Below are positions 1 through 64,000 of a stretch of DNA of 64,000 nt, piece by piece. A program made the translations under genes and the position numbers. Numbering within the stretch: the stretch's first letter is position 1; each line of letters begins with the position of its first letter. The notes beneath the pieces were generated by a model that had not been told where the DNA came from, searched no databases, and saw only the letters and a list, made by a program, of their open reading frames with translations. Origin of the DNA: Longimicrobiales bacterium. GTDB lineage: Bacteria; Gemmatimonadota; Gemmatimonadetes; Longimicrobiales; Gaopeijiaceae. Where the stretch lies: assembly GCA_965218295.1 (NCBI GenBank), contig CBDCKN010000015.1, positions 416,001 through 480,000 on the forward strand. Reading direction: 5' to 3'.

Positions 1-1189
1 GGGCGGGCGACGCGAGGGAGTACCCGTATTTGAAGTTCAGGTAGAAGACCACGCCCAACGAGAGCGTGGCGAACAGGACCAACGTGTAGAGCCCGGTGGC
101 CGAGTCACGGCGGAGGTGCTGGCTGGCGCCATAGGCCCCAAGGGCTGCGAAGAGAGCAGTGAACGGGAGCCTCAGGAGTGGGAAGACCGTCTCCGGTCCG
201 GCCACGCCCCTGGCCCATTGCCAGTCGAAGTACTGGAGGTAGTTGGCGTACTGAGACCACAGGGGTGCCAGGCGTGGGAAGAGAGGTGCCTTGTCGTACT
301 GCTGCCTGGAGAGGGCCGCTGACAGCTCCACGCACCCCGCCTGCCCCCACGTGACAATGCTTGTCAGGGCGCTCTGGACGCTCGAACAGGTCGGGTCGCC
401 TTCGTTGATGACAGGGGCCAGACCGGCCCGGAGCGGCAGGAAGAGGTGAATGGAGAGGCCGAGGAACACCGCCAGGGCGCCAACAGCGTAGAGTCGCCAG
501 TTGAGAAGGGTCTTAGGCGAGATCAGCAGGATGAACACAGCCAGAGCAGGGGCGGCCAGGAACGCCATCAGGTGGTTCCCCACCGACAACGCCAGGATGA
601 AAGCCATGAGCACCAGCAGGTTGTCGTCCCTGCCCTTGCCCAGGTTCTCTCGCCAGTGGAACACGAGCCAGGTCAAGAGAGCGATGGTGAAGAGCGAGAC
701 CGTGTAGACCTTCTCGTTCACGTTGGACTGATTCCAGACGGTGAAGGCTGTCGCGCTCACGAGGGCTGCGGTCACGGCGCCGACCAACCGGAAGCGTCGA
801 TCGCTGGAGAAGAACCCGAGGACGTGGTATACGGCCAGGAACCAGAGGCCGTGGGCCAGGCTCCCCATGAGCGTGGAGAAGAGATTGATGCGGGTGGCCA
901 CCGTCAGACCGAGAGGGGCCAGGAGGACGTCCCACGTGCGTGCCAGGACCACGAAGAGCGGGTTCCCAGGCTGATGGGGAATCCCCAGGATATGCCCGGT
1001 GGCTATGTATTCGCTCGTGTCCCAGAAGGCCGTGGTGGGAGCCAGTGTGATCGTATAAATGAGGCCCACCCCCAGAGCGACGATGACCGCCCAGCCGTAG
1101 GGCGGCCCGTCCACTTTGGGACCGTTTCTTACCCCCCGCTCGTCGTCGGCGACGAGCTTGGGCGCTGTTTCGGTGTCGGCGAGGCTCAT
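1..1189 (-). CDS. DUF2723-family polytopic membrane protein (TMEM260-like, putative glycosyltransferase); runs off the window start
   Basis: Absent from the ORF track because its stop lies outside the window. Manual translation from ATG 1189 gives MSLADTETAPK...TLAPTTAFWDTSEYIATGHILGIPHQPGNPLFVVLAR, the DUF2723 signature, followed by hydrophobic segments. Confidence 0.8.
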   Translation of the reverse strand, partial: MSLADTETAPKLVADDERGVRNGPKVDGPPYGWAVIVALGVGLIYTITLAPTTAFWDTSEYIATGHILGIPHQPGNPLFVVLARTWDVLLAPLGLTVATRINLFSTLMGSLAHGLWFLAVYHVLGFFSSDRRFRLVGAVTAALVSATAFTVWNQSNVNEKVYTVSLFTIALLTWLVFHWRENLGKGRDDNLLVLMAFILALSVGNHLMAFLAAPALAVFILLISPKTLLNWRLYAVGALAVFLGLSIHLFLPLRAGLAPVINEGDPTCSSVQSALTSIVTWGQAGCVELSAALSRQQYDKAPLFPRLAPLWSQYANYLQYFDWQWARGVAGPETVFPLLRLPFTALFAALGAYGASQHLRRDSATGLYTLVLFATLSLGVVFYLNFKYGYSLASPA

Positions 1190-1303
1190 CTCGTCCTTCG
1201 CTGGAGTGCTGCTCTGCGGGCCCCAAGATAGCACTTGAAGAGGATCACCAAGGAGTGGCCGCTCAGTCGTGTGCTGCCTTCAAAGAGGCCCACCGCGCTG
1301 GTG

Positions 1304-3292
1304 CTACTTTGTCGTGAGGTGCAGGTTCCCCCAGTCGTCCACCGTCAGCCGCCACCCTTCCGGAACCCATGTGGTGGAGCTGTACTCCAAGACCACCACC
1401 GGCCCTTCCAGTTCGTGTCCTGGAGAAATTTCCCTCCGCCAGACCCGGCTGGCATCCACCCAGCGCCCATCCACGTGCACCTGTGTGGGGCTGAGGGTGG
1501 CGGGCTCCGTAGCGGGAGGAAGGCGTTGGAGCTCCAGTTCGGGACCGGGTGCAGAGGCGACCACGCGAAGGGTAACGGCCTCCACCGGGGTGCCCTCCCG
1601 CCGGTAACCGTACCTCTCCTGGTGAAGAGCGTGGAAAGCAGCCACCCAGTCCGTGCCCGGCACCCGGAGCTCGAAGCTCTGCCCGGCGTAGCGAGCGTCG
1701 ACCCACCGGTGGAGCTCGATTGTCGCCTCCTCCACGTCCTCCTGTCGGATCGCCTCGAGGGTGTGCCGCTCGAGCTCCAGATACGCCTCCTCCATGCGTT
1801 TCTCTCCCGAGGGCGTCTCGGTGGAGATCAGCACCGTCCGTGACGTTTCGCGGGTCACGTCGGCCGCCAGCATGCCGTAGGCCGAAAGGAGGCCCGGCGT
1901 GGGTGGGACGATAGCGCGGTCGGCACCCAGCTTTTGGGCGAGGCCCGCAGCGTGGAGTCCGCCGGCACCTCCGAACGCAACTAGCGCGAAGTCGGCTGGG
2001 TCGTACCCGCGCTCTACGGAGATAACACGGAGGGCTCGCTCCATGGCCGAGTCGGCCACAGCCAGAATCCCCTCGGCAGTGTCCTCGAGGCTCGCGTCCA
2101 GGCTCTCGGCAAGGCCGGCAAGCGTGGGCTCGATTCCGTTCCGGTCGAGCGTACCTTCACCACCCAGAAAGGCATCGGCGGGAAGGCGACCGAGCCAGAC
2201 GTGGGCGTCGGTGACCGTGACGGCGTCCCCTCCCTTACCATAGCAGATGGGACCGGGGTCGGCACCGGCGGACTGGGGGCCCACCCGTAGCGCACCGCCC
2301 GGGTCGACACGAGCGAGGGAGCCTCCTCCTGCTCCCACCGTGTGGATATCGATGACGGGGACAGCCACGGGCTGGCCCCCGATCTCGAACTCCCGTGTGT
2401 GTAGGAGCCCACCGGGGCAAAGAGACACATCGGTGGACGTGCCGCCCATGTCGAATGAGACGATCTGATCGAATCCGGCGAGGCGTCCCCACGCCAGCGC
2501 CCCCACCACTCCCCCCGCGGGGCCGGACAGTACGGTGTGGATCGGCTCTCGGGTCGCACGGCTCACCGGCAACGATCCTCCGTTGGAGCCCATGATCCTC
2601 ACCCGCTCCGCTCCGGTCTCCCGATCCAGCCGGCCCAGGTAGGCGGACATGCGGGGTGCCACGTACGCGTTGACCACCGTCGTGGATGTTCGCTCGTATT
2701 CCCGGTACTCGGGCAACAGCCTTGCGGATACCGACAGAGGAACAGAGACCTCCGCCAGAGCTTCGGCGACACTCTCCTCGTGCGCAGGGTTCGCGTACGA
2801 GTGGAGAAGCACCACTGCAACGGACTCAGCACCAGCGAGCCGCTCGGCCAGACCGTCCAACTCGTCCTGGTCGAGGGGCTCGACCACCTGGCCCTCCGGT
2901 CCGACTCTGCCGCGGATGCCGATACGGTCGTCTCGATGGACCAGAGGACTGGGGCGATGGCCGACCAGGGCGTACAGCTGAGGCCGGTTCTGTCGTCCAA
3001 TCTCTATGACATCCTCGAAGCCGGCGTTGGTGACGAGCTTGACCCGGGCGCCCTTTCGCTCCAGAAGGGCGTTCGTGGCCACGGTGGAACCGTGAAGGAG
3101 CAGATAGTCGCCTTCGCCCGTGCCCAAAAGCGTCCTGAGTCCCTCGAGGACGGCGTCGGCTGGATCGGTGGGGGTGGAGGGTACCTTGAGCGATCGGAGG
3201 CGGCCGGCGTCGAGGACGAGGATATCGGTGAAGGTACCCCCCGTGTCGACGGCGACGACCCGCCGGATCTTTCCCTTTCTCGCTTCTCTCAT
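1304..3292 (-). CDS. Hydantoinase/oxoprolinase family protein (HyuA/OplA N-terminal-type subunit)
   Basis: Motifs VDTGGTFTD, HGSTVATNALLE, SGPAGGV, DMGGTSTDV, GAGGGS, SAGADPGP, FGGAGGLH. Start placed at MREARKG (3292); the upstream part of the 935-aa ORF is antisense to trpE. Confidence 0.9.
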   Translation of the reverse strand: MREARKGKIRRVVAVDTGGTFTDILVLDAGRLRSLKVPSTPTDPADAVLEGLRTLLGTGEGDYLLLHGSTVATNALLERKGARVKLVTNAGFEDVIEIGRQNRPQLYALVGHRPSPLVHRDDRIGIRGRVGPEGQVVEPLDQDELDGLAERLAGAESVAVVLLHSYANPAHEESVAEALAEVSVPLSVSARLLPEYREYERTSTTVVNAYVAPRMSAYLGRLDRETGAERVRIMGSNGGSLPVSRATREPIHTVLSGPAGGVVGALAWGRLAGFDQIVSFDMGGTSTDVSLCPGGLLHTREFEIGGQPVAVPVIDIHTVGAGGGSLARVDPGGALRVGPQSAGADPGPICYGKGGDAVTVTDAHVWLGRLPADAFLGGEGTLDRNGIEPTLAGLAESLDASLEDTAEGILAVADSAMERALRVISVERGYDPADFALVAFGGAGGLHAAGLAQKLGADRAIVPPTPGLLSAYGMLAADVTRETSRTVLISTETPSGEKRMEEAYLELERHTLEAIRQEDVEEATIELHRWVDARYAGQSFELRVPGTDWVAAFHALHQERYGYRREGTPVEAVTLRVVASAPGPELELQRLPPATEPATLSPTQVHVDGRWVDASRVWRREISPGHELEGPVVVLEYSSTTWVPEGWRLTVDDWGNLHLTTK

Positions 3293-3343
3293 AAGTTCTC
3301 CAGGCCTCGACTCGGGGCCCCTCTCACGTGGCGAACGAGGTCC

Positions 3344-4843
3344 ATGCAGCTCAAGCCCAGCTTCGAAGAGTTCCGCGCCCAGGCGAACCGCGGCGGCGTC
3401 CTTCCGGTGTGGAGGGAGTTTCTGTTCGATGTAGACACCGCCGTCACCGCCTATGCCAAGATCCGACGCCCCCCGTTCGGCTTTCTGCTCGAGTCCGTGG
3501 TCGGCGGCGAGCAGTGGGCACGATACACCTTTCTGGGGAGTGAGCCCGCCGAAGCCTGGCGCCTGATCCAGGGCCGAGCCGAGCTGTGGACTCGGGGTGA
3601 CGGCTGGGCGCCCATCACCACCGACGACCCTCTGGCCGATCTCGATGAACGGCTGCGAGCTCGTCAACCCCTCGCCACCGGGGGCCTGCCCCGGCTGTGG
3701 GGAGGCACCGTAGGGTACTTCGGGTACGACGTGGTGCGCCAGATCGAGCACCTGCCCGATGGCCCCCCGGACGATCTGCATCTTCCTGACGGACTCTTCG
3801 TCTTCATCGATGTCGTGCTCGCCATCGACAATCTCCTGGGGCGCGCCATGGCCATCGCCACCGTCGAGGTGGAGGAGGGCCTGAACGAAGAGGAGCTCCG
3901 CAGGCGGTACGATCTGGCGGCCGAGAAGACACACGAGCTCGTGTCGCGGCTGTCGGAGGAGCCATCTCCGCCTCCATTGGAGCTGGGCCCCGAGCCGGAC
4001 GAGGACCCGAGCTTCACGAGCACCATGAGTCGCGGGGAATTCGAGGCGGCCGTGGAGCGGATCCGTGATTACATTATGGCCGGTGACGCATTTCAGGTGG
4101 TCTTGAGTCAACGCCTCGAGATGCAGCTTCCCGCCGGGCCCTTCGACCTGTATCGAGCGCTCCGGTCGCTGAATCCGTCCCCCTACCTCTACTTCCTCGA
4201 GCTCGACGGCCTTTGCCTGGTGGGGAGCTCACCGGAGGTCCTGGTCCGGGTCGAGGACGACGTCGTGACAGTGAGGCCCATTGCCGGGACGAGGCCCAGG
4301 GGAGCCACGCCGGAGCAGGATCGGGCGCTGGCGCAGGATCTGGCCGGTGATGAAAAAGAGCTGGCGGAGCATCGCATGCTGGTGGATCTGGGGCGCAACG
4401 ACGTGGGCCGGGTCGCCGAATACGGCTCGGTCACGGTCCCCGACCTGATGTTGGTGGAGCGTTACTCCCACGTCATGCACCTGGTCAGCCAGGTGGAGGG
4501 GAAGCTCCGGCCGGGCCTGTCGTCCATGGATGTGTTCCGGGCGTGCTTTCCCGCCGGTACGGTCTCGGGGGCTCCGAAGGTCCGTGCCATGGAGATCATC
4601 GACGAGCTAGAGCCGGTCAGGAGGGGCCCATACGCCGGGGCTGTGGGTCACTTCGGCTGGGGAGGAGCCGCCATGGATACGGCCATCACGATCCGAACCG
4701 TCGTGGTGAAGGATGGCACCGCGTATGTCCAGGCGGGTGCCGGTATCGTGGCCGACTCGGATCCGGGTCGCGAGTACGAGGAGACGCTCAACAAGGCACG
4801 GGCCCTCTTGAGGGCCGCCGCCATGCTGGCACCGGGGGATTAG
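3344..4843 (+). CDS. trpE: Anthranilate synthase component I
   Basis: FLLESV, GDAFQVVLSQR, NPSPY, GSSPE, PIAGTRPRG, EHRMLVDLGRND, FPAGTVSGAPK, QAGAGIVADS. Start at MQLKPSFEEF. Confidence 0.93.
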   Translation: MQLKPSFEEFRAQANRGGVLPVWREFLFDVDTAVTAYAKIRRPPFGFLLESVVGGEQWARYTFLGSEPAEAWRLIQGRAELWTRGDGWAPITTDDPLADLDERLRARQPLATGGLPRLWGGTVGYFGYDVVRQIEHLPDGPPDDLHLPDGLFVFIDVVLAIDNLLGRAMAIATVEVEEGLNEEELRRRYDLAAEKTHELVSRLSEEPSPPPLELGPEPDEDPSFTSTMSRGEFEAAVERIRDYIMAGDAFQVVLSQRLEMQLPAGPFDLYRALRSLNPSPYLYFLELDGLCLVGSSPEVLVRVEDDVVTVRPIAGTRPRGATPEQDRALAQDLAGDEKELAEHRMLVDLGRNDVGRVAEYGSVTVPDLMLVERYSHVMHLVSQVEGKLRPGLSSMDVFRACFPAGTVSGAPKVRAMEIIDELEPVRRGPYAGAVGHFGWGGAAMDTAITIRTVVVKDGTAYVQAGAGIVADSDPGREYEETLNKARALLRAAAMLAPGD

Positions 4844-4850
4844 TGTGGTG

Positions 4851-6228
4851 GAGCTAGGATCAAAGGGTGTGTAAAAAGAGAGGCGACGTACCTTTCCGCT
4901 GAGTAATAACCAGCGAACTCCGGGTGACAGCCCGGGGGAAAGGAACGACGCCTCGTGAGGAAGAATACGGTGGGACCCGAGGGTGAGTCCAGGACGCCCG
5001 TGTGGGAAGTTCTGGAAGAAGTGGTTCGGGAGAAGGCGCAGGAGTTCATTCAACAGATCTTGGAGGAGGAAGTCACGGAGTTGCTAGGGCGAGAGAAGTC
5101 AGAGCGCAGGAGGGTGGTGGACGCGACCGAGGGCTACCGCAACGGATACGGCAAGCCGAGGCGGCTGGCGATGAGCTCGGGCACGATCACACTCCGACGC
5201 CCTCGAGTTCGAGGCCTTGAGGAGCGGTTCGAGAGCCGCGTGCTGCCGTTGTTCGCGAGGCGGACGAAGGAGCTGGGCGCTCTGCTTCCGGAGCTGTATC
5301 TGCACGGACTGGCGGAGGGAGACTTCGAGTTGGCGATGCGGGGCCTGCTGGGCGAGGGGGCACCGCTGTCGAAGTCTTCGATTCGGCGGCTGCGGGCGGG
5401 ATGGACGGCGGAGTTCGAGGAATGGAGCCAGCGTCGCCTGGAGGGTCGTGAGGTCGTCTACGTGTGGGCGGACGGGATCTATGTGAAGGCAGGGCTGGAG
5501 CGGGACAAAGCGGCGCTGCTGGTGGTGCTGGGTGCCATGCGAGACGGGACGAAAGAGGTGTTGGCCCTGAGAGCGGGCTACCGAGAGTCGGTCGAGTCCT
5601 GGTCCGAGGTGTTGCGGGACCTGAAGGCACGCGGCATCGAGGCGCCCCGGCTTCTGATGGCGGACGGTAACGCTGCGATCTGGGGCGCAGTACGGCAGGT
5701 ATGGCCTGAGGCGGGTGAGCAACGGTGCTGGAACCACAAGATGAGGAACGTGCTGGACCGACTACCTCAGCGGGAGCAGGGCGAGGCGAAGGATCTTCTC
5801 CGGGCCGTGGTCTACGCACCGAGCCGGGCCGAGGCCCTGAAGGCCCGCGAGGTGTTCGCCCGACGCTATAGGCCGTGGTATCCGAAAGCAGTGGACGTAC
5901 TCGAGGACGACTGGGAGCGGATGGTAGCGTTCTACGACTTCCCCGAGGACCACTGGAAGCATCTACGCACGACGAACGTGGTCGAGAGCCCGTTCGCCGC
6001 GGTACGGCTCAGGACGACAGCAGCGAAGCGGTTCAAGCGGGTCGAGAGCGCTACGGCGCTAATCTGGAAGTTGCTCTTGGTGGCCGAGAAGCGGTTCCGA
6101 AGGCTCGACGCTCCTCACCTCCTCAAGGACGTATTTGAAGGAAGAAAGTTCGAAGACGGAAAGCCCGTCTCACACCAACAGCGGAAGAACGCCGCCTAAT
6201 ACGTTTACACACCTATTGACCCAACCTC
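4851..6228 (+). mobile_element. IS256-family insertion sequence, copy 1 (no target duplication)
   Basis: Imperfect 25-bp terminal IRs GAGCTAGGATCAAAGGGTGTGTAAA / GAGGTTGGGTCAATAGGTGTGTAAA. The flanks (gtgtggtg / cttctgac) do not match. Confidence 0.92.
4955..6199 (+). CDS. IS256-family (Mutator-like) DDE transposase
   Basis: YRNGY, VWADGIYVK (D), MADG (D), QRCWNHK (CxxH), RTTNVVES (E). Confidence 0.95.
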   Translation: MRKNTVGPEGESRTPVWEVLEEVVREKAQEFIQQILEEEVTELLGREKSERRRVVDATEGYRNGYGKPRRLAMSSGTITLRRPRVRGLEERFESRVLPLFARRTKELGALLPELYLHGLAEGDFELAMRGLLGEGAPLSKSSIRRLRAGWTAEFEEWSQRRLEGREVVYVWADGIYVKAGLERDKAALLVVLGAMRDGTKEVLALRAGYRESVESWSEVLRDLKARGIEAPRLLMADGNAAIWGAVRQVWPEAGEQRCWNHKMRNVLDRLPQREQGEAKDLLRAVVYAPSRAEALKAREVFARRYRPWYPKAVDVLEDDWERMVAFYDFPEDHWKHLRTTNVVESPFAAVRLRTTAAKRFKRVESATALIWKLLLVAEKRFRRLDAPHLLKDVFEGRKFEDGKPVSHQQRKNAA

Positions 6229-6304
6229 CTTCTGACTCCATCGGGGGTGCAGAACAGAAGAAAAACTCAAACACTTATCTGTCCACTGAATCGGGGGAGG
6301 TCCA
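6229..6304. mobile_element. 76-bp terminal remnant of a different IS3-family element
   Basis: Ends in ctgtccactgaatcgggggaggtcca (reverse complement TGGACCTCCCCCGATTCAGTGGACAG), which resembles an IS3-type TG-starting terminus. It is cut on the left by IS256 copy 1. Confidence 0.55.
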
Positions 6305-6368
6305 AGGTGCGACGAGTACAAGCCCTCCCGGAACCTGTCAACGCCAGTGAGACACTCTTGGAAATCAA

Positions 6369-7376
6369 TTAGAGAGCAATCTCCTGTGTAGTGAGGGATG
6401 GGGTGGGAGGATTGATCCAGACGGCCTCCGGGAGTGGTTTAGGCTTCGGCTCACCGGAGACGAAGCGCTCGGGATGAGCGGCCCATGCCTCACGGAGCAC
6501 GGCCTTCCTGCAGGCGATGATCCGATCGGCGTGACCGAAGTGGACCTGTTCGGGGGTCAGCATCGAGATGCCGCCATGGCGGTGCTCGGCATTATACCAA
6601 CGGAAGAACGAGCGACAGAAGGTCTTGGCTTGCCCCTGATCCCCGAACCGGCCGGGAAACGAGGGATGGTACTTCAAGGTCTTGAACTGAGCCTCGGAGA
6701 ACGGATTGTCATCCGAGACCTGGGGTCGGCCCAACGAGCGGGTCACGCCGAGATCGGCGAGTAGTTGAGCCGTGCATTGGCTCGTCATCGGAGCCCCTCG
6801 ATCGGAATGCAGGGTCAGGAGGTGGGGCTGGACGCCATGCTTCAAGCAACTCTGCTGGATCAGCCGGCTGGCCAGGGCAGAGTTCTCCCGATCCGCCACC
6901 ATCCATCCCACGACGTAGCGGCTGAAGATGTCCAGGATCACGTAGAGGTAGAAGTAACTCCACTTCTTCGGCCCCAGCAGCCGGGTGATATCCCAGGACC
7001 AGACCTGGTTCGGGCCCCTCGCCATCAACTCGGGCTTCTGGTATTTGGGATGACTCCGCTGCGCTCGACGCTCCTGAACCGGCACCTGGGAAGCCAGAAC
7101 GCGATACATCGTACGCTCGCTGCACAGGTAGACGTCCTCGTCGAGCAGCGTCGCCACCACCTCGGCTGGGGACCGGTCCACGAACCGCTCCGAACACAGG
7201 GTGTCGAAAATCTTGTCCCGCTCCCTCTCACTTAAGGCCCGGGCGGGGGTCGGGCGGGGCTGCTGATGCCCGGTCGATGCACTCCGACGACGGTAGAACG
7301 TGGCTCGCGGCACCCTGAGCGCATCGCACGCGGGCTTCACCCCTACGTGCTTGGCTAGCTCCTGGGTCGCCTTCAT
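6369..7376 (-). CDS. IS3-family transposase OrfB (rve integrase core)
   Basis: WSWDIT (D), HSDRG (D), DNPFSEAQFKTLK (E), YNAEHRH. Confidence 0.93.
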   Translation of the reverse strand: MKATQELAKHVGVKPACDALRVPRATFYRRRSASTGHQQPRPTPARALSERERDKIFDTLCSERFVDRSPAEVVATLLDEDVYLCSERTMYRVLASQVPVQERRAQRSHPKYQKPELMARGPNQVWSWDITRLLGPKKWSYFYLYVILDIFSRYVVGWMVADRENSALASRLIQQSCLKHGVQPHLLTLHSDRGAPMTSQCTAQLLADLGVTRSLGRPQVSDDNPFSEAQFKTLKYHPSFPGRFGDQGQAKTFCRSFFRWYNAEHRHGGISMLTPEQVHFGHADRIIACRKAVLREAWAAHPERFVSGEPKPKPLPEAVWINPPTPSLTTQEIAL

Positions 7377-7822
7377 GAGTTCGTCCCGTCCTCGAGGCTC
7401 AATCCCAGCAGCCCTGCAACTTTTCCCTGGACGTCGATGATCAAGTGCGCCTTCTGGAGCTCCTTCTCGAGGCGAGTGTTCTCGCGCTCCAGCTTGCGCA
7501 CCTTCTCCTCCAGCGGATTGCGCTCGCGCTTACGGCCTCGTTTCTTCGACAGCGCTTTCAGGGACCCGCTATGCGCCGCCTTGCGCCATGTCGTCAGGTG
7601 CGACGAGTACAAGCCCTCCCGCCGTAGGAGTCGGCCAACCTCTCCGGGCTCCGTGCACCGGTCCGCTTCTTCGACGATCCGCAGCTTGTACGACGGAGCG
7701 AACCGCCGGCGCAGCGGCCTATCTACCACCTCCGAGTCCGCAGGAGCTGCCGCGCTTCGCTTACCGTCCCAGGTTGGTGGGGCTATTCCATTCTCTTTCA
7801 TTCTCTCTCGGTGTCTCAGCAT
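7373..7822 (-). CDS. IS3-family transposase OrfA (HTH plus coiled coil)
   Basis: RRRFAPSYKLRIVEEAD...LLRREGLYSSHLTTWRK. Overlaps orfB by ATGA. Confidence 0.9.
   Translation of the reverse strand: MLRHRERMKENGIAPPTWDGKRSAAAPADSEVVDRPLRRRFAPSYKLRIVEEADRCTEPGEVGRLLRREGLYSSHLTTWRKAAHSGSLKALSKKRGRKRERNPLEEKVRKLERENTRLEKELQKAHLIIDVQGKVAGLLGLSLEDGTNS
7421..7427 (-). promoter_or_regulatory. Putative -1 programmed frameshift site G_GGA_AAA giving the OrfAB fusion (also present in copy B)
   Basis: orfA codons CAG GGA AAA. The -1 frame after this site is open and in frame with the orfB ATG, as is typical of IS3 elements. Confidence 0.65.
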
Positions 7823-7895
7823 CCTCGGTTTCTCTGCCTTCGCCCTACTCTAATTCCTTAGCTGCTCCGTGTCTCACGTAAGTTGGCAGAGAGGG

Positions 7896-9328
7896 AAGCG
7901 CTCGGGATGAGCGGCCCATGCCTCACGGAGCACGGCCTTCCTGCAGGCGATGATCCGATCGGCGTGACCGAAGTGGACCTGTTCGGGGGTCAGCATCGAG
8001 ATGCCGCCATGGCGGTGCTCGGCATTATACCAACGGAAGAACGAGCGACAGAAGGTCTTGGCTTGCCCCTGATCCCCGAACCGGCCGGGAAACGAGGGAT
8101 GGTACTTCAAGGTCTTGAACTGAGCCTCGGAGAACGGATTGTCATCCGAGACCTGGGGTCGGCCCAACGAGCGGGTCACGCCGAGATCGGCGAGTAGTTG
8201 AGCCGTGCATTGGCTCGTCATCGGAGCCCCTCGATCGGAATGCAGGGTCAGGAGGTGGGGCTGGACGCCATGCTTCAAGCAACTCTGCTGGATCAGCCGG
8301 CTGGCCAGGGCAGAGTTCTCCCGATCCGCCACCATCCATCCCACGACGTAGCGGCTGAAGATGTCCAGGATCACGTAGAGGTAGAAGTAACTCCACTTCT
8401 TCGGCCCCAGCAGCCGGGTGATATCCCAGGACCAGACCTGGTTCGGGCCCCTCGCCATCAACTCGGGTTTCTGGTATTTGGGATGACTCCGCTGCGCTCG
8501 ACGCTCCTGAACCGGCACCTGGGAAGCCAGAACGCGATACATCGTACGCTCGCTGCACAGGTAGACGTCCTCGTCGAGCAGCGTCGCCACCACCTCGGCT
8601 GGGGACCGGTCCACGAACCGCTCCGAACACAGCGTGTCGAAGACCTTGTCTCGTTCCTTCTCGCTTAAGGCCCGGGCGGGGGTCGGGCGGGGCTGCTGAT
8701 GCCCGGTCGATGGCCTCCGACGACGGTAGAACGTGGCTCGCGGCACCCTGAGCGCATCGCACGCGGGCTTCACCCCTACGTGCTTGGCTAGCTCCTGGGT
8801 CGCCTTCATGAGTTCGTCCCGTCCTCGAGGCTCAATCCCAGCAGCCCTGCAACTTTTCCCTGGACGTCGATGATCAAGTGCGCCTTCTGGAGCTCCTTCT
8901 CGAGGCGAGTGTTCTCGCGCTCCAGCTTGCGCACCTTCTCCTCCAGCGGATTGCGCTCGCGCTTACGGCCTCGTTTCTTCGACAGCGCTTTCAGGGACCC
9001 GCTATGCGCCGCCTTGCGCCATGTCGTCAGGTGCGACGAGTACAAGCCCTCCCGCCGTAGGAGTCGGCCAACCTCTCCGGGCTCCGTGCACCGGTCCGCT
9101 TCTTCGACGATCCGCAGCTTGTACGACGGAGCGAACCGCCGGCGCAGCGGCCTATCTACCACCTCCGAGTCCGCAGGAGCTGCCGCGCTTCGCTTACCGT
9201 CCCAGGTTGGTGGGGCTATTCCATTCTCTTTCATTCTCTCTCGGTGTCTCAGCATCCTCGGTTTCTCTGCCTTCGCCCTACTCTAATTCCTTAGCTGCTC
9301 CGTGTCTCACGTAAGTTGGCAGAGAGGG
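7896..9328 (-). mobile_element. IS3-family element, copy B (orfA 8806-9255 intact; orfB and right end 3'-truncated)
   Basis: Near-identical to copy A with a few SNPs (KVFDT vs KIFDT). orfB stops matching at HPERF, where the left end of copy A begins. Confidence 0.9.
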
Positions 9329-9607
9329 TCCCGCCGTAGGAGTCGGCCAACCTCTCCGGGCTCCGTGCACCGGTCCGCTTCTTCGACGATCCGCAGCTTG
9401 TACGACGGAGCGAACCGCCGGCGCAGCGGCCTATCTACCACCTCCGAGTCCGCAGGAGCTGCCGCGCTTCGCTTACCGTCCCAGGTTGGTGGGGCTATTC
9501 CATTCTCTTTCATTCTCTCTCGGTGTCTCAGCATCCTCGGTTTCTCTGCCTTCGCCCTACTCTAATTCCTTAGCTGCTCCGTGTCTCACGTAAGTTGGCA
9601 GAGAGGG
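9329..9607 (-). mobile_element. IS3-family element, copy C (5' fragment; its continuation lies at 6305-6328)
   Basis: Identical to the first 279 bp of copies A/B. The missing continuation aggtgcgacgagtacaagccctcc is at 6305-6328, with tcc duplicated across the A+B block. Confidence 0.88.
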
Positions 9608-10188
9608 GGCCTCACAGTCTTGGTGTTACGTTCGACGATCACGGCTATTCGGTCTGGAGCCTTGGCAAAGGCCAGGATCCTCTCACCTTCCGTCGATGTG
9701 AGGCCAAAGAAAAGGAGAGTCTTTTTTCGGACCCTGAGTGTCTTCCTAACAGGGATGTCTTTGAGAGTCGTCTCATGCATATCAGTCTGACCGTCCTCCC
9801 GGATGCTCGAGGAATCGCAGGACACTGCCTTCGGCTTGTGACTCCCGCTTCATTTCAGCCGATCGATCCACGAGTTCGTCAACCGAACCTCCAAGCTAGT
9901 GGCGGCGATTCGTACACTCCCGGCCTTGCACGATGCGGGCTCATAGGCCCTGGCAACTGTTCGAGATCCGACGAATCGCGGGCTACGGTGCGACGCCCCA
10001 GCTAACGTACGGTCTTCAAGACCCTAGATGGAACGGGCTGTCGCACCTTACTCTGTCTCCGAACATGTCGATTCGTCGACATACAAGGTTGTAGAATCCG
10101 TTGCCGATGAGTCTTATGTCCAACGGCATGTCCAAGTCGGCGTTGGCCAATGTGGAAAACAGCAGAAACCGTTAGGATTGCTGACATC

Positions 10189-10271
10189 GCCGGGGTGGCG
10201 AAATGGTAGACGCAGGGGACTTAAAATCCCCTGGGAGCAATCCCATGTGGGTTCGAGTCCCACCCCCGGCA
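10189..10271 (+). tRNA. tRNA-Leu (anticodon UAA); CCA not encoded
   Basis: Acceptor GCCGGGG/CCCCGGC, D-loop GG, anticodon arm GGGGA-CTTAAAA-TCCCC, long variable arm GGGAGCAATCCC, T-arm GTGGG-TTCGAGT-CCCAC, discriminator A. Confidence 0.96.
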
Positions 10272-10425
10272 CTTGGCTTTTCGACGGTTTTCCACTTCGC
10301 CGAAGAGGGCCTCTGAGACCGAATTGTGCCCAAAAGTGTGACATGGAAGATCCCCTGGCGTTTACGTTGGAGACACGGAGTTGTTTCTCTAGACCGGCCT
10401 CCAGAACCGTGTGACGGCTGTTGTC

Positions 10426-10854
10426 TCAGAACACGGTGGCGAGGATCACGAAGACGGCGGCGCCGTCAACATCCTCGTTGGCAATCAGCGCTTGGCCATC
10501 CACATCCCATGCGACGTTGCGTACAAAAGTGTCTGCCGTCTGCGCGAAACGCAGGATGCCTTGATCGATGGTGTAGGTGCCGGCCATGTCGGCGGTCAGG
10601 TCGGCTCCATTGTTGATGGCGGCCGGCATGAACAGGGTGCCGCTCACCCTGCCGTCTTCGGTCAGTTCCAGATCAAGCGTCGCACCGGCTTGCAGCGCAT
10701 TCGTTTCCACGCCAGCTTCGGTGATCGTCCACGCTATTGCGGCGTAAGTGATTAGGGGGTCGGGCGGATTGAAGTCGGTGGAGCTGCTACAACCCAGAAC
10801 GCCGAGCGCTGCCGTCACGGCGGCCCGACCAAGCCATCGGCGCGTGGTGCTCAT
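10426..10854 (-). CDS. Hypothetical lipoprotein
   Basis: AAAGGAGG RBS, signal peptide with lipobox LGVLG-C, beta-rich mature part. Confidence 0.7.
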   Translation of the reverse strand: MSTTRRWLGRAAVTAALGVLGCSSSTDFNPPDPLITYAAIAWTITEAGVETNALQAGATLDLELTEDGRVSGTLFMPAAINNGADLTADMAGTYTIDQGILRFAQTADTFVRNVAWDVDGQALIANEDVDGAAVFVILATVF

Positions 10855-11092
10855 GGTAGTCTCCTCCTTTCGCTCACCCGAAATGTAACCGGAATGTCGG
10901 CCCCGCTCCCTGCTCCCCTCATAGTTCACTCGAGAAACCCCACTCGCGGAACCGCTTTGAAAAGTCCGTATCCCGACCCCGCCACCAACACGAGACACGC
11001 CAGACCGGGAAGCATGCGACCGTAAACGAGGAAACCGGTTCCGAATAGCGCGGCATAGACGACGAGACAGCCGAGGAACCAGCAGAGGATGG

Positions 11093-11518
11093 TCACTCCT
11101 CAGCTTCCAGGCCCATGCGAGAATCGGTCCGCTCGCGCAGCGCCACCATCATCTCGTTAAAGGCCGTCTCGAGCTCCTTTAAATGCTTATCGGCTCGCCG
11201 GAAATGTAGACTGTGATCCATGTTGCCGCGCTCGACATCCTCGAAGGCCCGTCTCAGCAGTACCAACGGCCCCGCCACTCGGTTGGTCGTGAAGATTGCG
11301 AGCGCCGTGACCGCCAACGCGAGTACGGGCACTCGGGTAAAAAGGAAGAACCAGACGTCTCTGTGCAACGATTGCGGTACAATGCCGCCCAGCATCATGG
11401 CGACGGTGATGACCGGCGCCGTCAGCACCACCACGAAGACCCAGAGGGCAGAGAACGGCAACACGGCTGGTAGGGTGTACTTGAATCCGCTTCCCCGGAC
11501 TTTCCGATTCATCTTCAT
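11093..11518 (-). CDS. Two-TM protein with HAMP domain
   Basis: Two hydrophobic helices, then RVAGPLVLLRRAFEDVERGNMD...ELETAFNEM. Confidence 0.7.
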   Translation of the reverse strand: MKMNRKVRGSGFKYTLPAVLPFSALWVFVVVLTAPVITVAMMLGGIVPQSLHRDVWFFLFTRVPVLALAVTALAIFTTNRVAGPLVLLRRAFEDVERGNMDHSLHFRRADKHLKELETAFNEMMVALRERTDSRMGLEAEE

Positions 11519-11899
11519 AGTCTGCCTGCTCCTAAGTCAGAGATCTCATTGGTGACGCCGTTGATTTGCCACGCACGCTCTTCATCGTAATCGGTCCGGC
11601 ATCCGCCAGCGCTGAAGACCGGGGCCACTCCAACAGTATCCCCACACCCGGCTCCGGCTCACGGCCGACCGCTCACCTCCTTCGGATCCAACATGTCGCG
11701 CAGTCAGTCGCTCGGACAGTCTCTTGTCGCACGATCTGGCCGGGTTGCTCGTAAGCATACGTAGGTTTTGAGTCGGACCATACGTATAACCCCGAGGTCG
11801 TGGGTGCCTGGGATCGGCCTGCTCCGGCTGCACGGATTCCACGGCGCCCCGGCCCTCTTGGTGACTCGCGAACTTCGGAAACGGAACACTAGTCACTGG

Positions 11900-12910
11900 T
11901 CACGCGAACGCCACCAGCTCCAACGGCTCGGACTTCCCACGCAGCATCGCGGGCCCCATCTCCTCGGCCGTCCATCCGTCTGGAAGAGTCAAGCGTTCGA
12001 AGAGGTCGGCGGACGAGACGAGGCGCCTTCCGAGCCGGGCACACTGTCCTTGAATCCGCGCGCCGGTGTTGAGCACGTCGCCGTTGAAGACGAGCCCCCT
12101 CTTCAGATCTCCGATCTGCGCGGTCATTACCTCCCCCACGTGCACCCCGGCCTTGAACTCCAGCACGACGCCGAATCGGTCCAGGTAACGCTGCCTCTTC
12201 TCTTCGATGATCGAGTCGATGTCGAAGAACACTCGGAGGCAGTTCGCGTCCTTTAGCCCCCGCTCCTCCTTCCAGGTGAGGACGACCTCGTCTCCGACGT
12301 ACTCGTAGATCTCACCAGCATTGTCGAGTACTGGCCCGGAGATGTCCCTGAAGAACTCGTTGATGAAAGCGAGGTAGGTCTCGTGGCCCAACTCCTCCGC
12401 GAGCGACGTCGAGGACTTGATGTCGAGGAACATGAAGATGCGGGCTTCTCGGCGAGGCCGGTGATATCGGCCCAGCAGGTAGCGCAGGAGCACGCCTGGA
12501 CCGAAGAGCCGATCGAGTTGCCGGAAGAACACGATGATCACATAGAGAGCGAAGCCGGCTCCCATCTGGAGGTAGAAGTCCGGCTCGGTGAACGATGCCC
12601 AGAAGTCCTCCATCGTCAGGCCCTGCATCAAACCGACGATGAGACCGACCGACTGGAATACGACGACGAGGGATCCAACGTAGGTGAGTGACTTCGCCAG
12701 GACCGCCACCGAGAACGGCAGACGTCGCATCCGCTCGTCGAAGGTGGACTCCTCGAGCAGGGCCAGCGGCATCGCGAGGACGATCCCGATGACCAGACCG
12801 ATGTACGAAATCCTCCCTGATTCGATGAACTCGTAGGTAAGGGCGACGGGAATGCAGACCATCATGATCATGATGGCGGTTCTGAACCGGCGTGTAGTAT
12901 TCGCAGTCAT
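11900..12910 (-). CDS. Membrane-bound class III adenylate/guanylate cyclase
   Basis: FMFLDIKSST, YVGDEV, KAGVHVG, GDVLNTGARIQ after four TM segments. Start codon uncertain. Confidence 0.88.
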   Translation of the reverse strand: MTANTTRRFRTAIMIMMVCIPVALTYEFIESGRISYIGLVIGIVLAMPLALLEESTFDERMRRLPFSVAVLAKSLTYVGSLVVVFQSVGLIVGLMQGLTMEDFWASFTEPDFYLQMGAGFALYVIIVFFRQLDRLFGPGVLLRYLLGRYHRPRREARIFMFLDIKSSTSLAEELGHETYLAFINEFFRDISGPVLDNAGEIYEYVGDEVVLTWKEERGLKDANCLRVFFDIDSIIEEKRQRYLDRFGVVLEFKAGVHVGEVMTAQIGDLKRGLVFNGDVLNTGARIQGQCARLGRRLVSSADLFERLTLPDGWTAEEMGPAMLRGKSEPLELVAFA

Positions 12911-13142
12911 GATAACCCCGGACTGAGACAACCTCTGGTTCGAGTCAAACGATCGGATCAAGCTACGGAGCGGAGACAACGTGAGGGGCAGGACCAGATC
13001 GATCAACATGAGGTGTCCCTGCGGAACGCCAGCGTGACGAGTATGTTTTGCGTCGGTCACGCCTCGTCCAAGGGTGGTGACCTCTTCCTTCGGCCCAGAC
13101 GCAGCAAAGATCGTCGCGTCGCCCGACTCGGGGAGAGCTGCC

Positions 13143-13610
13143 GTGAATCAGAATCATCCGGACGGTCATGAGCATCCGTCTGATCCCGTCGAAGGGCGGG
13201 TGAGACTAGCCACGAGTGCGACCGCACATTGCCTGGCCGGCTGCGGCCTTGGAGAGGTCGTGGGAGTTGTCATCGGGGTCGCACTGGGACTGACAACCCT
13301 CGCGACTCTCGTGCTGGCTGTACTTCTCGGATTCGTCTTCGGGTTCGCTTTGGGTCTCATCCCCCTGCGGCGTGCGGGATTTACGTGGGCGTGGGCACTA
13401 AAGCAGGTCCTCGTAGCCGAGGGCCTGAGTATTGCCGTAATGGAGACCGCTGAGGTTCTGGTGGAGGTGTATACTCCCGGGGTGATGCAGGCGGGGCTGA
13501 GCAGCCCGATTTTTTTGGGTGGGATGTTGCTGGCCCTGACGGCCGGCTTCGTTGCCGCTTGGCCGGTGAACTATTGGTTGGTTGGGAAAGGCATTCTTCA
13601 CATCCACTGA
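13143..13610 (+). CDS. DUF4396-family membrane protein
   Basis: ATAHCLAGCGLGEVVG, AEGLSIAVME, PVNYWLV motifs. Confidence 0.75.
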   Translation: MNQNHPDGHEHPSDPVEGRVRLATSATAHCLAGCGLGEVVGVVIGVALGLTTLATLVLAVLLGFVFGFALGLIPLRRAGFTWAWALKQVLVAEGLSIAVMETAEVLVEVYTPGVMQAGLSSPIFLGGMLLALTAGFVAAWPVNYWLVGKGILHIH

Positions 13611-13646
13611 GTTCGGCCTCGAGCAGGCACCTGGAGCGAAACCGAC

Positions 13647-14630
13647 ATGGAATACACTACACTTGGCTCCACCGGCCTCAAGGTCTCCCGCCTCTGCCTC
13701 GGGTGCATGAGCTACGGCACCTCGGAGTGGCGCCCGTGGGTTCTCGACGAAGACGAGGCCCGGCCGTTCTTCCGACGGGCCGTCGAGTCAGGGATCAACT
13801 ACTTCGACACCGCCGACATGTACTCGTTGGGAGTGAGCGAGGAGGTTACGGGGAGGGCACTTCGAGAGTACGGCACCCGGGGCGAGCTCGTGATCGCGAC
13901 GAAGGTCTTCTTCCCCATGGGAGGGGGCCCGAATCTCGGGGGGCTGTCCCGCAAGCACATCGTCGAGGCGTGTGAGGCGAGCCTGGGACGGCTGGGAGTG
14001 GAGGCCATCGACCTGTACCAGATCCACCGTTTCGATCCGGAGACGCCCATCGAGGAGACATTGGCGGCCCTCGACGAACTGGTCCAGTCGGGAAAGGTGC
14101 GCTACATCGGCGCCAGCTCCGGGTGGGCGTGGCAGCTCGCCCGGGCTCTCGGCGTCTCAGAGGGGAATGGATGGGCCCGCTTCGTCTCGATGCAGAACCA
14201 CTACAACCTGATCTACCGCGAAGAGGAGCGGGAGATGATTCCGCTTTGTGAGGCGGAGGGGATCGGCGTGATCCCCTGGTCCCCCCTGGCCCGGGGGATT
14301 CTGGCGGGGACGCGGACCTCCTTGGACGACCACCGGTCGACGCCGCGTGCCGCGGCCGATACGTACGCCCACGACTTCTACAAAGACCCTTCGGGCTGGG
14401 ATATCGTGACGGCGGTACAATTGGTGGCCGAAGAGCGGGGGGTATCCGCGGCCGAGGTATCCCTCGCCTGGCTCCTCTCGAAGCCTGTCGTCGCCGCTCC
14501 CATCGTGGGCGCGACGAAGCTCTCCCACCTTGATACGGCTGTGCGGGCTGTCGGGCTGCAGCTGGAGTCGGCAGAGATCGAGCGGCTCGAGGCGCCCTAT
14601 CGACCTCAGGGCGTGCAGGGACATTCCTAG
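13647..14630 (+). CDS. Aldo/keto reductase
   Basis: LCLGCMSYG, FDTADMYS, IATK, IDLYQIHRFD, MQNHYNL, PWSPLARG. Confidence 0.95.
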   Translation: MEYTTLGSTGLKVSRLCLGCMSYGTSEWRPWVLDEDEARPFFRRAVESGINYFDTADMYSLGVSEEVTGRALREYGTRGELVIATKVFFPMGGGPNLGGLSRKHIVEACEASLGRLGVEAIDLYQIHRFDPETPIEETLAALDELVQSGKVRYIGASSGWAWQLARALGVSEGNGWARFVSMQNHYNLIYREEEREMIPLCEAEGIGVIPWSPLARGILAGTRTSLDDHRSTPRAAADTYAHDFYKDPSGWDIVTAVQLVAEERGVSAAEVSLAWLLSKPVVAAPIVGATKLSHLDTAVRAVGLQLESAEIERLEAPYRPQGVQGHS

Positions 14631-14702
14631 ACCTTGTAGCTTTGAGGGTCTAGACGACACCCGGAATCTGCCCTCGGCGTGCGTGAGGCGAGAAAAGAAT
14701 CC

Positions 14703-15581
14703 ATGACCCTCGGCTCACTGATCAACAGGCTCCTCGCACCCCTCGGTCTTCGCCTGCACAGAAGGCCGAGTGGCCTCGGCCGGACCAGGTTGTCCAGGCA
14801 GGACGAGGAGTCGGTCATCCAGGATCTGATCCGGGGCCTTGAGATCGAGCCCTACTTCGTGGACGTCGGGGCCGGGGACGGTGCAACGGACTCGAACACC
14901 GCCAGACTGGCCCTGGGAGGCTGGCGCGGCGTCTTCTTCGAGTGTGATCCCCCCACTCTCGCCGTCCTGGCCGCGAATTTCGCCGGCCAGGAATGGGTTT
15001 CGGTGTCAGGCGCTCGTGTGACGCCCCTCAATGTGGCTGCCCTCCTGGAGGGCCATGGAGTCCCGCGAGACTTTGGGGTGTTGAGCCTGGATATCGACTC
15101 CTACGACCATCACGTTCTGGCGAGCCTGCTGGAGCGTTTTCGCCCCACCATCATCGTGGCCGAGATCAACGAGAAGATCCCGCCGCCCTTAGCGTTCTCG
15201 GTCAGTTTCCATCCCGAGCACAGGTGGGACCAGAGTCATTTCTATGGTCAGAGCATCGTCACACTGGGCGAGTTGGCGGATCGGCACGGGTACTCACTGG
15301 TGCATCTCGAGTACAACAACGCCTTCCTGGTGGATGCGGACCGGACGGACGTGCCGGGGCTGACACCCGGAGAAGCGTACGAGACGGGTTACCTGAACCG
15401 ACCCGATCGAAAGAAGCGGTTCCCTTGGAACAGCGACGTGGAAGAAGCCCTCAGCTTGCCCCCAGAAGAGGCGGTCGACTTCTTTCGACGCCTGTTTGTT
15501 CCCTACGAGGGCTCCTACGAGATCAGCATCGCCGACAACGGAGGCAACGATGGCGGGGCGGCGCCACCTGCGAACGAGTGA
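14703..15581 (+). CDS. FkbM-like SAM-dependent methyltransferase-fold protein
   Basis: FVDVGAGDG..DSNT, LSLDIDSYD, AEIN, NAFLV. Confidence 0.6.
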   Translation: MTLGSLINRLLAPLGLRLHRRPSGLGRTRLSRQDEESVIQDLIRGLEIEPYFVDVGAGDGATDSNTARLALGGWRGVFFECDPPTLAVLAANFAGQEWVSVSGARVTPLNVAALLEGHGVPRDFGVLSLDIDSYDHHVLASLLERFRPTIIVAEINEKIPPPLAFSVSFHPEHRWDQSHFYGQSIVTLGELADRHGYSLVHLEYNNAFLVDADRTDVPGLTPGEAYETGYLNRPDRKKRFPWNSDVEEALSLPPEEAVDFFRRLFVPYEGSYEISIADNGGNDGGAAPPANE

Positions 15582-15759
15582 AGAGGTCTGGGAACGCCGA
15601 TACTTACGTGCTCTTGAGCACGGACCCTGTACACGGGTATTTTATACGACGTACATCTACTCTTCGCCGTCAAACCCTCGAGGGTTGCAGGGACTCCATT
15701 CACAGCCAGAGCGGTCGGTGGGATTCGGACGATCGGACCGCTCTGCCACGTAGAGACAG

Positions 15760-16839
15760 ATGCTCGAATACACGCCTGAGGTCGCACGTGCGACGACTCC
15801 TCTCCTGGAGCGGGTGAAGGAGTTCATTCCACCGGTCGAGTGGGCAGTGGTGGCGCCGCACATTTACGCCATCAACGAGCTCAAGAAGGCCAAGAACGCG
15901 GTTATTCTGGCTCATAACTATCAGACACCGGACATCTATCACTGCGTGGCCGACTTCGTCGGGGACTCGTTGCAGCTCTCCATTCAGGCGCGGGACACGG
16001 ACGCGGAGATCATCGTCCAGGCCGGCGTCCACTTCATGGCGGAGACCTCGAAGCTTCTGTCGCCCGACAAGACGGTGCTGATCCCCAGCCTCGAAGCCGG
16101 TTGCTCGCTGGCGGCATCGGTGACGGGTCAGGACGTGCGGCTTCTCAAGGAGAAGTATCCGGGCGTGCCGGTCGTGACCTACGTGAACACGTCGGCCGAC
16201 GTGAAGGCGGAATCGGACATCTGCTGCACCTCATCGAACGCAGTCGAGATCGTCGAGTCTCTGGGCGTGGATCGCGTGATCCTCCTGCCTGACGAGTATC
16301 TGACCAAGAACGTAGCGGCTCAGACCGACGTCGAGGTGATCGCGTGGCAGGGACGCTGTGAGGTCCACGAGCGCTTCACGGCCGAGGAGGTCCGGCAGTA
16401 CCGCGAGAACACACCCGACCTCGTGGTACTCGCCCATCCCGAGTGCTCTCCGGACCTGATCGCCGAGGTGGACTACACGGGCTCCACGGCGGGCATGATC
16501 CGCTACGTGAAGGAGCGCCGACCCCCTCGGGTCATGATGGTCACCGAGTGCTCCATGAGCGCCAACGTGGCGGCAGAGACGCCGGATGTGGAGTTCATTC
16601 AGCCCTGTAATCTCTGCCCTCACATGAAGCAGATCACCCTGCAGAACATCCTCGAGAGCCTCCAGCTGATGCGCTACCAGGTCACCATCCCCGAGGAGAT
16701 GGCGATCCGTGCACGGGAGTCGGTGCAGCGCATGGTCGATCTCCAGACGACGGGAAGAGGCTTCTCCGGTGGCGTGCCTCCCGAAGTGGTGGTCGAGGAC
16801 CGCGAGACCGTCGAATCGGTAGCGAGTGTTCCGGTCTGA
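15760..16839 (+). CDS. nadA: Quinolinate synthase
   Basis: [48 protein letters not shown]. Confidence 0.96.
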
Positions 16840-16844
16840 CCTCC

Positions 16845-17726
16845 ATGTCCTCTCAGGCCGAGTCAGAGGCCGAGCGCGACATTTCATCGCTCCCTGAGAT
16901 CCTGGTCGAGGGCACCGTACGCCACGCCCTCGAGGAAGACCTCGGTCAAGCCGGAGACCTCACCACACGCTCCGTAGTCGCCCCCACGGCCGTGACGAAG
17001 GCAGAGATCGTCGCGAGGGACACGGGGGTTTTGGCGGGCGCCCAGGTGGCGACCCTGGCTTTCATGCTCGTCGACTCGGAGCTCACGGTCCGCTTTTGTG
17101 CGAGCGACGGGTCCACCGTGGGACCAGGGGATGTGGTGGCCGTGGTGGAAGGCGCAGCCCTGTCGATCCTGACCGCGGAGCGCACGGCCTTGAACTTCCT
17201 GGGCCACCTGTCGGGAGTCGCCACGGCCACGAGAGGGTTGGTCCAGGCCGTCGAGGGCACGAGGGCGAGGATCTGCTGCACCCGGAAGACCACGCCCGGG
17301 CTACGAGCGCTAGAAAAATACGCGGTCCGCGTCGGTGGCGGTGTGAATCACCGACTCGGGCTCGATGGGGCGATCCTGATCAAGGACAATCACATCGCGG
17401 TGGTCGGTGGAGTAGCCGAGGCCTTGGCGGCCGCCCAGGCATCGGCCGGTCCCCTCACGCCCATCGAGATAGAGGTCGACACCCTCGCCCAGCTCGATGC
17501 AGCCCTTGCGGGTGGAGCGGCGGTGATCCTGCTGGACAACATGGCTCCATCCGTCCTCCGAGAAGCCGTCGAAAAGGTCGATGGTCGGGCGCGGCTGGAG
17601 GCATCGGGGCACGTGACCGTCGACACCGTCCGGGACATCGCGGAAACCGGCGTCGACTACATCTCGAGTGGCTGGATCACCCACTCGGCGCCCGCCCTGG
17701 ACTTCGGGCTCGACTTTCCGGGATAG
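16845..17726 (+). CDS. nadC: Nicotinate-nucleotide pyrophosphorylase (quinolinate phosphoribosyltransferase)
   Basis: ERTALNFL, TRKTTPG, NHRLGL, LIKDNH, EIEVD, LLDNM, EASG. Confidence 0.96.
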   Translation: MSSQAESEAERDISSLPEILVEGTVRHALEEDLGQAGDLTTRSVVAPTAVTKAEIVARDTGVLAGAQVATLAFMLVDSELTVRFCASDGSTVGPGDVVAVVEGAALSILTAERTALNFLGHLSGVATATRGLVQAVEGTRARICCTRKTTPGLRALEKYAVRVGGGVNHRLGLDGAILIKDNHIAVVGGVAEALAAAQASAGPLTPIEIEVDTLAQLDAALAGGAAVILLDNMAPSVLREAVEKVDGRARLEASGHVTVDTVRDIAETGVDYISSGWITHSAPALDFGLDFPG

Positions 17727-18048
17727 GAGAGCGGTCCACCTCCTCCAGCGTCGAGTAGACACTGGGTGAGATCCGCAGGACCTCGACGGTCAGAAGGCTG
17801 TTGAGGAAGTACAGCGGGTCGCGTTGTGGATGCCCAACAGCCTTCCAGAGACCAGAATATGCTCCCCGGTGAAGGCTGTCCAACACTTGAATGGAGGGGC
17901 CTCTGTTCCCCGGAACAAAAGGCCACAACCGGACTATCACCGCCTCGAAGAGCCATCCTCGCCCGTCCCGAGGGCGTCGGCCTGGTAGAGGGCCCCGGAG
18001 TCCACTTGAGACACCGATCACGGAGGCACGCCATCATCCGCAGGCGAA

Positions 18049-20142
18049 ATGCGTAGATTGACCATCGGAACCCTTTCCGGGCTTTACGTGGCGATCCTGG
18101 GGCTGCCGAGCTTTTCTGCCGCACAGATTCCCGACTCCATCCAGTTGGACACGCTCGGTGGGTTTCCACAGAGCTTCCGCATGACCGAGATCCGGGTCCT
18201 GGCCCGGCAGAAGCTCACGGCTACCGGAGGAGTCGGCGCAGTGGAGATGCGCCTCGATTCCCTCGGTGCGGTTCCGATTCCCACGCTGGAGCAGGCGCTA
18301 CGGGAGATGCCTTTCCTTCGGATTCGAGTGAATTCCCGGGGCGAGGCTCAGCCCAGCCTGCGTGGCGCCACCGATCGGCAAATCGCGGTTCTGGTGGACG
18401 GCGTTCCCCTGACGCTGGGCTGGGATCATCGCACCGATCTCTCAATCATCCCCCTGACCGCGGCCCGCTCCGTGAACCTTCTGCGCGGGCTTTCGTCGGT
18501 CCTCCACGGGCCGAACGTCCTCGCCGGCGTCGTGGAGGTGGATGTGGCGCGGGGAAACCTGCGAATGGAGCAGCCCGCGCCTGCGACCTTCAGCGTGGCG
18601 GTTGAAGAGACGGGAGGGCTGACGGTCGGAGCCACCGGGGCCCGGCTCATCGAGTCCGGAGACGGCCAGTGGCTCGTCCAGGCCGGGGCTGGATTCAGGG
18701 ACCGGTCCGGAATCACCCTACCAGACTCGGACTCCATGGAGCCCCGGGAGAGGGCGCTGCTCACCCGGGACGGAGACCTGCGACTCAACAGTGACTCCAG
18801 GCACGTCGACGGGTTCGTCTCCACGCGCTACCAGGGGGACAGCGGCGCCTGGACCTCGTTGACGGTCTCCGGCTTCGACGTGGATCGCGGGGTTCCCCCC
18901 GAGACAAACGAGTCCGAGCCGAGACTCTGGCGATATCCGGACCAGTCGCGATTCGTGGCTGCCTTCTCCGGCGGCACCGGTCTCCGTGAGACGAGCTGGG
19001 GCGAGGGTGACCTGGAGGCAAGCCTCGGGATCGACGTGGGCTCTTTCCGGATCCAGCAGTTCGGCACCGCCGAGTACGAGACGGTGATCGATGAGGAGGA
19101 GGGAGACGACCGGACCCTTACATTGCGTCTTCTCGGGGACCACACCATCAGCCACCGGGCGGACGTGCGCGCGGCGTTCACGTATGGCGACGTGTCACAC
19201 TCTGAACGGGTGACCGGCGAGGGCGAGAGGGAATTCCGCCAGCGCTTGTGGAGCCTGGGAACCGAGGCGGAATGGCGGTTCGACGATCTGCCCGGGTGGG
19301 AGAGCCTGGGCGCCACGCGGCTCAACGTGGGCCTGGCCGTCGACGGAGCGGACACCCCCGAGTCGGCGGACAAGCCCCCGTTGGGCCGCCTGTGGAACTG
19401 GGGTGCCCGCCTCGGCTTCTCGTCGCTCACGGCGGGCAGCAGATTGCTCCTTCACGCAGGCGTCAGCCGTCGCGCGCGCTTCCCCTCGCTCCGGGAGCTG
19501 TACTCCGACGCCCTGGGCCGCTTCCGGCCCAATCCGGACCTGAAGCCCGAGATCCTCACCGGTGCGGAGATGGGATTGACCTGGGACCTTCCCGGGCTCG
19601 ACTTGCAGATCGTGGGGTTCCATCAGATCCTCTCCGACGGCATCATCCGGATCGGGGTGGAGACGCCCGAGGGACCCAAGCGCCAACGAGTGAACCGGGA
19701 CCGCATCCGGAGCACGGGCCTTGAGATCGTTGCCACAGGGGCCCTGAACAGCCTCGAGTACGCCGGCGACGTAACCTTCCAGCAGGCATGGCAATTCGAG
19801 GGAGGCAGCGACGATCGCACACGGCCCGAGTACGAGCCCAACCTCGCTGCCCGGCTGAGCCTGGGGGTCCCGGTGGTGGCCGCCACGACCGTCTCCGGAG
19901 AGTACCGATACCTCGGGCGACAGTTCTGTCTGAACGTCTACAGCGGCGACTTCGACCGCCTCGACGAGACGCACAGCCTGGACCTCCAGGTCAGACGTCT
20001 TTTCCTGCTGGAAGGGCGCAGGACATTCTCCAACGTCGACGCGCTGGTCTCCCTGGCGAACGTTACGGACAGAGCCATCTTCGATCAGTGCGGATTGCCG
20101 CAGCCGGGACGAACCCTCCGCTTCCAGATCCGACTCTTCTGA
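18049..20142 (+). CDS. TonB-dependent receptor
   Basis: Signal peptide, plug domain (SLRG...VLVDGVP...LRGLSSVLHG), PSLRELY, NPDLKPE, terminal GRTLRFQIRLF. Confidence 0.88.
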   Translation: MRRLTIGTLSGLYVAILGLPSFSAAQIPDSIQLDTLGGFPQSFRMTEIRVLARQKLTATGGVGAVEMRLDSLGAVPIPTLEQALREMPFLRIRVNSRGEAQPSLRGATDRQIAVLVDGVPLTLGWDHRTDLSIIPLTAARSVNLLRGLSSVLHGPNVLAGVVEVDVARGNLRMEQPAPATFSVAVEETGGLTVGATGARLIESGDGQWLVQAGAGFRDRSGITLPDSDSMEPRERALLTRDGDLRLNSDSRHVDGFVSTRYQGDSGAWTSLTVSGFDVDRGVPPETNESEPRLWRYPDQSRFVAAFSGGTGLRETSWGEGDLEASLGIDVGSFRIQQFGTAEYETVIDEEEGDDRTLTLRLLGDHTISHRADVRAAFTYGDVSHSERVTGEGEREFRQRLWSLGTEAEWRFDDLPGWESLGATRLNVGLAVDGADTPESADKPPLGRLWNWGARLGFSSLTAGSRLLLHAGVSRRARFPSLRELYSDALGRFRPNPDLKPEILTGAEMGLTWDLPGLDLQIVGFHQILSDGIIRIGVETPEGPKRQRVNRDRIRSTGLEIVATGALNSLEYAGDVTFQQAWQFEGGSDDRTRPEYEPNLAARLSLGVPVVAATTVSGEYRYLGRQFCLNVYSGDFDRLDETHSLDLQVRRLFLLEGRRTFSNVDALVSLANVTDRAIFDQCGLPQPGRTLRFQIRLF

Positions 20143-20241
20143 CGCGCCCGACCGGGCGCTACCTTCTCTGCGGCCTCCACCGTACGTCCGTGGCGCTCCT
20201 AACGCGGCTCGCCCGACTTCTTCGACAGGCCTCTAACAGAG

Positions 20242-21207
20242 ATGATCCGAGTCACCTTTCTGGGGACCGCGGCCTCCCGTCCGACGGTTCGACGCAACGT
20301 GAGTTCCATCGCCGTCCAGCGAGAGGGAGATGTCTTCCTGTTCGACTGCGGCGAGGGCACCCAGCGTCAGATGATGCGGTACGCGACGGGCTTCGCCCTG
20401 GGCGAAATCTTCATCACGCATCTCCACGCGGATCACTTTCTGGGGATCACCGGCCTGTTGCGGACCATGTCGCTCCAGGGCCGGACCGAGCCACTGCACA
20501 TCTACGGGCCGCAGGGGTCCCGCGCTACGCTCCAGAATGCCGTAGAGTTGGGTGTGGATCGCGTTTCGTTCCCCCTCACCATCCAGGAGCTCGAGGTGGG
20601 CGCGCGCGTGTCCCACGAGGAATACGATGTGGTGGCGTTACGTGTGAACCACGGGACGCAGGTGCTGGGCTATGCACTGGTGGAGCACGAACGGCTGGGA
20701 CGCTTCGACGTGGAGCGCGCCCGGGCTCTGGGCATTCCGGAAGGCCCCCTTTTCGGCAAGTTACACAGCGGCGAAGCCGTGGAGGTGGACGGCCGGATGA
20801 TCGAGGCTGCCGAGGTGGTGGGCACTCCTCGGCCCGGTCGAGTGGTCGTGTACACGGGGGATACCCGCCCGGCGGATACCATCATGGAGGCGGCAACCGG
20901 GGCCGCTTTGCTCATCCACGAGGCGACCTTCGGTGACGAAGAGGCGGACAGGGCCCACCGGACATACCACAGCACTGCGCGGGGCGCTGCCGCAGTGGCC
21001 CTCAAGGCTGGCGTTGCGCGCCTCTGCCTCACGCACGTCTCCGCTCGTTATGCCGACGACCCGGCACCGTTGGAGCAAGAGGCTCGGGAGGTCTACCCGG
21101 AGGCCGTGGTAGCCCGAGACGGCCTCGTGGTGGAGATCCCGTACAGCGACGACGCCGAGGACTCTCTCGCCAACGAGGGTGCGGCTACCGGCGAGGGTAT
21201 GCGCTAG
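20242..21207 (+). CDS. rnz: Ribonuclease Z
   Basis: FLGTAAS, DCGEGTQ, THLHADH, GP exosite, YTGDTRP, HEATF, HST, LTHVSARY. Confidence 0.95.
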   Translation: MIRVTFLGTAASRPTVRRNVSSIAVQREGDVFLFDCGEGTQRQMMRYATGFALGEIFITHLHADHFLGITGLLRTMSLQGRTEPLHIYGPQGSRATLQNAVELGVDRVSFPLTIQELEVGARVSHEEYDVVALRVNHGTQVLGYALVEHERLGRFDVERARALGIPEGPLFGKLHSGEAVEVDGRMIEAAEVVGTPRPGRVVVYTGDTRPADTIMEAATGAALLIHEATFGDEEADRAHRTYHSTARGAAAVALKAGVARLCLTHVSARYADDPAPLEQEAREVYPEAVVARDGLVVEIPYSDDAEDSLANEGAATGEGMR

Positions 21208-21209
21208 CC

Positions 21210-22055
21210 ATGGGCTCGGCCGACCCGCAACAGCGCGTGGGGATCGTGGGCCTGGGCCTCATGGGAGGATCGGTTGCCCGGGCACTGAGGAGGCTCGAGC
21301 CGGCCCCTCGGGTCACGGCGTTCACCAGGGACTCGGAGGATGCCCGAGAGGTCCTTGATGCCGGCATCCTCGACGCCATGGCCGAGACACCCGGGGACGC
21401 CGTCCGCGACCAGGACGTTGTGGTCTACGCCACGCCCCTGGGTGTTACCCTCGAGCTCATGGCGACGCATGCGGGGTGGTGGGGCGAGGCGGCGGTCACC
21501 GATGTGGTGAGTCTCAAGGAGCCGCTCCTCCGCCAAGCGCGGGAGCAGGGGTTCGCGGCCTCGTACGTAGGTGCCCACCCCATGGTGGGAGGAACAGGAT
21601 CCGGGTTCCGCGCCTCAGTCGAGGACCTGTTCGTCGACCACACCGTGTGGGTGGTTCGCGGAGACGCGGAGGAGGACCACGTGGAGCGCGTCGACGCCTT
21701 CTGGCGCTCGCTGGGCGCTCGGACCCGCCCGGTCGAGGCTGCCGAGCATGACCGGCTCATGGTCTGGGCGAGCCACCTCCCCCAGCTTGTGGCGACAGCC
21801 CTTGCCAGGGTCATGGCCGCCCAGGGGCTCGAGGTCGCCGATCTCGGTCCCGGCGGTTTGGACATGACACGGCTGGCCAAGAGTTCGTCCGAAATGTGGC
21901 GCGATCTCATGACGGAGTCGGCCGACCAGGACGTGCCGGCGCTGGAGACTCTGGAGGAGGAGCTCGACGCCATACGTGCAGCTCTTGCGGTAGGGGATGT
22001 GGAGGGCGTCGGAGCCATGATGGACCAAATCCGGACGTGGAGGCGCGAGGGGTGA
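21210..22055 (+). CDS. tyrA: Prephenate/arogenate dehydrogenase
   Basis: GLGLMGGS, TDVVSLK, AHPMVG, HDRLM..SHLPQ, DMTRLA. Confidence 0.9.
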   Translation: MGSADPQQRVGIVGLGLMGGSVARALRRLEPAPRVTAFTRDSEDAREVLDAGILDAMAETPGDAVRDQDVVVYATPLGVTLELMATHAGWWGEAAVTDVVSLKEPLLRQAREQGFAASYVGAHPMVGGTGSGFRASVEDLFVDHTVWVVRGDAEEDHVERVDAFWRSLGARTRPVEAAEHDRLMVWASHLPQLVATALARVMAAQGLEVADLGPGGLDMTRLAKSSSEMWRDLMTESADQDVPALETLEEELDAIRAALAVGDVEGVGAMMDQIRTWRREG

Positions 22056-24088
22056 GGAGGATCAGGGTTCCGGGCGACAAGTCCATTTCCCAGCGTGCCC
22101 TGATCCTCGCTTCTCTCGCCACGGGCGAGAGCCGGTTGCGGGGAGTTCTGCCGGGGGAGGACCCCCAGGCGACAGCGTCGGTCCTGCGGGCATTGGGCAT
22201 GGACTTTCCGCCACTGCCGGACGGGGGGTCCGAGATTCGGGTGCAGGGTTTGGGCCGGCACGGCTTCCGGGAGCCGGACCGCGTCCTCGACTTCAAGAAC
22301 AGCGGGACCGGAGCTCGCCTCATGCTGGGCGTGCTGGCGGGGCAGCCCTTCACAACCAGGGTGACCGGCGACGAGTCTCTCCGCAGCCGGCCCATGGGTC
22401 GGGTGACCCGTCCACTCTCCCACATGGGTGCCACGTTCCGGGAGTTGGGAGAGCCGGATCGGCTTCCTCTCGAGGTAGTCGGCTCTACGCTCCAGGCGTT
22501 GGACTACGATTCGCCGGTGGCCAGCGCCCAGGTGAAGAGCGCCCTGCTCCTGGCCGGCCTTGTGGGCGAGGCGTTCGTGCTCGTCTCCGAGCCGCGCCGC
22601 TCACGGGACCATATGGAGCGCATGTTGAGCATGGTGGGAGCCTCTGTCATATCCCACGAGAGTGGCGGCCGCTGGCGCGTGGAGCTCCGGGACCCCCCAT
22701 CTACCGTCGACCCCCTAGATCTGGAAGTACCGGGGGACTTCTCGTCGGCTGCGTTCTTCGTGGTGCTGGCGCTTCTCGGTGGTGTGGAGGGTGGCCTGGC
22801 CATCGGGCATGTGGGTCTGAACCCCACCAGAACGGGACTCCTCTCGATGCTGGCCCGCATGGGGGCCAGCATCGAAGTGGTGGAAGCCGGTGACGGAGGA
22901 GGCGCCGAGTCGGGTAGAGCCGGGGAGCCGGTCGGAGAGCTCCGGGTGTCGCCCTCGACGCTCCAGGCGGTGGAGGTGACGGAACGAGAAGTGCCCGCCA
23001 TGGTCGACGAGTTCCCGATCCTGGCAGTGGCGGCCGCCCGGGCTTCGGGGGCCACCCGCATCACGGGCGCCTCCGAGCTCAGGCTCAAGGAGTCCGATCG
23101 GATCCGGGCCCTCGTGGAGAACCTCAGGGCCGTGGGGGTCGAGGCCGAGGAGCTCGAGGACGGCCTCGAGATCGTGGGTACGGACCTGCCCTTGGAGGGA
23201 CGCGTCCTCAGCCACCACGATCACCGGATCGCCATGGCGTTCGGGGTTTTGGGAGCCCTCCCGGGCAACCGCATCGAGGTGGAGAACACATCCGTCGTCG
23301 ACGTCAGCTTCCCCGGATTCTGGGAGATGCTGGAGCGGCTCTCCTCGAGGCCGGGGGGGGGAGGCCGGGACGGGTGGACCGCCATGAGTGGGCCTCCGGA
23401 CCCTCCTCGCGGCGGACTGGTCGTCACCCTCGACGGCCCGGCGGGCTCGGGAAAGACCACCACGGCCCGGGAGTTGGCCCGGCGCCTGGGATTTCGCCAT
23501 CTCGACTCCGGCGGACTCTATCGGGCGCTGACGTTCGCGCTGCTGGAGGAGAGAATCCCCCCTGAGGAATGGCCTGCACTCACCTCCGCGGATCTCGATG
23601 ACCTTGGTGTTCAGGCCGGGCCCGGTGACGCTCGAGTGGACATCCACCGTCACGGGAAGGCGCTTTCTTCCGAGCTGCGCACGGCTGAAGTGACCAAGTA
23701 CGTTCCGGTCGTTGCAAGCCTGCCCGCAGTCCGTCAGTGGCTGCTCGGTACGCAGCGTGCACTGGGCGCGCACGGCAATCTCGTGGCGGACGGCCGGGAC
23801 ATGGGCACCATCGTCTTCCCCGACGCGGACCTGAAGGTGTTCCTGGTGGCCGGGCTCGAGGCGAGGGCGCGCCGTCGATTGCTTCAGGATCTCGGAGTGG
23901 ACCCGAGCCCTGACGAGATCGAAGCTGAAGCCGAGCGAATCGAGGACAGAGACCGGACGGACAGCGACCGTGAGCTCTCTCCACTGCGCCGGCCAGAAGA
24001 CGCATTTGAAGTGGACACGACAGCCCTCTCGTTCGAGGAGCAGGTATCACTCATCTTGAAGCGGGTTAAGGACTTGACTGCCTTGTGA
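22052..24088 (+). CDS. aroA: EPSP synthase (AroA) read in frame into cytidylate kinase (Cmk, from ATG 23384) as assembled
   Basis: AroA motifs PGDKSISQR, SAQVKSA, RDHMER, KESDR, DHRIAM. Cmk motifs DGPAGSGKTT, LDSGGLYR, DGRDMGT. The in-frame junction depends on a G9 tract (see findings). Confidence 0.9.
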   Translation: MRRIRVPGDKSISQRALILASLATGESRLRGVLPGEDPQATASVLRALGMDFPPLPDGGSEIRVQGLGRHGFREPDRVLDFKNSGTGARLMLGVLAGQPFTTRVTGDESLRSRPMGRVTRPLSHMGATFRELGEPDRLPLEVVGSTLQALDYDSPVASAQVKSALLLAGLVGEAFVLVSEPRRSRDHMERMLSMVGASVISHESGGRWRVELRDPPSTVDPLDLEVPGDFSSAAFFVVLALLGGVEGGLAIGHVGLNPTRTGLLSMLARMGASIEVVEAGDGGGAESGRAGEPVGELRVSPSTLQAVEVTEREVPAMVDEFPILAVAAARASGATRITGASELRLKESDRIRALVENLRAVGVEAEELEDGLEIVGTDLPLEGRVLSHHDHRIAMAFGVLGALPGNRIEVENTSVVDVSFPGFWEMLERLSSRPGGGGRDGWTAMSGPPDPPRGGLVVTLDGPAGSGKTTTARELARRLGFRHLDSGGLYRALTFALLEERIPPEEWPALTSADLDDLGVQAGPGDARVDIHRHGKALSSELRTAEVTKYVPVVASLPAVRQWLLGTQRALGAHGNLVADGRDMGTIVFPDADLKVFLVAGLEARARRRLLQDLGVDPSPDEIEAEAERIEDRDRTDSDRELSPLRRPEDAFEVDTTALSFEEQVSLILKRVKDLTAL

Positions 24089-24226
24089 GGGCCCGGTAGC
24101 TTCACCTCGCTAGGCCCCAAGCGCCGGGGTCTCCTATCCCTTTTTCGACCACCTCAACCCGGGCCGAGGCGCTGCAGGCGGGTCCGGCGAGATCAGGCAC
24201 CGGCTGATCGGGTCGGTGAATGAACC

Positions 24227-26716
24227 ATGGCTAACCAAGAAACCCAGAACCCAGAAACCCCCTCCTCCGAACTCCTCGAAGCCGCCTCCGCGGAAGCTCC
24301 CGACAACACAACAGAGGCTGGCTCTAAAGAAGCGCCCATCGACGGTGCCGGCCCCGAGGCCGACAGCGACGGCCCTGAGGCAGCCAGCGACGACCCTGAG
24401 GCAGCCAGCGACGACCCCGAGGCAGCCGCCGAGGTAGCTGCGTCCGAGACGAATGGTGGAGCTGCCGACGCCGCCATCGCGGTAGCGGCAGCCGCTGCTG
24501 AAGGAATCTCTCCGGAGCTCGTCGCCGATCCCTACGGGGAGGAGAAGCTCGACGTCTCCACTGCGGATTTCGAGGCCCTGCTCTCGCAGCACGCCGACGC
24601 GATGGGCGACTTCCGCGAGGGAGAGATCGTCAACGCGAAGGTCCTGCGGGTGACCGACAGCATGGTCATCCTGGAATTCGGCTTCAAGAGTGAAGGGGCC
24701 GTGGCCCTGGACGAGTTCAAGGACCGCGACGCCATCGAGCCCGGCCAGGAGGTCGAGGTTCTTCTCGAGAGCCTGGAGGACGACGACGGCATCGTCGTCC
24801 TCTCCAAGAAGAAGGCCGATTTCCTGCGGGTGTGGGAGAGGATCCGCGAGGCCCACGAGGCGGACGAGCCCGTCGAGGGTGTGCTGACCCGCAAGATCAA
24901 GGGTGGCGTCACGGTCGACATCATGGGTGTCGACGCGTTCCTGCCCGGCTCGCAGATCGCTCTTCGGAGGGTGCCGAACATTGAAGATCTCCTGGGACAG
25001 ACCTTCGAGTTCAAGATCATCAAGCTCAACAAGCGTCGGCGGAATATCGTCGTGTCGCGTCGGGTGATCCTCGAGGGAGAGCGCGAGAGGAAGCGCGAGA
25101 CGCTGGTCAAGGAGCTCCTTGTTGGGCAGGTCCGTGAAGGCGCGGTCAAGAACGTCACCGACTTCGGTGCGTTCATCGATCTGGGTGGGCTCGACGGACT
25201 CCTGCACATCACCGACATGTCGTGGGGCCGAGTTGGTTACCCAGGCGAGGTCGTGGACATCGGGTCGATGATCGACGTGAAGGTTCTGGATATCGATTGG
25301 GACCGCGAGCGCATCTCGCTGGGGCTGAAGCAGCTCCTGCCGTATCCCTGGACCGACATCGACAAGAAGTACCCGGTCGGTGCCCGTGTCCGCGGAAAGG
25401 TCGTCTCGATCACGAACTACGGTGCGTTCATCGAGCTCCAGAAGGGGGTCGAGGGACTGGTCCACATCTCCGAGATGTCGTGGACCCGCAACATTCGGCA
25501 CCCCTCGAAGCTCGTGAACATCGGAGACGAGATCGAGGCGGTGGTGTTGAAGGTCGATCCTCAGGACGAGAAAATCTCCCTCGGCATGAAGCAGATCGAG
25601 GAAGATCCGTGGTTGGGGCTCCCGGTGAAGTATCCCACCGGCACGCATCTGGCCGGTACCGTTCGGAACCTCACGTCCTTCGGGGCCTTCGTCGAGATCG
25701 AGCCCGGAATCGACGGCCTGGTGCACGTCTCCGACATGAGCTGGACCAAGCGGGTGGAGCACCCCTCCGAGATCGTTCAGAAGGGCGACGAGGTGGAGGT
25801 GCTGGTACTCGATGTCGATGCCGAGGCGAAGCGGATCTCGCTGGGGATCAAGCAGCTCCAGGACGATCCCTGGCCCGGCATCTCCGAGCGCTTCTCCGCG
25901 GGCGTGGAGCCCGAGGGAACGGTGGCTCGTGTGCAAGAGAAGGGCGTCGTCGTGGATCTGGGCGACGACATCGAAGGCTTCTCGCCCACGTCGCACACGG
26001 GGGTGGATGAAGGCGCGGTGCTCGGTGAGTACTTCAGGCGCGGTGAAGCCCTGAAGCTCAAGGTCATCGAGTCCGACGCCGGCAATCGCCGTATCGTGCT
26101 CGAGGTCACTGAGGTGCCCGAGCGGATTGAACTGCCCGAGCCCGAGGAGGAGCCCGAAGCCGAGGCAGACGGGGAGGACGCCCCTGAGGCTGAGGCCGCC
26201 GCGGCCGACGAAGGGGACGAGGCTGTAGATGAGCCCGAAGGTGATGCCGACGTCGAAGAGGGTGCGGTGGATGCCGCAGATGAGCCGGAAGCCGAGGCGG
26301 AGCCCGAGGACGAGCCCGAAGAGGCTGCCGCCGAAGCCGCAGACGAGCCGGAGGGTGAGGCCGACGTCGAAGAGGCCGCCGCGGATGTGGAGGATGCGCT
26401 GGAAGCCGAGGCGGAGCCCGAGGACGAGCCCGAAGAGGTCGCCGCGGAAGCCGCAGACGAGCCGGAGGGTGAGGCCGACGTCGAAGAGGCCGCCGCGGAT
26501 GTGGAGGATGCACTGGAAGCCGAGGCGGAGCCCGAGGACGAGCCCGAAGAGGTCGCCGCGGAAGCCGCAGACGAGCCGGAGGGTGAGGCCGACGTCGAAG
26601 AGGCCGCCGCCGAAGTGGAGGAGCCGACGGCTTCCGCCGGCGATGTGGGCGACTCCGCCGAAGAGGTAGAGGAAGCCGCAGACGAGCCTGAGGAAGAGAC
26701 TAAAGAAGAGGCTTGA
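24227..26716 (+). CDS. rpsA: 30S ribosomal protein S1 with long acidic N- and C-terminal extensions
   Basis: Six S1 domains (GFKSEG, AFLPGSQ, DGLLHITDMSW, EGLVHISEMSW, DGLVHVSDMSW). Located downstream of cmk. Confidence 0.96.
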   Translation: MANQETQNPETPSSELLEAASAEAPDNTTEAGSKEAPIDGAGPEADSDGPEAASDDPEAASDDPEAAAEVAASETNGGAADAAIAVAAAAAEGISPELVADPYGEEKLDVSTADFEALLSQHADAMGDFREGEIVNAKVLRVTDSMVILEFGFKSEGAVALDEFKDRDAIEPGQEVEVLLESLEDDDGIVVLSKKKADFLRVWERIREAHEADEPVEGVLTRKIKGGVTVDIMGVDAFLPGSQIALRRVPNIEDLLGQTFEFKIIKLNKRRRNIVVSRRVILEGERERKRETLVKELLVGQVREGAVKNVTDFGAFIDLGGLDGLLHITDMSWGRVGYPGEVVDIGSMIDVKVLDIDWDRERISLGLKQLLPYPWTDIDKKYPVGARVRGKVVSITNYGAFIELQKGVEGLVHISEMSWTRNIRHPSKLVNIGDEIEAVVLKVDPQDEKISLGMKQIEEDPWLGLPVKYPTGTHLAGTVRNLTSFGAFVEIEPGIDGLVHVSDMSWTKRVEHPSEIVQKGDEVEVLVLDVDAEAKRISLGIKQLQDDPWPGISERFSAGVEPEGTVARVQEKGVVVDLGDDIEGFSPTSHTGVDEGAVLGEYFRRGEALKLKVIESDAGNRRIVLEVTEVPERIELPEPEEEPEAEADGEDAPEAEAAAADEGDEAVDEPEGDADVEEGAVDAADEPEAEAEPEDEPEEAAAEAADEPEGEADVEEAAADVEDALEAEAEPEDEPEEVAAEAADEPEGEADVEEAAADVEDALEAEAEPEDEPEEVAAEAADEPEGEADVEEAAAEVEEPTASAGDVGDSAEEVEEAADEPEEETKEEA
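26228..26615 (+). repeat. 114-bp (38-codon) tandem repeat, ~3.4 units, in the rpsA 3' end
   Basis: gaagccgaggcggagcccgaggacgagcccgaagagg recurs at 26288, 26402 and 26516. Confidence 0.9.
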
Positions 26717-26729
26717 GGCAGAGCCGTCC

Positions 26730-28646
26730 ATGGATAGCCTCAATGTGAAAGCTCGGACGCCCTTGGTGTCCGGGCTTTTCGTTTGCCTCAGCATCTTTGC
26801 CCTCGCGTGCACCACCGTGGGGGCGGCCGTCGACACGGAGTCGGGACCCACTGATCCGGCGCTCCAGGCGGGATCGGTCGATCCGAGGGGGCAGGCCGAG
26901 TCCGATCGTCTCCTCGCCGAAGCCCAGGCCGCTCTGGATGCGGCGGATTTCGCCCGGGCGAAGGAGGTGTCACGTCAGGTCGAAGCCTCCTACCCGACGG
27001 CACGGCGAAGCTCTCGAGCGCTCTGGATTCGCGCTCAGGCATCCGAAGCGATCGGTAAGGCCGATGAGGCCCTGGCGGCCGTCCGGCGATTCCGCACTTA
27101 CCTGCCGGATGGCGACGATCGCCGAGCGGCCGCCGTGGCGATTCTGGAGGGGGACGTCCTGGAGGCGCTGGGGCGGACCGTAGAGGCCGTGGAAGCCTGG
27201 TTGGCGACGCCGGCGGGGAACGACAATGACGTCGTCCAGGAACGCATTTCCCAGCGCGTGGGGGAGCTCACCGAGAGTGACCTCACAAGCCTGGCGGAAT
27301 CCGGTGGGCCACACGTTTCGCCCATCCTGGCCGAACTGGCTTTGAAGCGGTACGCCGCGGGGGCGGGGGACGACGCCCAGAGCTCAGCGCGACGAGCCCT
27401 GGAGTCGGGAGCGACCGGCCGGGCTCGGCGCATTGCCGAAGGGGTTCTCTCGGGTGACATGAGTGAGTTCTTCACCACTCCGGTCATTGGCGCGATTCTC
27501 CCGACGAGCGGCTCTCCTCGACTCAGGGAGTTCGCCGACCTGATTCAGGAGGGGATCCGGATCGCCCTCGAGCGGTTCGGACAGGCAGAACGGAATCGGA
27601 CGGCGGCCGAGCTGGTCATCCAGGACAACGGTGGGGTCATCGGAAACGCCCCCAGGCTGTTGGCCGCCCTCGACTCCGCGAATGCCCTCGGAGTTATCGG
27701 ACCCCTGCAAGACGGGGCGCTCTCGGAAGTGGCACGCCAGCGGCAGAGTCCCCTGGCCGTCATCTCTCCTACGGCACCCATCGTTCCGGAAGGCGCGGCA
27801 GGAGTCTACTCTCTCGCCGGTGATGATCAGGGAGCCTCGCAGGCCCTGGCCCGCTACGCCGTGGAGAGCGATCTACAGACCGCCGTGGTCATGTACCCGG
27901 AGAGCCGCGACGCCACGTTCGAGGCTCGCTCTTTCGTGAAGGCGTTCGAGTCGATGGGCGGCTCGGTTCTTCGCCAACTCGCATATCCGGCGGGTGCCAC
28001 CTTCTTCGGGGAGCAGCTCCAGGAGGTGGACTCCCTACGTCCGGACGCTCTGGTGCTGCCGCTTCCCGCGCGGGACGTGGAGCTCATGGCCCCCCAGGTG
28101 ACGTTCTACGGACTCGATTCCCTCGAAATCAGGGTCCTCGGCACGGCGGGATGGACCGAAGAGGACATGCTTTCCAGGGTCGATACCCGGCACACGAACG
28201 GGGTCGTGGCAGCGTCCCCCCAGCCGCCCGACCGTGAGGCCGAGGGCTACCGCCGCTTCGTGGACGCGTACGAGGCCTATCACCAGCGTACGCTGCCCAG
28301 CACGGTTCCTGCCCTGGGTTACGATGCGGCGGCCTTGCTGCTTGAGGGGATCCGCATGGGGGCGAGTACGCCCTCACAGCTTCTGGCCAATCTGGAGAAC
28401 ATCTCGGGCTTTCCCGGGGCCACGGGCGTTTTCTCCATCGAGGAAGGGCGCGTCGTTCGGGAGCACTTCGTCATCTGCCTCCAAGACCGGCGAGTACAAG
28501 CTATGCCGGTCGGGGCGCGAGCCGAGCCGATTCTCCTGCCACCGCTTCCCGATCCCGAGACCGACTCCATACCCGAGGGTGCTCCGGATCGAATCGTGGG
28601 GTTCCGCTGTCCCAGCTTCTCGCCATCAGCCCTGCCGGGGCGCTAA
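26730..28646 (+). CDS. LpoA-like lipoprotein (TPR-like N-terminus plus type 1 periplasmic binding fold)
   Basis: Lipobox FALA-C, helical repeat region, IGAILPTSG, VIGPL, ALGYDAA, FPGATG. Confidence 0.7.
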   Translation: MDSLNVKARTPLVSGLFVCLSIFALACTTVGAAVDTESGPTDPALQAGSVDPRGQAESDRLLAEAQAALDAADFARAKEVSRQVEASYPTARRSSRALWIRAQASEAIGKADEALAAVRRFRTYLPDGDDRRAAAVAILEGDVLEALGRTVEAVEAWLATPAGNDNDVVQERISQRVGELTESDLTSLAESGGPHVSPILAELALKRYAAGAGDDAQSSARRALESGATGRARRIAEGVLSGDMSEFFTTPVIGAILPTSGSPRLREFADLIQEGIRIALERFGQAERNRTAAELVIQDNGGVIGNAPRLLAALDSANALGVIGPLQDGALSEVARQRQSPLAVISPTAPIVPEGAAGVYSLAGDDQGASQALARYAVESDLQTAVVMYPESRDATFEARSFVKAFESMGGSVLRQLAYPAGATFFGEQLQEVDSLRPDALVLPLPARDVELMAPQVTFYGLDSLEIRVLGTAGWTEEDMLSRVDTRHTNGVVAASPQPPDREAEGYRRFVDAYEAYHQRTLPSTVPALGYDAAALLLEGIRMGASTPSQLLANLENISGFPGATGVFSIEEGRVVREHFVICLQDRRVQAMPVGARAEPILLPPLPDPETDSIPEGAPDRIVGFRCPSFSPSALPGR

Positions 28647-28694
28647 CGTGACCCACCGGTAGCTCGTCCATGGCCCTGTAGAGGAGAACGACGG

Positions 28695-30245
28695 ATGTCG
28701 ATGAAGGAAGAGCTCGAGCGCCTGCGGGAGCTCGAGCGTGTCGCACAACTCGGCGGGGGAGAGGCCCGCCTCGCCACCCAGCAGGAGCGAGGCAAGCTCA
28801 CCGCCCGGCAGAGGCTCGATCTGCTCCTGGACGAGGGCTCCTTCGTCGAGCTGGATCGGTTCGTCACGCACCGTTCCACTGACTTCGGCCTCGCCGACAA
28901 AAAAATCCTCGGCGACGGCGTGGTCACGGGCTACGGGACGATTCACGCCCGCCTCGTATACGTCTTCTCCCAGGATTTCACCGTGTTCGGGGGCTCCTTG
29001 TCCGAGTCCCATGCCGAGAAAATCGTGAAGCTCCAGGACCTGGCCCTAAAGAATGGAGCTCCGCTCATTGGGCTGAACGACTCGGGAGGCGCCCGCATCC
29101 AGGAGGGTGTGGTGTCGTTGGGAGGTTACGCCGACATCTTCCTGAGAAATACGCTCGCTTCCGGTGTGATCCCGCAGATCAGCGTGATTTTGGGCCCCTG
29201 CGCCGGAGGCGCGGTCTACTCGCCGGCCATCACTGACTTCGTATACATGGTCCGGGGCGTCAGCTACATGTTCGTGACCGGACCCAACGTGGTGAAGACG
29301 GTCACCCATGAGGATGTGGACATGGAGGGCCTGGGCGGTGCGGACGTGCACGGCTCCACGTCGGGAGTGGCTCAGTTCGTGCACGACTCGGAGCCGGAGT
29401 GTCTGGCGGCCGTCCGGGACCTGATGGGCTTCCTCCCGCAGAACAACACCGAGTCGTCTCCTGATCGGGATACGTCCGATCCACACGATCGTCGGTACGA
29501 GAAATTACGTGAGATCGTTCCTGATAACCCCAATAAGCCCTATGATATACATGATATCATAAGCCGTGTCGTAGACGACGGTGAGTTCTATGAGGTACAC
29601 GCATCCTTCGCGAAAAACCTCACCGTTGGTTTCGCACACCTGGGGGGACACGCCGTCGGCGTGATCGCGAATCAGCCGGCGGTGTTGGCCGGGGTTCTGG
29701 ACATCGACTCGTCGGTGAAGGGCGCCCGCTTCGTCCGATTCTGTGACGCCTTCAACATCCCGCTCATCGTCTTCGAAGACGTGCCGGGATTCCTCCCGGG
29801 AGTGGGCCAGGAGCACGGCGGCATCATCCGCCACGGGGCCAAGCTCCTCTACGCCTTCTCCGAGGCTACCGTTCCCAAGCTCACGGTCATTATACGCAAG
29901 GCGTATGGCGGTGCCTACGACGTCATGAACTCGAAGCACATCCGGGGAGACGTGAACCTCGCCTGGCCCACCGCCGAGATCGCGGTCATGGGGCCCAAAG
30001 GTGCCGTGGAGATTTTGTTCCGGAAGGAGATCGCCGAGTCCGACGACCCCGGGGGCCTAACGGAAGCGCGCATCAAGGAGTACCGCGAGCAGTTTGCCCA
30101 CCCCTACATCGCGGCGGCCCGTGGGTACATCGACGACGTCATCGACCCCCGCGACACCCGGCCCCGCCTCATCAGTTCTCTCGACATGCTCCGTAACAAG
30201 CGTGACGAGAACCCGCGAAAGAAGCACGGGAACGTTCCCCTCTAG
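28695..30245 (+). CDS. pccB: Acyl-CoA (propionyl-CoA) carboxylase carboxyltransferase subunit
   Basis: [58 protein letters not shown]. Confidence 0.93.
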
Positions 30246-30330
30246 GCAACGCTCCCGCCTATCGCCCGCATCACAGGGGTGACTTCGGGCGAGTGGCCCG
30301 GACGCGAGGACCAAACGGGAGGTAAGGACG

Positions 30331-32696
30331 GTGAAGCTGGACAACACACTGCGGTGTCTGACGGCGCTCGCACTGGCCATCACGACACTGCCCACGGGCA
30401 CCGAGGCACAGGACAGACACCGGGAGCGGAGGCACCGCTCGGTCATCCACATGCCGAACATCTTCGTGCAGAGTGCTTCCAGGGCCCGCCTTGGACTCTA
30501 CCTCGATGCCCGGGAGGTTGGGTCAATAGGTGTGTAAACGTATCAGGCGGCATTCTTCCGCTGTTGGTGTGAGACGGGCTTTCCGTCTTCGAACTTTCTT
30601 CCTTCAAATACGTCCTTGAGGAGGTGAGGAGCGTCGAGCCTTCGAAACCGCTTCTCAGCCACCAAGAGCAACTTCCAGATTAGCGCCGTAGCGCTCTCGA
30701 CCCGCTTGAACCGCTTCGCTGCCGTCGTCCTGAGCCGTACCGCGGCGAACGGGCTCTCGACCACGTTCGTCGTGCGTAGATGCTTCCAGTGGTCCTCGGG
30801 GAAGTCGTAGAACGCTACCATCCGCTCCCAGTCGTCCTCGAGTACGTCCACTGCTTTCGGATACCACGGCCTATAGCGTCGGGCGAACACCTCGCGGGCC
30901 TTCAGGGCCTCGGCCCGGCTCGGTGCGTAGACCACGGCCCGGAGAAGATCCTTCGCCTCGCCCTGCTCCCGCTGAGGTAGTCGGTCCAGCACGTTCCTCA
31001 TCTTGTGGTTCCAGCACCGTTGCTCGCCCGCCTCAGGCCATACCTGCCGTACTGCGCCCCAGATCGCCGCGTTGCCGTCCGCCATCAAAAGCCGGGGCGC
31101 CTCGATGCCGCGTGCCTTCAGATCCCGCAACACCTCCGACCAGGACTCGACCGACTCTCGGTAGCCCGATCTCAGGGCCAACACCTCCTTCGTCCCGTCT
31201 CGCATCGCGCCCAGCACCACCAGTAGCGCCGCCTTGTCCCGCTCGAGCCCTGCCTTCACATAGATCCCGTCCGCCCATACGTAGACGACCTCACGACCCT
31301 CCAGGCGACGCTGGCTCCATTCCTCGAACTCCGCCGTCCATCCCGCCCGCAGTCTCCGAATCGAAGACTTCGACAGCGGTGCCCCCTCGCCCAGCAGGCC
31401 CCGCATCGCCAACTCGAAGTCTCCCTCCGCCAGTCCGTGCAGATACAGCTCCGGAAGCAGAGCGCCCAGCTCCTTCGTCCGCCTCGCGAACAACGGCAGC
31501 ACGCGGCTCTCGAACCGCTCCTCAAGGCCTCGAACTCGAGGGCGTCGGAGTGTGATCGTGCCCGAGCTCATCGCCAGCCGCCTCGGCTTGCCGTATCCGT
31601 TGCGGTAGCCCTCGGTCGCGTCCACCACCCTCCTGCGCTCTGACTTCTCTCGCCCTAGCAACTCCGTGACTTCCTCCTCCAAGATCTGTTGAATGAACTC
31701 CTGCGCCTTCTCCCGAACCACTTCTTCCAGAACTTCCCACACGGGCGTCCTGGACTCACCCTCGGGTCCCACCGTATTCTTCCTCACGAGGCGTCGTTCC
31801 TTTCCCCCGGGCTGTCACCCGGAGTTCGCTGGTTATTACTCAGCGGAAAGGTACGTCGCCTCTCTTTTTACACACCCTTTGATCCTATTACACACCCTTT
31901 GATCCTAGCTCATGCCCGGCAGTCTCGGCGATACGACGATCAGGGCGCCCTGATCACTGACGTCATGCACCGATCACCGGCGGAGGACGCCGGCCTGCGC
32001 GATGGGGACATCATCACGGCCTTCGACGGGCAGGTGCTGACCGAGCCGCTGGCCGACGCCGAGATGGAGGACGAGCTCGATCGCGACGAATCCCTCCCGG
32101 CTCAACGGGTCCTGGCGTTGGCGCGGGAGATCGAGCCGGGCCAAACCGTCGAGATCCGATACCTGAGAGACGGCGAGTCCCGGACGGTCGAGATCGAGGC
32201 CGAGGAGTTCGATTTCCCACGGGTGAGGGCTTTCGGCCCCGAGGGTGGGAATTGGACCTTCGACATGGATGAAGGCTACATCGAGCTGCGGAACGAGGAG
32301 CTGTCCGAGCTCATGGGGGATCTTTCCGGACGTTTCGGTGCTGGTCGCGGTTTCTCCATGTCGTACGGGTTCGGCGGTGACTGCCCAGGGTCCAGAGGCT
32401 CCTGGGGGAGTGACACGCGAGGGTGTGCCGCGGGGGTCGAGTTCCGCGAGCTCAACCCGCGGCTGGGCGAGTACTTCGGCGCCGAGAGCGGCGTTCTGGT
32501 CATCGACGTGGATGACGACTCGGCTCTGGGCCTCATGCCCGGCGGTGTCCACCTCGCGGTCGGAGACCGCGAGGTGGACACCATCGATCGTGTTCGCCGT
32601 CTCATCAACTCGTACGAGGAAGACGAGCCCATTCGTATGACTATCATTCGGAAGGGCGCCGAAGAGGTCATCGAGGGCTCCTTGATCCCGTACTAG
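30331..32696 (+). pseudogene. Secreted two-PDZ-domain protein interrupted by IS256 copy 2
   Basis: Removing the IS and one copy of the TSD restores ...RARLGLYLDARQSRRYDDQGALITDVMHRSPAEDAGLRDGDII..., with an N-terminal signal peptide. Confidence 0.85.
30514..31911 (-). mobile_element. IS256-family element, copy 2 (transposase 30543-31787)
   Basis: Same IRs as copy 1. 8-bp TSD ATGCCCGG at 30506-30513 and 31912-31919. Confidence 0.95.
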
Positions 32697-32956
32697 AGGC
32701 CCGTCTTTCTCGGTCCTACTCTCGAACCAAAATCGAGCCGTACTGGGGCTCGGCTACGACTCGTCGTCGTTCCTTGCCTGAACGCGTGCAAGCACGGGGC
32801 ACCCACGCCGGAGGCGTGGGTCGCGCGGCCCATTGTACTTCTTCAACAACCCTCAAGGGTTTACACTCCCGACGCCCTCTGCCAAACTTCTCGTGCTGTT
32901 GTCCCTGAGGCCTTTCGGGGCCTTGCGACCTCCTCGACAAGACGAAGCCACACTTC

Positions 32957-34450
32957 ATGTTCGACACCGTCCTCGTGGCCAATCGCGGCGAGATCGCCGT
33001 CCGGATCATCCGGGCCTGCCGGGAGATGGGTCTTCGTTCCGTGGCCATTTACTCGGAGGCGGACAGGCTCGCTCCACATGTGATGGCGGCCGACGAGGCC
33101 TATTCGGTAGGGCCGGCTCCGTCGGTGGACAGCTACCTGCGCGGGGATCGAATCGTGGAGGTAGCCCAGGATGTCGGGGCGGGGGCGGTCCATCCCGGCT
33201 ACGGATTCCTTGCCGAGCGGGCGTTCTTCGCATCTCAGGTGGAGGAGGCCGGCCTAGTCTTCATCGGTCCGCGTCCGGAGACCATCGCGGCCATGGGCGA
33301 CAAGACAGAGGCCCGTCGTAGGATGCAGGCCGCCGGCGTCCCCATCGTCCCGGGTGGGATCGACCCTGTGTCCGACGCCGACCAGGCAGCAAGCGTGGCC
33401 CAGGAGTTCGGATTCCCGCTGCTCCTCAAGGCCGCCGCCGGGGGGGGTGGAAAAGGGATGCGGATCGTGGACGCCCCGGAGTTCGTCCGTGACGCCCTGG
33501 AGGCGGCTTCGCGGGAGGCCCAGGCCGCCTTCGGGGACGGCTCCATCTACCTCGAGAAGTACCTCGCCCGCCCGCGCCACATCGAGATTCAGATCCTCGG
33601 GGACACATCGGGGCAGGTGATCCATCTGGGCGAGCGGGAATGCTCCATTCAACGACGTCACCAGAAGCTCATCGAGGAGGCGCCTTCGGCGCTTCTCACC
33701 CCCGACGAGCGGGCATCCATGGGCGAGGCTGCCGTGCAGGCGGCCGGATCCGTGGACTACCGGGGCGCCGGGACCGTCGAGTTCCTCTACAGCGAAGGGC
33801 AGTTCTACTTCCTTGAGATGAATACGCGACTGCAGGTGGAGCATCCGGTGACGGAGCTCGTGACGGGGATCGACCTCGTCCAGTGGCAGATCCGTATCGC
33901 ACGGGGGGAAGAGCTCGACTTCGGGCAGGACGACGTGTCGTCCGTCGGGCACGCCATCGAGTGCCGGATCACGAGCGAGGATCCCCAGCACGGCTTCCTT
34001 CCGTCCACGGGTCGTGTGGACCGGCTAGACGTGCCGGACGGCCCCGGTATCCGCTGGGACGGGGGCATCCGAGAAGGTTTCGAGGTCGGGCTCTACTACG
34101 ACCCGCTTCTGGCCAAGCTCATCGTTCACGCGAGCACCCGGGAGGAGGCCATCGACCGGATGGGCCGGGCTCTCGACGAGCTCGTGATCGCCGGCATCGA
34201 GACCAGTGCGTCGTTCCACCGCGCCGTCATGGACGAAGAGGACTTCAGGAGCGGCCGGCTGAGCACGCTGTATGTCGAGGAGCATCCGGAGCTGCTGGAG
34301 ACCAACCACGACGGTCTCCGGGTCTCGGCGGTGGCGGCTGCCGTGCTCGAGCACCAGGCTCGCCAGAACCGGGGGTTCTCCCGAATCGAGGGGCGGGATG
34401 GGGTGGGACTCTCACCGTGGCGAGCCTCCGGGTGGCCGTGGACGACTTGA
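32957..34450 (+). CDS. accC: Biotin carboxylase subunit
   Basis: ANRGEIA, HPGYGFLAE, GGGGKGMR, RECSIQRRHQK, EMNTRLQVEHPVTE, YDPLLAK. Confidence 0.95.
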   Translation: MFDTVLVANRGEIAVRIIRACREMGLRSVAIYSEADRLAPHVMAADEAYSVGPAPSVDSYLRGDRIVEVAQDVGAGAVHPGYGFLAERAFFASQVEEAGLVFIGPRPETIAAMGDKTEARRRMQAAGVPIVPGGIDPVSDADQAASVAQEFGFPLLLKAAAGGGGKGMRIVDAPEFVRDALEAASREAQAAFGDGSIYLEKYLARPRHIEIQILGDTSGQVIHLGERECSIQRRHQKLIEEAPSALLTPDERASMGEAAVQAAGSVDYRGAGTVEFLYSEGQFYFLEMNTRLQVEHPVTELVTGIDLVQWQIRIARGEELDFGQDDVSSVGHAIECRITSEDPQHGFLPSTGRVDRLDVPDGPGIRWDGGIREGFEVGLYYDPLLAKLIVHASTREEAIDRMGRALDELVIAGIETSASFHRAVMDEEDFRSGRLSTLYVEEHPELLETNHDGLRVSAVAAAVLEHQARQNRGFSRIEGRDGVGLSPWRASGWPWTT

Positions 34451-35790
34451 CGGCGGGCGTCGAGCCGGGCGCTGAGGACGGGCTCTACGTGGCCTCCGTG
34501 CATATCCGGGCCCTGGGCTCTGATGGAGCGGGGGTGGGGGATCTGCCCGATGGTCGGGTGGTCTTCGTGCCCCGCACGGCTCCGGGTGACGAGGTCAGCG
34601 TGCGGATCACACGCCAGAAGCGACGCTGGGCTCGGGGGCGTCTGGTGGACGTTCTGCGGGCCGCTCCGCACAGAGTAGAGCCGGCCTGCCCGTACTACGC
34701 CGAGTGCGGCGGCTGCACGCTGCAGCACATCCCCTACGAGGATCAGCTCGTCTGGAAGACCCGCTTCGTGCAGGACGCCTTGGAGCGAATCGGTGGGCTG
34801 GAGGTCACCGTCCCGCCCGTGGAGCCGAGCCCGGTTCCACGCGCCTATCGCTCTCGACTCACTTTCACCCTGCTCCGACTCCCCGGAGAGCGGGTGGTTG
34901 CGGGCTTCCACCACTTGACCAACCCAGGGCGCATCGTCGACGTGGAGGACGGATGTATCCTGCCGGATCCCACCATCGCCACCGCGTGGCGACAGCTACG
35001 GGCCACGTGGGGCGAGGCCGCCCGGAGGCTTCCTGCCGGGCGGCGACTACGCCTGACGCTGCGCACCGTGGATGAAGGGCTCATTCTCGTGGTGGAGGGA
35101 GGCAGGGGTCCGGGTCGCGCGGATCTTCTCATCAAGGAAGTCGAGGGCCTCGTGGCCGTCTGGAGCCTCGGCCCGAAGGGAACCCGGCGCCTCCTCGCCG
35201 GCCAGGCCGTGGTGCACGAGACGCGCCTGGGCGAGGTGATCCGCACAAGTCCTACGGCCTTCCTCCAGGTCAACGAGAACGCCGCAGATCACCTGCACCG
35301 GTGGGTCCTCGACGCGGCACGGGTAGGCGCAGAGACCAGCGTCGTGGATGCCTATTGCGGTGTGGGGGTCTACGGGCGGTTTATCGCCCGGGCTGGGGGG
35401 CGGGCCGTTGGGATCGAGCAGGACCCCCGCTCCGCCAAGACGGCCGGAAGGAACGCGCCCGATGGCTTCACGGTTCTCACCGGTAGCGTAGAAGAGCGTC
35501 TTTCGGAGGTGCTCCCGGCGGACGTGGTGATCCTCAATCCGCCGAGAGCGGGAGTGGGCGCCCGCGTGACGGACACGCTCCGCACCGACGGTCCGCCCCG
35601 CGTGATCTACGTGAGCTGCGACCCGGCGACGCTCGCCCGGGATCTGGCACGGCTCCGCCCCGCCTATGACGTCTCCGAGATCCGCGCGTTCGATCTCTTT
35701 CCCCAAACCTCCCACGTGGAGACCGCCGCCGTGCTGGAGCGTCGAGCGGTCCTCTCGACTGGCCGAGACACTTTGGTAGCGGGACACTAG
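34438..35790 (+). CDS. rlmD: TRAM-domain 23S rRNA m5U methyltransferase (RlmD/TrmA family)
   Basis: TRAM domain, C-x5-CGGC Fe-S motif, FLQVN, DAYCGVG, NPPRAG, YVSCDPATLARD, DLFPQTSHVE. Start is 34438 (GTG) or 34447 (TTG). Confidence 0.85.
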   Translation: MDDLTAGVEPGAEDGLYVASVHIRALGSDGAGVGDLPDGRVVFVPRTAPGDEVSVRITRQKRRWARGRLVDVLRAAPHRVEPACPYYAECGGCTLQHIPYEDQLVWKTRFVQDALERIGGLEVTVPPVEPSPVPRAYRSRLTFTLLRLPGERVVAGFHHLTNPGRIVDVEDGCILPDPTIATAWRQLRATWGEAARRLPAGRRLRLTLRTVDEGLILVVEGGRGPGRADLLIKEVEGLVAVWSLGPKGTRRLLAGQAVVHETRLGEVIRTSPTAFLQVNENAADHLHRWVLDAARVGAETSVVDAYCGVGVYGRFIARAGGRAVGIEQDPRSAKTAGRNAPDGFTVLTGSVEERLSEVLPADVVILNPPRAGVGARVTDTLRTDGPPRVIYVSCDPATLARDLARLRPAYDVSEIRAFDLFPQTSHVETAAVLERRAVLSTGRDTLVAGH

Positions 35791-35795
35791 GTTCC

Positions 35796-36326
35796 ATGCG
35801 GTACTACGTCAGCATCCGAGACGCGACATTCGAGGTCGAGATCGAAGAAGACGGAGTTCGCGTCGACGGGGAGCCCGTGGAGATCTCCGCTTTGCAAGTG
35901 GCGGGCACCGATGTGCACTCCTTCCTCATCGGCGGTGAGTCCCATCGCATCGTGGCCCGCTCCTCAGGGAAGGGGGAATGGGATCTCCACCTTCGGGGCC
36001 GTCACGAGCGGTTGGAGGTATTGGACGAGCGCACGAAGACCATGCGCGAGATGTCGGCCGCCCTAGCCGGTCCGGTCGGTCCGCAAGCTCTGCGGGCTCC
36101 CATGCCCGGCCTCGTGGTCAAAGTGGAGGTCGAAGAGGGTGAGCTGGTCGAGGCGGGCACTGGCCTGCTGATCGTGGAAGCCATGAAGATGGAGAACGAG
36201 CTCTCGGTGGAGGCTCGGGCCCGGGTCGGAGCCATCCACGTTGCCCCGGGGCAGGCCGTGGAGAAGGATCAGATCCTCATGGAGATGCTTCCGCCCGAGG
36301 CGGGAGACAGCGAGGAGACTCCGTGA
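35796..36326 (+). CDS. Biotin carboxyl carrier protein
   Basis: [13 protein letters not shown] biotinylation motif. Confidence 0.93.
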
Positions 36327-37915
36327 ACAGGGACGCAGACAACGCCCGCTTCCACACGGACAGCGGGATCGAGGTGGACGCCCTGTACGAGGGTAAACGG
36401 GGCGAGGCCGATGGAGGGGCCGGGGGCGAGGCCTCTGAGATCGGACGGCCCGGGGAGTTTCCCTTCACGAGGGGCGTCCATCCCGAAATGTACCGTGGCC
36501 GCCTGTGGACCATGCGCCAGTACGCCGGGTTCGGCACAGCCCAGGAGACGAACCGCCGCTACCACTACCTCCTGGAGCAGGGGACCACGGGGCTATCGGT
36601 GGCGTTCGATTTGCCGACGCAGATGGGTTATGACTCGGACCACCGGATGGCGGAGGGCGAAGTCGGCCGTGTGGGAGTGGCCATAGACTCCATCGAGGAC
36701 ATGCGGATGCTCTTCGACGGCATCTCTCTGGACCAGGTGTCCACCTCCATGACCATCAACTCCACGGCGGCGATCCTCCTAGCCCTCTACATCGCCGTTG
36801 GCGACGAGCAGGGCGTCACTCGGAGCGCCCTGGCCGGGACCGTACAGAACGACGTGCTCAAGGAATACGTGGCACGGGGGACATACATCTACCCGGTGGA
36901 TCCCAGCCTGCGCCTGGTGTCGGACGTGATCGCGTTCTGCACGAAGGAAGTGCCGCGCTGGAATTCCATTTCCATCTCCGGCTACCACATCCGGGAGGCC
37001 GGCTCGACGGCCTCACAGGAGCTCGCCTTCACCCTGGCCAACGGCCTCGAGTACGTGGAGCGGGCGCTCGCGGCGGGCATTCCCCTGGAGGACTTCGCTC
37101 CCCGGCTCTCGTTCTTCTTCGCGGCCCACAACGACCTGCTGGAAGAGGTCGCCAAGTTCAGGGCGGCCCGCCGCCTGTGGGCTGGGCTAATGAGGGAGCA
37201 CCACGACGCCTCCGATGAGTCGTGCCGGCTCCGGTTCCACACGCAGACGGCCGGCTCCACCCTCACAGCCCAACAGCCGATGAACAACGTGGTTCGGGTG
37301 GCGATCCAAGCCCTGGCGGCGGTCCTGGGCGGGACCCAGTCGCTCCACACCAACGGCTTCGACGAGGCGCTGGCCCTTCCCACGGAAGAGGCGGCGAAGA
37401 TCGCCCTTCGCACCCAGCAGATCGTGGCGCACGAGTCGGGGGCCACGCGCACGGCAGATCCCCTGGGCGGGAGTCACTACGTGGAAGCCCTCACCGATCA
37501 GATCGAGGCTACGGCCCGGGGTTATATCGATCAGATCGCGGAGCTCGGCGGGGCGGCGAAGGCCGTGGGGTTCATGCAGAACGAGATCGACCGCTCCGCC
37601 TACGCCCATCAGATGGCGGTGGAGGCCCAGGAGCGGCTGGTGGTGGGTGTGAACGCCTACCACGAAGAGGCTCGGCCCCCGGAGATCGCCAACCCCGACT
37701 TCTCGGCTCTCGAGGCTGCGCAGAAGGCGCGACTCGCCGAGCTGAAGAGCAACCGCGATTCCGAACGTGCCTCACACGCCCGGGAGGGGATCCGATCCGC
37801 GGCCCGTGGGGGCGACAACCTGCTGCCTCCCATCATCGATGCGGTGAAGGCTTCTGTCACGTTGGGAGAGGTCAGCGACATCCTCCGGGAGGAGTGGGGC
37901 ACGCACGACCCCTAG
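36323..37915 (+). CDS. Methylmalonyl-CoA mutase family, substrate-binding subunit (no B12-binding domain)
   Basis: [50 protein letters not shown]. Confidence 0.92.
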
Positions 37916-38070
37916 GGCTACGGCCGCCTCGACCTTGTTCTGGACAACGTGAGCCAGCGCCGCCTCGGCGACTTCATGTGGATCCTCGTTTCCTCGGCCG
38001 GCCCAGTTGCGGATTCTTCAATCGGCCGCACCGGGGCGCGACGTCAGGTCACACCACGACATCTGCTTGT

Positions 38071-39115
38071 TCAGGACGTTACCACGTGATCTCCCTGAGT
38101 TCCGTGTGCTGGGCTGACTCCTCGCGTCTTGACTGAGGGAGCCAGACGTGCTGCCTGGACCCCGGCAAGCGGTCTGCGCGTGGATCGTGGGTCGACACCT
38201 GCCTTGAAGGCGAGCATCAGGCCCGCTGCTTCCCAATAGTTATCCACCTGCCAAAACTGGCCGCTACGCCACGGAAGATAGCCAAGGTCGTTGGCCATGA
38301 TAGTTCGGTTCTCTTTGACCGCGATTACCTTGATCCCCTGTTCTAAGGCTGCCAGCGTCGGCAATCCCAGGCATCCATCGGGCTGAACAAGGACTGAGAC
38401 TTGTTCAGCCGACAGGACCCCGGGATACGCCATCGCCTCTTTCGAGGTTATAAGCTGAGGGCTCTGATGAAGTCCCTTCAGTATGCAGTTCAGAAAGGTG
38501 AGAGAAACGGCTTCGGCAGCCATTCGCGGGTCAACTATTCCGACTTCGAGGCTCGCTATGTCCTGTGACTCAAACATAGGAGAATGGGCCGTCGGCAGAT
38601 CGTACAAGGATGTAATCGCGTGGGTGAACATTGCCTCAACCCCACCCCACGGATTGACCATTTCGCCACGCGATGGAGTGAGTACGCTCCCTCTACGTAC
38701 ATAGCGTTTGTGGGCAACTCGTTCAAGTCCGAAGCATTCACAACGTTTGGATGAAGAATGAGGGTATCACAAGCCTCCCCTAGGAGTCGTGCCACCGGGC
38801 AGGCGTCACCTGCATGACCACCCAGCTCCGCCCCCACCCCGGTGGGAACAATCATTACGGCGTTGAATGTGCTGGTGTCGTGCAGCACACGTGGTCGGAA
38901 GGAACATAGTTCCGATACTCGACCAGTTTCGGCCCCAATAGGACGCCGACTTCAAGCCAGTTCGCGCTGTCCTTCTTAGAAAAAGCCATGCGCACGGGTA
39001 TACCCGAACGTGAGTACCGACGGTCGAGCAGTTCCGAGATGCTCTCTAGCGGTCGACTCCTGTCGTAGCGATCAGAGATGTCGATGAATTCTTCGCGTAA
39101 TAACAAGGCGCAAGC
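38071..39115 (-). pseudogene. DUF3326-family gene, frameshifted and internally deleted
   Basis: Pieces in separate ORFs: IVPTGVGAELGGHAGDA...HPNVVNAS, then NPWGGVEA...PTAHSP...VDPRMAAEAVS. Confidence 0.7.
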
Positions 39116-39121
39116 GGACAC

Positions 39122-40460
39122 CCAGCAGAAGGGTAGCCAGGGCGGACATGGCCCACGTCAGCCAGCCGATGTCGCTCAACCTGTCGATGGTCCCGTAGAG
39201 CGCGGCCTCGTAGTGCGCGTCCCGCACCAGCTCGATGATCCCGGCGGTTCCGACGACGCCCGCCGCGTTGAGCTCCAGGTAGATGGCGTTGCCACCGAAA
39301 ACCCCGATCCACAGCAGCCCCAGGGCAGTCGGGACAACCAGCACGCCCAGCATGAATTCGCGCAGCGTGCGCCCGCGCGAGATGCGGGCGATGAACATGC
39401 CGACGAAGGGCGCCCAGGAGATCCACCATCCCCAGTAGAAGATGGTCCAGCGATTCTGCCAAACAGCTTGCCCCGGATCATCAGCGATCCAGAAACCCAT
39501 GGGCAGCGCATGCCATAGGTATTCGCCGATGGAGGTTGCAAGAAAGCCCACGAGCCACGTGCCGGGACCGAGGAAGAGAAAGGAGCCCAACAGGATAACG
39601 CTCAGGCCGATGTTCCATTCCGACAGGATGCGGATCCCGCGGCTCACGCCCGATACGGCCGACAGAGTGGCCGCGACCGAGATTGCCGCGATCAGCGCGA
39701 CCTGCGTGACGAGCCCCGGATCGACGCCGAGCAGGATGTCGAGTCCGGTGGCCATCTGGCTGGCCCCGAGCCCCAGCGTGGTCGCGATGCCGAAGACCGT
39801 GCCGAATACCGCCAGCAGGTCCACGATGTCGCCGATGGGGCCGTAGATTCGGTCGCCGATGAGCGGATACAGAGCAGAGCGCAACGTCAGCGGCAGCTTC
39901 TTGCGGAATCCGAAGTAGGCCAGGCACAGCCCGACCAGGGCGTAGACGGCCCAGCCGTGCATGCCCCAGTGGAAGTAAACCACGCGCATAGCGTGCACGG
40001 CACGCGCCTCGTCCAGCGACACGGCGCCGGCGAGGTCGGCCAGGGGGTTGTTCGGGTAACCCGCGCTCTGGCTGTTGTCGAAGTAGAAGATCGGTTCGGC
40101 GATGGAGAAGAAGAGCAACCCGATCCCCACACCTGCCGAAAACAGCATGGCGAACCAGGAGGACGTGCGGAACTCCGGCTCGGAAGCGTCGTCGCCAAGC
40201 CGGATCCTTCCGAACCGGCTGCACGGCAGGAACAAGCAGGCAAAGAGACAGGCGCAGACCACTGAGACATAATACCAGTCCAGCGTTCCCTCAATCCAAG
40301 AGCGGATGCGCTCGAACGCGGCGCCTGCAGCCTCCACGTCGCGGACGGCGAAGAGGACGAATGCCAGGACGAAGCTCTTGGCTGCCAGCGCCATCGTGGG
40401 ATTCAGCCCCTTCCACAACCCGTCCTTCGCCTTGGCCCGCCGTTGCCGCCCGTCGCTCAT
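39122..40460 (-). pseudogene. BCCT-family (choline/betaine/carnitine) transporter, 3'-truncated
   Basis: WFAMLFSAGVGIG, FHWGMHGWAVY, WTIFYWGWWISWAPFVGMFIARISRGRT. Similarity ends at ATLLL, before the last TM helices. Confidence 0.82.
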
Positions 40461-40679
40461 GCTCCTCTGTCTCCGGTCTTCACGCCTGCCTCCTCCTTTG
40501 GCAACCCGCACCGAAACGGGCTAGCAACCGACGTCCCTACCTTCACTCACCCCCCGCACAACTTGCAACACGGATCCCATCCATGCCCGTCAGCAAACCA
40601 TCACGGCGACCGATCCGAACGGGCTGACCGCCACGCAGACCTGGGAAGCGGTCCCGTACGGTCTCGTAGACCAAGAGCC

Positions 40680-40867
40680 TGTAGTTGATGATCGACGACG
40701 GTGACTGCCTGCTCGGCGATGATCTCCAGTACCGGTGGGGTGCCGACAGCCACCGGAGCCCGGTTGGGCGGCTTGCTGGCGTCGTCGCCGCAGGCGACAA
40801 GCAACACGACGGCATGACCGCACACAGGCAGGAAAGCGCTGGTAGAGAAACAACTTGGTGCCGCATT
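40680..40867 (-). pseudogene. Frameshifted lipoprotein start with the beginning of an Ig/cadherin-like repeat
   Basis: LLVA-CGDD...PPNRAPVAVGT in one frame; the probable start codon is in another frame. Confidence 0.4.
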
Positions 40868-40919
40868 GCGAAACGTCTCCGGCGCGAATGGAAAGGGGAC
40901 GGTGGTCGGGACCCGTTCC

Positions 40920-41260
40920 AAAATGGAGGACTATAGGCCCAGGTCGAACGGTTCCCCGGACGTACCCGCCACGCTGTGAGTGGCCACCTCGTGGTTCTCC
41001 CGGCCCCGACACGGCACTGGAACAGTCCGTGTAGACCATCGCGCCGTCTGCGGGCGTGGTCGTCCCGAAGGCGCTCATGGCCTGGCCACCCCTGCTCGAT
41101 GCCCCGCGCCTCCGCCTGCTTGGTCTCCCCACCTTCGCTCCGACCGCCGTCGTCTTCCGCATCGGCCCCGGCCAGGCCGGGAGCTTCTTGCTCTCGTGGT
41201 TGTTCCGGCCAAGTCCGCCACTTTAGGTCTCGTCCGCTTCCACCGGGCCGTCGAGCCAGC
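40920..41260 (-). pseudogene. Decayed IS1595-family transposase
   Basis: GPVEADET*SGGLGRNNHESKKL...KTTAVGAK...GAMVYTD...GYVRG aligns by eye with the intact transposase at 58190-59128 (GPVEVDETYMGGLEKNKHALKKL...KTAVVGMK...GAKIYTD...EWVR). Confidence 0.75.
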
Positions 41261-41643
41261 GCAGGCTGTCGAGGGAACTGACCGGGCTTACCCGGGGAAT
41301 ATGCGCGGAGCAAACGCCTGCGGTCGGGAAGAAGACGCGGGCGATGCTCGAACAAGTGGCGTTGCTGCCCGGTTGGGCCGCGCGGGCCCCAACCGGGTCG
41401 GTTAGGCAAGGGCGGCACGGTTCCGAGCATCACCGGCCCCACGGGGCCGCCGGGATCGGCGCGCGGGAGCGGACCATATATTCATGTCTAGTTACACTCC
41501 ATGGTACCCCAATAACATGTGATATATAACGAGTTAGGAGATTCCCTTCCTCCAGGACGGCCTCTCCCGCTCCTTGACAGCCATGATAATTATGGGGCAA
41601 TATTCAGGGGCAGGTTATCGTAACCCTCAACCGGTGCCCCAAC

Positions 41644-42927
41644 ATGCCGCTGACCGATATTGCCATTCGGAAGGCCAAGCCCCGCGACAAGCCGCGCAAA
41701 CTCTACGACAGCCGCGGCCTGTACCTCGAGATCGCCCCGCGAGGCACCAAGGCCTGGCGCTTCAAGTACCGCTTCGCCGAAAAGGAGAAGCGGATCTCGA
41801 TGGGGATCTATCCCGAGGTGTCGCTGAAGCTCGCCCGGCAGCGGAGGGACGAGGCCCGCAAGCTTCTGGCCCGGGACATCGACCCGAGCGCCTACCGCAA
41901 GGCACAGAAGCGGTCGAAGCGGCAGTGGGCCGGGAACAGCTTCGAGGCCGTGGCCGCGGAATGGCTCGCGAAGCATGCACCCAACTGGTCCACGGATCAC
42001 GCTCGGCGGCTGGACCGTAAGCTTGCGCAGAACGTCTTCCCCTACATCGGTGCGAAGCCGGTTGGGGAAGTCACGGCGCCGGAACTCCTGGCCGCGGTGC
42101 GCCGCGTCGAGGAACGCGGCCACCTGCGGATGGCGCACGGCATCCTTCAAACCTGCGGGCGGGTGCTGCGCTACGCGGTAGCGACGGGACGGGCCGAGCG
42201 GGACGTGTCGTGGGACCTGCGCGGGGCGCTGCCGCCCGCCAGGGGCAAGCACTTCGCGGCGATCACCGATCCGAAGGAGGTCGGCCCCTTGCTCCGGCTC
42301 CTGGACGGCTATTCGGGAACGCTTCCGGTACGCTGCGCCCTGCGTCTGGCGCCGCTGGTGTTCGTGCGCCCCGGAGAGCTGCGCAAGGCCGAGTGGTCCG
42401 GCATCGACCTGGAGGGAGCGGAGTGGCGCTACACGGCGACGAAGACCGGCACGCCGCACGTGGTGCCCCTGGCGCATCAGGCGGTCGCGATTCTGCGGGA
42501 GGTTCACACCCTGACCGGATACGGCCGGTACGTCTTCCCGAACGCCCGCTATCCGCACCGGGAGCGGCCGATGAGCGACACCACCCTGTGGGGGGCGTTC
42601 CGGGCGTTGGACATCCCGAAGGACCGGATGACGATGCACGGGTTCCGCGCGATGGCGCGAACGATTCTCGACGAGGTGCTCGGCTTCCGGCCCGACTTCA
42701 TCGAGCACCAGCTGGCCCACGCGGTGAGGGATCCCAACGGCCGGGCCTACAACCGGACGGCGTTCCTGCCCGAGCGCAGAGTGATGATGCAAGACTGGGC
42801 CGACTATCTGGACCGGCTTCGGGCTGGGGAGGCCGAGCCGGGAACTTGCAACACCGGGGCGTTCCCACAACCCAACGTCACCGGGATGCGGAACGCCAAC
42901 TCAAGGCTCGCCGTTCCCGGTAGCTGA
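41644..42927 (+). CDS. P4-type tyrosine integrase with arm-binding domain
   Basis: MPLTDIAIRKAKP...GLYL...WRFKYR...GIYPEVSLKLAR. Catalytic R (VRPGEL), HGFR, LAH, AYNR. Confidence 0.95.
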   Translation: MPLTDIAIRKAKPRDKPRKLYDSRGLYLEIAPRGTKAWRFKYRFAEKEKRISMGIYPEVSLKLARQRRDEARKLLARDIDPSAYRKAQKRSKRQWAGNSFEAVAAEWLAKHAPNWSTDHARRLDRKLAQNVFPYIGAKPVGEVTAPELLAAVRRVEERGHLRMAHGILQTCGRVLRYAVATGRAERDVSWDLRGALPPARGKHFAAITDPKEVGPLLRLLDGYSGTLPVRCALRLAPLVFVRPGELRKAEWSGIDLEGAEWRYTATKTGTPHVVPLAHQAVAILREVHTLTGYGRYVFPNARYPHRERPMSDTTLWGAFRALDIPKDRMTMHGFRAMARTILDEVLGFRPDFIEHQLAHAVRDPNGRAYNRTAFLPERRVMMQDWADYLDRLRAGEAEPGTCNTGAFPQPNVTGMRNANSRLAVPGS

Positions 42928-43308
42928 AGCCGCGCCCCCGAGCGCGGTCCGTGTGTGACCGTGCAGACACACCGGCTGGCCAGCCGGAGCGCTGGAGAGT
43001 GCGTGCCGGAGTCCAAGCCTTGCAGGAGTACGCGGTCGCTGCCGTAGCCGATCGCGACCGAGGCCGGGCCCGCTGATTCCAGCGGTCCTCCGGGGGCGGC
43101 TCAAGAGTCTGCTGGCGGAGCCTGGCGGGGCTCTGATACGTCGCGGGACCTCTTGGGATATCCTCCCGCTTTCCACGGTTGACAGGGCAAAAAGCGGCCT
43201 CTTCAATGTAGGGTATGGAGACTTTGACGGCGCAGTTTTCCAGGCGTCGGGCGACGAGTTTGCTCGGCGCACCGGAGGCACGGGAGCCGGTTTGTTCGGC
43301 GCACGGGA

Positions 43309-43360
43309 GGCCTGTAAGGCCCGTAAGCCAGCATACCCAATGTTAAACATTGGGGCTGGC
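43309..43360 (-). promoter_or_regulatory. ColE1-type oriT with nic-like site
   Basis: Minus strand reads GGGTATGCTGG^CTTA (43338-43324), resembling ColE1 GTGTATACTGG^CTTA. Adjacent palindrome cccaatgtt-a-aacattggg. Lies upstream of mobC. Confidence 0.7.
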
Positions 43361-43463
43361 GAGGGGGCGCTCCGCCCCCCCCTTCGATCTCCCCGGCGGC
43401 CCGCGCTCCGGCGGAGTGCGCGGACGGGGGGCGAGCCCCCCGAACCCCCCTGCCGGTGCGCTG

Positions 43464-43802
43464 ATGGCTAATCGCCGCACCGTGACCGCCGCCGCCCGCG
43501 TATCGCCGGGCGAGCTCGCCGAGTGGCGAGCCAAGGCCGCGTCCGCCGGCGTTCCGCTGTCGGCGCTGCTGCGCGAGGCCATGGCACGCACGCGGACGTG
43601 GACCGCCCCGGCGGCCGAGGTGGAGCGCGAGCGCACCCGGCAGATCGCGCGCATCGGCAGCAACCTCAACCAGATCGCCCGCTGGGCCAACACCTTCGCC
43701 TCGACAGCCGAGGCCGTCGAGGTCGTCGCCCACCTGGTCGCCATCGAGCGGGCGCTCGCGGCGCTGGCCCCCGCCGGGCGCCTCGGCCCCGATGCACATT
43801 AA
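43464..43802 (+). CDS. mobC: MobC/MbeC relaxosome accessory protein (RHH)
   Basis: LSALLRE, QIARIGSNLNQIARWAN. Overlaps the relaxase start. Confidence 0.88.
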   Translation: MANRRTVTAAARVSPGELAEWRAKAASAGVPLSALLREAMARTRTWTAPAAEVERERTRQIARIGSNLNQIARWANTFASTAEAVEVVAHLVAIERALAALAPAGRLGPDAH

Positions 43803-45270
43803 ATTCCTGGCTCACGGCACCGGCTCGGCCCGCGCGGCGGCCGACTACCTCCTCGGGGCGCGGGACGCGTCCGGGAAGCTGCGCGCGGGCATCGAGGTCC
43901 TCCGGGGGGATCCCCATCAGGTGGCCGCGGTGGCCGACGCGCTGGCGTTCGAGCACAAGTACACCTCGGGCGTGGTTGCCTGGGCGCCGGACGACACGCC
44001 GACCGACGCGCAGATCGGCGCGGTTCTGGATGCCTTCGAACAGACCGCCTGGGCGGGGCTCGAGGCCGACCGCTACGCCTGGGCGGCAGTGGTGCACCGC
44101 GAGGGCGGCGGCGGCGCTCACGTGCACATCCTCGCCGCGCGCTGCGACCTGGAGAGCGGCCGGAGCCTCAACATCACGCCGCCGGGCTGGGAGAAGACAT
44201 TCGGTCCGCTCCGCGACGCCTTCAACGCCGAACACGGCTGGAGCCGACCGGATGACCCGGCGCGGGCGCGGGCGCAGCAACCCGGGCACCGCGCCTACGT
44301 CGAGGCGGCGCAGCTGCGGGCCGGGCTCGCGCTCGAGCCCGCCCCCCGTGACCTGATCCGGGACTACCTGCTCCAGCGGGTCGAGCACGGCACGGTGCGG
44401 AACCGGGCGGATGTCGTCGCCGCCCTGCATGAGGCGGGCATGGAGGTGCCGCGCCAAGGCAAGAACTACCTCACGGCGCTGGACCCCGAGACCGGGGACC
44501 GGTGGCGTCTGAAAGGAGAGCTATACGCAGATGACTTCCAACGTGAACGACTTGACCGAGCGGTTGCGGGGCCGACTGGAGATCGAACGCCGGGCGGTCG
44601 AGGAATTGACCGCGAGCGAGCTGCGGAAGCTCGGCGCGAACTCGCAGCGCGTTGCGAGCAACGCGCTGCGTACCATCGAGCGCGATACGGCGGCGGCGAC
44701 CGGGCGGATGCGCGCACTGCTGCTCAAGGCGTGGCTCCGGCCCCTGGTGGTCGGCCTGAGCCTCTGGCTCGGCATCTGCGCCGGGAGCTGGGCGACGATG
44801 CACTGGCTGTCGACGCGCATCCAGGCCCGGATCCAGACGGCCGCCGCCCTCGACGTGGACATCGAGGAGGCCCGCCAGACGCTGGCGCGGCTCGAGGAGA
44901 CCACCTGGGGGATCGCGCTCCGGGAGATCGAGGGGGAGCGATTCGTGGTGCTGCCGACCGGCGCGCTGGCCTATCCGCCCTGGACCGTGGACACTCGGCC
45001 GGCCGTGAAGCTGTCGAGCGAGTGAGGGAGATCTATGACCGCGTTAGAACAGCAGTTGACGAAGGCTTTGTGGGCGTTGTCCGCTCAGTACGAGCAGGCG
45101 CAGCAGCAGCACGCCGCGCAGGCCGAGACCTTGCGGCGGCAGGTCGCACAGCTCGACGCGCAAGTGACGCGCTTGGCCCGGGACTACACGACGCTCGCCG
45201 AGACGTTGCGCGGGCGCTGGACCTGATGCGCCAGCGGGTGCGAGAGCGCGATCACGGTCCGAGCCGCTGA
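43792..45270 (+). CDS. mobA: MOB_P relaxase, ColE1/MbeA-like
   Basis: MHIKFLAHGTGS..AADYLLG (catalytic Y), KYTSGVV, H-x7-HVH, SLNITPPGW, GWSRPDDP, C-terminal RERDHGPSR. Confidence 0.88.
   Translation: MHIKFLAHGTGSARAAADYLLGARDASGKLRAGIEVLRGDPHQVAAVADALAFEHKYTSGVVAWAPDDTPTDAQIGAVLDAFEQTAWAGLEADRYAWAAVVHREGGGGAHVHILAARCDLESGRSLNITPPGWEKTFGPLRDAFNAEHGWSRPDDPARARAQQPGHRAYVEAAQLRAGLALEPAPRDLIRDYLLQRVEHGTVRNRADVVAALHEAGMEVPRQGKNYLTALDPETGDRWRLKGELYADDFQRERLDRAVAGPTGDRTPGGRGIDRERAAEARRELAARCEQRAAYHRARYGGGDRADARTAAQGVAPAPGGRPEPLARHLRRELGDDALAVDAHPGPDPDGRRPRRGHRGGPPDAGAARGDHLGDRAPGDRGGAIRGAADRRAGLSALDRGHSAGREAVERVREIYDRVRTAVDEGFVGVVRSVRAGAAAARRAGRDLAAAGRTARRASDALGPGLHDARRDVARALDLMRQRVRERDHGPSR
44531..45025 (+). 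CDS. MbeB/MobB-like protein nested in another frame of the relaxase gene
   Basis: AAAGGAG RBS, coiled coil plus one TM helix, C-terminal RFVVLP. Same position as ColE1 mbeB. Confidence 0.75.
   Translation: MTSNVNDLTERLRGRLEIERRAVEELTASELRKLGANSQRVASNALRTIERDTAAATGRMRALLLKAWLRPLVVGLSLWLGICAGSWATMHWLSTRIQARIQTAAALDVDIEEARQTLARLEETTWGIALREIEGERFVVLPTGALAYPPWTVDTRPAVKLSSE
45035..45226 (+). CDS. MbeD/MobD-like protein nested in the relaxase gene
   Basis: MTALEQQLTKALWALSAQYEQ resembles the MbeD N-terminus; GGGAG RBS. Confidence 0.75.
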   Translation: MTALEQQLTKALWALSAQYEQAQQQHAAQAETLRRQVAQLDAQVTRLARDYTTLAETLRGRWT

Positions 45271-45279
45271 TGGTTGGCC

Positions 45280-45450
45280 AGATACGCCCACAGCACGTCG
45301 CCGATAACGGTGGACATTCCCAGGAACGGCCGGCCGCGCGTGACGGCGGTGACCGCCGCCCCGATCAGCGTGCTCTTGCCGGCCTTCTCCCTCGCGTGCA
45401 ACAGTGTGACCCGCCCGGCGTGGGCGATCAGCCGGACGACATCGCCCCTG
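45280..45450 (-). pseudogene. Fragment of an AAA_25/RepA-type helicase
   Basis: LIAHAGRVTLLHAREKAGKSTLIGAAVTAVTRGRPFLG...GDVLW (Walker A) with no start codon and no downstream domain. Confidence 0.55.
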
Positions 45451-45470
45451 CCGTGGCGTAGAGCGGGAAC

Positions 45471-45498
45471 TTGCAGAATATGGTGGAATAACTATAAT
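45471..45498 (+). promoter_or_regulatory. Sigma70-like promoter for the TA operon
   Basis: TTGCAG-N16-TATAAT in an AT-rich patch just upstream of the toxin gene. Confidence 0.5.
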
Positions 45499-45520
45499 TT
45501 GACATGGGCGGTTCACAGCG

Positions 45521-45871
45521 GTGCTGAAGCCTGTTGAATGGGTCGGCTCAAGCAAGAGAGCCCTGAAGAAATTTCCAGCCACCGTGCAGGACCAGGTCGG
45601 CTTTGCGCTGTATCAGGCCCAGGCCGGACTCACACACCGCGATGCCAAACCGCTCAAGGGAGTTGGCGCCCATGTTCTAGAGGTCGTCTCACGTCACGAC
45701 GGCGACACCTACCGGGCGGTGTACACGGTCCGGTTCAAAGCTGCCGTTTATATCCTGCACGCCTTCCAGAAGAAGGCCAAACGGGGCAGCGCGACACCGA
45801 AACCGGAGATCGATCTGGTCAAGCGCAGGCTACGGGCAGCGGAGCAGCACTACACGGACACCTATGGCTGA
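45521..45871 (+). CDS. Type II TA toxin, RelE/ParE superfamily (Gp49/HigB-like)
   Basis: KPVEWVGSS, AKPLKG, YRAVY, YILHAFQKK, TPKPEIDLVKRRL. Confidence 0.9.
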   Translation: MLKPVEWVGSSKRALKKFPATVQDQVGFALYQAQAGLTHRDAKPLKGVGAHVLEVVSRHDGDTYRAVYTVRFKAAVYILHAFQKKAKRGSATPKPEIDLVKRRLRAAEQHYTDTYG

Positions 45872-45882
45872 GAGGTAGATCA

Positions 45883-46209
45883 ATGAAGACGAAAGCCATG
45901 ACGATCGAACGTGGCAGCGGAAATGTGTTCGCGGACCTGGAGCGTCCTGACGCCGAGGCTCACCGATTAAAGGCAGCACTCGTCACCCGCATCGACACGA
46001 TTGTTCGCCAGCGTGGACTCAAGCAGGTCGAGGCGGCGAAGTTGCTTGGACTGTCCCAACCTGACGTATCGCGCCTCCTGCGGGGAAACTTTCGGGAGTA
46101 TTCCGTCGAGCGCCTCCTGCGCCTGTTGACCGCACTCGGGCGTGACGTAGAGATCGTCATTCGAGAGCCCCGCTCACAGCGACAGGGCAGGCTCAGTGTC
46201 GAAGCCTAA
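45883..46209 (+). CDS. Type II TA antitoxin, XRE-type HTH (HigA-like)
   Basis: GSGNVFADL, LKQVEAAKLLGLSQPDVSRLL, LGRDVEIVI. Toxin-first gene order. Confidence 0.9.
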   Translation: MKTKAMTIERGSGNVFADLERPDAEAHRLKAALVTRIDTIVRQRGLKQVEAAKLLGLSQPDVSRLLRGNFREYSVERLLRLLTALGRDVEIVIREPRSQRQGRLSVEA

Positions 46210-46289
46210 ACGATCCGGTCATGCCCATTCGGGGGCCGATATGGCGGTGGGCTGCCGAATACAATAGCCCATCAATGTGGAGCCCCGGG

Positions 46290-46650
46290 GCGGTTCAGGA
46301 ACCCCCCGACTTGCTCGGGTTCGGTCGGCAGCCAGGGCAAGTGGGGATGCTCGAGCACGTAGTCCAGCGAGAAAGGCGGCGGCGGCGCGTGAGCACTTCC
46401 CTCAAGGCGATCCGCCGGCGACGGATGTCCCCGGTGCCAAGCGCCCAGTAGATCTCGCACCCGTGGATCCGGCAGATGCCGGCGATGCCGGGCACCCTCT
46501 CTTCGGCGGCCATGCCTTGCGCGATGAGGGCATGGACGGCGCGGCGCACCGTCTCGGTGTGGCAACCCAGAAACCTCTTCCACTGCGTCCGGGTGAAGAC
46601 GCCGCTGTGGAGACAGGCCAGGGGGCGCTCCACCCCTCCACCCATGAACG
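46290..46650 (-). pseudogene. Frameshifted fragment of a mobile-element hypothetical gene
   Basis: CLHSGVFTRTQW...IYWALG..DIRRRR continues in another frame as SLDYVLEHPHLPWLPTEPEQV. Confidence 0.45.
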
Positions 46651-46767
46651 CCTCGCCGAGGAGCTACGGCTGGTAGGACTAGGCCATCTGGAGTAGACTG
46701 GAGGGGCTTACGAGAGCCTATTCTTCGAGCGATGTAATGTCTTGCTGCGCGAGCTGAGACCAGCACC

Positions 46768-49700
46768 ATGATCCATCTTACGGCCCGCGTTGCGTGGCAC
46801 GACTCCCGTTGGGACGGCACCGTGTGCCGATCCCCTTCCTGTAATTCATTCTGTACGGCGCTTGATCGGATCCGTGACGAACGGGACGACGCGATGGAGG
46901 ACGCGCTCGCTGGCAGGCCGTGGAGTACACTCCGCCCGGAACAGCACCCACCCTGCCGCGCCGAATCCGGGGCGTTCATGAACCGAGCTGAATGGACCCG
47001 ACGCTTCCAGCATCCCTATGCGGGCATCGCCAAATCAGCTGAAACCCACGGACACCTCGAGCCTACCTCGGTCAGAGTTCCTGAGTTTGCAACGTTTGCC
47101 GTCCCGTTCGCATGGATGTTGCGGAGCGAGCAAGATGCGATCGACGAGCGGCTGCCTACCCCGTTGCCTCCTGACGAGCCATCGCCGTTCAATAGTCCGT
47201 GGGTATTCGGCCGAGCACGACAGGAAGCTCTTCTCGATCTTTTTTCAAGTCGCCTCACCGCAGGAGAATCTCTCGTCTTCTTCTACTGCAAGGAGGGCCA
47301 GCCTCTCGGCGACACAGTTCCTCGGCTGGTAGTTGGAATCGGTCGTATCACCAATGTGGATCGCCCGAAGGCGTATGACGTCGCCGACAAGAGGAAGCCC
47401 ACGTACCTCATGTGGGATCTCCTCATTCGCCACTCGATCCGCCCCCAGGGGCACGATGGTTTTCTCTTGCCGTATCACAAGTACATCGAGCCGACTGGCG
47501 ATCCGGTCGAGGATGAGCGCCGGCTAGATCTACTTCGTAAGATTGCAGTACCCGTGGATCCGACCAACATGCGAATATTCTCGTACGCGGCCGAGCATGT
47601 TTCCTCGGACGTCGCGTTGTCTACGCTCGTCCGTTGCCTCGAGTCGGTTCGCGAGATCAGGAAACACGGCATTGCCGAAGGTCCGTGGGAGCTTCGCGAG
47701 GAGTGGCTGAACGACCAGATCGCGATGGCTTGGCAAGACCGCGGCGCGTTTCCTGGTCTCGGCGCGACTCTCGAAGCGATCGGCATGAGGCTCGGAACGG
47801 CGCTTTCCTTGGAGCTGCTCTCGTCGGGTGCTGTGGCGCCTGACGGCGATCCGTGGCCCACCGTCGACGCCATGATTCGGGGTGCCCGCAACGCCCCCCA
47901 AGCTGCCTACGATGGTGACTTGCAGGCCATTCGCGATACTTGGACCAACCTGCCCGAAGAGCGACGTGCGTTGCTGAAGCTCCTGTCACGCTTTGCCCTC
48001 ACTGCTCCGCAGGCCCGGCGATGGTTCGATCAGTCCGAGCGGACGAGGGGAACTGCCGAGAAGGTCTCCGACGAAGAAATCCTTGCAAACGCGTACCGGA
48101 TGAGCGAGGTCGACTTGGGTGATTGGCGTGATTCACCGGTGTCAGTCGGTGTAGTCGATCGGGGTCTTCTCCCCGACAGCGCAATCGCAGCTAAGCATCC
48201 AGTGCCAGCACCGTCATCCGTAGAATCGCCCGGCGATGCGAGACGTGTCAGGGCGACGATAGTAGCTGTCCTGCGCGATGCATCCGCAGATGGTGACTCC
48301 CTTCTCAGCACGTCCGAGGCACTCCAGCGGGTCGCCAACTTAGATCTCGCCCGTCCCTGCGTCATCGGAAGTGATTGGCCGGCCACGCACCAGTGCAGCT
48401 TGGACGGTGTCGTCGATCTGATGAACGTTCCGAGCGGCGAGTCACAATCCCAACCGATCAGCACACTACAACTGACGGAACTGAAGGATCGGGAAAAAAG
48501 ACTCCGGTCAATTCTGTCGAAACGCGCCAGAAAACCATGTGCCCCCATCAATCTTGACTGGAAGCAGCTCCTTGAAGATGCAATCACCAGTGCCGGCGGC
48601 AAATACGAACCTGGAAGCGACCGACACAATAGGGCCATCGAGGAGCAGGCAGTTGCCTTAGATCGACTGTTGTCACGCCGCCTGAGCGTTCTCGTCGGAC
48701 GGGCTGGGACCGGCAAGACTTCTGTCATGGGCGCGCTGACGCTCTGTCACCCGCTTGCCAAGGACGGGATTCTCTTACTGGCGCCGACCGGGAAAGCGCG
48801 TGTTCAACTCGGCAGGGCCACGATGGCCGAAGCGATGACGATCGCTCAGTTCCTCAACCATTTGGGCCGCTACGACGGGGCACGCCAAAGACCACGGTTC
48901 ACCGGCACATCGAGATACCGGAAAGAGAAAACTGTCGTCATCGACGAGTGCTCCATGCTGACGATGGATGACCTCGCAGCAGTATTCGAAGCGCTCGACC
49001 TTGCCCACGTTCAGCGAGTGATCCTCGTCGGCGATCCGAATCAGCTACCCCCAATCGGCGTCGGGCGACCTTTTGCCGATCTTGTCTCGCATCTAGAACG
49101 GACTTCGGAAGAGGCCGACGACGGGACACCGCTGCTCGACGCCCTCGCCCGGCTTACCGTAGAGGTTCGAACGGTAACGGAGACCGACGACGCATCGGAC
49201 ACACTTCGCTTGGCCTCATGGTTCACTCGAGAGCCTCAACCGATAGATTCGGATCGCGTCCTCAGCGATCTTGAACTAGGCTCGAGTTTCAACGACCTCG
49301 AGCTGACGTTCTGGAAGACTCCCGACGAACTTCGTTCACGACTACTCGAAGCGTTCCAGTGCCATCTTGGACTTCGCGACATTGACGACATCGACGGTTT
49401 CAACTCGGCGCTCGGGCTGGACGATCGAGGGTGGGTCCCTTTTGATGCCCCCGAAGGTTCGGCAAAGTGGCAGATTCTCTCACCCGTGAGGAGACATCCG
49501 CATGGCGTGCACGACCTCAACCGCTGGATCCAGAAACATTTCCGCGCCATAGAGCTCACTGCGGCGGCAAACCCCTGGGGGATGAGCCTTGGCGACGAGC
49601 ATATCGTCGTCAAGGATAAGGTCATCCAAACGTCCAACCAGCGGCGAAGTGCCTACGACGGAAAAACGAAGACATCCGACAAACACTATGTGGCCAACGG

Positions 49701-50463
49701 TGAGGTCGGCCTCGTTGCGACAAGAAAGAATGCGTGGCTCAACGTGGTCTTCGCGGAACGTCCCGGGCTGCGGTTCGGGTATCGGGGGAGCGACTTCCCG
49801 GACGGATCAAGCCCGCTCGAACTCGCGTACGCGCTGACGGTCCACAAGGCACAAGGCAGCGAATTCGGCAAAGTCTTCGTCGTCTTGCCCAAGAATTGCA
49901 GGCTGACCCGCGAGCTTCTCTACACGGCGCTGACCCGATCACGTGAGCAACTCGTGCTGCTGATCGAGGGCGATGACGCCGCGACACTCTTCGATCTGTC
50001 GCGACCGGAACAATCTGAGACTGCACGACGGAACACCAACCTTTTCGAGGGAGCCGTGCGGCTGGCAGAAGATGCGATCCCATACGCGGAGCATCTGATC
50101 CACCGAACCGAGAAGGGGCATCTCGTACGCAGCAAATCCGAGCTGGTCATTGCAAACATTCTCCACGGGCTGGAGATCGACTACGAGTATGAGCGAGTTT
50201 GCGAAGGCATGATCGAACCGGGACGCTTACGCCCCGATTTCTCTTTTACGATGCCGGATGGTGACCTGATCATCTGGGAACATCTTGGCATGCTTGATCG
50301 CCCGGACTACAAGCGTGGATGGGATTGGAAGCGCCATTGGTACGAACGCAATGGCTTCGTCGAAGGCAAGACCTTGTTCACGTCGACGGAAGGTGGCGGA
50401 CAAGGCTTAGATTCAACAGAACTGCGAGCCACTGCTCTCGCAGTCAAGGGGAGGCTCGAATAG
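46768..50463 (+). CDS. Large RecD2-like SF1B helicase with uncharacterised N-terminal region and C-terminal PD-(D/E)xK-like nuclease domain
   Basis: Helicase motifs GRAGTGKT, IDECSM, GDPNQLPPIG, TVHKAQGSEF, LYTALTRS. C-terminal VRSKSE..IANIL...YEYE...PDF...WEHLGM. Confidence 0.85.
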   Translation: MIHLTARVAWHDSRWDGTVCRSPSCNSFCTALDRIRDERDDAMEDALAGRPWSTLRPEQHPPCRAESGAFMNRAEWTRRFQHPYAGIAKSAETHGHLEPTSVRVPEFATFAVPFAWMLRSEQDAIDERLPTPLPPDEPSPFNSPWVFGRARQEALLDLFSSRLTAGESLVFFYCKEGQPLGDTVPRLVVGIGRITNVDRPKAYDVADKRKPTYLMWDLLIRHSIRPQGHDGFLLPYHKYIEPTGDPVEDERRLDLLRKIAVPVDPTNMRIFSYAAEHVSSDVALSTLVRCLESVREIRKHGIAEGPWELREEWLNDQIAMAWQDRGAFPGLGATLEAIGMRLGTALSLELLSSGAVAPDGDPWPTVDAMIRGARNAPQAAYDGDLQAIRDTWTNLPEERRALLKLLSRFALTAPQARRWFDQSERTRGTAEKVSDEEILANAYRMSEVDLGDWRDSPVSVGVVDRGLLPDSAIAAKHPVPAPSSVESPGDARRVRATIVAVLRDASADGDSLLSTSEALQRVANLDLARPCVIGSDWPATHQCSLDGVVDLMNVPSGESQSQPISTLQLTELKDREKRLRSILSKRARKPCAPINLDWKQLLEDAITSAGGKYEPGSDRHNRAIEEQAVALDRLLSRRLSVLVGRAGTGKTSVMGALTLCHPLAKDGILLLAPTGKARVQLGRATMAEAMTIAQFLNHLGRYDGARQRPRFTGTSRYRKEKTVVIDECSMLTMDDLAAVFEALDLAHVQRVILVGDPNQLPPIGVGRPFADLVSHLERTSEEADDGTPLLDALARLTVEVRTVTETDDASDTLRLASWFTREPQPIDSDRVLSDLELGSSFNDLELTFWKTPDELRSRLLEAFQCHLGLRDIDDIDGFNSALGLDDRGWVPFDAPEGSAKWQILSPVRRHPHGVHDLNRWIQKHFRAIELTAAANPWGMSLGDEHIVVKDKVIQTSNQRRSAYDGKTKTSDKHYVANGEVGLVATRKNAWLNVVFAERPGLRFGYRGSDFPDGSSPLELAYALTVHKAQGSEFGKVFVVLPKNCRLTRELLYTALTRSREQLVLLIEGDDAATLFDLSRPEQSETARRNTNLFEGAVRLAEDAIPYAEHLIHRTEKGHLVRSKSELVIANILHGLEIDYEYERVCEGMIEPGRLRPDFSFTMPDGDLIIWEHLGMLDRPDYKRGWDWKRHWYERNGFVEGKTLFTSTEGGGQGLDSTELRATALAVKGRLE

Positions 50464-50625
50464 GTTGAATCCGAACTGCGGCAAGAGAATCGAGCGAAAC
50501 GTGAGCTAGAGCACGGGAGTGTTCCGCCATGGTAGACGGAGGAGCCGCCTGCCGCCTCCCAACCGCGGCGCGTACTGCGTCCTAACCGATGAGCCACCGG
50601 AGCGGACACGCAGTTGAGGGTGCCA

Positions 50626-50840
50626 CGCGCTGTCGAGAGCGCTTGGCGTGCCGGTCAACCGGGTGACGTTGATTCTCAACGGCCAGCGGGGCGTGAGCGC
50701 CGATACGGCGTTGCGGCTGGCCAGTTATTTCGGAACGACTCCGCAACTCTGGTTGAATCTGCAGACTTGGGAGCTTCGCCGAACCGAGATCGAGACGGGT
50801 CGCGAGATCGCCGAGCAAGTCACGCCCCGGCATCAGTGGT
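50626..50840 (+). pseudogene. HigA/VapI-family antitoxin remnant (5'-truncated, no toxin)
   Basis: ALSRALGVPVNRVTLILNGQRGVSADTALRLASYFGTTPQLWLNLQ. Confidence 0.75.
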
Positions 50841-51540
50841 GTAGAGGAGGCGTGACCAATCCCCGTCCCCGCTGATGGCACCGGACGGGCCGAGACGATG
50901 GCCCCGCTAGGCCGGATCGTTATGGACGCTGATGGCGGTCGCTGGATGCGGGTACGATTATGGGGCACCTTTGGGGGCACAATACAGATATCCCGAGCCG
51001 ATGATATAATGACTACAACGACTTACGGCCTCGTTAGATAGGCCGGGAGCGACCCGCCGGGGAGGGTGGCAGGTGCGTGCACATGTCCACCCTCCCCGAT
51101 GCCGTACCAGGCATCGAAAGAGGGGGGTCGCTCCGGTCACGGCCGCAAGCGCCGGAGCGGCATCGCCGCTCCGGCGACCGTGGTGCAACCGCAAAGCAGC
51201 CAGCGACATACGGAACCGCTGGCGCGCACATCGCAACGGTGGTTCCGTGCACATGCACCTCGATGTCGATGTGCACGCGCGGTACGCCACGGACCCCCGG
51301 TGATCGGCGGTCAAGATCGGCCCCCCGAGCCCCTCTCGACACGTCTGCAAAACAACCTTCCCATCATAGCGCCGGACTCGTGAATCGGGAAGCGCCAGCG
51401 CGGCGGGTCATCGGCTCGGAGCGGCCTGAACGCCGGAAGGCCCGGCGCACGCGGAATCGCCCGTCTGGCGAAGATGCCTTTTCAGCGCGAAGTTTCAGGC
51501 GCGCAGATCGTGCAGTCCATCATCGAGGAGGAATCGAATG

Positions 51541-51690
51541 ATGGCACGCACGAAACGAAGCCGGCACACGGAACCGGGTACGGGTGTTTCCCGATCCCAA
51601 GACCGGCCTGCTCCAGATCGAGTGGCGCGAGAACGGGCGCAGGCTGAGCAAATCGCTCAAGCACCGCGACTGGGCACGGGCGAAGAGCCG
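51541..51690 (+). pseudogene. Frameshifted N-terminal fragment, probably of an integrase
   Basis: GAGGAGG RBS, MARTKRSR, then in another frame RNRVRVFPDPKTGLLQIEWRENGRRLSKSLKHRDWARAK, then truncated. Confidence 0.45.
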
Positions 51691-51742
51691 GACGCTGTAC
51701 GAGTGTCGGAGGAGTTGGCCGCGGCATGACTGGGCTCGACCG

Positions 51743-51962
51743 TGTCAAGCCCCTCAGCTCTGTCCAAGCCCCTCAGCTCTGTCAAAGATGCTATGCCCTT
51801 CATTGCGCTTCTCCAGACACAGGTGTAAGCTCCTCCTGATTCTCTGTCGCCCACTCGTCCTGATTCTCTGTCGCCCACTCGTCGACCAGCTCCGGTGGGG
51901 GGCAGGCCCACTCGTCCTGATTCTCTGTCGCCCACTCGTCGACCAGCTCCGGTGGGGGCAGG
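51743..51962. repeat. Cluster of short direct repeats (18-bp unit x2; 24-bp unit x3 within a ~57-bp duplication)
   Basis: aagcccctcagctctgtc occurs twice. tcctgattctctgtcgcccactcg occurs at 51834, 51858 and 51915. Confidence 0.85.
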
Positions 51963-52007
51963 GGTAACCGCTCGATGCTTCGCCGGGAATGCGAAAGGAC
52001 CGCCACC

Positions 52008-53303
52008 ATGAATCGAGCACTGTCAGCCTTGGCCGTGACGCTTCTTCTTCTCCGGCCCTCGGTGGCCCTCACCGCGCAAGACTCGAATGGCTGGGTGCCC
52101 ACGGGATGGGAGATCTCCCCCTACATCGGCCTCTTCGACGACGTGCCGGAATTCCATCCGGGCAGCAGCAGCTCCATCTTCGTCGACCCCGCCCGGAACA
52201 TCACGGGCGGCGGGCATGTCGCCTACAACTTCGCCTCCGGCTTGTTCGCCGACTTCGAGGGCGGGTACATGCCGTTCGACATGAGGATCCCGACGAGAGG
52301 CACGGTGGACTTGGACCTGGCGTACTTCAGCGGAGGCGTGGGATACAACCTACCCCTGAGCGGCCGGCTTCAAGCCTACGGAGTGGTCGGCCTCGGAGCT
52401 GCGCACTGGAGGCCTGGAGAACTCGACCCCGAGACGGACCTCAGCCTTGTGTACGGCGGCGGGGTGCGACTCCGCGTGGTGCCTCGCCTTGCCCTGCGGG
52501 TCGAGGCGCGCATGCACCAGACCCCCGACGCACTGGCGAATACGGCTGCCGAACTGGCCGGCTCCGCAGCCCCGTCGGAGACCTTTCGGGGTTGGGGGCT
52601 CTCGCTCGGTGCCTCGTACTTCCTCGGAGGAGAGTCGCAGCGAGACGGGGACGGAGATGGTGTGCTTGATGGCCTGGACGCGTGTCCGGAAACACCCATG
52701 GGTGCTGGTGTGGACGAACGGGGGTGTGCGCTCGACTCCGATGGGGACGGGGTGGCCGACCACGCAGATCAATGTCCCGGAACGCCGGCCGGCGCCGAAG
52801 TGGACGAGAACGGCTGTCCGACGGATGCGGACGGCGACGGCGTCGTCGATGGTCTCGACCGCTGCCCGAACACACCCTCCGGCGCCGAGGTGGATGCGGC
52901 CGGATGCCCTGTTGTGGTCGAGCCGGAGCCGGAGCCGGAGCCCGAGCCGGAGCCCGAGCTCATCTTTGGAAACGTCCACTTCGCGCACGATTCCGCGGAG
53001 CTCGACGCCGCAGCGAGTTCAATCTTGGACGAGTCCGGAAACGCGCTGTCGGACCGTCCGAACGAGCGCGTCCGCGTCGTCGGCCATGCCGACTCCGTAG
53101 GCCTGGAGGACTACAACCTCGTACTGAGCCTGCGTCGCGCGCAGGCGGTGCGAGACTACCTCGCAGGCAACTTCCCGGCGCTCGACGCGGATCGCTTCCG
53201 GATTGCCGGTGCGGGTGAATCTCAACCCGTAGCCGACAACACCACGGAAGACGGACGGCGCCAGAACCGCAGGGTCGAGATCCTGCCCGCGGGTACGCGA
53301 TAA
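52008..53303 (+). CDS. OmpA/OprF-family outer membrane protein with thrombospondin type-3 Ca-binding repeats
   Basis: Signal peptide, beta-barrel, three DxDGDGVxDxxDxCP repeats, (EP)n linker, GHAD...NLVLSLRRA...NRRVE. Confidence 0.93.
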   Translation: MNRALSALAVTLLLLRPSVALTAQDSNGWVPTGWEISPYIGLFDDVPEFHPGSSSSIFVDPARNITGGGHVAYNFASGLFADFEGGYMPFDMRIPTRGTVDLDLAYFSGGVGYNLPLSGRLQAYGVVGLGAAHWRPGELDPETDLSLVYGGGVRLRVVPRLALRVEARMHQTPDALANTAAELAGSAAPSETFRGWGLSLGASYFLGGESQRDGDGDGVLDGLDACPETPMGAGVDERGCALDSDGDGVADHADQCPGTPAGAEVDENGCPTDADGDGVVDGLDRCPNTPSGAEVDAAGCPVVVEPEPEPEPEPEPELIFGNVHFAHDSAELDAAASSILDESGNALSDRPNERVRVVGHADSVGLEDYNLVLSLRRAQAVRDYLAGNFPALDADRFRIAGAGESQPVADNTTEDGRRQNRRVEILPAGTR

Positions 53304-53330
53304 GGATTCCGACCGGAGAACACGGAGAAC

Positions 53331-53368
53331 CGCCCCGGGCGGGGACAGTCGCCTCCCCGCCCGGGGCG
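53331..53368 (+). terminator. GC-rich hairpin after the OmpA gene
   Basis: Perfect 15-bp stem CGCCCCGGGCGGGGA/TCCCCGCCCGGGGCG; weak U-tract. Confidence 0.55.
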
Positions 53369-53964
53369 TTGCCTTGAACTGCCCGTCGGACGAGCTTTCT
53401 CTTCCTCTGCAACTGACGGCGCGGAGTCCGCTAGAGGGTCCTTGAGGCAACAGTCTTCGGCCAGCTTGCTAGCCGGAACGCTGCTATGAGGGGGTATAGT
53501 GCGGCAGGCGGAGGCGGATCTGATCGGGTAAAACCGTCAATTGTTCAGCGAAGACACGCTGAATCTCGGGAGTACCCCTGCTCAGCGCTCTGCCTTGAGC
53601 CTTGCCATCGCCCTCTCGACGTCGGATAGTAAGTACAAGCACGCCAATCCCTAGCGAGTACTGACCTGACCCCCTGAAACGAGACCAGGTGCAATGTTAG
53701 GATCGACCTGGCACTGGACAAGCTGATCGTGGAGGAAGCGGCCAAGGGAAACTTCTGAGCCCCGAGCTGCTGACGGCTAATGGGCGCGGCGTTTCAACGG
53801 ACCGGACCAGCGGCCTCCCGGTTTCGACGCTCGCTGGCCAGATAGGCCGACCGGTCGTCCATGAGTCGGCCAAAGTGGTATCGCTTCGGTCGTAACCGAT
53901 GGAGTGGCAGGCATCTCGAACCCGGATCAAGGACCAGTTGTTTGGGGTCAGCACCGGTCCATTC

Positions 53965-54796
53965 GGATGTGTTGCAACTTTCAAAAATCAGCAAGAGAGC
54001 GACTGGTTGGGTCGACCAGGCTCCGTCTTATGCGGCCACTTCGAACAGCTTGTTGATGAACTGAATCTGTTGCCGAACATCCGAACCGCTCACCCACCTC
54101 GCCTGACCCTTCCGGATCATGTGAATTGCCTCATAATCCTTGGATCGTTCGCCGTGCCGCGTGAAATTCACGAAAGCCCTGCTTGGCCTTCACGCGTCGT
54201 TTGATCGCTCGCTGATCCTGCTCCAGGATGTTGTTCAAGTATTGGATCGGCCGGTGACGGCAACGGTGTCGCAGGATTCCTTCCTGCTTCACTCCTGAAA
54301 TTGCCGCGCCATAGAGGCGTGCTTGGTCCGTATAGATAACCCGGGGCTGCCGATGCGACGGATTCGTCAGCGCCTGGCGGAACAGGCGTTTGGCCGTAAC
54401 GGCATCGCGCAACCTCGAGAGCACGAAGTCGGTCGTGGCGCCGGTGGAATCGATGGCTCGGTAGAGGTAGCACCAACGGCCCTTGACACGAACGTAGGTC
54501 TCATCGACCCGCCAGGACCTGTTGGTTGGCTTGAGATGACGGCGCAGCCGCGCCTCCAGTTCGGGACCGTAGCGCTGGACCCGGCGCCAGATTGTCGTGT
54601 GGTCCGCCTCCAGGCCGCGCTCGCTGAACAGCTCTTCGACATCGCGGAACGAGAGCGAGTACCGAAGGTACCAGCGCACGGCGCAAAGAATCGGCTCGGG
54701 CTCGGTTTGTCGCCACTTGAAGATCGCCGGTCGGATTGTCTTTTTCATGATCTCTTCAGGTTACCAGCCGCTGTCCGCCAAAGTTGCAACACAACC
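53965..54796 (-). mobile_element. IS6-family element (transposase 54131-54748, C-terminus probably frameshifted)
   Basis: IRs GGATGTGTTGCAACTTT / GGTTGTGTTGCAACTTT. AVRWYLRYSLS, WRVDETYV, YLYRAID, YLNNILEQD. No TSD. Confidence 0.9.
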
Positions 54797-55127
54797 CTTC
54801 GAAGTGCAGTTCCGACTCCGTCGTCTTGCTGCCCTCAACTAAATCCATCGCTTTCAAGCTTGTACCACAGATCGAAAGGAGTTAAGTGTCAGGTGAGGAA
54901 TCCGTGGGAAAAGCCCGCATTAGAACCGAGCAGTGCAACGATCCGGACGACCGCCCTTGACATCGGTCAGCCGGTGGGTCATTCCCCGTAATCAAAATTG
55001 CGCGCTATGCGGCCTATCAGGAGGAGCTAGGATCAAAGGGTGTGTAAAAAGAGAGGCGACGTACCTTTCCGCTGAGTAATAACCAGCGAACTCCGGGTGA
55101 CAGCCCGGGGGAAAGGAACGACGCCTC

Positions 55128-56373
55128 GTGAGGAAGAATACGGTGGGACCCGAGGGTGAGTCCAGGACGCCCGTGTGGGAAGTTCTGGAAGAAGTGGTTC
55201 GGGAGAAGGCGCAGGAGTTCATTCAACAGATCTTGGAGGAGGAAGTCACGGAGTTGCTAGGGCGAGAGAAGTCAGAGCGCAGGAAGGGTGGTGGACGCGA
55301 CCGAGGGCTACCGCAACGGATACGGCAAGCCGAGGCGGTTGGCGATGAGCTCGGGCACGATCACACTCCGACGCCCTCGGGTTCGGGGCGTCGAGGAGCG
55401 GTTCGAGAGTCGGGTGCTGCCGTTGTTCGCGAGGCGGACGAAGGAGCTGGGCGCTCTGCTTCCGGAGCTGTATCTGCACGGACTGGCAGAGGGAGACTTC
55501 GAGCTGGCGATGCGGGGACTGCTAGGCGAGGGGGCACCGCTGTCGAAGTCTTCGATTCGGAGACTGCGGGCGGGATGGACGGCGGAGTTCGAGGAATGGA
55601 GCCAGCGTCGCCTGGAGGGCCGTGAGGTCGTCTACGTATGGGCGGACGGGATCTACGTGAAGGCAGGGCTCGAGCGGGACAAGGCGGCGCTACTGGTGGT
55701 GCTGGGCGCGATGCGAGACGGGACGAAGGAGGTGTTGGCCCTGAGATCGGGCTACCGAGAGTCGGTCGAGTCCTGGTCGGAGGTGTTGCGGGATCTGAAG
55801 GCACGCGGCATCGAGGCGCCCCGGCTTTTGATGGCGGACGGCAACGCGGCGATCTGGGGCGCAGTACGGCAGGTATGGCCTGAGGCGGGCGAGCAACGGT
55901 GCTGGAACCACAAGATGAGGAACGTGCTGGACCGACTACCTCAGCGGGAGCAGGGCGAGGCGAAGGATCTTCTCCGGGCCGTGGTCTACGCACCGAGCCG
56001 GGCCGAGGCCCTGAAGGCCCGCGAGGTGTTCGCCCGACGCTATAGGCCGTGGTATCCGAAAGCAGTGGACGTACTCGAGGACGACTGGGAGCGGATGGTA
56101 GCGTTCTACGACTTCCCCGAGGACCACTGGAAGCATCTACGCACGACGAACGTGGTCGAGAGCCCGTTCGCCGCGGTACGGCTCAGGACGACAGCAGCGA
56201 AGCGGTTCAAGCGGGTCGAGAGCGCTACGGCGCTAATCTGGAAGTTGCTCTTGGTGGCTGAGAAGCGGTTCCGAAGGCTCGACGCTCCTCACCTCCTCAA
56301 GGACGTATTTGAAGGAAGAAAGTTCGAAGACGGAAAGCCCGTCTCACACCAACAGCGGAAGAACGCCGCCTAA
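55128..56373 (+). pseudogene. IS256 transposase with +1 frameshift
   Basis: Extra A near 55284 (cgcaggaagggtg vs cgcaggagggtg in copies 1 and 2). Confidence 0.85.
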
Positions 56374-56472
56374 TACGTTTAGGGGATTATACGGTTAACT
56401 TGACGGCGTTCTGCTCGTTTTCTCGCCGGGGGGAGGCTGTTATGGGAGTTCTTCAGTGGCGCGTGTCTGCGC

Positions 56473-56760
56473 TCAGATTCCTTCGTCGTCTGACATGCCG
56501 ATGTAACTGCGGACAGCCTTGTCGAGTTCCCGCGCGATCCGGTAGGCCGCTGGGACGGAGACGTAGTAGGAAACGAAACCGGGGTCGCGATTTTCTTCGG
56601 GGTCATATCCAAAAGTCACACGAAGGATACCACTCCGGTTTCGTGTCTCTCCCGCCACCTCCACGCCTGTCAGATGAAGAACTCGCCGAGATGTTCGGGG
56701 ATCTGCCAACCCTTCTAAGGGATTCGAGTCAGGGTCGGGCACGGGGGGAAGATTTTGCAT
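56473..56760 (-). CDS. Hypothetical passenger protein (95 aa); a plus-strand ORF 56442-56762 overlaps it
   Basis: Globular-looking composition; starts 2 nt after the stop of 56763-57005. Confidence 0.45.
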   Translation of the reverse strand: MQNLPPVPDPDSNPLEGLADPRTSRRVLHLTGVEVAGETRNRSGILRVTFGYDPEENRDPGFVSYYVSVPAAYRIARELDKAVRSYIGMSDDEGI

Positions 56761-56762
56761 GA

Positions 56763-57005
56763 CTAGATTTCGTCGGTGGGTTCGGTGCCTAGGTAGTCTT
56801 CTCTTACGTCCGCCGGAAGCGTCAGGAACAACGCAACCGATTCCCGACCCTCCCCCTCACAGACGGAAAGGGAAACTAAAACTGCATTCGCGTGGGGGTC
56901 CGTATGAATGGCCCACCCTGACACCCGAAATGGACGCTCGGATGATCGAGATGGGTAATCGGCTTCGTCGTAAATTGCTGGAGGATGTGCGGGGACCCGA
57001 GGCAT
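56763..57005 (-). CDS. Hypothetical passenger protein (80 aa); a plus-strand ORF 56759-57007 overlaps it
   Basis: Weak SD sequence; coupled to the downstream ORF. Confidence 0.4.
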   Translation of the reverse strand: MPRVPAHPPAIYDEADYPSRSSERPFRVSGWAIHTDPHANAVLVSLSVCEGEGRESVALFLTLPADVREDYLGTEPTDEI

Positions 57006-57254
57006 GAGCTCAACCTACCCCGGATTGGCGCTTGCGACAATCTCTCGCCCGCCGTATCGTGCGGACGTCCACTATACGCAGGAACCTCAGGTCGGGTTAC
57101 CTGCTGAATACAACAGCCTGATGCTTGGCCGGGGTAGCTCCCCGCGCCTGGGGCAAATAGGCAGGGCTTCCGCATTTTTCCTGCGTGATAGTGGACAACG
57201 GCCCGGCGCCACGTCCGGGTCCCACGTCCACAGTCACGGCGGGAGGCCCCAGTC

Positions 57255-57689
57255 ATGATCCGCTTCGTTTTGATCCTTGCCCTGTTCGCCCCTTTGTTCC
57301 CCTTGCCCCTAAGCGCCCAGACACGCGCGGCGGAAGCCCTGACGAACATTCACGGCGGCGGGAACCGTACGGAGACCCGCCAGCGTTTCGAGTACGTCCT
57401 GCCACGGCTGGCACGAACGTGCTCGGACACCGAGACCGTGATGAACGTCGCCGATGGCTTGGTGTACATGAACGAGCTGATCCAGGAGGCCGGGCTCGGC
57501 ACGGAGGAGGGGGGTTTGCTCGGCTCCACGAACGCGGTCTACAGCCTGACGATGCAGGTTGGGTTGGGAGCTGAGGACGCCGTGACGTGTTCCAAACTTT
57601 GGTCCATGTACGTCACGCTCCGTCAGGGTGGCTTCGCCAAAGAGAAATCGATCAGCGACCTCCTGGCGATCGTAGAGCTCTTCCGCTGA
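57255..57689 (+). CDS. Secreted hypothetical passenger protein
   Basis: GGAGG RBS, signal peptide MIRFVLILALFAPLFPLPLSA, two Cys. Confidence 0.7.
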   Translation: MIRFVLILALFAPLFPLPLSAQTRAAEALTNIHGGGNRTETRQRFEYVLPRLARTCSDTETVMNVADGLVYMNELIQEAGLGTEEGGLLGSTNAVYSLTMQVGLGAEDAVTCSKLWSMYVTLRQGGFAKEKSISDLLAIVELFR

Positions 57690-57752
57690 TCCTTGACACG
57701 TGCAGCAATGCCTGGGTATGCTTGGGCAGGTCTTAAAATCGGGAGTGCACGA

Positions 57753-57914
57753 ATGACCGAGAAGCGGCGGGACAAGGTCGAAGTGCCGGACGTGCGGGCC
57801 GTGAATCCGCGCTACAAGGGCGCCAAGTTGAGCGACGTGGTGCGGGCGCTCATGCGCCCGAAGGACCCCAAGGTCCGGGAAGCTCTGGAACAGAGAGAAA
57901 AGAACACGAAATAG
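57753..57914 (+). CDS. Small basic hypothetical protein (53 aa)
   Basis: GGGAG RBS and a TTGACA-N18-TATGCT promoter (57693-57722). Confidence 0.6.
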   Translation: MTEKRRDKVEVPDVRAVNPRYKGAKLSDVVRALMRPKDPKVREALEQREKNTK

Positions 57915-57929
57915 GGGGGGAGGGGGGAG

Positions 57930-58002
57930 AGGCGCCGCCCAGAATCGAACCGGGACTTCACGCTTTGGCAGGGCGCGTGGCTTACCATTTGCCTACGGCG
58001 CC
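57930..58002 (-). tRNA. Non-canonical tRNA-like gene (GCC in a 9-nt loop, discriminator U)
   Basis: GGCGCCG-TA-GGC-AAATGGTAA-GCC-A-CGCGC-CCTGCCAAA-GCGTG-AAGT-CCCGG-TTCGATT-CTGGG-CGGCGCC-T. All four arms pair. Confidence 0.85.
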
Positions 58003-58086
58003 TGTTTCCTCCCCCTTCCTACCCTATAGAGGTTGGAGGCAACCCCCCCCCGCTATGTCAATAGCGGATGGTCTGACTGGACCACA

Positions 58087-58165
58087 CAAAATAAGTGCCC
58101 AGAACGGTTACCCCCCGCTCTGGGCACTCTCGCATTAGTGTAGCTGCGCGTTTCCGTAGGGTCAA
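58087..58165 (-). promoter_or_regulatory. Sigma70 promoter followed immediately by a terminator-like hairpin
   Basis: TTGACC (58165-58160)-N17-TACACT (58142-58137). Stem AGTGCCCAGA/TCTGGGCACT (58128-58094), then TATTTTG. Confidence 0.6.
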
Positions 58166-58189
58166 TCGTCGGGCCGAAGCCCGGCCCGG

Positions 58190-59128
58190 TCAATCCGCTA
58201 TCAGATCCTTGTACATGAGCCGACGCCCGACCAGCCCGGCGACCACGTGCTCCATTTGCTCCAGCGTGTCTAGTTCCCGGATGTTGTGGCGACCGGCGAA
58301 CTCGGCCACGTACCGATTGAGGTGCTTGGCCGATAGCTTGTGGTAGACGCCCTTGTGGGCGCGCTTGAGCATCGACCAGAAAGACTCGACCCCGTTCGTG
58401 TGGGCGATGTTCCGGACCCATTCCCCGACGCCATGCTGGACGCTCTCGCGGTTCGGTAGGCCATAGTAGGCGCCGCCCTCGTCCGTGTATATCTTGGCCC
58501 CGGGCTTCGAGTGTTCCGCGACGAATCCCTGAACGGTCTCGCGCCGTGAGTCGGGGAGAACCCGGGCAGCAACCTTGCCGGTCGGGCGGTCCTTCATTCC
58601 GACGACAGCCGTCTTGCCAGCGGGACCGCGTCCGACCCTGAGCTTCTTCAAGGCGTGCTTGTTCTTCTCCAGCCCGCCCATGTAGGTTTCGTCGACCTCG
58701 ACCGGGCCATCGAACGTGGCCGAAACATCGGCGAACGCTTCCCGGATGCGGTGGAGCATGAACCACGCAGTCGGCTGGCGGACATCAAGGTCGCGGCCGA
58801 GCTTCATGCTGGAAACGCCTTTGAGGTTCGTCATTTCCAGGTAGATCGCCCAGCCCCATTTCCGGAGCGGCAGCTTGCTATCCTCCATCGCCGTGCCGGT
58901 CTTGAGCGAGAAGTACTGGCGGCAATCGCGGCACCGGTAAGGCATCGGCTTCCCGGTCCCCACGCGGTAGGCGTTCAGGCTCCCGCACTTCATGCAGGCG
59001 ATCTCGCCCCCCGGCCAAAGCCAGGACTCGAACCAACGGGTCGCGCTTGCCTCGGCCGAGAACATATCGGCGATCTCCATCATGGAAACCCCGCTGCGGT
59101 AGTGCTTTCCAGGTCCGCTCTGGGCCAT
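58190..59128 (-). CDS. IS1595-family DDE transposase
   Basis: Zn ribbon CMKC/CRDC, HTH, VEVDETY, IYTDE, HTNGVESFWSMLKR, YVAEFAGRHN. Confidence 0.95.
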   Translation of the reverse strand: MAQSGPGKHYRSGVSMMEIADMFSAEASATRWFESWLWPGGEIACMKCGSLNAYRVGTGKPMPYRCRDCRQYFSLKTGTAMEDSKLPLRKWGWAIYLEMTNLKGVSSMKLGRDLDVRQPTAWFMLHRIREAFADVSATFDGPVEVDETYMGGLEKNKHALKKLRVGRGPAGKTAVVGMKDRPTGKVAARVLPDSRRETVQGFVAEHSKPGAKIYTDEGGAYYGLPNRESVQHGVGEWVRNIAHTNGVESFWSMLKRAHKGVYHKLSAKHLNRYVAEFAGRHNIRELDTLEQMEHVVAGLVGRRLMYKDLIAD

Positions 59129-59256
59129 GCTATCCTCCTATCGTGTAACGTGTTACCGTACTAGGAAGATAGTCTATCGTCAGGACCCCGTCAAGTCACG
59201 CGTATAATCCCCTACGTTTACACACCTATTGACCCAACCTCATCAGGAGAAGCACG

Positions 59257-60195
59257 ATGCAAGTCATCTTGGCACAACCGCGCGGTTTTTGCGCCGGTGT
59301 CGAGCGCGCCATCGAAATCGTCGAAACGGCCCTGCATCAATACGGCCCCCCGGTTTACGTGCGCCACGAAATCGTCCATAACCGGCGCGTCGTGGAGGAT
59401 CTGAAGGCGAAGGGCGTGCGTTTCGTCGACCAAGTCGAGCAGATTCCCAGCGGGGCCCTCACGGTATTCAGTGCCCACGGCGTGTCGGCAAAGGTCGAGC
59501 AGGACGCATCGGTGCGCTGCCTGCGGACGCTGGATGCTACTTGCCCGCTGGTCTCCAAGGTACACATCGAGGGGCGCCGCTACGCCGCCAAGGGCTACAC
59601 CATCATTCTGATCGGTCATGAAAACCATCCGGAGGTCGAGGGCACCGTGGGTCAGATCCCGGGGCGGGTACTGCTGGTGGGCGACGTGGCCGATGTGGAA
59701 ATGCTCCAGGTCCGCGACCCCGACAGAGTTGCCTATATCACACAGACGACTCTGTCGGTCGACGACACCCGGGACGTGATCTCAGCCCTGCGCAATCGAT
59801 TCCCCAAGATTGTCGGCCCGGGGGTCAAGGACATTTGCTACGCGACCCAGAACCGTCAGGCCGCCGTAAGAACGCTCGCCTCCTTCGTGGACCTGGTGTT
59901 CGTGGTCGGTGCCCAGAACAGCTCCAATTCAAACCGCTTGTGCGAGGTCAGTAACGACAGCGGCGTGCCGAGCTATCTGATCGAGGATCCGTCGGCGCTC
60001 GATCCGGTTTGGCTCCACGGCAAGAAGAGCGTCGGCATTACCGCCGGTGCCTCGACCCCCGAGGAACTGGTGCAGGACCTCATCGCGAAGATGCGGGAAT
60101 ACGTTGACGTCGAACTCTCGACGATGGATGGCATCGTCGAGAACGTTCGCTTCAGCCTGCTTCCAAAACTGAGCCAAGCCGCCGTTGCCCAATAG
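59257..60195 (+). CDS. ispH: 4-hydroxy-3-methylbut-2-enyl diphosphate reductase
   Basis: [54 protein letters not shown]. Confidence 0.97.
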
Positions 60196-60237
60196 CGGGA
60201 AGGTGTCACACTGATTGCCACGACACCCGCGGCCGAG

Positions 60238-60457
60238 GAGATTGGGTCAATAGGTGTGTAAACGTATTAGGCGGCGTTCTTCCGCTGTTGGTGTGAGACG
60301 GGCTTTCCGTCTTCGAACTTTCTTCCTTCAAATACGTCCTTGAGGAGGTGAGGAGCGTCGAGCCTTCGGAACCGCTTCTCAGCCACCAAGAGCAACTTCC
60401 AGATTAGCGCCGTAGCGCTCTCGACCCGCTTTTTTACACACCCTTTGATCCTAGCTC
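60238..60457 (-). mobile_element. 220-bp non-autonomous IS256 derivative (MITE)
   Basis: Both IRs plus only the transposase 3' end. 8-bp TSD CGGCCGAG at 60230-60237 and 60458-60465. Confidence 0.93.
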
Positions 60458-60720
60458 CGGCCGAGATCTCGATACACTGGACCGCGACGGCAGGCGGTCA
60501 AAGAGTACCGGCCCACCGGCCTGGTAGCGCGTAGATGCTTGCGCACTTGAGCCGGAGCATGCGGATAGCGGCGCGGTCCCCGCCGAGACAGAAAGCGTTC
60601 GGCTTGACAGGGACCCTCAACCAGTCCACATACATGCCCACTGGCCACACACACCAAGCCACCAGGGGCGGCGTGTGGGAGTCTTAACACTGACGGGCAT
60701 GGTTCTGTTATCATCCGCGG

Positions 60721-60873
60721 ATGGAACTCGCCAAAGCTACCGCGCTTTCGCACCTGACCCGCGACGCTCTCCGCCGAATCTTCTTCGACAAGCTTGACGT
60801 GGTCTTCCTCGGATTCATCCTCTTCGCACTCATCCTCGGAGGCCGCCGTCATGCCAGGGCCTGTTACCGCTAA
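60721..60873 (+). pseudogene. Possible internally deleted IS5-family transposase remnant
   Basis: [21 protein letters not shown] resembles IS5-family transposase C-termini; the DDE core is absent. Confidence 0.4.
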
Positions 60874-61904
60874 TGTGCTCCGATGGGATATCAGACAGCG
60901 ATCTCGCCTACCAGGCAGAACTCCTGCAGCGCGTATCCCGCACCTTCGCTCTCACGATTCCACAGCTTCCAACCGGGCTCCGCGATGTGGTGGAAAACGC
61001 CTACCTCCTGTGCCGGATTACCGACACGATCGAAGACGAGCCCGCGCTGTCCGCCAGGCAGAAGCGGGTGTTCTGGGAACGGTTCATCGACATTGTCGCT
61101 GGTCGGGACACCGTGGAGCCGTTCGCGCGCGAGCTCGGTGCCGGGCTGTCGTCGTCGACCCCCACTAGTGAACATGACCTGATCGCCAACACTGCCCGCG
61201 TAATCCGCCTCACACGCGGGTTTGAGCCCGCGCAACGCGAGGCGCTCGCACGCTGCGTGCAAATCATGGCCCGAGGCATGGCGGACTTTCAGTTGCAGGC
61301 AACTCCTGTTGTCGGCCTAGCCGACCTAGCTCACCTCGACCGCTACTGCTACTACGTCGCTGGCGTGGTAGGCGAGATGCTTACCGAGCTGTTCTGCGAT
61401 TATTCCGCGGAAATCAACGCGCATCGGGAGGAGTTGCTCAGGTTATCCGTGTCGTTCGGCCAAGGGCTGCAGATGACCAACATCCTCAAGGATGTATGGG
61501 ACGACTGGCAGCGCGGGGCGTGCTGGTTGCCGCGGGACGTCTTCCTGGATGCCGGTTTCGACCTGCGCTCCCTGTCAGCGAACCGGAACGATCCGCGCTT
61601 CGCTAATGGACTTTTCACCCTGGTGGGCATCGCCCACGGTCACCTGGCAAATGCGCTGCGCTACATCCATATCATCCCGGCCCACGAAACCGGCATCCGC
61701 CGACACTGCCTGTGGGCGTTGGGCATGGCCGTGCTAACGCTACGCCGCATTCACGCGACGCCGGCGTTCCAAAGTGGCCGGCAGGTCAAGATCTCGCGGC
61801 GCAGCGTGCGGACAGTCACCGTCGTCACCAGCAGCCTGGTCCGCTCGAACCTGGCGCTAACGCTGCTGTTCAGGGCACTCACTCGCGGACTGCCACGTGG
61901 GTGA
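60873..61904 (+). CDS. Squalene/phytoene synthase family, single-enzyme squalene synthase-like
   Basis: [46 protein letters not shown]. Confidence 0.88.
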
Positions 61905-61929
61905 TTCAGACGCGCGGTTATGTTTCACG

Positions 61930-62755
61930 GGTTCTGGTGCAGACAGCCAACGGGGATTGGCGATAATGAGATATGGCGCATCGCAAAACTGAAAGGAATC
62001 CTCTATTTGCCGGACGTTGGTTCGAAGACGACATCATTCTCCTCTGCCTTCGCTGGTATTTTCGCTTCAAACTGAGTTACCGGGACCTGGTCGCGATCTT
62101 AGGTGAGCGGGGTTTATCGATTTCGCACACCACGATCTTGCGTTGGGTCATTCGCTATGCCGAAATCTGCGAAAAGCGGTGGAGCCGATTCGAGCGGCCG
62201 GTGGGTGGAAGTTGGCGAGTTGATGAAACGTTCATCAAGGTGCGAGGCCAGGTGATGTACCTGTATCGAGCCGTGGATGGACAAGGCAACACCGTAGAGT
62301 TCTTTCTCAGTCGAACACGCGGCATTGCGGCGGCGAAGGCCTTCTTTCGCAAGGCACTGAAGCATCATCGGGAGCCACACAGCATCACCCTGGATGGCCA
62401 CCAGCCGAGCCATAGCGCCCTGCGACGCATGGGGATGAACGGGGAGTTCAACTTCCGGGGCCCGAACCCGATGAGGATTCGTTGCTGTCAATACCTGAAC
62501 AACCTTGTGGAGCAGGACCCGCCGGGTGAAGGGGCGATTGCAACCGATGTTGGGATTCAAGACATTCTACAATGCGCGACGCGTCATTATCGGCATTGAG
62601 CTGGCGCAGAAGATTCACAAACGCCAGTTCGCAATTCCGATCCCATGGCAATCGAATCCCGCGGTGATCTGGCGTCACGTCATGGCAGCATAGGCCGCAT
62701 CGCCGCGGTGCACTCCTGGTCTTATCGTCCCGATAATCCTATCGGCACCAGAACC
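61930..62755 (+). mobile_element. Second, distinct IS6-family element; transposase 61973-62693 frameshifted near 62520
   Basis: IRs GGTTCTGGTGC at both ends. LRWYFRFKLSYRDL, WRVDETF, YLNNLVEQD; the C-terminus RRVKGRLQPMLGFK is in another frame. Confidence 0.88.
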
Positions 62756-62763
62756 CTCTGGAG

Positions 62764-62824
62764 GGATGTGTTGCAACTTTTAAAAATCAGCAAGAGAGCG
62801 ACTGGTTGGGTCGACCAGGCTCCG
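62764..62824. mobile_element. Isolated end of the IS6 element found at 53965
   Basis: Near-identical to 53965-54025, in the same orientation. Confidence 0.85.
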
Positions 62825-62988
62825 CCTTCCGCAGCCGGTTGATGACCTGTGCGGGACTCAGCCTCTTTCGTGCGGCCATTGTGCCCTCCCTCTCCATGTC
62901 TCGACCCGTCCGGATCCTAAACTGGACTCGGTCTCGTTTCTAGGGGGCAGTTCAGTCTTCGCTCGCGATCGGGCGAGACCGAGCCTAT

Positions 62989-63576
62989 ATGTACCAGTTC
63001 GTCCACCGTGGCACGCCTCGCGTCCTCGCCGAGCACGACCGCGAAGCCTTGGCGGAGCATCTGCGCTGCAGACCCGAAGAGCTGAAACACGACGTAATTC
63101 CGCCTCGAAGGGTGCCTTCACGGGGACGGAAGACCGGCCGATGGGCCGCGCCGAAGGGCTTCGTCGCAGTGGCCGAGATCGACGCCCGTACGGCGGCGGG
63201 TCCGGGGGGCTGGAAGAAAGAGCCAGAGGAAACCAAGGAGCCGTGGCTTCTCCCCGATCCCCTCATTCGGCATGAGCTTCGGGCGAAGCCTGAAGATCTG
63301 CGGATGATCACCGTAGACGGGGACGCGATGGAGCCGCTCCTTTCGAGCGGCGATCGCGTCCTGATCGACGCGACCCAGCAGGTCCCGATCCCGCCGGGCA
63401 CCTTCGTGGTCTGGGACGTGATGGGGCTGGTCGCCAGGCGGATCGAGCATGTGCGCCACTCCGAGCCGCCGAGGGTGATGATCATGTCGGTCAACCCGGA
63501 GTACGCCAGCCACGAGCGCCTCGCCGACGAGATCCGCGTCGTCGGCCGAGCCGTCTGGGCCGGACGCCGGCTGTGA
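62989..63576 (+). CDS. S24-family (LexA/CI-like) repressor; 5' end degraded
   Basis: An in-frame upstream stretch SLAIGRDRAYMYQF is cut by TAG at 62941. VDGDAMEP..GDRVLID, IMSVNPEY, VVGRAVW. Confidence 0.7.
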   Translation: MYQFVHRGTPRVLAEHDREALAEHLRCRPEELKHDVIPPRRVPSRGRKTGRWAAPKGFVAVAEIDARTAAGPGGWKKEPEETKEPWLLPDPLIRHELRAKPEDLRMITVDGDAMEPLLSSGDRVLIDATQQVPIPPGTFVVWDVMGLVARRIEHVRHSEPPRVMIMSVNPEYASHERLADEIRVVGRAVWAGRRL

Positions 63577-63632
63577 GACGCCTACGGTAGGCGGGAAACC
63601 AGTGCTTTCGCGGATAGTCGGGCACGTCATCG

Positions 63633-64000
63633 TCAGGATGCTGGCGGGCGCACCGGACCCTGAGCTCTGCCACGGCTTGCCTCGATCTCTTTCCGGATCC
63701 ACGCATCCACGTCCTCCTCGATCCATACGACAGCACGCACCGGCTCGGGGAAGCTTCCCTCGGCCACCTGCAGGTAGATCTTGCTCTGCGACAGCCCCGT
63801 GCGGGCCTCGACGCCCGGTAGGCCCAGGATGCGGGCGGGTATGTCCATTTCGCGTGGGATTGCTTCCGTCGTCCGTTCTCTTCTTTCTCTAATGGAAGCA
63901 TCCGGTAACGGATCGCTCCGGGATGGAACGCGATCCGCCTGGTCCCCGTCGTAGGTTTCGATGAACTCCAGGATCCGGTCAGCCGTCGCTAGCGTCGGTG
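63633..64000 (-). CDS. AlpA-family regulator, in frame with an upstream segment that runs off the window
   Basis: ILGLPGVEARTGLSQSKIY...GSFPEPV..AVVWIEEDVDAWI. The frame stays open to 64000 (PTLATADRILEF). Confidence 0.75.
   Translation of the reverse strand, partial: PTLATADRILEFIETYDGDQADRVPSRSDPLPDASIRERRERTTEAIPREMDIPARILGLPGVEARTGLSQSKIYLQVAEGSFPEPVRAVVWIEEDVDAWIRKEIEASRGRAQGPVRPPAS

Follow-up and report, generated by a model that had tools for sequence, protein, structure and literature searches.

A passenger-carrying transposon of the IS1595 family is recently inserted in the window, the whole stretch of 64,000 nucleotides that was analysed, where it spans 2,831 bp (56382-59212). Its cargo includes a tRNA gene whose body, by sequence comparison, is of the Cys type and whose anticodon arm has been rebuilt. 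As the best explanation of this gene, though one that we place somewhat short of an even chance, we propose a chargeable tRNA that would mistranslate at a low rate by inserting Cys at Gly or Ala codons. Work published in 2017 placed irregular tRNAs near mobile DNA but gave them neither a defined carrier nor a function. Here the carrier is delimited and recently moved, empty target sites serve as a control, and one tRNA scaffold is available in five natural versions that differ mainly in the anticodon arm, so that the choice between mistranslator, decoy and relic can be tested with a few synthetic genes.

Boundaries and transposase of the element

The inverted-repeat arms (56380-56413 and 59181-59214, 34 nt each) are 85% complementary, and the terminal repeats at the cargo end (56382..56406) and the transposase end (59188..59212) match at 22 of 25 bases. 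On the left (56374..56381) and on the right (59213..59220) the element is flanked by the duplication TACGTTTA, identical between the sides at 8/8 positions. The left duplication falls within the right-hand end of an IS256-type element, whose transposase (55288-56373) was recognized by Pfam (PF00872), and 36 of the 37 copies of this IS256-type end in the same genome carry a single, insert-free TACGTTTA. This confirmed the preliminary description of a 2831-bp unit delimited by 25-bp repeats and an exact 8-bp target duplication. Terminal inverted repeats and an 8-bp direct repeat are the rule in the IS1595 family, and both were found here. The family member ISApl4 likewise shows an 8-bp direct repeat (PMC12561309).

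The minus strand (59128-58190) encodes an intact transposase of 312 aa with an N-terminal zinc ribbon and an ISXO2/IS1595-type DDE domain, as in the IS1595 family; PF12762 and PF12760 scored 128.7 and 28.2 bits, respectively, both above cut-off, and the family assignment made earlier was thereby supported. Four of its Cys residues are invariant across 133/133 relatives. Promoter-like sites are more frequent in the element than in shuffled sequence (4 versus 0.7 ± 0.9), and that of the transposase (59194-59166) has its -35 box inside the terminal repeat.

The tRNA gene and its counterparts in related elements

The tRNA gene lies on the minus strand (58002-57930), was called by ARAGORN as Gly-GCC and scored 49.4 bits against Rfam RF00005 (cut-off 29, E 9e-9), in agreement with the earlier claim of a tRNA-like gene inside the element. 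It folds with a 7-bp acceptor stem, a 5-bp T stem and a variable region of 4-5 nt, and its anticodon loop comprises 9 nt in the lowest-energy fold, or 7 nt with the anticodon GCC (G34-C35-C36, A36 of GCA being lost) closed by a C-A mismatch. A 343-nt contig of a public run, possibly from the source sample (depth 2), is identical over 57915-58257, so that an assembly artefact is a less likely source of the odd loop. Identity with the host tRNA-Cys amounts to 21/25 in the acceptor 5' strand and D arm and 23/25 in the T arm and acceptor 3' strand, and to 15/24 in the anticodon arm and variable region. The nearest isotype was Cys (37 versus 14 for Gly), by a method that was correct for 25/40 host controls. 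Gly-type acceptor stems carry C2-G71 and G3-C70. As the pairs here are G2-C71 and C3-G70, the body scores as Cys and the host Gly-GCC tRNA differs, the ARAGORN label was rejected. The acceptor, D and T arms and U73 are thus those of a canonical tRNA-Cys, but GCA at 34-36 of a 7-nt loop is replaced by GCC or lies in a 9-nt loop; U73 and GCA are the main identity elements of CysRS according to the available text of PMC5389517 and PMC8762117.

Inverted repeats and folding revealed that a purine-rich 5' leader (58003..58027, minus strand) pairs with the 3' trailer (57911..57929, minus strand), in which CCA is absent, to form a closing stem covering N73 and the trailer. At -29.1 kcal/mol this stem is the strongest among the 48 tRNA loci of the genome; closing stems of -29.1, -28.2 and -27.2 kcal/mol were obtained with differing sequences. 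The host genome already has tRNA-Cys, three Gly tRNAs and three Ala tRNAs, and the earlier suggestion that a host tRNA is replaced is therefore unsupported; a role as a tRNA supplement was rejected on the same ground. In a sibling contig, 253 letters replace the 250 that hold the tRNA.

Of an estimated ~1,500 transposase-matching stretches, 80 were kept. Among 78 distinct delimited elements, tRNAs were present in 7 and absent from 71, every cargo tRNA being irregular. Cys-type copies number five: that of the window and those of L001, L120, L200 and L273, although the L200 body is ambiguous by isotype score (Ser 20, Phe 17, Cys 17) and the five are not independent, as L001 and L120 are 87% identical. 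All five keep U73 and, counting from the 5' stem, a G at 35 and a C at 36; their acceptor (35 pairs in total) and T stems (25 pairs) are intact. GCA is in its normal place in none of them and is shifted by one base in the four copies outside the window; L001, L120 and L200 have 8-nt loops of the form CU-N-GCA-AN, and L273 has a 7-nt loop with C33. Only three of five anticodon-stem pairs form in L200, and in none of the five copies do U33, five stem pairs and a clean 7-nt loop occur together. In the window copy the D stem has changed on both sides and the 5-bp anticodon stem has been rebuilt.

Between the window copy and L001, the T arm and acceptor 3' strand are 96% and the acceptor and D arm 84% identical, compared with 43% (four-fold sites of the transposase) and 44-54% (flanks), a contrast that points to constraint. 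Across copies, acceptor and T arm are conserved at 88-96% and the anticodon arm at 46-57%, no better than the flanks (~50%; four-fold sites 43-50%). We do not claim that the anticodon arm evolves faster than neutral, since the leader (44%) and spacer (66%) of L001 and L120 are equally diverged, perhaps because a tract was swapped. Some D- and T-loop bases that the host tRNA-Cys lacks are common to the window copy and L001, an observation that speaks against recent renewal by the host gene.

In three copies the tRNA shares its strand with the transposase, follows the transposase stop by 179-191 nt and faces a convergent small gene; L200 carries it on the opposite strand near the far end, and L273 ~2.8 kb downstream. 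The carriers are scattered over the transposase tree. The recurrence behind the transposase that had been sought as support for a system was thus found in two elements that have diverged to 62-63% amino-acid identity, with four-fold sites close to saturation, but not in the 71 elements lacking a tRNA, and the concern that the gene might be a one-off decaying copy was not borne out, irregular tRNAs recurring in relatives. Other cargo tRNAs have ordinary 7-nt loops and are mismatched too (Ser-like body with UAA, Arg-like body with ACC, weakly Leu-like body with CGC), a pattern to be read with the limit that the isotype of the first tRNA of L057 is not clear-cut.

A shifted-GCA pattern, built from the copies themselves, occurred at five places in 251 genomes of the family, four being these tRNAs, all in IS1595 elements, and one a non-tRNA. 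A narrow pattern yielded no new Cys-type copy in 400 genomes of the class, and none was found in 56 and in 50 element-rich genomes, the one match in the latter set failing the tRNA scan. A covariance model applied to 68 genomes, with 52 candidates per genome scored and the G246 copy missed, recovered only ordinary tRNA-Cys genes and three known copies. Viral contigs gave one match (L221), tRNA-Cys-like with an irregular loop by eye, at a contig end, and a further search gave none.

If the tRNA does mistranslate, it would be transcribed from the promoter at 58165, RNase P and 3' trimming would release it from the stem that closes it, and it would then be supplied with CCA, charged by the host CysRS and used by the ribosome. 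The window copy would offer U73 and two of the three GCA bases to CysRS and G34-C35-C36 to Gly codons, and in the four other copies GCA is whole but moved by one base, which would present NGC (Ala) to the ribosome. Mature tRNA is predicted to be scarce, its supply being limited by the closing stem and by the convergent promoter in front of the 53-aa gene. The mismatch in cargo tRNAs of other elements favours such a function as a class pattern, and there is precedent in a Ser-identity allo-tRNA with a UAA anticodon that mistranslated and killed E. coli (available text of PMC5389517) and in a natural 8-nt-loop tRNA that recodes CUN in yeast mitochondria (available text of PMC3113583). Against it stand the 9-nt lowest-energy loop and lost A36 of the window copy, the anticodon arm kept no better than the flanks, the 71 elements without a tRNA and, in the available text of Mukai et al. 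(PMC5389517), a transposon-linked allo-tRNA(UAU) group inactive in translation. A target in cis is lacking as well: adaptation of the tRNA to its own transposase was rejected, as the four invariant Cys are ordinary Cys codons in all five carriers and an Ala or Gly codon in none. We would offer only as a doubtful generalization that these are 'two-register' tRNAs of IS1595, in which CysRS would read U73 and the displaced GCA (or G34-C35) and the ribosome the shifted triplet, placing Cys at Ala or Gly, with release gated by the leader/trailer stem and the antisense promoter. If true, code reading would be altered in a mobile, switchable and heritable way, and the alteration would travel together with a riboswitch-like leader RNA that serves exported proteins; if naturally charged, a tRNA whose loop is shifted or enlarged would be of further interest for quadruplet decoding.

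Loops of 7-9 nt, C33 in L273 and three of five pairs in L200 also count against mistranslation, as they resemble a disabled anticodon no less than a reprogrammed one. We consider it rather unlikely that the gene is a non-decoding mimic, selected for its acceptor/T-arm shape, with an anticodon disabled to keep it out of decoding, and serving as a decoy or sink for tRNA-handling enzymes. The strong conservation of acceptor and T arm relative to the anticodon arm, the absence of any clean loop and stem among the five copies, the closing stem over N73 and trailer, and the inactive allo-tRNAs near transposon and toxin-antitoxin genes (available text of PMC5389517) would all suit such a role, whereas the G and C kept at 35-36 in 5/5 copies, the ordinary 7-nt loops of the sister cargo tRNAs and the lack of a recognizable nuclease, toxin or defence gene in the element (Pfam, PHROGs and PADLOC) speak against it. 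Candidate enzymes for a decoy include anticodon nucleases, tRNA-modifying toxins and CysRS. Decay of a captured host tRNA-Cys as a neutral passenger, which the patchy distribution (7/78), the scattered carriers, one G-U in a T stem and the broken anticodon might indicate, is improbable in view of acceptor and T arms kept far above flanks and four-fold sites, stems rebuilt with pairing retained, a closing stem maintained though its sequences differ, and D- and T-loop bases shared with L001 and missing from the host gene.

The 8-nt loops of L001, L120 and L200 also recall a natural +1 frameshift-suppressor tRNA-Cys that, with one extra loop base, would read UGC-N or slip at Cys codons, as SufB2 shifts frame during translocation (available text of bioRxiv 10.1101/2020.12.31.424971). 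This is quite improbable, given that the window copy lacks GCA, that the L273 loop has 7 nt, that the carrier transposases read in frame, and that an unsystematic look at the ORF lists of L001, L120 and L200 revealed no split cargo ORF. Finally, the cloverleaf could be a processing or termination signal (an RNase P cut of the transposase or antisense transcript) or an integration bait at the DNA level; its placement close behind the transposase in three copies fits, but the positions in L200 and L273, the many elements lacking it and the absence of a second element inserted in any of the five copies make this highly improbable.

Leader RNA and small cargo genes

A second, separate cargo unit, consisting of a promoter, a structured RNA and an exported protein, is predicted to act as a translational switch. 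The RNA, designated M2 (about 57067..57226, plus strand), comprises three helices supported by covariation, an alternative 3' hairpin, and a 5' strand pairing with a junction segment. It is preceded by a promoter-like site with a 17-nt spacer (57032..57060, plus strand; by eye, below the scan threshold), and similar sites precede many M2 homologues; in structure, position and pairing it corresponds to a leader, with covarying structure between promoter and ribosome-binding site and alternative folds. M2 (~150 nt) stands before a secreted-protein gene in 24 of 78 elements, and with 42 distinct copies collected it is a riboswitch candidate. It is absent from the parts listed in the preliminary description. 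The window copy matched no Rfam family, including RF02221 (sRNA-Xcc1), and resemblances to RNase P, HDV-like, T-box, SRP or c-di-GMP RNAs found no Rfam support. The best homologues scored 26-28.4 bits against RF02221, under its cut-off of 53, and the four best RF02221 matches in five genomes coincide with M2 copies; M2 is probably a distant, longer relative of sRNA-Xcc1.

Downstream lies the gene of a 144-aa protein (57255..57689, plus strand) with seven relatives at 70-82% and, by eye, a signal-peptide-like N-terminus, so that the secreted protein described earlier holds as one of predicted export; no family was found in Pfam, PHROGs or PADLOC. The slot is interchangeable, with unrelated exported-type proteins in L001 and L120, and this uncatalogued folded RNA likely controls the exported cargo protein.

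A basic protein of 53 aa and of an unnamed family (57753..57914, plus strand; 51 relatives) has its own promoter-like site pointing toward the tRNA (57693..57722, plus strand, 10/12 matches), its stop lying 15 nt from the tRNA 3' end. Pfam, PHROGs and PADLOC gave it no family, and its Atlas matches were unnamed and below 0.9. Its family occurs in 84 of 187 IS1595 loci irrespective of a tRNA; judged by this distribution the ORF is a generic passenger, and a dedicated partnership with the tRNA was rejected, leaving of the earlier proposal the protein itself, supported by its relatives, and the promoter-like site. An RNA-based addiction module fails on the same counts (84/187 loci against 7/78 elements) and for want of a toxin-family match. 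Its sole support was the convergent promoter.

On the minus strand, a promoter-like site (58137..58165, 9/12 matches) stands upstream of the hairpins and the tRNA; 58141-58174 is kept with two differences in the sibling contig, where the next ~250 nt differ. It is followed by the 15-bp terminator-like hairpin of the proposed sRNA (58093..58129; scan and folding) and a small 6-bp hairpin (58050..58067) that has a counterpart, with a compensatory change, at the corresponding position in L001 and L120; the folding z-score of 58040-58170 is -4.9. The promoter and hairpin were thus found as described, but conservation is limited to three elements, the three seeds being the only matches among 188 loci (an analogous hairpin being present only in L001 and L120), and a conserved sRNA, for which Rfam holds no family, was rejected. 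The idea of an RNA-bearing cargo module likewise holds in part: the tRNA recurs, but the set is not a fixed one, the 53-aa gene being independent of the tRNA and the hairpin unit confined to three elements.

From the run of small ORFs at the left end, two on the minus strand survive. The 80-aa ORF (56763..57005) has one convincing relative (58%, E 3e-11) and three weak matches, and promoter-like hexamers 17 nt apart just before its ATG, seen by eye and not in the scan, would make its mRNA leaderless. The 95-aa ORF (56473..56760), starting 2 nt past that stop, has three relatives (44-85% identity) and is probably a real gene. Neither matched PHROGs or PADLOC, nor the 95-aa ORF Pfam. Their third-position GC is also low (0.55-0.58), so that the case for them rests on relatives. 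The plus-strand chain (56400-57258) was rejected: its codon-position bias is weak, its third-position GC of 0.50-0.67 falls short of the 0.83-0.85 seen for the transposase, 53-aa and 144-aa genes, and outside the overlap with the leader RNA 288 loci gave no independent match.

Relation to known elements and irregular tRNAs

Passenger-carrying members of the IS1595 family have reportedly been described as 'transporter IS' (Siguier, Gagnevin and Chandler 2009). The element resembles them in its zinc-ribbon and DDE transposase, ~25-bp inverted repeats, 8-bp AT-rich duplication and passengers placed behind the transposase, and differs in carrying among its passengers an irregular tRNA and a structured leader RNA, neither of which our literature searches found described as an IS1595 passenger.

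Like M2, sRNA-Xcc1 (RF02221) is a structured RNA borne on a mobile element. It measures 87 nt against ~150 nt, M2 having an added hairpin and the 5' pairing strand, and M2 is placed like a 5' leader, whereas the title of the original sRNA-Xcc1 paper (Chen 2011) calls it a trans-acting sRNA. In Xanthomonas cassettes sRNA-Xcc1 lies upstream of a gene, according to the available text of bioRxiv 10.1101/2025.06.18.660453. By this comparison, sRNA-Xcc1 may represent the central part of a leader that acts in cis.

One extra anticodon-loop base alters reading in SufB2, a laboratory mutant, as it may do here. The same is described for yeast mitochondrial tRNA-Thr(UAG) in the available text of PMC3113583; that case is an organellar code change, and here loops of 7-9 nt occur among mobile copies.

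The closest precedents are the allo-tRNAs (Mukai et al. 2017, PMC5389517; review PMC7609411), in which, as here, body and anticodon disagree; the available text of both sources describes some as mistranslating and some as inactive, and proposes a link to transposon genes and toxin-antitoxin systems. The claim that nothing described matches the element stands for IS1595 within our literature searches, but its kind was partly anticipated by these transposable-element-linked tRNAs (PMC5389517). Allo-tRNAs have 8/4 or 9/3 acceptor branches, long variable arms and mostly Ser or Ala identity. The window tRNA lacks that branch and that arm: it is of the Cys type, with a 7/5 branch and a short arm, its GCA is displaced, it has a closing stem, and its carrier is a delimited IS; with the allo-tRNAs it shares the anticodon-body mismatch and the association with mobile DNA, a likeness in working and not membership. 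The selC* tRNA-Cys is, like the window tRNA, an unusual tRNA-Cys with U73, but the available text of PMC5389517 presents it as resembling tRNA-Sec, its variable arm being long and its GCA or UCA standing in the normal register; the window tRNA shows none of these traits.

Insertion site and protein cargo of the element

The element at 56382–59212 is delimited by inverted repeats of 34 nt at 85%, with 22 of the 25 terminal bases matching, and is flanked by an exact duplication of TACGTTTA, confirming the unit bounded by repeats and an 8-bp target duplication proposed in the preliminary description. The insertion point lies in an IS256-type element (PF00872), at its right end, and as 36 of the 37 copies of this end in the genome carry a single TACGTTTA without an insert, the insertion is real and probably recent. 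Only one copy is present in the assembly, along with two divergent relatives on contigs C13 and C3. The transposase (312 aa) is intact, with zinc-ribbon and IS1595 DDE domains above the Pfam cut-offs; the titled transposases closest to it belong to MAGs of Gemmatimonadota. Relatives occur in many phyla, and many of these taxa are sponge-associated. The IS256-type element itself (55288–56399) is represented in the genome by at least 37 nearly identical copies, and another of its ends lies at 60267–60395 on the minus strand, at about 60.3 kb of the window. The neighbourhood (54131–54748, 59257–60195, 60873–61904 and 61973–62599) is IS-dense, with IS6-like ORFs recognized by eye in the surroundings of an ispH/lytB gene (PF02401) and, by eye, a squalene/phytoene-synthase-like ORF.

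Passenger-carrying IS1595 elements are known. Here, the 144-aa protein (57255–57689, +) has seven relatives and no family, and the 53-aa protein (57753–57914, +) is real, with 51 relatives. An iterated profile placed the latter in an unnamed family found in 84 of 187 loci with related transposases and in either orientation, and it was therefore rejected as a partner of the tRNA. In many element loci, this small-ORF family overlaps the transposase 3' end in antisense, about 77 nt before its stop. At the left end of the element, the likelier small genes are minus-strand ORFs of 80 and 95 aa. The promoter-plus-hairpin unit, previously regarded as an sRNA candidate, has analogues only in two other carriers of a Cys-type tRNA, L001 and L120, and is more simply explained as the terminator or the leader of the transcript that includes the tRNA.

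The cargo tRNA and its recurrence in IS1595 elements

The tRNA-like gene reported within the element was recovered by ARAGORN at 58002–57929 (−), with an Rfam score of 49.4 bits. The ARAGORN label, Gly-GCC, was rejected because the body, judged by its sequence, is of the tRNA-Cys type: identity with the host tRNA-Cys is 21/25 in the acceptor/D part and 23/25 in the T/acceptor part, and Cys is the nearest host isotype (37 versus 14), by a wide margin for a method that gave the correct isotype for no more than 25 of the 40 host controls. The anticodon arm and variable region match at 15 of 24 positions. The anticodon stem has been rebuilt and, in the lowest-energy fold, closes a 9-nt loop; an alternative arm with a C-A mismatch gives a 7-nt loop and the anticodon GCC. 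U73 is retained and CCA is unencoded, as in the host tRNA-Cys gene. A public-run contig identical to 57915–58257, with zero differences, argues against an assembly error, although it may derive from the source sample. The stem formed by leader and trailer (−29.1 kcal/mol) is the strongest among 48 tRNA loci of the genome, followed by that of the cargo tRNA in the C13 element. Seventeen host tRNA genes are clustered on one strand of contig C9 (278187–280522).

Recurrence was examined in the 187 loci (82 + 25 + 80), using a cloverleaf descriptor that detected 48 host tRNAs, against 50 by ARAGORN, and gave no hit in 2.1 Mb of shuffled sequence. Ends were definable in 113 loci, corresponding to 78 distinct elements. 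The expectation that tRNA-like genes recur was borne out in part: irregular tRNAs were found in 7 of the 78, three sharing a common slot, but most elements lack a tRNA. A further carrier, L273, was found outside these loci by a search with the 53-aa protein. Five copies are of the Cys type: the window copy, L001 (same genome; duplication only 3/8), L120 (same genus; 8/8), L200 (a metagenome; 8/8), whose body assignment is uncertain and whose anticodon stem has 3 of 5 pairs, and L273 (another genus; inverted repeats 25/25, duplication 8/8). In the window copy, L001 and L120 the tRNA lies 179–191 nt behind the transposase, preceded by two hairpins, enclosed by a closing stem and followed by a convergent small ORF; in L200 and L273 it occupies another position. 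The anticodon loops of L001, L120 and L200 comprise 8 nt, with one base (A, C or U) ahead of GCA, while that of L273 comprises 7 nt with GCA displaced one place 3'. G-C at positions 35–36, numbered from the 5' stem, is common to all five, and none of the 60 acceptor and T-stem pairs is broken. When 251 genomes of the family were searched with a pattern derived from these copies, the only matches were the four known copies and one non-tRNA; a reversed control pattern matched in 6 genomes.

The other tRNAs within IS1595 ends also have anticodons that disagree with their bodies: an unclear body with GCC and a Ser-like body with UAA (L057:5322–5394 and 6994–7092), an Arg-like body with ACC (L029:7959–8033; duplication 3/8) and a weakly Leu-like body with CGC (L076:6321–6417). 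Taking these and the Cys-type copies together, the anticodons would mostly decode Gly or Ala codons. Outside this count, as no ends were found, are an Arg-like body with GCT (L065:5866–5938) and odd tRNAs in L130 (Ser-like long arm) and L215 (long arm, weak Leu/Asp likeness), all near IS1595 transposases. The L200 element also holds a DNA methylase-HNH fusion, and its Cys-type tRNA is followed by another tRNA-like unit (5300–5460, −) in which the D arm is shortened and the loop is of the CCA type. In a viral contig, a gene resembling tRNA-Cys lies at the contig end (L221:2960–3050); its anticodon loop is irregular by eye.

A structured, putative leader RNA, M2

A motif of ~150 nt that the preliminary description did not mention, here termed M2 and located at about 57067–57226 (+), gave 50 matches in 49 of the 187 loci (42 distinct) and occurs in 24 of the 78 distinct elements; all three copies in the window's genome lie inside IS1595 elements. 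In a 34-sequence alignment, from which the structure was itself derived, the three helices are 96% paired, compared with 25–48% in slid controls, and 8 of 17 pairs vary on both sides, which none of 500 shuffles matched. For the variable 5' strand, pairing with the junction segment of the same copy gives −23.7 kcal/mol, versus −12.5 with segments of other copies, and its own segment is the best partner in 24 of 38. The closing-helix 3' strand can pair downstream instead (−12.2 versus −8.5 shuffled). Within 60 nt after at least 19 of the 42 copies comes an ORF whose start, by eye, resembles a signal peptide, these ORFs being mostly unrelated to one another. No Rfam family matched M2. In five genomes, the four best matches of the sRNA-Xcc1 model (26–28 bits; cut-off 53) all fell on M2 copies, and M2 is therefore probably a relative of this mobile-element RNA, differing in its greater length. 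Transfer RNA cargo and M2 co-occur (6/7 versus 18/71; Fisher p 0.003), but this is not read as a functional link, because there is kinship among three of the six and because any feature is commoner in a larger cargo. In L039 (4304–4636), two M2 copies face each other on opposite strands.

Constraint on the cargo tRNA and its possible role

Between the window copy and L001, transposase identity is 63%, with 43% at four-fold sites, and the tRNA flanks (44–54%) and anticodon arm (46%) have diverged likewise, whereas the acceptor/D and T/acceptor parts retain 84% and 96%. Since the two tRNAs also share D- and T-loop bases absent from the host tRNA-Cys, this argues for selection on tRNA shape after capture, the role of the anticodon left aside. 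Neutral decay of the tRNA is a less likely account, to which we give a low probability, and a role as a processing signal, likewise less likely, seems very improbable. L001 and L120 being close kin (87%), about four independent versions of the Cys-type tRNA exist. In L120 (1600–1756; G002:C3), a hairpin immediately upstream of the tRNA leader contains an exact 18-nt copy of the anticodon arm, which may have served as a template for local gene conversion or arisen from it; a smaller related hairpin occupies the same place in the window, at about 58030–58045.

The main CysRS identity elements are U73 and the GCA anticodon, according to PMC5389517 and PMC8762117. Both are retained in four copies, with GCA out of register, and in the window copy U73, G34 and C35 persist and only position 36 is altered. 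Across all cargo tRNAs, the most economical reading is that synthetase marks are retained and the codon read is altered. We tentatively favour, as a fair possibility only, a chargeable tRNA that would misread codons, inferring every step from transcription to decoding; the closing stem and convergent promoter would keep the amount of mature tRNA down. Such an outcome is documented for allo-tRNAs of Ser identity that bear Leu anticodons, which caused mistranslation and were lethal to E. coli (Mukai et al., PMC5389517). No in-cis target for misreading was found, the four invariant transposase cysteines being ordinary in all five carriers. No RNA run was listed among those containing the element, a result that is neutral as to expression. 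A decoy with a disabled anticodon is rather unlikely overall, yet would explain the variable loop sizes as well as or better than a misreading tRNA, and one transposon-linked allo-tRNA group was inactive according to the same paper. A +1 suppressor tRNA, which three copies fit but the window copy and L273 do not, appears improbable.

Among the family features, the 8-bp duplication agrees with that given for ISApl4 in PMC12561309. Irregular tRNAs near transposon genes were already described (PMC5389517; review PMC7609411). In searches of the open-access literature, including the text of the Mukai supplement (figures aside), no account was found of IS1595 elements that carry a tRNA, or of displacement of GCA in tRNAs of the Cys type.

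Follow-up and report, generated by a model that had tools for sequence, protein, structure and literature searches.

A tRNA gene with a cysteine-type body and a glycine anticodon carried as cargo by an IS1595-family transposon of a Longimicrobiales bacterium

In this study, which was based on a 64,000-nucleotide stretch of a Longimicrobiales genome (hereafter the window), a tRNA gene that ARAGORN names tRNA-Gly(gcc) was confirmed as a real feature, lying on the minus strand according to both ARAGORN and Rfam, and was found to be cargo of an IS1595 transposon, a context that was absent from the original prediction for this DNA (Table 1). As in the definition of the family (PMC8101967), DDE_Tnp_IS1595 and an N-terminal zinc ribbon occur in one transposase (Pfam matches PF12762, E 2.5e-37, and PF12760, E 1.8e-6), and terminal inverted repeats, an 8-bp target-site duplication and an empty site are present. 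The empty-site joints (56373 to 59213, with 8 shared letters) were found in three of four runs, and the element was inserted between the stop codon of an IS256 transposase and the right end of the IS256-family element to which that transposase belongs (about 59217-59253). IS elements that carry passengers are termed transporter IS; the present one shares with such IS1595 elements the single zinc-ribbon/DDE transposase, the terminal repeats starting with GG and the 8-bp duplication, but differs from the described ones in its cargo, to which hybrid tRNA genes and a structured RNA not described before belong. No family was named for the cargo ORFs of the window by Pfam, PADLOC or the ESM Atlas. 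The 53-aa ORF, which is preceded by a sigma70-like site at 57693-57722 (a consensus match, 10/12), is common in IS1595 elements, with 52 hits including itself, and occurs in 21 of 314 genomes of the family. Between the terminator-like hairpin and the tRNA, a short operator-like palindrome (58053-58068) has a central TTGACA hexamer on the minus strand, and no -10 matching this hexamer was found. The neighbouring region, 46768-56373, is rich in mobile elements and contains a 1231-aa RecD-like helicase, an OmpA/TSP3 outer-membrane protein and IS6-like and IS256 transposases.

Table 1. Features of the transposon and its surroundings (positions within the window)
Feature	Position	Strand	Remarks
IS256/Mutator-family transposase	55288..56373	+	PF00872
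Left 8-bp target-site duplication	56374..56381	+	TACGTTTA
IS1595-family transporter element	56382..59212	.	2,831 bp; occurs once in the assembly
Terminal inverted repeat	56382..56413	+	starts GGGGATTATA; 85% complementary to the other end
Conserved structured non-coding motif	57068..57218	+	upstream of the 144-aa ORF; not in Rfam
144-aa cargo ORF	57255..57689	+	signal-peptide-like N-terminus (by eye); 8 hits including itself
Conserved 53-aa small ORF	57753..57914	+	runs towards the 3' end of the tRNA; a read-through transcript would be antisense to it
Pyrimidine-rich 3' trailer	57911..57929	-	pairing partner of the leader
Hybrid tRNA gene	57930..58002	-	Cys-type body (G1-C72, G2-C71, C3-G70, U73, 3-bp D stem, A15:U48); CCA not encoded
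Anticodon loop	57964..57972	-	9 nt, or 7 nt (C32 U33 G34 C35 C36 A37 A38) with C·A closure; GCC at 57967-57969
Purine-rich 5' leader	58003..58027	-	predicted pairing with the 3' trailer extends the acceptor stem; z -3.05, 1/200 shuffles
Sigma70-like site, then terminator-like hairpin	58093..58165	-	site 58165-58137 (9/12), 15-bp hairpin 58129-58093, in the transposase-tRNA gap; consensus matches only
IS1595 transposase	58190..59128	-	312 aa, intact; zinc ribbon and DDE; on the strand of the tRNA and upstream of it
Terminal inverted repeat, transposase end	59181..59212	-	
Right 8-bp target-site duplication	59213..59220	+	

The predicted cloverleaf has a 7-bp acceptor stem, a 3-bp D stem, a 5-bp anticodon stem that closes nine nucleotides, a 5-bp T stem and U73, which bears out the perfect acceptor stem and T-arm that had been described from the sequence; the acceptor branch is 7/5 and the variable region has 4-5 nt. 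Its score against the Rfam covariance model RF00005 is 49.4 bits, above the gathering score, and U8, A14, G18G19, U33 and the T loop are conserved. It is this match, together with the compensated pairs described below, that argues for the reality of the tRNA and not the fold energy, because the 73-nt fold is about as stable as its shuffles (z -0.73, 44/200). The 9-nt anticodon loop of the original prediction is that of the minimum-energy fold, but the register of the Rfam alignment, in which C·A closes the 7-nt loop CUGCCAA, is the better reading, because the gene is only one base longer than the tRNA-Cys of its host (73 vs 72 nt). Likewise, the description of the loop as the Cys loop plus two C is literally correct, but the net excess is a single base, since the variable region is one nucleotide shorter (4 vs 5 nt). 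Put most simply, the gene thus has an ordinary loop, Y32-U33-GCC-A37-A38, in which the GCC (Gly) anticodon lies directly 3' of U33, with C·A as the basal pair of the stem and a single base in excess. Leader-trailer helices like that of the window were also found in four other elements (L001, L232, L231 and L223).

The body of the tRNA is of the Cys type, as had been proposed: when the loop was masked, the best match among the host tRNAs was Cys (96), followed by the next isotype at 70. With Table 1 of PMC9976931 as the standard, five of the six bacterial Cys determinants are present (U73, G2-C71, C3-G70, G34 and C35, without A36) compared with four of the six for Gly (U73, G1-C72, C35 and C36, without C2-G71 and G3-C70). 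A tRNA-Cys anticodon has G34, C35 and A36 in a 7-nt loop; here G34 and C35 are followed by C36, and the tRNA is of dual identity in the sense that the identity of its body differs from the meaning of its anticodon. The host tRNA-Cys(GCA) gene, which lies on another contig (G000:C6:64250), is about 80% identical and shares the acceptor stem, U73, the 3-bp D stem, G34 and C35, while the window tRNA differs from it in C36, the rebuilt anticodon stem with C·A, A15:U48 in place of G15:C48, one net extra base, the flanking helix and the mobile location. The claim of intact stems was upheld as well, since the eight stem substitutions relative to the host gene break none of the 20 pairs and change three of them on both sides, a result equalled in only six of 200,000 random placements. 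Reassignment of a codon in the host was set aside, as the host also has Gly(GCC) and Cys(GCA) genes of the normal kind. A full-length CysRS was not found in the host assembly, which is 90.7% complete; because the enzyme is present in five of five relatives, this is probably an assembly gap. A remnant at an attachment site, which is a partial gene that recurs as a direct repeat where an integrated element ends on its distal side (PMC9897764), was rejected as well: both halves of the tRNA are intact, and the gene is internal to the IS and on a contig other than that of the host tRNA-Cys. Scars of the att type do occur elsewhere in the host, namely a 3' duplicate of the tRNA-Cys about 150 bp downstream of it (G000:C6:64458-64476) and a 3' remnant of tRNA-Ser(CGA) (G000:C9:286890-286971). 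The same assembly also has two near-identical tRNA-Leu(CAA) genes and two tRNA-Ile2-like (CAT) genes.

A BLAST search with the window tRNA matched 103 of 201 genomes of the order, and the 29 non-self loci that were fetched comprised 28 canonical tRNA-Cys genes and one locus without a tRNA, with a transposase in none. The D-arm pattern of the element type was exact in the host (twice) and in one further genome (G274) among the matches listed for 314 genomes of the family, and in two of 301 genomes of the class. No tRNA match came from the second class genome (G615) or from 15 further near-matches, one weak match of 15.6 bits being dropped, and among the matches listed a single sequence has the 9-nt/GCC loop. 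One unpublished genome (G002) is counted only in the tallies of 201 order and 301 class genomes. The host carries a second IS1595 element (L001) with a Cys-bodied tRNA (G000:C13:71138-71210, minus strand) that has an 8-nt loop, reads AGC after U33 and is flanked by a leader-trailer helix of 13 bp. Between this element and its sister L232, the transposase DNA is 92% identical (25 of 148 four-fold sites differ) and the tRNA 76% identical; the tRNA stems differ at eight sites, three pairs being compensated on both sides and one being broken (191 of 200,000 in the null), and selection on the RNA fold therefore continued inside the transposon. Covariation, which had been proposed as a check, was thus seen both against the host tRNA-Cys and between sister elements. 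On the transposase tree, the 15 tRNA-bearing tips require 12 changes compared with 14.4 for shuffles (p 0.018), which indicates slight clustering with mostly separate gains or cassette exchange. The cargo is modular and often swapped; in one related element, 250 bases were replaced by 253 others.

A search around relatives of the transposase yielded 227 loci, of which 225 contained the transposase and 170 both ends, giving 132 distinct elements. The named records were mostly metagenome-assembled genomes from many phyla, and many of the source genomes are, judging by their names, presumably those of sponge symbionts. A tRNA-like gene was carried by 15 of the 132 elements, and since the other 117 had no tRNA match, the tRNA is not needed for transposition. 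A corrected covariance model (R2) returned the same full-length genes and one degenerate unit (L173), which raises the count to at least 16 of 132. Five viral loci had no in-element tRNA, and all plasmid relatives of the transposase were below 60% identity. Weak model matches were dropped (L023, L053, L059, L143:1916, L229, L232:3198, L319, L354, L358 and L389), as were relaxed ARAGORN matches that lay in coding sequence without model support (L006:5959, L036:6167, L188-L190, L197, L217-L219 and others).

Twenty full-length genes were scored, 16 of them in bounded elements (L356 is confirmed as in-element and lies outside the set of 132) and four adjoining an IS1595 transposase with ends that were not fixed; the truncated units L223, L205b and L173 and the duplicates L207, L176 and L222 stand outside the 20. 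The bodies were of the Cys, Arg, Leu, Ser or Gly type and agreed with the amino acid of the anticodon in 2/20 genes, compared with 11/11 controls (nine genes outside elements and two chromosomal Cys genes of relatives; Fisher p 9e-7, a value overstated by kinship). Both matches are weak: in L215, which lacks a long arm, Ser leads by 2 points, and L318 combines G32 and C37 with an 8-nt loop, so that a cognate anticodon together with a normal arm was found in none of the 20. The body classifier is noisy (27/40 in leave-one-out) and disagreed with our own assignment for seven genes (L215, L326a, L326b, L336, L057a, L231 and L036), among which its body matched the anticodon for L215 only. U73 was present in all eight genes called Cys-type, which is partly circular. 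Read after position 33, the anticodons were those of Ala (9), Gly (5), Ser (2), Val, Leu, Trp and a stop (1 each), that is, Ala or Gly in 14 genes; the scored genes are not independent, and in the Cys bodies one insertion alone gives an Ala anticodon. Because G3·U70 occurs in none of the 20, the nine genes with Ala anticodons are not tRNA-Ala. The two Leu bodies have ACC and CGC and the two Ser bodies UAA and UUA.

The acceptor stem was complete (7/7) in 19 of these genes and the T stem (5/5) in 17, and the frame of the loop was kept, with Y32 in 18, U33 in 19 and R37 in 19. A perfect 7-nt loop on a 5-bp stem was found in nine genes, all with a non-cognate anticodon, while the anticodon arm was imperfect or off-length in the other 11; in L001, L232 and L336 the best pairing gives an 8-nt loop with GCA one base 3' of its usual place. 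Loops of 6 to 9 nt occur, so what the genes have in common is a swapped anticodon and not a large loop, which weakens the weight that the original prediction had put on loop enlargement. Even the truncated or degenerate L223, L205b and L173 keep the acceptor and T arm; L223, from the closest sister element (transposase 94% identical), is an internally deleted Arg-type unit with a similar flanking helix. The position and orientation of the tRNA vary among the elements, the other cargo of which includes RmrTA, methylase-nuclease fusions and a CapP-like protein. Pfam named no aminoacyl-transferase family among 52 cargo ORFs, so that the earlier suggestion of a non-ribosomal aminoacyl donor gained no support, and the scanned cargo ORFs yielded no gene for a synthetase.

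The explanation that we tentatively place first, at somewhat less than an even chance, is a weakly charged mistranslating hybrid tRNA that would insert Cys at GGC and GGU and would be kept as selfish or defensive cargo. A missense role (Cys at Gly codons) had already been among the original suggestions and remains the leading idea. Transcription would come from the transposase side, RNase P and 3' processing would free the tRNA from the leader-trailer helix, and CCA addition would complete it. GCA is a major determinant for CysRS (PMC9976931), and the window tRNA may therefore be barely charged; as the missing A36 should weaken charging by CysRS, and with decoding presumably via the C·A-closed 7-nt loop, a low-level substitution of Gly by Cys at GGC/GGU would be expected. 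In a crude count over long host ORFs, GGC ranked fifth among the codons by use. Across the family, a kept loop frame and discriminator with a changed anticodon would fit decoding tRNAs that deliver a wrong amino acid. For bacterial Leu and Ser, no determinant in the anticodon appears in Table 1 of PMC9976931, and the Leu- and Ser-bodied genes would thus stay chargeable; mistranslation fits these four genes best, because LeuRS and SerRS are independent of the anticodon. The benefit to the element is the most tentative step: the tRNA might act as an RNA toxin (in addiction or abortive infection) or as a stress inducer, and the flanking helix, together with an antisense transcript from the converging side, might keep the toxin in check. 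The toxin view draws on Ser-identity allo-tRNAs with Leu anticodons, which inserted Ser, were lethal to E. coli and occur close to toxin-antitoxin genes (PMC5389517), and on the RmrTA, methylase-nuclease and CapP-like cargo; against it, no antitoxin was identified. A mutator role like that of E. coli mutA was considered and set aside. Against mistranslation stand the imperfect or off-length anticodon arm in 11/20 genes and, unlike in tRNA-ProX, the lack of a synthetase among the cargo ORFs scanned; the deleted Arg-type unit in the closest sister and the same imperfect arms also argue against a uniform function. A broader and unlikely extension would be that IS1595 elements repeatedly capture host tRNAs and reprogramme their anticodons to the most-used codons (Ala, Gly), making RNA-only mistranslation toxins that are silenced by leader-trailer pairing and convergent antisense RNA, constitute a novel kind of addiction or abortive-infection module and confer mobile ambiguity of the code.

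That the gene is an assembly artefact of a normal tRNA-Cys is hardly credible. The loop length had been marked for verification in sequencing data, and a 343-nt Logan contig (run X1) that covers 57915-58257 is identical to the window across the tRNA, with 0 differences and 0 gaps, and so speaks against an assembly slip, but it has a depth of 2 and may come from the source sample, hence it is not an independent biological replicate. It is the sole spanning public contig; none was found in runs X4, X7 and X8, and runs X2, X3 and X5 had no coverage of the tRNA. Eight stem differences, with compensation, from the host tRNA-Cys and the recurrence of odd loops in other genomes further contradict an artefact. 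Scarcely more probable is an odd cognate tRNA-Gly, charged by GlyRS as a harmless extra supply for a common codon: the ARAGORN name and four of the six Gly determinants agree with it, but C2-G71 and G3-C70 are missing from a Cys body, the host has a normal tRNA-Gly(GCC) and the pattern of the family is non-cognate. A frameshift-promoting tRNA, in which the 9-nt loop (8-nt in relatives) would present a shifted or four-base anticodon and cause +1 slips, had also been proposed and is improbable. The minimum-energy fold and the displaced GCA of L001, L232 and L336 are in its favour, as is the mitochondrial tRNA-Gly of a glass sponge, the 9-nt loop of which was considered in connection with +1 frameshifting (PMC5009743), in a source that also notes that enlarged loops need not mean more than triplet pairing. 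The loop length is not conserved in relatives, however, nine of the 20 loops being normal 7-nt ones, and the window transposase is intact, with no split cargo gene seen in the ORF list of the window.

That the gene is a host tRNA which was captured and now drifts or is being silenced, as a passenger without current function, is somewhat more plausible, yet we still regard this as quite unlikely. Such a passenger would agree with the swapped cargo, with the degenerate copies L036, L223 and L173, with a broken transposase in 2/15 tRNA-bearing elements vs 2/117 others (p 0.06) and with compensations that, relative to the host tRNA, could come from another donor. Pairs compensated between sister elements contradict it, as does the acceptor stem, intact in 19/20 genes although none of them combines a cognate anticodon with a normal arm; both tRNA halves are moreover intact, unlike in att remnants (PMC9897764). 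The main competitor, which is less probable than mistranslation and which we consider rather unlikely, is a non-decoding tRNA mimic, in which the acceptor/T half and the elbow would act and the altered anticodon would keep the RNA uncharged and away from translation, for instance as a decoy for tRNA-targeting toxins or nucleases, as an RNase P processing tag or as a transcript stabiliser. The anticodon arm is indeed the weak part in 11 of the 20 genes, truncated units retain the acceptor and T arm within the same flanking helix, and the genes differ in where and in which direction they lie in the element. For Cys, Arg and Gly, identity rests on the anticodon (PMC9976931), and some allo-tRNAs are inactive in translation and were proposed to accompany transposons or toxin-antitoxin systems (PMC5389517). 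A mimic does not explain why 18-19 of the 20 genes retain Y32, U33 and R37 while the anticodon changes, why 14 of the 20 anticodons cluster on Ala and Gly, or the four Leu and Ser bodies, the charging of which would not be stopped by an anticodon change.

Hybrid-identity tRNAs as such are already known; what is new here is their repeated occurrence as cargo of IS1595 transposons. In a mostly open-access search, no description of IS1595-borne hybrid tRNAs was found, and the supplementary gene-context figures of PMC5389517 could include some. The allo-tRNAs and irregular tRNAs of that paper, which PMC7609411 also treats as dual-identity tRNAs, resemble the present genes in that body and anticodon disagree, the anticodons are diverse, and toxin-antitoxin or transposon-related genes adjoin them; some mistranslate and are toxic and others are inactive. 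They have an 8/4 or 9/3 acceptor branch, a long variable arm and mostly Ser identity (PMC5389517), whereas the window tRNA has a 7/5 branch and a Cys body (Arg, Leu, Ser or Gly in relatives) and its kind resides in IS1595 elements bounded by terminal repeats and target-site duplications. The 7/5 branch and the 4-5-nt variable region also led us to reject membership of the allo-tRNAs and of the selC* tRNA-Cys. The tRNA-ProX of Streptomyces (ProA, ProN and ProT; PMC11415595) are natural bacterial dual-identity tRNAs with A34 anticodons such as AGC, which L001 and L231 share; membership was rejected, since their Pro body, A33, A15-A48 and dedicated, linked synthetase ProRSx (PMC11415595) were not found here. 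The window tRNA thus lacks the defining features of both classes and may work like them. Laboratory suf mutants are frameshift suppressor tRNAs with enlarged loops. Natural enlarged anticodon loops are rare (PMC5009743); some members here share the 8-9-nt loops of such suppressors (PMC5009743), but loop size is not kept across the 20 genes and no dependent frameshifted gene was seen.

The described natural mistranslating bacterial tRNAs that we found form a few special families (allo-tRNAs and tRNA-ProX). Small bounded transposons whose tRNAs were gained many times from several bodies would be portable 2-5-kb units in which the purpose of such tRNAs could be tested, be it toxicity, phage defence, mutagenesis or transposition rate, and would supply natural hybrid scaffolds for code engineering. 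Annotation tools list such genes as false isoacceptors, as with the tRNA-Gly called in the window. If mistranslation holds, such tRNAs would probably bring wrong amino acids into proteins, and mobile DNA would be a source of translation errors; if the genes are non-decoding mimics, they would still form an undescribed class of transposon RNA cargo.

Several relatives deserve separate mention. A Ser-bodied tRNA with a UUA anticodon (L117:77-165 and L400:4694-4782, genome G175) lies downstream of a more distant IS1595 transposase and is a candidate natural ochre suppressor. The in-element tRNA at L336:4168-4259, with U73, a Cys-like D stem, a long variable arm and the anticodon UGC, recalls the selC*-type tRNA-Cys, but its branch is 7/5. 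The units at L205:5298-5364, L173:4109-4176 and L326:2186-2256, two of which have a degenerate D arm, share the loop CUCCAAA and possibly form a separate small family. The tRNA-bearing element L231 (G267:C3) carries an RmrT/RmrA toxin-antitoxin pair, and its transposase has an in-frame TAG, as does that of L336. The structured non-coding motif of about 150 nt, which also occurs at two other sites of the host (G000:C13:70338-70477 and C3:197621-197766) and in 50 of 182 IS1595 loci, had no credible Rfam match at E<=10 and may be an undescribed leader or antisense-type RNA; a resemblance to phage C4/CI leaders is unsupported. Two-sided changes were found at 11 of its 19 consensus pairs, and by eye a pseudoknot is possible. 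The motif is present in nine of the 15 tRNA-bearing elements and in 29 of the 117 others (p 0.012).
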